Below, piece by piece: positions 1-15,893 of a stretch of 15,893 bases of DNA. The stretch spans positions 1-15,893 of the forward strand of contig JAEOTE010000158.1 of NCBI GenBank assembly GCA_016839945.1, written 5' to 3'. The stretch is from Candidatus Heimdallarchaeota archaeon (lineage in GTDB: Archaea; Asgardarchaeota; Heimdallarchaeia; Heimdallarchaeales; Heimdallarchaeaceae). The notes under the pieces are model-generated. The model had not been told where the DNA came from and searched no databases. It saw nothing but the letters and a program-made list of their open reading frames with translations. The position numbers and the translations under genes are program-made. Position 1 is the first letter of the stretch, and each line of letters opens with the position of its first letter.

Positions 1-2
1 CC

Positions 3-1406
3 AGCAAAATCAATGAATATTTTTTTGGAGATATAGCTTGTGGTTCTGGAAACCTAATAATTTCTTTATTGAACAAAATCAAGAAATTTGTTGAAACTCT
101 AGAAGTTAATAGACTTATAACTAATTTTTTTTCAAACAACGTTTATTGTTACGATATTGATCCAATAGCTTTATGGCTTTGCAAGGCTAGAATGCTGTTT
201 TTCTTTTCGTATAATTTTCCTAAACTTCCATTGCCTGATTTATCATCAAATTTGATACTAGGAAACTCCCTTTCTAACTCCACAATTAAGAAAAACCTAC
301 GTTTTGATTTTCTTATATTAAATCCTCCTTACATGTGTTATGGACTAAGAAATTCTCAAGAATATACAAAAGAATACAAAAGATATTTACGAAAAAGATT
401 CTTCTCAGCAGAATACAAACTGAGTTTATACCCAATATTCATTGAAAGATGTTTGGAGCTATTGAAGAATGATGGGATACTAGGAATTATCACTCCTGAT
501 TCATATTTACTTGGACGTTATTACTCCAAAATTCGATCATTTATCCTTAACAATTCACAGATATTAGATATCTCTTTACTTGGTTTTGAACCATTTAAAG
601 GAGTTACACTAGGACGACCCACAATAACGTTTCTTAAGAAAAATACACAAGGACATAGGAACAATAAATTCTTAGCTTGTTGGATTGAATCGTATCCCTC
701 AATGATTAAGGAAGAGTGGATTGAACAAACAAATGCTATATCAAATATTCTTAATGACACATTAAATCGTTTTTATGTCTTCTTTAGTCAAGAAGATGAA
801 AAGTATGTTAAAAAATGGGTAGAAGAATCATCCCATTCCATTCAGGATATTGCTACAATACACACTGGTGTGCGTAGCCGCGTTGGAAAAAAAAGAATTA
901 TCTCAGAATCCAAAAAAGGAACAACATGGAGAAGAGGAATTATTTCTGGAAGTCAAGTCAAACCCTTTTGTTTGGATTACAAAAATCATTGGTTGAATAT
1001 TGATCCTTCTATCTTATGGTCAGGAGGATTTAGTGATGAGATTGTTGAAAATCCTAAGATTATTTTAAGGCAAACAGGATATCACATAAGCTGTTGTGTC
1101 GATACTGAAGGTTATTACCATTTAAACAATTGCCACGCTTTATCTCCAAAGAATAAAGATCTTAATCTTTATGCTTTAGCAGTGATTCTTAACTCTCCTG
1201 AATTCAACAGGTTATATAATATCTTAAGTATAGAGAAAGGTCGATCATTAGCTCAGATTGATATTGAGTTTCTACTTAGGTTTCCATTAATCAAGGTTGA
1301 TAAGAAGACAGAAGAAAAATTAGAGGAATTTTATTTTGAACAAAATAAAAGAATAACCTCTGGAGTGGAACCTCATGAATACTCTATTAATGATTTTCTC
1401 AAATAA
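3..1406 (+). CDS. N6-adenine DNA methyltransferase, gamma class (Eco57I/TaqI-like with C-terminal TaqI_C-like target recognition domain); 5'-truncated by the window edge
   Basis: The frame is open from nt 3 (SKINEYFFGDIACGSGNLII...), upstream of the ORF-track start at 69, and contains SAM-binding motif I (DIACGSG). It is followed by YDID, ILGNSL, catalytic motif IV NPPY, LYPIFIE...LLKNDGILGIITPDSYL and a C-terminal KIILRQT...LNS region typical of TaqI_C. Confidence 0.9.
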   Translation, partial: SKINEYFFGDIACGSGNLIISLLNKIKKFVETLEVNRLITNFFSNNVYCYDIDPIALWLCKARMLFFFSYNFPKLPLPDLSSNLILGNSLSNSTIKKNLRFDFLILNPPYMCYGLRNSQEYTKEYKRYLRKRFFSAEYKLSLYPIFIERCLELLKNDGILGIITPDSYLLGRYYSKIRSFILNNSQILDISLLGFEPFKGVTLGRPTITFLKKNTQGHRNNKFLACWIESYPSMIKEEWIEQTNAISNILNDTLNRFYVFFSQEDEKYVKKWVEESSHSIQDIATIHTGVRSRVGKKRIISESKKGTTWRRGIISGSQVKPFCLDYKNHWLNIDPSILWSGGFSDEIVENPKIILRQTGYHISCCVDTEGYYHLNNCHALSPKNKDLNLYALAVILNSPEFNRLYNILSIEKGRSLAQIDIEFLLRFPLIKVDKKTEEKLEEFYFEQNKRITSGVEPHEYSINDFLK

Positions 1407-1409
1407 TTA

Positions 1410-2423
1410 TTAAGACATTTTTTCTTCTAACCAGCTTACTATATTTTCCAAGAAACCTGGAATGAACTCATCTTTTTTTATTGTTTCTTCTGTAAGAAAA
1501 TTATGATTAGCTTTTGGAAACATCATACTCGTACAATCTTTATTTTTTCCTTTCTTCAGAGCTGATTCAATTTTCTCTTTGTGAAGATCTGGAGGGTGCA
1601 TCAAGTCTGATTCACCAAATACTAACAATATTGGGCATTTCACTTTTTCATAAGCTTCTGTTGGTTCGAACTTCAAGAAAAACTCATACATTGGAGTTTT
1701 TCCTTGAAATATCAGAAATCCCTCATATGTAGAATTAATATATTTTTCAAGAGTGTCAAATTGAGCTCGTTTTTTATCTGTCATTTTGAAAAATTTATTT
1801 GATAATTTTCCAATAACCTCAGTTTTTACTTCCTCCAAATCTTCATGTCCTTGAATGGCTCTGATCATCTTTACGAGTAATTCAGCTCCTTCAACACTTT
1901 CTTTTTCTGACTCTCCTAAGTCAAAAGACATGAATGTTCGTGAGATTAAAGCTGTTTCATGACCAATTAATCCATGACCACCAATGGGTATAATAAAAGC
2001 TACATCTTCTGATTTAGATGCAGCTAAAGTGGCTATAGTTGCACCAAGACTATGTCCAAGAAATCCTATTCTTTTTGAATCAATGTCTGACCTTTTTTTT
2101 AGTACTCTTAATGCTTCTAAAGCTTCATCTACAAGGTCATCAAATGTATAGTCTGACCATTTGATTTCTGATAACTCCCCTGAACCTCTATCATCGTATC
2201 TCAAAGCTGCAAATCCTTTCTTAGCTAATTTATGAGCAAAAATTTGATATCTTTTGAATCCTTGAGTCTCGTAATCTCTCCTACTAGGTCCATATCCACT
2301 TAGAAGAATCACACATGGATGTTTGCCTTTTTTCTTTGGAAGTGTAAGAGTCCCTTTCAAGAAAACTTTGTCAATTCTAAGTTTTATTTCAGATTCTGTG
2401 AATTTGTAATCCTTTTTTGACAT
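1410..2423 (-). CDS. Alpha/beta-fold serine hydrolase (S9/S15/S33-like esterase/peptidase)
   Basis: Motifs GTLTLP...LLSGYGP..RD and RYDDRGSG, nucleophile elbow GHSLG, acid GESD and catalytic His in ANHNF. Preferred start is the ATG at 2423 (MSKKDY), which has a purine-rich leader and a TATA-like box upstream, rather than 2510. Confidence 0.88.
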   Translation of the reverse strand: MSKKDYKFTESEIKLRIDKVFLKGTLTLPKKKGKHPCVILLSGYGPSRRDYETQGFKRYQIFAHKLAKKGFAALRYDDRGSGELSEIKWSDYTFDDLVDEALEALRVLKKRSDIDSKRIGFLGHSLGATIATLAASKSEDVAFIIPIGGHGLIGHETALISRTFMSFDLGESEKESVEGAELLVKMIRAIQGHEDLEEVKTEVIGKLSNKFFKMTDKKRAQFDTLEKYINSTYEGFLIFQGKTPMYEFFLKFEPTEAYEKVKCPILLVFGESDLMHPPDLHKEKIESALKKGKNKDCTSMMFPKANHNFLTEETIKKDEFIPGFLENIVSWLEEKMS

Positions 2424-2452
2424 TTTTCTTCTTCCTAGAATCAAATCAGTAT

Positions 2453-2460
2453 CTATAAAA
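2453..2460 (-). promoter_or_regulatory. Putative archaeal TATA box for the hydrolase
   Basis: Minus strand reads TTTTATAG about 30 nt upstream of the ATG at 2423. The AT-rich background limits certainty. Confidence 0.35.
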
Positions 2461-2525
2461 CAAGAGTTTCTATCTATTAATAGTTTTTGAGAAATTCTCC
2501 ACATCTTCATATGTTCTATCCAATA

Positions 2526-2536
2526 TTTTAAATATA
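2526..2536 (+). promoter_or_regulatory. Putative archaeal TATA box for the cysQ-sat/cysC operon
   Basis: TTTTAAATATA ends about 30 nt upstream of the GTG at 2566. Confidence 0.4.
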
Positions 2537-2565
2537 GCAGACTTTAGGGTAGAAACTGAAAACCA

Positions 2566-3375
2566 GTGAATTCAGAACATACGAAGAATTTTGAGAAAGA
2601 GTTCAAAATTTTATGTGAAGCAGCAAAAAAAGCAAGCTTAAAACTTCTTGAAATTGCTGAAAAAGGTTTTGAAAAATCTTTCAAAAAAAACGATGATCCT
2701 GTAACAACTGGTGACCTTATTGTAAATAGTATTCTGCAAGAAGAATTTTCAAAAAATTTCCCAGAAATTGGATGGTTATCAGAAGAAACACGTGATAATG
2801 AAAACCGTCTTACAAAAGAATTGGTTTGGATAGTAGACCCTATTGATGGCACAAAGGAATTTGTCCTAGGAATACCAGAATATAGTATTTCAGTTGCTTT
2901 AGTTGAGGAAGGGCAACCGATTCTAGGATTAATTGCGAATCCACTACGTAATGAACTCTTTACAGCAATAAAAGGTGAAGGAGCTAAGCTCAACGGAGAA
3001 CCCATTCACGTTAAAACAACTCTTTCAGATAAACCTGTTATAGTAGCTAGTAGATCAGAAATTAATCGAGGGGAATTTGAACCTTTTGAAGAAAAAGCTG
3101 AAGTTGTTCCTACAGGTTCTATAGCTTACAAACTTGCTTTAGTTGCTTGTGGAAAAGCTGATGGAACCTTCAGTTTAGGAAATAAGCACGAATGGGATAT
3201 TGCAGCGGGATGTCTAATTTTGGCAGAAGCTGGAGGAAAAGTTTCTGACAAACATGGTGAATCTTTTATATTTAATCAGAAAGATACACTTATTGATTCC
3301 ATAGTTGGAACATCAGAGATTGCTTCTCAGCAGATATCTGAAATGATTAAAGAAGTGAGGAAAAAAAATGAGTAA
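2566..3375 (+). CDS. cysQ: 3'(2'),5'-bisphosphate nucleotidase (PAP phosphatase), inositol monophosphatase superfamily
   Basis: Metal-binding motifs DPVTTGD, LSEE, WIVDPIDGTKEF and HEWDIAAG. GTG start. It overlaps the sat start by 8 nt (ATGAGTAA), consistent with translational coupling. Confidence 0.9.
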   Translation: MNSEHTKNFEKEFKILCEAAKKASLKLLEIAEKGFEKSFKKNDDPVTTGDLIVNSILQEEFSKNFPEIGWLSEETRDNENRLTKELVWIVDPIDGTKEFVLGIPEYSISVALVEEGQPILGLIANPLRNELFTAIKGEGAKLNGEPIHVKTTLSDKPVIVASRSEINRGEFEPFEEKAEVVPTGSIAYKLALVACGKADGTFSLGNKHEWDIAAGCLILAEAGGKVSDKHGESFIFNQKDTLIDSIVGTSEIASQQISEMIKEVRKKNE

Positions 3376-5110
3376 AGAAAGTAAACTAATACTCCCACAT
3401 GGAGGAAAATTAGTTGATTTAACTGTAACAGATGAAAAAATAAGATTTGATCTTTTGGAAAAAGCAAAAACTCTTCCAGTTTGGAAGCTAGATGAAAGAA
3501 GTCTCTCAGATTTGGAATGTATTAGTTCAGGAGTTTATTCTCCGTTAACTGGATATCTGGGAGAAGAGGATTATAACACTGTTTTAAAAAACATGAGATT
3601 AACAAATGGTGTTGTATGGCCTATTCCTATAACTCTAGCTGTTAACGAAGATTTTGCATCAAAATTAAATGTAGGGGATGAAATCACTCTTGTTTGGGAA
3701 GAGATTCATATCGGTTTATTAAAAATCTCTGACATCTATAGACCTGATAAAAAAGAAGAAGCAATCAACATATATAAAACAGATGATAGTAGTCATCCAG
3801 GTGTTGCAGCTTTATATCAATCAGGAAACACATATTTAGGAGGAGAAATTAAACTTATTGAAGAAATTCCTCACAAAGATTTCAAAGAATATAGATTTAC
3901 TCCTAGGCTAACCAGAAAGATTTTTGCAGAGAAAGGATGGGATACAGTTGTAGCTTTTCAGACTCGCAACCCTATCCACCGTAGTCATGAACACCTTCAA
4001 AAAATAGCCCTAGAATCAGTTGAAGGTCTTTTTGTTAATCCGCTTGTTGGTTCAACTAAAAAAGATGATATTCCAAATCATGTAAGAATGGAAACATACA
4101 ACGTGATTCTGAATAATTATTATCCAAGAGATAGAACATTTTTAGGAGTTTATCCTGCAAACATGAGATATGCAGGACCTCGAGAAGCAATTCTACATGC
4201 AATAAGTAGACAGAATTATGGATGTTCGCATATTATTATCGGGAGGGATCATGCCGGTGTTTCGTGGAAAACAGGTGCTTATGGAACTTATGAAGCTCAA
4301 GAGATTTTCGATCAATTTTCAAAAGAAGAATTAATGATCAAACCCATGAATTTTGAACATGCTTTTTATTGTAAACTTTGTGATCAAATGGTTACACTTA
4401 GAACATGTCCTCATGGGAAAGATGCACATGTTTTCATAAGTGGTACTAAGGTTCGTGAGATGTTATCGAATGGAGAGATGTTGCCAAGAGAGTTTTCAAG
4501 ACCAGAAGTTGCTATGATTCTTATTGATGCTATAAATAACAAGCGACTTCAACCTGCTCCACAAAAGGGTGCAACAGTCTTGTTTACTGGTTTAAGTGGA
4601 AGTGGAAAAACAACAATCTCAAAGGTTGTTGAATCTGAACTTAAAAAACGAGGATATCTTGTTGAAAGATTAGATGCTGATATTGTCAGACAAAATCTGA
4701 GTAAAGGACTCGGATTTTCCAAAGAGGACCGCGATGAAAATATCCGTCGTGTTGGTTTTGTCTGTCATCTATTATCTAGAAACAATGTGTTAGCATTGAT
4801 GGCAAACATAAGTCCGTACATCTCAATTCGTGAAGAGATCAGACAAAGAATTAAAGATTTCGTTGAAGTTTATGTTAAATGTCCTGTAGATGTATGTAAA
4901 ACTCGTGACATTAAGGGTCTCTATGAAAAAGCAGAGCAAGGTATAATTAAGAATTTCACTGGTGTTTCTGATCCATATGAGGAGCCCAATTATCCTGAGG
5001 TTATTTGCGAAACGGATAAAGAAACTGTAGAAGAAAGTGTTCAAAAAGTATTAGACAAACTGGAAGAATTAGGTTATATAGAAACAATTAAACTTCAAGA
5101 ACCAATCTAG
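3368..5110 (+). CDS. sat: Bifunctional sulfate adenylyltransferase / adenylyl-sulfate kinase (Sat-CysC fusion, PAPS synthase)
   Basis: The N-terminal ATP sulfurylase has PHGGKL, QTRNPIHRSHE (HxxH), MRYAGPREA, GRDHAG and ISGTKVR. The C-terminal APS kinase has an intact P-loop TGLSGSGKTT plus LGFSKEDRDENIRR, ISPY, RDIKGLY and FTGVSDPYEEP. Confidence 0.95.
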   Translation: MSKESKLILPHGGKLVDLTVTDEKIRFDLLEKAKTLPVWKLDERSLSDLECISSGVYSPLTGYLGEEDYNTVLKNMRLTNGVVWPIPITLAVNEDFASKLNVGDEITLVWEEIHIGLLKISDIYRPDKKEEAINIYKTDDSSHPGVAALYQSGNTYLGGEIKLIEEIPHKDFKEYRFTPRLTRKIFAEKGWDTVVAFQTRNPIHRSHEHLQKIALESVEGLFVNPLVGSTKKDDIPNHVRMETYNVILNNYYPRDRTFLGVYPANMRYAGPREAILHAISRQNYGCSHIIIGRDHAGVSWKTGAYGTYEAQEIFDQFSKEELMIKPMNFEHAFYCKLCDQMVTLRTCPHGKDAHVFISGTKVREMLSNGEMLPREFSRPEVAMILIDAINNKRLQPAPQKGATVLFTGLSGSGKTTISKVVESELKKRGYLVERLDADIVRQNLSKGLGFSKEDRDENIRRVGFVCHLLSRNNVLALMANISPYISIREEIRQRIKDFVEVYVKCPVDVCKTRDIKGLYEKAEQGIIKNFTGVSDPYEEPNYPEVICETDKETVEESVQKVLDKLEELGYIETIKLQEPI

Positions 5111-5119
5111 TTTATTTTT

Positions 5120-5983
5120 TCATTTTTGAACAAAGAAAAATACTATAGTAAAGATAGTTATCATTAAAAGAGCAATTACTATAATTAGCGATATTTGTTT
5201 TCCCTTCATTTTATGCTTCAGAAAGTTTCCTATAATTGCTCCAATTGGCATTGTTACAGCTAAAATTGAAAATAGAATCCAATCAATATTCCCCAAAAGA
5301 GTGTGTGTAATCCCTCCTGCAGTAGCTTTTATTGATATAACAAATAATGAAGTCCCTGAAGCTATTAAAGGTGAAAGACCAAATAAAATAATTAAAATAG
5401 GTGTTTGCAACCATCCAGCACTTATTCCGATTAAACCTGTTATAATTCCTAGCAAAACACCAAGAAAGAATACTAATGTCATACTAATTTCATAAGTAAT
5501 ACCTTTGTGTTCAATTTTCATTATAGGTTTAATTCTTGATATTTTTGTAAGAGCTGTTTGTGTTGAATCAGAATCATTTTCTTCTGATACTTCGTCTTTC
5601 TTCTTTCCATTTTTGATTGTATAGATTATCATATTTATACAGAATATAAGAGCTAAAGAACACACTAATATGACAACTACTAAATCATTTATTACTGAAG
5701 TTACAAAGGCTCCTGCTATCGCACCAGCTGCTGAAGGTAATCCCATTAGTAAACCAAATTTCCAATCTACTTCATCCTTTCTCCAAGCTAATATTGTTCC
5801 AACTATTGTAGGGAAGATCATTGCAAGAAGTACTGTCCCTACAACTATTTCAGAATCATAATAAAATACCGTAATCAAGAGAGGTACAAGAAAACTACCC
5901 CCACCAAATCCTCCTATATTACCCAGAACAGAAACACCTACTGCTACAATTCCAATTAGGATGATTTCTAAAGGAGTAATCAC
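5120..5983 (-). CDS. TauE/SafE (DUF81, TSUP) family sulfur-oxyanion permease
   Basis: About 8 hydrophobic segments. Internally duplicated Gly-rich motifs (GGFGGGSFLVP and GLIGISAGWLQTP) with A.GTSL. GTG start, TGA stop. Confidence 0.88.
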   Translation of the reverse strand: MITPLEIILIGIVAVGVSVLGNIGGFGGGSFLVPLLITVFYYDSEIVVGTVLLAMIFPTIVGTILAWRKDEVDWKFGLLMGLPSAAGAIAGAFVTSVINDLVVVILVCSLALIFCINMIIYTIKNGKKKDEVSEENDSDSTQTALTKISRIKPIMKIEHKGITYEISMTLVFFLGVLLGIITGLIGISAGWLQTPILIILFGLSPLIASGTSLFVISIKATAGGITHTLLGNIDWILFSILAVTMPIGAIIGNFLKHKMKGKQISLIIVIALLMITIFTIVFFFVQK

Positions 5984-6004
5984 AAAATAGTTTATTTTGA
6001 TATG

Positions 6005-6015
6005 TTTTTAAATAT
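6005..6015 (-). promoter_or_regulatory. Putative TATA box for the TauE/SafE gene
   Basis: Minus strand reads ATATTTAAAAA about 22-32 nt upstream of the GTG at 5983. Confidence 0.35.
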
Positions 6016-6027
6016 AGTGAAAAGAGT

Positions 6028-7479
6028 TTATTTGATTCCTTCTATTATTTTCTTGATATTTTCAGAAATGTTTTTTACAGAATTTCTTTTAAAGAATAAA
6101 TTTGCATCGAATTCTTTGCTTTTTGTCTTGCTTAGAGAACTAATGAAATCTTTTACAGAACTTATTTTAGTTGCATTTTCTGTTTCTATTAGATATTGCA
6201 TATATTCATATCCAGGAGCACTAAAAATCATTGTTTTTAGTCCATAGCTTAATCCTTCGTAAATAGCTGTAGAATTCACTCCAATTTGAATCGTTGATTC
6301 ACTAAATAATTCATGTATATTTTTTCCTGTGTGATCCACTATTTTCAATGTGCTTTTATCAAGCTTAGGATATATCTCTTTCCAATTTGAATACTCTCCT
6401 GGATGTAGTTTGTAAATAATCTCATAATCGAGATTTTTTTCCTTACTTAATGCGGCTGCAAATTTTGAAAGTTCATGTCCTACAAATGGTTGAGAAAGGA
6501 TAAGAATTTGTTTTCTTTTCTTTTTGTTTTCATATTCTTTTTGTAGAATTTCAAGCTCTGTATGTCCAACACTGAGTATATTTTTCTTATCTATAGGATA
6601 TGTAACAGAATTTTTCCAATAATCTCCAAACGTGAAAAGATAATCAGGAAAGGTAATTTTTCGTGCTTTTTTTCCTTCAAAAGAATATCCTGGATGAAAG
6701 CGTGTGATCACACCATGTTGTAATTCTATTGTTGGTATGTTTTGTTCTCTGCAAGTTTCTATAAATTCCTCCTTACCATAACTGCAAACCAATAATACTA
6801 TTTTTGGCTTAATTCTTCTTAATATACTGATATAGTAAGGTTTGATTCTTTTCCTAATAGTTAGAATATCAGTTACTAGTTTTCTGATGTTTATCCTTAC
6901 TTTGAATAATAGTGATATTTCTTCAGTAATTTTATCTAATAGAACTTTTTCCTCAGAAGAAAGTTTAATCTTGCCGATACCCCATATTCTTTTCATAAGG
7001 ACTAATAAATCAATATATGCAAAGTGTAGAAGATTTCTTGTTTTTGCTGGTTTGAGGTATTGAAATCCAAATGGTCCTTCTATTGATACAGAGGAATATT
7101 CTAATTCTTCTATAAAATAATCTGTAAATACATCCCACCATTTTCCATCAGATAATTTTTTTCTTCTTGAACTGCTTAATATTAATATATCACTATTCTT
7201 AGAGAGAAGCGGATTCTTTTTTAATTGGAAAATAGATTTGAAGAGATAATCTGCTTTTAATACATAATTTCTAATTTTTCTCTTTGGGAATTGATGTGAT
7301 ATTATTTCTTCCTTATCTTCTTGCATCAGTTTAGTTGTAAATATATTCTTGAAAACATGAAATCTAATTCTCTCCCAGAACAAAACTTCATCAACTTTTA
7401 AATCAAAAAGCGATAATCTTTCTTCAAATTGAGTATATTTCTCAAAAGCTTCTTTTATAGAAATATCTCCTTTACTCAT
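6028..7479 (-). CDS. Surface-carbohydrate biosynthesis protein, GT-B fold, TagF-like / CMP- or CDP-donor transferase-like
   Basis: Motifs TIELQHG, PDYLFTFG, IIYKLHPGE and GVNSTAIYEG, i.e. the HG, HP and ST motifs of the glycerophosphotransferase/sialyltransferase/capsule-synthesis-like group. Start is either ATG 7479 or TTG 7488. It lies next to nucleotide-sugar genes. Confidence 0.6.
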   Translation of the reverse strand: MSKGDISIKEAFEKYTQFEERLSLFDLKVDEVLFWERIRFHVFKNIFTTKLMQEDKEEIISHQFPKRKIRNYVLKADYLFKSIFQLKKNPLLSKNSDILILSSSRRKKLSDGKWWDVFTDYFIEELEYSSVSIEGPFGFQYLKPAKTRNLLHFAYIDLLVLMKRIWGIGKIKLSSEEKVLLDKITEEISLLFKVRINIRKLVTDILTIRKRIKPYYISILRRIKPKIVLLVCSYGKEEFIETCREQNIPTIELQHGVITRFHPGYSFEGKKARKITFPDYLFTFGDYWKNSVTYPIDKKNILSVGHTELEILQKEYENKKKRKQILILSQPFVGHELSKFAAALSKEKNLDYEIIYKLHPGEYSNWKEIYPKLDKSTLKIVDHTGKNIHELFSESTIQIGVNSTAIYEGLSYGLKTMIFSAPGYEYMQYLIETENATKISSVKDFISSLSKTKSKEFDANLFFKRNSVKNISENIKKIIEGIK

Positions 7480-7610
7480 ACTATTCAACTACCTTGTTCG
7501 TTGTTTCAATTTAAGTCCATGTAATTTATGGAATAGATGTTTATAAATTTAGTTTCCTTTATAGTAATAAATCTCATAGAGATAAGATAGATAGAGTATA
7601 AGTAAATAAA

Positions 7611-7618
7611 CTTAAAAG
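7611..7618 (+). promoter_or_regulatory. Putative TATA-like box for the nucleotide-sugar dehydrogenase
   Basis: A-rich BRE-like stretch followed by CTTAAAAG about 25-32 nt upstream of the ATG at 7643. Confidence 0.3.
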
Positions 7619-7642
7619 AAGATTTTTGCTTCTTACATCATA

Positions 7643-9019
7643 ATGAAGTACTTTTTGATGAACCAGCAAGAAGCAGAAGAAGTTTTAGCTGAAAAATCTT
7701 TAACTATTGCTGTTATAGGTCAAGGAAGAATGGGTTTACCAATCAGTGTAGTATTTTTAGAAGCTGGATATAAAGTAATAGGAGTGGATGTAAATCCTTT
7801 ACTAGTTGAAAAAGCTACTAAAGGTGAAATTCAACTCGTTGGTGAACCAGGTGTTGAGGAAGGAATAAAAAAAGGTGTAACAGAAGGTCGCTATTTTTGT
7901 ACTCTATCCCATGAAGATGCAATAAAACAAGCTGATATTATCATAATAATCATACCTTTGATTGTAGATGAAGACAAAAAGCCAGACTTGACACCTTTAA
8001 CAAATTTAATGGATCAGATTGGTTCAGTTTTAGAGAAAGGTCAAATAGTAATAACAGAAACAACACTGCCAATTGGAACATCTGAAGAAATTTTTAAACC
8101 AATTCTTGAAGAAAAGTCAGGATTAACAGCAGGTAATGATTTTGGTCTTGGATTTTCACCAGAACGAACCTATAGTGGAAGAGTCATAGAAGATGTAACA
8201 GTTAGGTACCCCAAAATTGTTGGAGGTATAAACCGAAAAAGTACTGAAAGAATGGCTATGTTTTACGAAACCTTTGTACAGAAAGGAACAATTAAGATGA
8301 GTTCAGCAAAAGCTGCTGAAGCAGTTAAAGTGTTCAAAGGTGTTTATAGAGACATCAACATAGCAATAGCAAATGAATTTGCGAAGCTCTCAGAAGGTAT
8401 GAAACTTAATTTCTATGAAATTAGAGATGCAGTAAATTCAGAACCATTTGGTAATATAATGCTTCCAGGAGCAGGAGTAGGTGGCCACTGCATTCCCGTT
8501 TATCCACATTTCTTAATTGAAAATGCTAGTAAAATTGGTCTAGATCTTAATCTTGTTAAAACTGGAAGAGTAACTAATGCATCTATGGCTAAGCATGTTA
8601 TTGAAAAAGCTGAAAAAGGTTTAGCCTTATTCCATAGAAAACTCTCAGATTCAAAAATAGTAATTTTAGGATTAGCATACAGGGGAAATGTTAAGGAACA
8701 TCGTTATTCTCCAAGTCTTGAAATTATTAAGCTACTAAAGAAAATAAAAGCAAATGTAATCCTAAATGATCCTTTCTATGAGGAGGAAGAAATTGAAAAG
8801 GAAATCGGGATTAAATTCCAAAAAGATACTAAAACTTCTTTGGAAAAAGCTGATTGTATTATTATACTCACAGATCATGATGAATACAAGAACATGTCTC
8901 TTGAAGAGGTTGATCAGCTTGCTAGAAAACCTTACGTGATAGTAGATACTAGAAATATCTGGAAGAAAGATAAACAAGAATTTACTGAAAATAGATTATT
9001 ATTGAAGATTGGAATCTAG
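7643..9019 (+). CDS. Nucleotide-sugar 6-dehydrogenase (UDP-ManNAc/UDP-GlcNAc dehydrogenase, WecC/WbpA-like)
   Basis: Rossmann motif VIGQGRMGLP, ETTLPIGT, FSPER, AEAVK...YRDINIAIANE, catalytic Cys in GVGGHCIP, ILGLAYRGNV..HRYSP, TDH and VDTRN. Exact substrate is not determinable. Start is 7643 or 7658. Confidence 0.92.
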   Translation: MKYFLMNQQEAEEVLAEKSLTIAVIGQGRMGLPISVVFLEAGYKVIGVDVNPLLVEKATKGEIQLVGEPGVEEGIKKGVTEGRYFCTLSHEDAIKQADIIIIIIPLIVDEDKKPDLTPLTNLMDQIGSVLEKGQIVITETTLPIGTSEEIFKPILEEKSGLTAGNDFGLGFSPERTYSGRVIEDVTVRYPKIVGGINRKSTERMAMFYETFVQKGTIKMSSAKAAEAVKVFKGVYRDINIAIANEFAKLSEGMKLNFYEIRDAVNSEPFGNIMLPGAGVGGHCIPVYPHFLIENASKIGLDLNLVKTGRVTNASMAKHVIEKAEKGLALFHRKLSDSKIVILGLAYRGNVKEHRYSPSLEIIKLLKKIKANVILNDPFYEEEEIEKEIGIKFQKDTKTSLEKADCIIILTDHDEYKNMSLEEVDQLARKPYVIVDTRNIWKKDKQEFTENRLLLKIGI

Positions 9020-9027
9020 TGCTAGTT

Positions 9028-10161
9028 CTAGAGCATTCTATTACTTGAAATAGAAAGGTTTCCACTATTGTATCTTGATAATATTTCTTTGACAATTTTT
9101 TCGCTACTTAAACCATCACCATAAGGATTTTTCCAGTCCATTTTTTCATATTTAATAATGTTCGAACGGATGTCATTTACTCCATTAACTATGAGATTTT
9201 CATCAGCTCCAACTAGTTTATTTACCCCCAACTCAATTGTTTCTATCCATTCAGTATTATCTCTCAAAGTTAAACAAGGGACTTCTAAAGTCAGAGCTTC
9301 TTTCTGTATTCCACCACTATCTGTTAAAATTATTTGAGCATGTTTCTCAAGTTTTATGAAATCAAGATATCCAACTGGATCTATTGTGATTATTTTTTCA
9401 TTGGTTAGATGCGATTGAAGATTGAACTTTTCCACCATTTTTCTTGTTCGTGGATGCATAGGAAAAACTACAATCTCCCCTATTTGATTGAGACTTGTCA
9501 AAATACTTTCCAACCTTTCTTTAGTATCAACATTTTCTTGTCTATGTAAAGTAAGTAGAAGATAATCTTTTTTCTTTACACCTAAATCATTTAATATTGA
9601 ACTAATTTTTGCTGCTCTTTCACTATTTCTTAGGATTGCATCTACCATAGTATCTCCTGTTTGAAATATCCAAGATTCTTTGATTCCTTCATCTAAAAGA
9701 TTGTTAGTGGCTGTTTGTGATGTTGTAATTAGCATTCTACTCAAATGATCTGTTAGACGTCTATTGATTTCTTCAGGCATTCTATAATCATAACTTCTTA
9801 ATCCTGATTCAAGGTGTATAACAGGTATCTGGAGTTTGCTAGCACTTAATCCACCGGCTAAAGTGGAATTTGTGTCTCCAGGTACTAAGACTCCATCTGG
9901 TTTTTCCTTTAAAAGAATCTCTTCGATTCCAGTTATCATTTTACTTATTTGTTCTCCATGCTTTGTAGATTTTATTTGAAGATTAATATCGGGTGCTTCC
10001 AAACCTAATTCTTTGAAAAACACTTCTGACATATATGAATCATAGTGTTGTCCTGTGTGTAAATGGTAGTAATCAATCTCACTAATTTTTTGTAGATCTT
10101 GCAGAATCGGTGATAATTTAATAAATTGAGGTCTTGCTCCAGAGATAATGAAGAGTTTCAT
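9028..10161 (-). CDS. wecB: UDP-N-acetylglucosamine 2-epimerase (non-hydrolysing)
   Basis: Motifs GARPQFIK, HTGQHYD, VPGDTNSTLAG, HLESGLRS.D..MPEEINR, TLHRQEN, PMHPRT, TDSGGIQKEA, RDNTEW and NPYGDG. The ATG at 10161 is preceded by a GGGGAG SD-like sequence. Confidence 0.95.
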   Translation of the reverse strand: MKLFIISGARPQFIKLSPILQDLQKISEIDYYHLHTGQHYDSYMSEVFFKELGLEAPDINLQIKSTKHGEQISKMITGIEEILLKEKPDGVLVPGDTNSTLAGGLSASKLQIPVIHLESGLRSYDYRMPEEINRRLTDHLSRMLITTSQTATNNLLDEGIKESWIFQTGDTMVDAILRNSERAAKISSILNDLGVKKKDYLLLTLHRQENVDTKERLESILTSLNQIGEIVVFPMHPRTRKMVEKFNLQSHLTNEKIITIDPVGYLDFIKLEKHAQIILTDSGGIQKEALTLEVPCLTLRDNTEWIETIELGVNKLVGADENLIVNGVNDIRSNIIKYEKMDWKNPYGDGLSSEKIVKEILSRYNSGNLSISSNRML

Positions 10162-10212
10162 CAATAAATTCTCCCCTATTGCCTTTTTCAAGTTTGTTAT
10201 TTCTTTTTAAGA

Positions 10213-11460
10213 TTATTTGTTTCCTATTTTTTCCTTCAGAATATCAGTATAAACTTTAGCTTGGTTCTCCCTGCTGAAGTTCTTTAATATCTCCAAGTCA
10301 CAACCATATTTCAGTTTATTCTCTTTCCAATCTTGGTAAATGGTTGAGAGTTTCTTGCTTATTTCACTAGGATTGTCATTAGTTAAATCATAGATTTGTT
10401 TAGTTTTATCGCACATTTGAGTTGGAGATCCTTGGTTACCAATAAATAAAATATGAGAATTAGTAATCATATAATCAAATAGTTTAGTGGGAAGTGCATA
10501 TTCTCCTTTTTCGGGAATCATCAAAGGCAAGATGTGTGTTTTTTGAAGAATTTTGTAATACTCCTTTTTATCATGAATAAAACCTAGATCCTTAAAATAC
10601 TCATGAGTATTAGTAGCTTCTAACATTCTAATAATATAATTTCTTGAGGTCATTCCTGCATAGTTTATTTGAATATCTTTTTCTGTCAATCCTTCTTTAT
10701 TTACAAAATCGTAAAATCCTTTTAGAAAGTTAGTAAAAGGTTTTCTTCTCAATATGTATAAACTACCTACATAAGTAATTGTGAAAGATTTGTTTTTTTC
10801 TTCTTGTTCAAATTTAGGAATTTTTTCATGAAAAAAACCATTGTAAACTACATCAATTTCTGACACAGGTTTCTCAATATTATGAGCTATCAATTTTGCA
10901 CATTCCTCACTAACTGTAACAATAGATGATGCTTGATTAATAATTTCTAATTCTTTCTTTCTATATCTTCTTTCAGTGAGCTTATTTGGATATTTTATGT
11001 AAGGACTACCATTCCAAGGATCTCTGTAATCTAGTATTAGAGGAATGTTATATTTTTTTGAGAGATTATTTGCTGTTACAAATGCTGTAAAAATTGGAGC
11101 AGAAACGAGTATACAATCAATTTTATGTTCTTTTATTGCTTTTTCTCCTTGTTTGAAAGCTCTCTTAATCCAAGGAAAGCGAGTATCCGGAAAGAACAAC
11201 ATTTTATCAATTTTTAGCAATTCTAATAGAGCTAAGATTTTTGTTTTATATCCCCATTCTCTTAATCTAGGTTGCTTAGCAACATATAATGCAGATATAT
11301 CTATTTCCTTCTTCAATTGGTTTTCATTTAAATCTTCTTTACTTGTAAGCAAAACAACCTCTATTCCATTTTTAGGAAAATACTTGCAGAAGCTGTAAGC
11401 TCTTTCTCCTCCTGGATGTGTTTCCGGAGGAAAAAAATATGTAATTAACAAAATTTTCAT
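10213..11460 (-). CDS. Glycosyltransferase family 4 (GT-B, WbuB-like)
   Basis: N-terminus MKILLITYFFPP...GG.R, then DYRDPW, VVYNGF, ITYVGSLY and LPTKLFDYM. The start at 11460 fits the family N-terminus better than 11496. Confidence 0.88.
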   Translation of the reverse strand: MKILLITYFFPPETHPGGERAYSFCKYFPKNGIEVVLLTSKEDLNENQLKKEIDISALYVAKQPRLREWGYKTKILALLELLKIDKMLFFPDTRFPWIKRAFKQGEKAIKEHKIDCILVSAPIFTAFVTANNLSKKYNIPLILDYRDPWNGSPYIKYPNKLTERRYRKKELEIINQASSIVTVSEECAKLIAHNIEKPVSEIDVVYNGFFHEKIPKFEQEEKNKSFTITYVGSLYILRRKPFTNFLKGFYDFVNKEGLTEKDIQINYAGMTSRNYIIRMLEATNTHEYFKDLGFIHDKKEYYKILQKTHILPLMIPEKGEYALPTKLFDYMITNSHILFIGNQGSPTQMCDKTKQIYDLTNDNPSEISKKLSTIYQDWKENKLKYGCDLEILKNFSRENQAKVYTDILKEKIGNK

Positions 11461-11523
11461 TTGTTTTCCTTCAACTCTTTTAGTAAATAGAAACATTAGT
11501 TATTTTATATCTTTTTTCTACAA

Positions 11524-11536
11524 ACTTAATATAAGT
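11524..11536 (+). promoter_or_regulatory. Putative TATA box within a near-palindrome in the GT4 / methyltransferase divergent region
   Basis: ACTTA-ATA-TAAGT contains TTAATATA, about 23-30 nt upstream of the GTG at 11556. Confidence 0.35.
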
Positions 11537-11555
11537 CTTGAAATTACTTTAAATT

Positions 11556-12353
11556 GTGAAACTTGAACCAGCTGAAATAATAGAAGCTAAGTACTTCACT
11601 CTTCCTTTCTCACAATTATTAGAAAAATATCCTTTTCTTAATTCCTTATTAATTTCAGTAGATCCATTAAAATTTGACCTGGGGGATCCACTTGTTCTTT
11701 CGCTTTTAAACAAATATTTATACAAAGAAGTTGTTGGTCTTGAGATTTCTATTCCTCAAAATCACCTTATTCCTTCACTTGGTATAAGATATGCTTATTG
11801 CGAATACATGAATTCTTTGTTAAAATCTAATTACCCAGTTATAGAAATTGGTACCGGATCCAATGCTGTAATTTCAATGATTTTAGCTAAAGTATACAAA
11901 AAGATTGTTTTAGCTACTGAAGTAGAAAAGAAATCATATCAATCAGCTAGAGAAAATATAGAAAAAAATCATCTAAACAATTCTATAAAAATGATTCAAT
12001 CAAAAGGAGAAATTATTCATAATTTAATTCCCAAAGGTAGATATTCTGGACTATTGTGTTTTCCACCTATCTATAGAGATGATTTAACAATCCTTTCTAA
12101 GAAAAGAGGTTGGAAAGGATCACAGTCTGAATTAATAGGTGGTGGAAAGAAAGGAATGGATTTTTCGTTAAAATTGCTAGAAGAAGCTCTGGAAACCAAG
12201 GATGTAAAAATAGATATAATTTCCCTTATGATTTTGAATAGAAATCAGTTGAATTTAATCCAAAAAAAATTACCAAAAGATAGAGATACACATTTTATTC
12301 AGATAAATGCAGGTACAAGAAAAAGATATGTAGTAATTATAGAAAACAAATAA
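11556..12353 (+). CDS. RlmF/METTL16-related class I SAM-dependent RNA methyltransferase
   Basis: Family N-terminus (DLGDP...LNK.L...GLEISIP..HLIP...R..Y), motif I IEIGTGS, ATEV...SARENI and EL.GGG. The motif IV position reads CFPPIY instead of CNPPF. Confidence 0.78.
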   Translation: MKLEPAEIIEAKYFTLPFSQLLEKYPFLNSLLISVDPLKFDLGDPLVLSLLNKYLYKEVVGLEISIPQNHLIPSLGIRYAYCEYMNSLLKSNYPVIEIGTGSNAVISMILAKVYKKIVLATEVEKKSYQSARENIEKNHLNNSIKMIQSKGEIIHNLIPKGRYSGLLCFPPIYRDDLTILSKKRGWKGSQSELIGGGKKGMDFSLKLLEEALETKDVKIDIISLMILNRNQLNLIQKKLPKDRDTHFIQINAGTRKRYVVIIENK

Positions 12354-12354
12354 C

Positions 12355-13608
12355 CTATTTCTTCTTTATTTCAGTTCCAGGAAATATGAAAAGTACTGCT
12401 AGTGTAATAAGAATCGTGTAAAATATCACAACATAGCTCCATGCTAGAATTGAGTAAACGGGAAATCTAAATATTCCATTAACAAGGTAGTTTGCAACTA
12501 ATCCATAGAACGACCCAATTATGAATATTGTAATGCTTATCCATCTAATCAAACCTTTTTCAAAAAAAGTAACAAAAATAAAAGGGAAAATTAACACGAT
12601 ATATGATAATTGGAATTTTTGATACAATACTAAATATGTTATCAGCAAAACAGCTGTTTGGTGATATATCCATTTTTCTCTTCTAATGAATAAGACTAAA
12701 CCTATTAAACATACCATTGTTGCAGTTAAAATCTGAAATAAAATGGTTTGTTGCTCCAAATCAATTGTGAAATAGCTCTGTATTATTGTTAAAATTCCCT
12801 GATTTCCTGGAGCTTGTATTGGATCTTTTAGAAATAAGAAAAATGTATCAGGAGCAACCAGGTAAAACGGTAAAATAGAGGATATGACAATTATAAAAAA
12901 TATCAAGGTTTGGATTATTCTTTCTTTCCAATTCTTACTATATATCCAAATTATGGGTGCTATAAAAATCGGAAAATATTTTAAACCAACACCTAATCCA
13001 ATAAAAAATGTACCCAATGTTTTATTTCCTCTTTCATATAGATAGATAGGTAAAAGAATTAATAACGGTAAAATACATTCATCTGATCCCCAAAAAGTAA
13101 CTAAATTCAAGAAAAAAGGATTTATGCTGTAAATTAATGCAATGGGGAACGCATATTTGTTCTTCCTTTTTAATTCCAGTCTATACAGAAGCACAGCTGA
13201 GAGGATTATTGCAAGCACAAAGAATATTCTAAATACATAAGATGATAACATCATACTACTTGAATTCCCAAAATTTTCATATTTCACAAAAGAACTTGAA
13301 AAATCGTTTGCTCCAATCATGGATATAAAAATTAATGGACTCCAAAGATAAGGACTCAAAGGTGCAGCATCTGTAAAGATATCCTTGAAAGGAATTAAAC
13401 CAAATAAAATTCCTTTACCTCTGTTGTAAAGAACAACTTGATCTGCGATAATAATCCCAAAATCAGGATTGATAAAATTAACATAGACGAAATGGACTAT
13501 TAGAGCTATAAGATAGACTATTACCGGAATCAAAATCAACCAAATTTCTTTTCTTACAAGAAACACTTTTTTCTTATCTTTTAGCTCTGAAGATTTTCCT
13601 ATTGTCAT
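12355..13608 (-). CDS. Polytopic GT-C-fold glycosyltransferase (GT87/DUF2029/PIG-M-like)
   Basis: About 10-11 TM segments. First external loop AD...Y...G.IPFKD.....PL, then INPF...WGSDE and G.G.GLKYFPI, a pattern typical of lipid-P-sugar-dependent transferases. The start at ATG 13608 avoids overlap with the divergent gene. Confidence 0.7.
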   Translation of the reverse strand: MTIGKSSELKDKKKVFLVRKEIWLILIPVIVYLIALIVHFVYVNFINPDFGIIIADQVVLYNRGKGILFGLIPFKDIFTDAAPLSPYLWSPLIFISMIGANDFSSSFVKYENFGNSSSMMLSSYVFRIFFVLAIILSAVLLYRLELKRKNKYAFPIALIYSINPFFLNLVTFWGSDECILPLLILLPIYLYERGNKTLGTFFIGLGVGLKYFPIFIAPIIWIYSKNWKERIIQTLIFFIIVISSILPFYLVAPDTFFLFLKDPIQAPGNQGILTIIQSYFTIDLEQQTILFQILTATMVCLIGLVLFIRREKWIYHQTAVLLITYLVLYQKFQLSYIVLIFPFIFVTFFEKGLIRWISITIFIIGSFYGLVANYLVNGIFRFPVYSILAWSYVVIFYTILITLAVLFIFPGTEIKKK

Positions 13609-13675
13609 TTTGCATCTTTTTTCGGTTTTAAGGGAAAAACTCAAATGCTCATATTTCTATTCTTTTCTGCTAGAA

Positions 13676-15637
13676 ATGAGCTCTGAAACTGAATCCTTTA
13701 GTATACGTTCCTCTTTCCCAAAATGGTTCCCACTTATATCAACATTACTGTTAGCAGGTGTAACCTATGGTGTTCAAAGAACAGCTTTATCCTTATATGC
13801 AGAAAATCTTGCTAGCTATAGTTTGTTTCAATCTGGTAATAGTCTTACAGATTTCCTTATCTTTCTACAAATAGCTTCAACCATAATTGCTTACGGTCTT
13901 TTTAAAGGCATTAGTGGTTTCTTTAGTGCAAGCATAAGCAAAAGATACAAAAGAAAAAATACCATGAGAATTGGATTAACACTTCTTGTTGTTGGATCTA
14001 TTTCATTAGCTTTTGGTAAATGGTTATGGGCATTAATATTGGGGAATATATTTATTGGATCAGGTCTTGGTTTCTTCTTTACATCCTCAATGTCTGCTTT
14101 AACTGAAATAGCAGGAGCTGAGGGTAGTGCTTTCAGTGTAGGAAGCATGGAATTTTCTGTCTATTTAGGTTCAAGTGTTGGAGCGTTCTTTGCAGGTCTT
14201 ATAGGAGAAAACCAAAATTTCTCAACAAGCTTTATCTTTGCACTCATTGTAGCTGGAGTAGCAGTTTTGATGGGTTATTTATTACTAAGAAAAGTTGAAA
14301 CAGCTGAATTAATAAAAGGAACAAAAGAAGAAATTCTTCTTGATTCTACAAGAGTGGAAACGAGATGGAGTTTCAGAAATATCTTTCGAACACCAACACT
14401 TATACTCTCTTACTTCGCAGGTCATTTCTCAAGAATAATGGATAGTCTTATCGTATTAATACTCCCTATTATGCTTAGTTCAGTATATGGTTTTAATACT
14501 ACAAGAGTAGGACTTGTAACATCTGGGTTCACATTAGCGTGGGCAATATCAATGCCGATAATGGGAAAACTAAGTGATAGATTTGGAAGGAAAGAAGCAA
14601 TATTTGTAGGACTTGTAATTGAGGGTGTTAGCTTGATTTTACTAACTTTTGTAGAAACCTTCGCCCTTGTTTTCACTTTAGCTATTTTAGCAGGAATTGG
14701 AACATCTGCTTATTATCCAAGTCTCCCTTCAATCACTAGAGATGTTGTACCAATTGTAAAAAGAGAAAAAAGTTTAGGAATTTATAGAGCATCACTTGAT
14801 TCGGGATATTTTACAGGTCCTTTAATTGCTATAGGTTTAGTATATGCAGCTTCAAACCTAACTTTATGGGGATCTTCATCCCAAGCTCAACTGGGAAATA
14901 TGTTGAAGTTCCCATTCCTTATAATTGGAGGGATATTGTGCTTATTATCAATTCTCTTCATCTTTTTAGCTATGGAGACTCGACCTGGTTGGATTCAAGC
15001 TGCTCAATCCATTAAACATGCTAAGAAAGTAAGAGAAGTTTTTCTCAAACTTGAGAAAGCTTATTCAGCTTTCTTGAAAGGAGACAAAATGGAAAGATGT
15101 ACAGATCTAATGTTAGAAGCAAAGCAAATGGAGAGAGAAGCTGATTCCTTAGTTTTTGAAGTGACACAAGTATTATATTCAGGAGTAAGACCTGCTCCAG
15201 ATGACTATCACTTTAACAAAATTACAACTATACTTGATTCATCTATTGGTCACTGTTTACGATCTCTTCGCAAACTTTTCTTAGTTCCAAGAGACAAATT
15301 ACCAGATAATTTCATTGAATATCTCAAGAAAGAGTGTAAGCTATTAGTTAAATTAATCACAAAAGCTGTTGAAGTTCTAGAAGTTGTGTGCATTCAACCT
15401 TTGGCATCACACCCAGTCTTTGAAGAAGTGCATAAACTAGAAAATGCTTTAGATACTAACAGTCATGAAGGATTAGCGAATATCATAAGAGATCCAGGAA
15501 AATTAAGCTCTGTTGAAACACTTTTTCTAATACAGATTATTGAAGAATTAGAAATTTCAGCAAATACAATTGAGGATGCTGTAGACGTGATGAAAATACT
15601 AGGGCTTAAACATCAAGTTAGTCCTATAATCATCTAA
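13676..15637 (+). CDS. MFS transporter fused to a C-terminal DUF47/PhoU-like (phosphate transport regulator) domain
   Basis: About 12 TM segments with motif A GKLSDRFGRK (first-half copy degenerate, SKRYKRK) and the end motif MET. Then about 210 soluble helical residues with MEREAD...LD, VHKLENALD and EELE.SAN.IEDAVD. Single open frame. Start ATG 13676 is preferred over TTG 13610. Confidence 0.85.
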   Translation: MSSETESFSIRSSFPKWFPLISTLLLAGVTYGVQRTALSLYAENLASYSLFQSGNSLTDFLIFLQIASTIIAYGLFKGISGFFSASISKRYKRKNTMRIGLTLLVVGSISLAFGKWLWALILGNIFIGSGLGFFFTSSMSALTEIAGAEGSAFSVGSMEFSVYLGSSVGAFFAGLIGENQNFSTSFIFALIVAGVAVLMGYLLLRKVETAELIKGTKEEILLDSTRVETRWSFRNIFRTPTLILSYFAGHFSRIMDSLIVLILPIMLSSVYGFNTTRVGLVTSGFTLAWAISMPIMGKLSDRFGRKEAIFVGLVIEGVSLILLTFVETFALVFTLAILAGIGTSAYYPSLPSITRDVVPIVKREKSLGIYRASLDSGYFTGPLIAIGLVYAASNLTLWGSSSQAQLGNMLKFPFLIIGGILCLLSILFIFLAMETRPGWIQAAQSIKHAKKVREVFLKLEKAYSAFLKGDKMERCTDLMLEAKQMEREADSLVFEVTQVLYSGVRPAPDDYHFNKITTILDSSIGHCLRSLRKLFLVPRDKLPDNFIEYLKKECKLLVKLITKAVEVLEVVCIQPLASHPVFEEVHKLENALDTNSHEGLANIIRDPGKLSSVETLFLIQIIEELEISANTIEDAVDVMKILGLKHQVSPIII

Positions 15638-15649
15638 TCCCGATAAACT

Positions 15650-15664
15650 AAAAAAGGTTTTTTT
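15650..15664 (+). terminator. Possible oligo-T terminator after the MFS-DUF47 gene
   Basis: A6-GG-T7 tract 12 nt after the stop codon. Confidence 0.3.
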
Positions 15665-15677
15665 GCATTGTCTTATA

Positions 15678-15893
15678 ATGAAAAAAGTTAATTTTCTTCT
15701 AATTCTCACTCTCACTTTATCGCTTCTTTCTTCTACATCATTTTACACATCTCCAAATTCCAGTTTTAAAAATCAGATATATCCAAACTCTAGTGGAATT
15801 TTGAGCACAAATCTAACTGTACATCTGAAATTTATAGGCTTTGATAGTAATTATGTTAATGAAGAAGAAATCGAAACTATGCTTCCTAATGAG
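15678..15893 (+). CDS. Secreted/surface protein, N-terminal 72 aa (runs off the window; not in the ORF track)
   Basis: Open from ATG 15678 to the window end: MKKVNFLLILTLTLSLLSSTSFYTSPNSSFKNQIYPNSSGILSTNLTVHLKFIGFDSNYVNEEEIETMLPNE. It has the basic n-region and hydrophobic h-region of a signal peptide and three N-x-S/T sequons. Confidence 0.75.
   Translation, partial: MKKVNFLLILTLTLSLLSSTSFYTSPNSSFKNQIYPNSSGILSTNLTVHLKFIGFDSNYVNEEEIETMLPNE

Follow-up and report, generated by a model that had tools for sequence, protein, structure and literature searches.

PhoU, PitR and NptA's PhoU domain regulate the three known phosphate importer families (PMC13170248). In a survey of 926 bacterial genomes, the regulators of Pst, PiT, and NptA were PhoU, PitR, and the NptA domain, respectively, giving one importer family per regulator clade, and every clade of the PhoU superfamily that has been studied works with one phosphate importer family (PMC13170248). 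PitR and PitA, for example, are found together in 97.8 % of genomes (PMC13170248). The PitR proteins that accompany PitA/PiT (Staphylococcus aureus PitR, Bacillus subtilis YkaA, and Sinorhizobium meliloti OrfA; structures 3l39, 2iiu, and 2olt) belong to Pfam family PF01865 (DUF47), and PitR is a separate protein of about 220 aa encoded beside the PiT gene. In NptA (PF02690 + PF01895), a PhoU-superfamily bundle is found in cis at the cytoplasmic end of a secondary transporter, and this PhoU domain contributes to phosphate homeostasis in S. aureus (PMC13170248). An earlier reading of the locus described here, the original prediction, had given these two arrangements, DUF47 encoded on its own next to PiT and a PhoU domain fused to NptA, as the normal ones, in agreement with the published survey (PMC13170248). 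A further comparison is provided by the plant PHT5/VPT1 proteins, SPX-MFS vacuolar phosphate transporters in which a cytoplasmic helical sensor of phosphate status is fused to an MFS carrier. In these proteins inositol pyrophosphates are bound by a sensor at the N-terminus.

The window, which is the whole stretch of 15,893 nucleotides that was analysed, contains a gene in which a DUF47 domain of the same Pfam family as PitR follows an MFS carrier. This domain resembles PitR in its six-helix fold, in its residues H448, E486xxAD490, D521, E589xxxD593, E626, and E633D634, and in its tie to a secondary transporter. Unlike PitR, it is part of the same polypeptide as the carrier, fused at the C-terminal end, and the fused domains form their own branch of the DUF47 tree. 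The in cis position of the bundle is shared with NptA, from which the protein differs in having an MFS rather than a Na_Pi_cotrans fold and a DUF47 rather than a PhoU (PF01895) domain; in addition, NptA is bacterial, whereas MFS-DUF47 proteins are archaeal in every named case. With the SPX-MFS transporters only the concept is shared. No SPX domain was found in the protein by Pfam and no SPX structures were among the 50 best Foldseek matches of its DUF47 domain. The parallel is conceptual and non-homologous, as was first suggested. No paper describing an MFS-DUF47 fusion was found in the literature searched, in keeping with the initial view that no such fusion had been characterised.

Gene structure and reality of the fusion

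The fusion gene extends from 13676 to 15637 on the forward strand, stop codon included, and its translation is a single uninterrupted frame of 653 aa with zero internal stops, as was originally reported. The ATG start at 13676 agrees with the N-termini of all orthologues, 35 of which are full-length and align end to end; a longer TTG frame from 13610 disagrees with these N-termini. Both Pfam domains score above their cut-offs, supporting the predicted MFS and DUF47 architecture. MFS_1 (PF07690) scores 144.5 bits (E 5e-42, cut-off 33.4) and PhoU_div/DUF47 (PF01865) scores 47.2 bits (E 2.2e-12, cut-off 24.4), the latter over residues 444-642 and profile positions 12-211 of 214.

The source genome is a fragmented MAG of 186 contigs that is 88 % complete. 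Nothing was found in support of an artefact, whether an assembly chimera or two separate genes united by an overlooked stop or frameshift. Over 60 independent assemblies, including two single-contig genomes, carry the same unbroken fusion, and misassembly at the junction, a check on which had been proposed, is therefore excluded. The junction is also among the best-conserved stretches. There is virtually no chance that the fusion is artefactual, and the protein is a bona fide one-polypeptide secondary transporter from an ancient family of archaea.

Membrane domain

In the AF2 model, 9 residues precede TM1 and 12 TM helices form two six-helix lobes, and residue 431 (nt 14968) is the end of the last helix, near the point at which a full 12-TM MFS was predicted to end (about nt 14980). 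Conservation was assessed in 33 fused proteins. In the N-lobe (TM1-TM6, residues 10-206; 13703..14293, forward strand), R35 (TM1) and E159 (TM5) are family-invariant and K77 (TM2) is near-invariant, and TM5 has a partial motif C, G165-x3-G169-x3-A-G174. The C-lobe (TM7-TM12, residues 240-431; 14393..14968, forward strand), which is supported by Pfam, AF2, and conservation, contains K/R253 and D256 (TM7), Y346/Y347 (TM10), and the invariant R371 and D375 (TM11). The lobes are joined by a central cytoplasmic loop (residues 207-239; 14294..14392, forward strand) with 6 K/R and low model confidence. The TM8-9 loop contains motif A, G297-K-L-S-D-R-F-G-R-K306; the 653-aa protein's own TM2-3 copy is degenerate, the family consensus there being GxxSDxxGRK. 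Inner loops carry 11 K/R against 1 in the outer loops, and this bias, together with motif A in the TM8-9 loop, supports a cytoplasmic location for both termini and for the C-terminal DUF47 domain, the last as first proposed.

When the family profile is compared with the PDB, NorA (4e-20) and YajR (4e-16), together with a putative drug transporter, come out as the closest proteins of solved structure by sequence; the phosphate transporter PiPT is at 1.4e-7, compared with 4e-20 for NorA. The best Foldseek matches of the MFS core are VMAT, NorA, EfpA, and sialin, with a TM of 0.8 by target to VMAT and NorA. Based on sequence profile and fold, the solved structures most closely related to the membrane domain are those of DHA1 carriers (NorA, YajR, VMAT), and on sequence evidence the core appears closest to DHA1-type carriers. 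YajR also has a small C-terminal cytoplasmic domain. The fusion protein differs from DHA1 carriers in its conserved charges (R35, K77, E159, K/R253, D256, R371, and D375), in a motif C without proline, in family model scores below cut-offs, and in a C-terminal domain of another fold.

The core was also compared with known phosphate carriers of the MFS. TIGR00887 (Pho84/PHS phosphate:H+ symporters) had no match on the gene at E 0.01 in the search of its own genome, ruling out Pho84 kinship, and the PgtP/OPA model (TIGR00881) scored 56 bits against a cut-off of 407.75. E. coli GlpT aligns solely N-lobe to C-lobe and, because the alignment is cross-lobe only, its R45 and R269 cannot be mapped; OPA kinship via GlpT was also rejected. 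The original prediction of an oxyanion (phosphate, sulfate, or arsenate) transporter is not borne out by this evidence, since the MFS core fails the Pho84/PHS and OPA tests and is closest to DHA1.

These results raise the alternative of a DHA1-like carrier, either a proton antiporter or an exporter, whose solute (for example a metabolite, cation, or xenobiotic) has nothing to do with phosphate. Its DUF47 domain would be a generic regulatory module, metal-binding or structural, or would do no more than link export to phosphate or metal state. As well as the sequence and Foldseek matches, 30 of the 33 members match TIGR00880, a superfamily model named 'multidrug resistance protein', and conserved acids are embedded in the membrane (E159, D256, and D375). 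The evidence from motif C, sought in TM5 as G-x3-G-P-x2-G-G, is divided, with G165, G169, and G174 kept at its spacing but the Pro replaced by Ala/Ser in 33 out of 33 members. For TIGR00880 the score is 76 bits (cut-off 131), every NCBIfam score is far under its cut-off, and the similarity is centred on generic motif A regions. The PhoU-like fold does also occur on organic-anion carriers (ALMT/FUSC), yet the DUF47 signature residues are retained here, and PhoU, PitR, and NptA's PhoU domain each work with a phosphate importer (PMC13170248). A DHA1-like carrier for a solute of this kind is regarded as possible, though doubtful.

C-terminal domain and junction

The cytoplasmic DUF47/PhoU_div domain has six helices (residues 439-645; 14990..15610, forward strand), supported by Pfam, a PDB profile match to 3l39, AF2, and Foldseek. 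Its AF2 model has a pLDDT of 90.6, and the top seven Foldseek matches in the PDB are to 3l39, 2iiu, and 2olt (TM 0.75-0.84, E 2e-5 to 4e-4), confirming that it has the DUF47 fold it was predicted to have. Against PDB sequences, 3l39 was reached by the domain profile (E 0.0017), a single-sequence phmmer search with the C-terminal domain giving chance Elongin-B matches only. With E values up to 1 allowed, Pfam gave no classical PhoU (PF01895) match in this protein, and only two of 31 fused relatives touched that family. The classical PhoU fold is related, with Foldseek TM about 0.7 to 1t8b, 2i0m, and 1xwm, as is the PhoU domain of NptA (TM 0.77, ESM Atlas). The same six-helix module is also seen on PHO4, NptA, and ALMT/FUSC anion carriers (ESM Atlas).

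Alignment of the fused proteins identified a junction motif, E434-T-R-P-G-W439 (14975..14992, forward strand), between TM12 and DUF47 helix 1. P437 and E/D434 are conserved in 33 out of 33 fused proteins and W439 in 29 out of 33, giving a family pattern of E-T-R-P-x-W; pLDDT at the junction is below 50 in the full-length AF2 model.

All three acidic motifs claimed for the domain are present, and were compared between fused and stand-alone DUF47 proteins. The first, E486-R-E-A-D490, is in helix 2 (15131..15145, forward strand), with E486, A489, and D490 common to both groups. The second, E589-N-A-L-D593 (within L588-E-N-A-L-D593), is in helix 5 (15440..15454, forward strand), and its E589 and D593 are kept in 100 % of the fused and stand-alone members sampled. 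The third, E633-D-A-V-D637, is in helix 6 (15572..15586, forward strand), and E626, just upstream, is also common to both groups. Overall, H448, E486, A489, D490, D521, E589, D593, E626, E633, and D634 each occur in 80 % or more of the members, among fused and stand-alone proteins alike. The fused domains have lost R510 of the stand-alone proteins and gained K483, G525, and K645.

Distribution and origin

In Heimdallarchaeaceae, each of about 40 clusters (53-93 % identity, including two single-contig genomes) carries both domains, and about 28 more distant clusters with 22-35 % identity keep the fusion. Named distant carriers are from Kariarchaeaceae, Hodarchaeales, Baldrarchaeia, Promethearchaeota, Korarchaeota, Thermoprotei, and Nitrososphaerota, every named carrier being archaeal. 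Among 400 Asgard genomes, the fusion was found in 24 of the 30 from Heimdallarchaeaceae and in five further families. The original prediction had counted an architecture already widespread and characterised as evidence against it; this architecture is widespread, in Asgard and TACK archaea, and is uncharacterised.

Searches differed in their reach. A homologue search limited to the C-terminal domain recovered the close Heimdallarchaeaceae family only, as did a 74-sequence DUF47 profile for the longer proteins among at most 8000 candidates. A profile of the C-terminal domain, compared with 1.8 billion representatives, matched 33 proteins of 590-690 aa at their C-termini. The best fused matches (to E about 1e-21) ranked ahead of all stand-alone DUF47 proteins, whose E values were 1e-8 or weaker, and further down the list the two groups overlapped. 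MFS_1 and PhoU_div were both present in 31 out of 31 fused proteins tested.

The fused domains group apart from stand-alone DUF47, 32 out of 33 being on one side of the DUF47 tree (SH-aLRT 85), and apparently have a single origin. The two halves have been inherited together, their pairwise identities correlating with r = 0.78 overall and 0.63 without the close set. The fusion is old and is conserved in several archaeal groups.

Neighbouring genes

The fusion gene is next to a divergent gene for a GT87-like (GT-C) membrane glycosyltransferase (12355..13644, reverse strand) and is followed by the 5′ end of a co-directional gene for a signal-peptide protein, cut by the contig end (15663..15893, forward strand). 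Comparison of loci shows that the GT87-like gene adjoins the fusion gene only within Heimdallarchaeaceae, where it is always divergent, and that orthologues of about 629 aa of the signal-peptide protein follow the fusion gene in this family only. Genes for Sat-CysC, CysQ, TauE, a UDP-sugar dehydrogenase, and GT4 are 8-10 kb away in Heimdallarchaeaceae.

On the basis of these neighbours, the fusion could belong to a surface-glycan/PAPS locus, either importing sulfate for PAPS or moving a lipid-linked or nucleotide-activated glycan precursor. This is improbable. The synteny is confined to one family with 63-69 % identity, and may be inherited gene order; a TauE permease is already there; and no such neighbour is present in six distant loci, from Hodarchaeales, Baldrarchaeia, Thermoprotei, Nitrososphaerota, and two other distant members. 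Across these six loci, there was neither a conserved neighbour nor a recurring phosphate-related one, and the window contains no PHO4 gene. Because the neighbours are kept only within Heimdallarchaeaceae, they were rejected as a functional clue, the GT87-like gene included, as was inference of the substrate from an operon.

The fusion gene is monocistronic and has no fixed partner, which would also suit a transceptor, a non-transporting MFS protein signalling solute occupancy through DUF47 to cytoplasmic partners. PhoU-family proteins are believed to inform signalling proteins of how active a transporter is (PMC13170248). Against this, motif A, the intramembrane charges, and the 12 TM helices are conserved over long evolutionary distances, and no conserved signalling neighbour was found; a transceptor is highly improbable.

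Proposed function

The favoured explanation, with a modest degree of confidence, is that the protein is a carrier complete in itself, controlled in cis by a cytoplasmic module resembling PitR, and that it is probably tied to phosphate homeostasis. The 12-TM MFS carrier runs, via the short E-T-R-P-x-W turn, into a PitR-type (DUF47, PhoU-superfamily) six-helix bundle placed at the cytoplasmic face of the C-lobe, the bundle being a putative built-in regulatory module. Its acidic cluster (E486/D490, D521, E589/D593, E626, and E633/D634) may read a cytoplasmic signal, phosphate or metal-phosphate state. The bundle would then set carrier activity in cis, and possibly relay its state to other factors. 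Gating of the MFS carrier by the C-terminal domain is thus presumed, as in the original prediction. It is somewhat likely that the signal has to do with phosphate homeostasis. A more tentative suggestion is that phosphate or another phosphorus oxyanion is itself the solute carried, and transport could run in either direction because the MFS core looks DHA1-like.

The MFS-DUF47 family breaks the pattern of one importer per clade, with a PitR-type domain joined to an MFS carrier unlike any known phosphate transporter. Conceivably, it is a fourth pairing of PhoU-superfamily regulator and transporter, archaeal and fused in cis, in which the DHA1-like core would represent an unrecognised class of prokaryotic phosphate importer or exporter, or would be phosphate-gated, making the family a functional counterpart of eukaryotic SPX-MFS proteins. 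If phosphate is moved, this would provide a new transporter class and a one-protein model of how a PhoU-type bundle controls transport, a mechanism still unresolved for PhoU itself. If it is not, then PhoU-type bundles regulate more than phosphate import. With regulator and transporter fixed at 1:1 and a short conserved link between them, the protein is an attractive structural target.

Phosphate systems in the genome and family

The source genome contains two ordinary DUF47+PiT operons, each PHO4 gene having its own adjacent DUF47, and there is therefore no obvious need for another phosphate route. PstC was not found in this 88 % complete genome, and in Heimdallarchaeaceae it is present in 5 of the 30 genomes, compared with 24 out of 30 for the fusion. 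Complementarity between the fusion and Pst is suggestive in this family and unclean beyond it, with family f5 lacking both and f4 having both; these counts come from related genomes, which are not independent samples. The absence of PstC from the genome as sequenced and the rarity of Pst in the family leave possible room for another phosphate carrier, and the fusion thus bears on the phosphate economy of the Asgard archaea. The fusion is near-universal in Heimdallarchaeaceae and is frequent in sister families, these being the archaea closest to eukaryotes.

Gene and domain architecture

An uninterrupted open frame of 653 codons (window 13676-15637, forward strand) encodes the fusion protein. 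All 35 aligned orthologues of the gene begin at the position of the ATG at 13676; an alternative longer TTG frame from 13610 is unsupported. MFS_1 (144.5 bits) and PhoU_div/DUF47 (PF01865; 47.2 bits, residues 444-642, profile positions 12-211 of 214) both score above the curated Pfam cut-offs on the 653-aa protein. The full-length AlphaFold2 model, made from a 35-sequence alignment (mean pLDDT 78), has 12 TM helices up to residue 431, then six long helices at 439-645. The original prediction of an MFS carrier and a C-terminal DUF47 domain in one frame is confirmed by the frame, both Pfam matches and the modelled helices, and the three acidic motifs that it named were found at residues 486-490, 588-593 and 633-637. 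This architecture claim is right and robust.

Distribution of the fusion

Searching 5.8 billion proteins returned about 40 clusters at 53-93% identity, all containing both domains and all originating in MAGs of Heimdallarchaeaceae, Heimdallarchaeota or the 'Asgard group'; after these, identity falls abruptly to 26%, and the matches are stand-alone MFS proteins. Across a set of 400 Asgard genomes, a search with the C-domain profile places the gene within open frames of >600 aa in 24 of the 30 genomes of Heimdallarchaeaceae, two of the 24 (G015 and G016) being single-contig genomes. The E-T-R-P-G-W junction is invariant among the close family. As judged from these sequences, the fusion is no artefact. 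A tandem pair of MFS-DUF47 copies is present in one Heimdallarchaeaceae genome (G014:C25:37692-40493), with a TAA inside the reported frame of each match.

The C-domain profile was also searched against 1.84 billion representatives without a word index, giving 83 matches at E <=0.001. About 33 of these are proteins of 590-690 aa with the DUF47 match at the C-terminus, with E-values from 1e-106 (P0012, the representative of the Heimdallarchaeaceae family itself) through 1e-21 (top distant cluster) to 7e-4. The strongest fused matches outrank every stand-alone DUF47 protein (~220 aa, from 1e-8), the two sets overlapping lower down, and MFS_1 with PhoU_div was present in 31 of 31 long proteins tested. 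The taxa named in the clusters are Kariarchaeaceae, Hodarchaeales, Baldrarchaeia, Promethearchaeota, Korarchaeota/Thermoproteota, Thermoprotei/Thermofilaceae and Nitrososphaerota; there are no bacteria among the named cluster members with the fusion. The ESM Atlas likewise holds a 64-member archaeal cluster with both domains. Among the other families of the 400-genome Asgard set, the fused form occurs in f2 (1/1), f3 (3/3), f4 (9/12), f6 (2/2) and f11 (4/4) and in none of the 22 f5 genomes; in f12 and f20 (135 genomes) the matches are stand-alone DUF47 proteins of ~225 aa only. On this sequence evidence, the family is far broader than the lineage of the window.

Fold, origin and relatives of the C-terminal domain

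Modelled alone, the C-domain (pLDDT 90.6, pTM 0.88) has the DUF47 fold, as originally proposed: its top seven PDB fold matches are the DUF47 structures 3l39, 2iiu and 2olt (E 2e-5 to 4e-4, TM 0.75-0.84), followed by classical PhoU structures (TM ~0.7), and the sequence profile of the fusion family matches 3l39 at E 0.0017. H448, E486, A489, D490, D521, E589, D593, E626, E633 and D634 are conserved in both stand-alone and fused domains, therefore the presumed ligand site is retained. A few positions are particular to the fused state, in which R510 of the stand-alone domains is lost and K483, G525 and K645 are gained. The loops of the MFS domain have 11 K/R inside and 1 outside; with the position of motif A, this places both termini, and therefore the DUF47 domain, in the cytoplasm.

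Among the weaker PDB fold matches is the helical domain that ALMT anion channels have in the cytosol. The DUF47 model superposes on this domain of ALMT/FUSC organic-anion channels at TM 0.55-0.77 (ESM Atlas clusters; PDB 7vq3, 8zte), and it fits part of a PHO4 protein family from Bacteroidota (761 aa) as well. In the Atlas fold search, the same six-helix module is found on PHO4, NptA, ALMT/FUSC and MazE-PhoU proteins, so that it recurs on anion carriers as a cytoplasmic add-on. These model comparisons suggest PhoU-like bundles as a general cytoplasmic module of such carriers.

A tree built from DUF47 domains, 33 fused and 42 stand-alone, has a branch (SH-aLRT 85) that places 32 of the fused domains together on one side, and two changes of the fused/stand-alone label suffice. 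The exceptions are P0150, a 253-aa 'stand-alone' protein nested with full support in a clade of fused domains, which may be a fragment of a gene or come from a later splitting of the fusion, and the Nitrososphaerota-type P0147, basal on the stand-alone side. The MFS and DUF47 halves have correlated pairwise identities (r = 0.78 overall; r = 0.63 without the close Heimdallarchaeaceae set), and the link residues E/D434 (33/33), P437 (33/33) and W439 (29/33) are conserved in the fused proteins. Apparently there was one old fusion event, the halves then being inherited as a unit.

In a survey of 926 bacterial genomes, PhoU-like accessory regulators form three clades, each linked to one importer family (PMC13170248, mBio 2026). 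PitR, a single PF01865 domain, occurs with PitA in 97.8% of cases, nearly always adjacent; the phosphate response of Staphylococcus aureus is regulated by PitR as well as by the PhoU domain of NptA, and the two may modulate import (PMC13170248). The survey covered bacteria and single-domain PF01865 proteins only (PMC13170248), therefore the present family was invisible to it, and full-text literature searches found no paper on the fusion. In contrast to PitR, the PitR-type regulator here sits in cis, on a different transporter superfamily: the protein is an archaeal, ancient and uncharacterised PitR-type regulator in cis on an MFS carrier.

Membrane domain and substrate

On the MFS core, the curated NCBIfam models all stay well short of their cut-offs; the best scores are the TIGR00880 'multidrug resistance' superfamily (76 bits against a cut-off of 131), Tet(A/B/C) and PgtP (56 bits against 408). 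An MFS-half profile built from the 33 fused proteins and scored on solved carriers gave NorA 4e-20, YajR 4e-16 and SLC37A2 2.6e-13, and merely 1.4e-7 for the fungal phosphate transporter PiPT. Alongside these scores stands the main rival reading, a DHA1-like exporter carrying a PhoU-type control module, which is considered unlikely. Foldseek with the whole model ranks VMAT, sialin, EfpA, VGLUT2 and NorA together and is undiscriminating. A Pho84-type MFS is ruled out, as TIGR00887 has no match on the gene, and E. coli GlpT can be aligned solely lobe-to-opposite-lobe.

Conserved charges are R35 in TM1 (33/33), K77 in TM2 (32/33), E159 in TM5 (33/33), K/R253 and D256 in TM7 (32/33 each), and R371 and D375 in TM11 (33/33 each). 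TM5 retains the motif C spacing (G165, G169, G174) with proline in 0 of 33. These features are compatible with proton coupling and a charged cavity in the carrier, specifying neither solute nor direction. Of the original prediction of a self-regulated oxyanion transporter, the architecture is borne out, and the oxyanion part is weakened by these results on the MFS core. Phosphate or a related oxyanion as cargo is possible, if rather doubtful.

The genome of the window (G000, 3.0 Mb, 88% complete) has two canonical DUF47+PHO4 (PiT) pairs (C97:4166-5803 and C69:31687-33312) and a PhoU protein of two repeats and 427 aa (C21:16479-17345); PstC was not found in it. Of the 30 Heimdallarchaeaceae genomes, 5 have PstC and 24 have the fusion, and other Asgard families have both or neither. 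A cis-regulatory role linked to phosphate homeostasis is the likeliest function, favoured by a small measure.

Gene neighbourhood

Gene order around the fusion is fixed in Heimdallarchaeaceae. The upstream block, from which the fusion gene diverges, encodes Sat-CysC, TauE, a 486-aa protein, a UDP-sugar dehydrogenase, GT4, a Methyltransf_10 protein and GT87; the fusion gene is followed by that of a ~629-aa secreted protein and, further on, by three TPR protein genes on the opposite strand. Six distant family members have wholly different neighbours and a seemingly monocistronic fusion gene, therefore the glycan/PAPS genes are not taken to be functional partners.

The 486-aa protein (window 6028-7488, reverse strand) has no Pfam family and keeps its syntenic place across Heimdallarchaeaceae, flanked by TauE and the UDP-sugar dehydrogenase; an orthologue has a Glyco_transf_4 hint (E 0.12). 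The contig opens inside a gene for an Eco57I-type N6-adenine DNA methylase with a TaqI-like specificity domain (window 3-1406, forward strand). In a distant relative, a similar gene (L018:8007-9680) adjoins the fusion gene, which is probably a coincidence.

The contig end truncates the gene after the fusion (window 15663-15893, forward strand), which opens with a signal peptide. In every Heimdallarchaeaceae locus examined, orthologues of this gene encoding ~629 aa (e.g. L009:10006-11895) come after the fusion gene; with a HELGH motif at residue 467 and no Pfam family above threshold, they may be secreted zinc metallopeptidases of a new family. The three consecutive TPR proteins (~670-690 aa; L009:11920-17956, also in loci L010 and L012) are conserved downstream. 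For one of them, the first FUZ/MON1/HPS1 longin domain gives a weak, below-cut-off match (E 5e-5); this domain is of a eukaryotic trafficking type, and the match lies in an Asgard genome.
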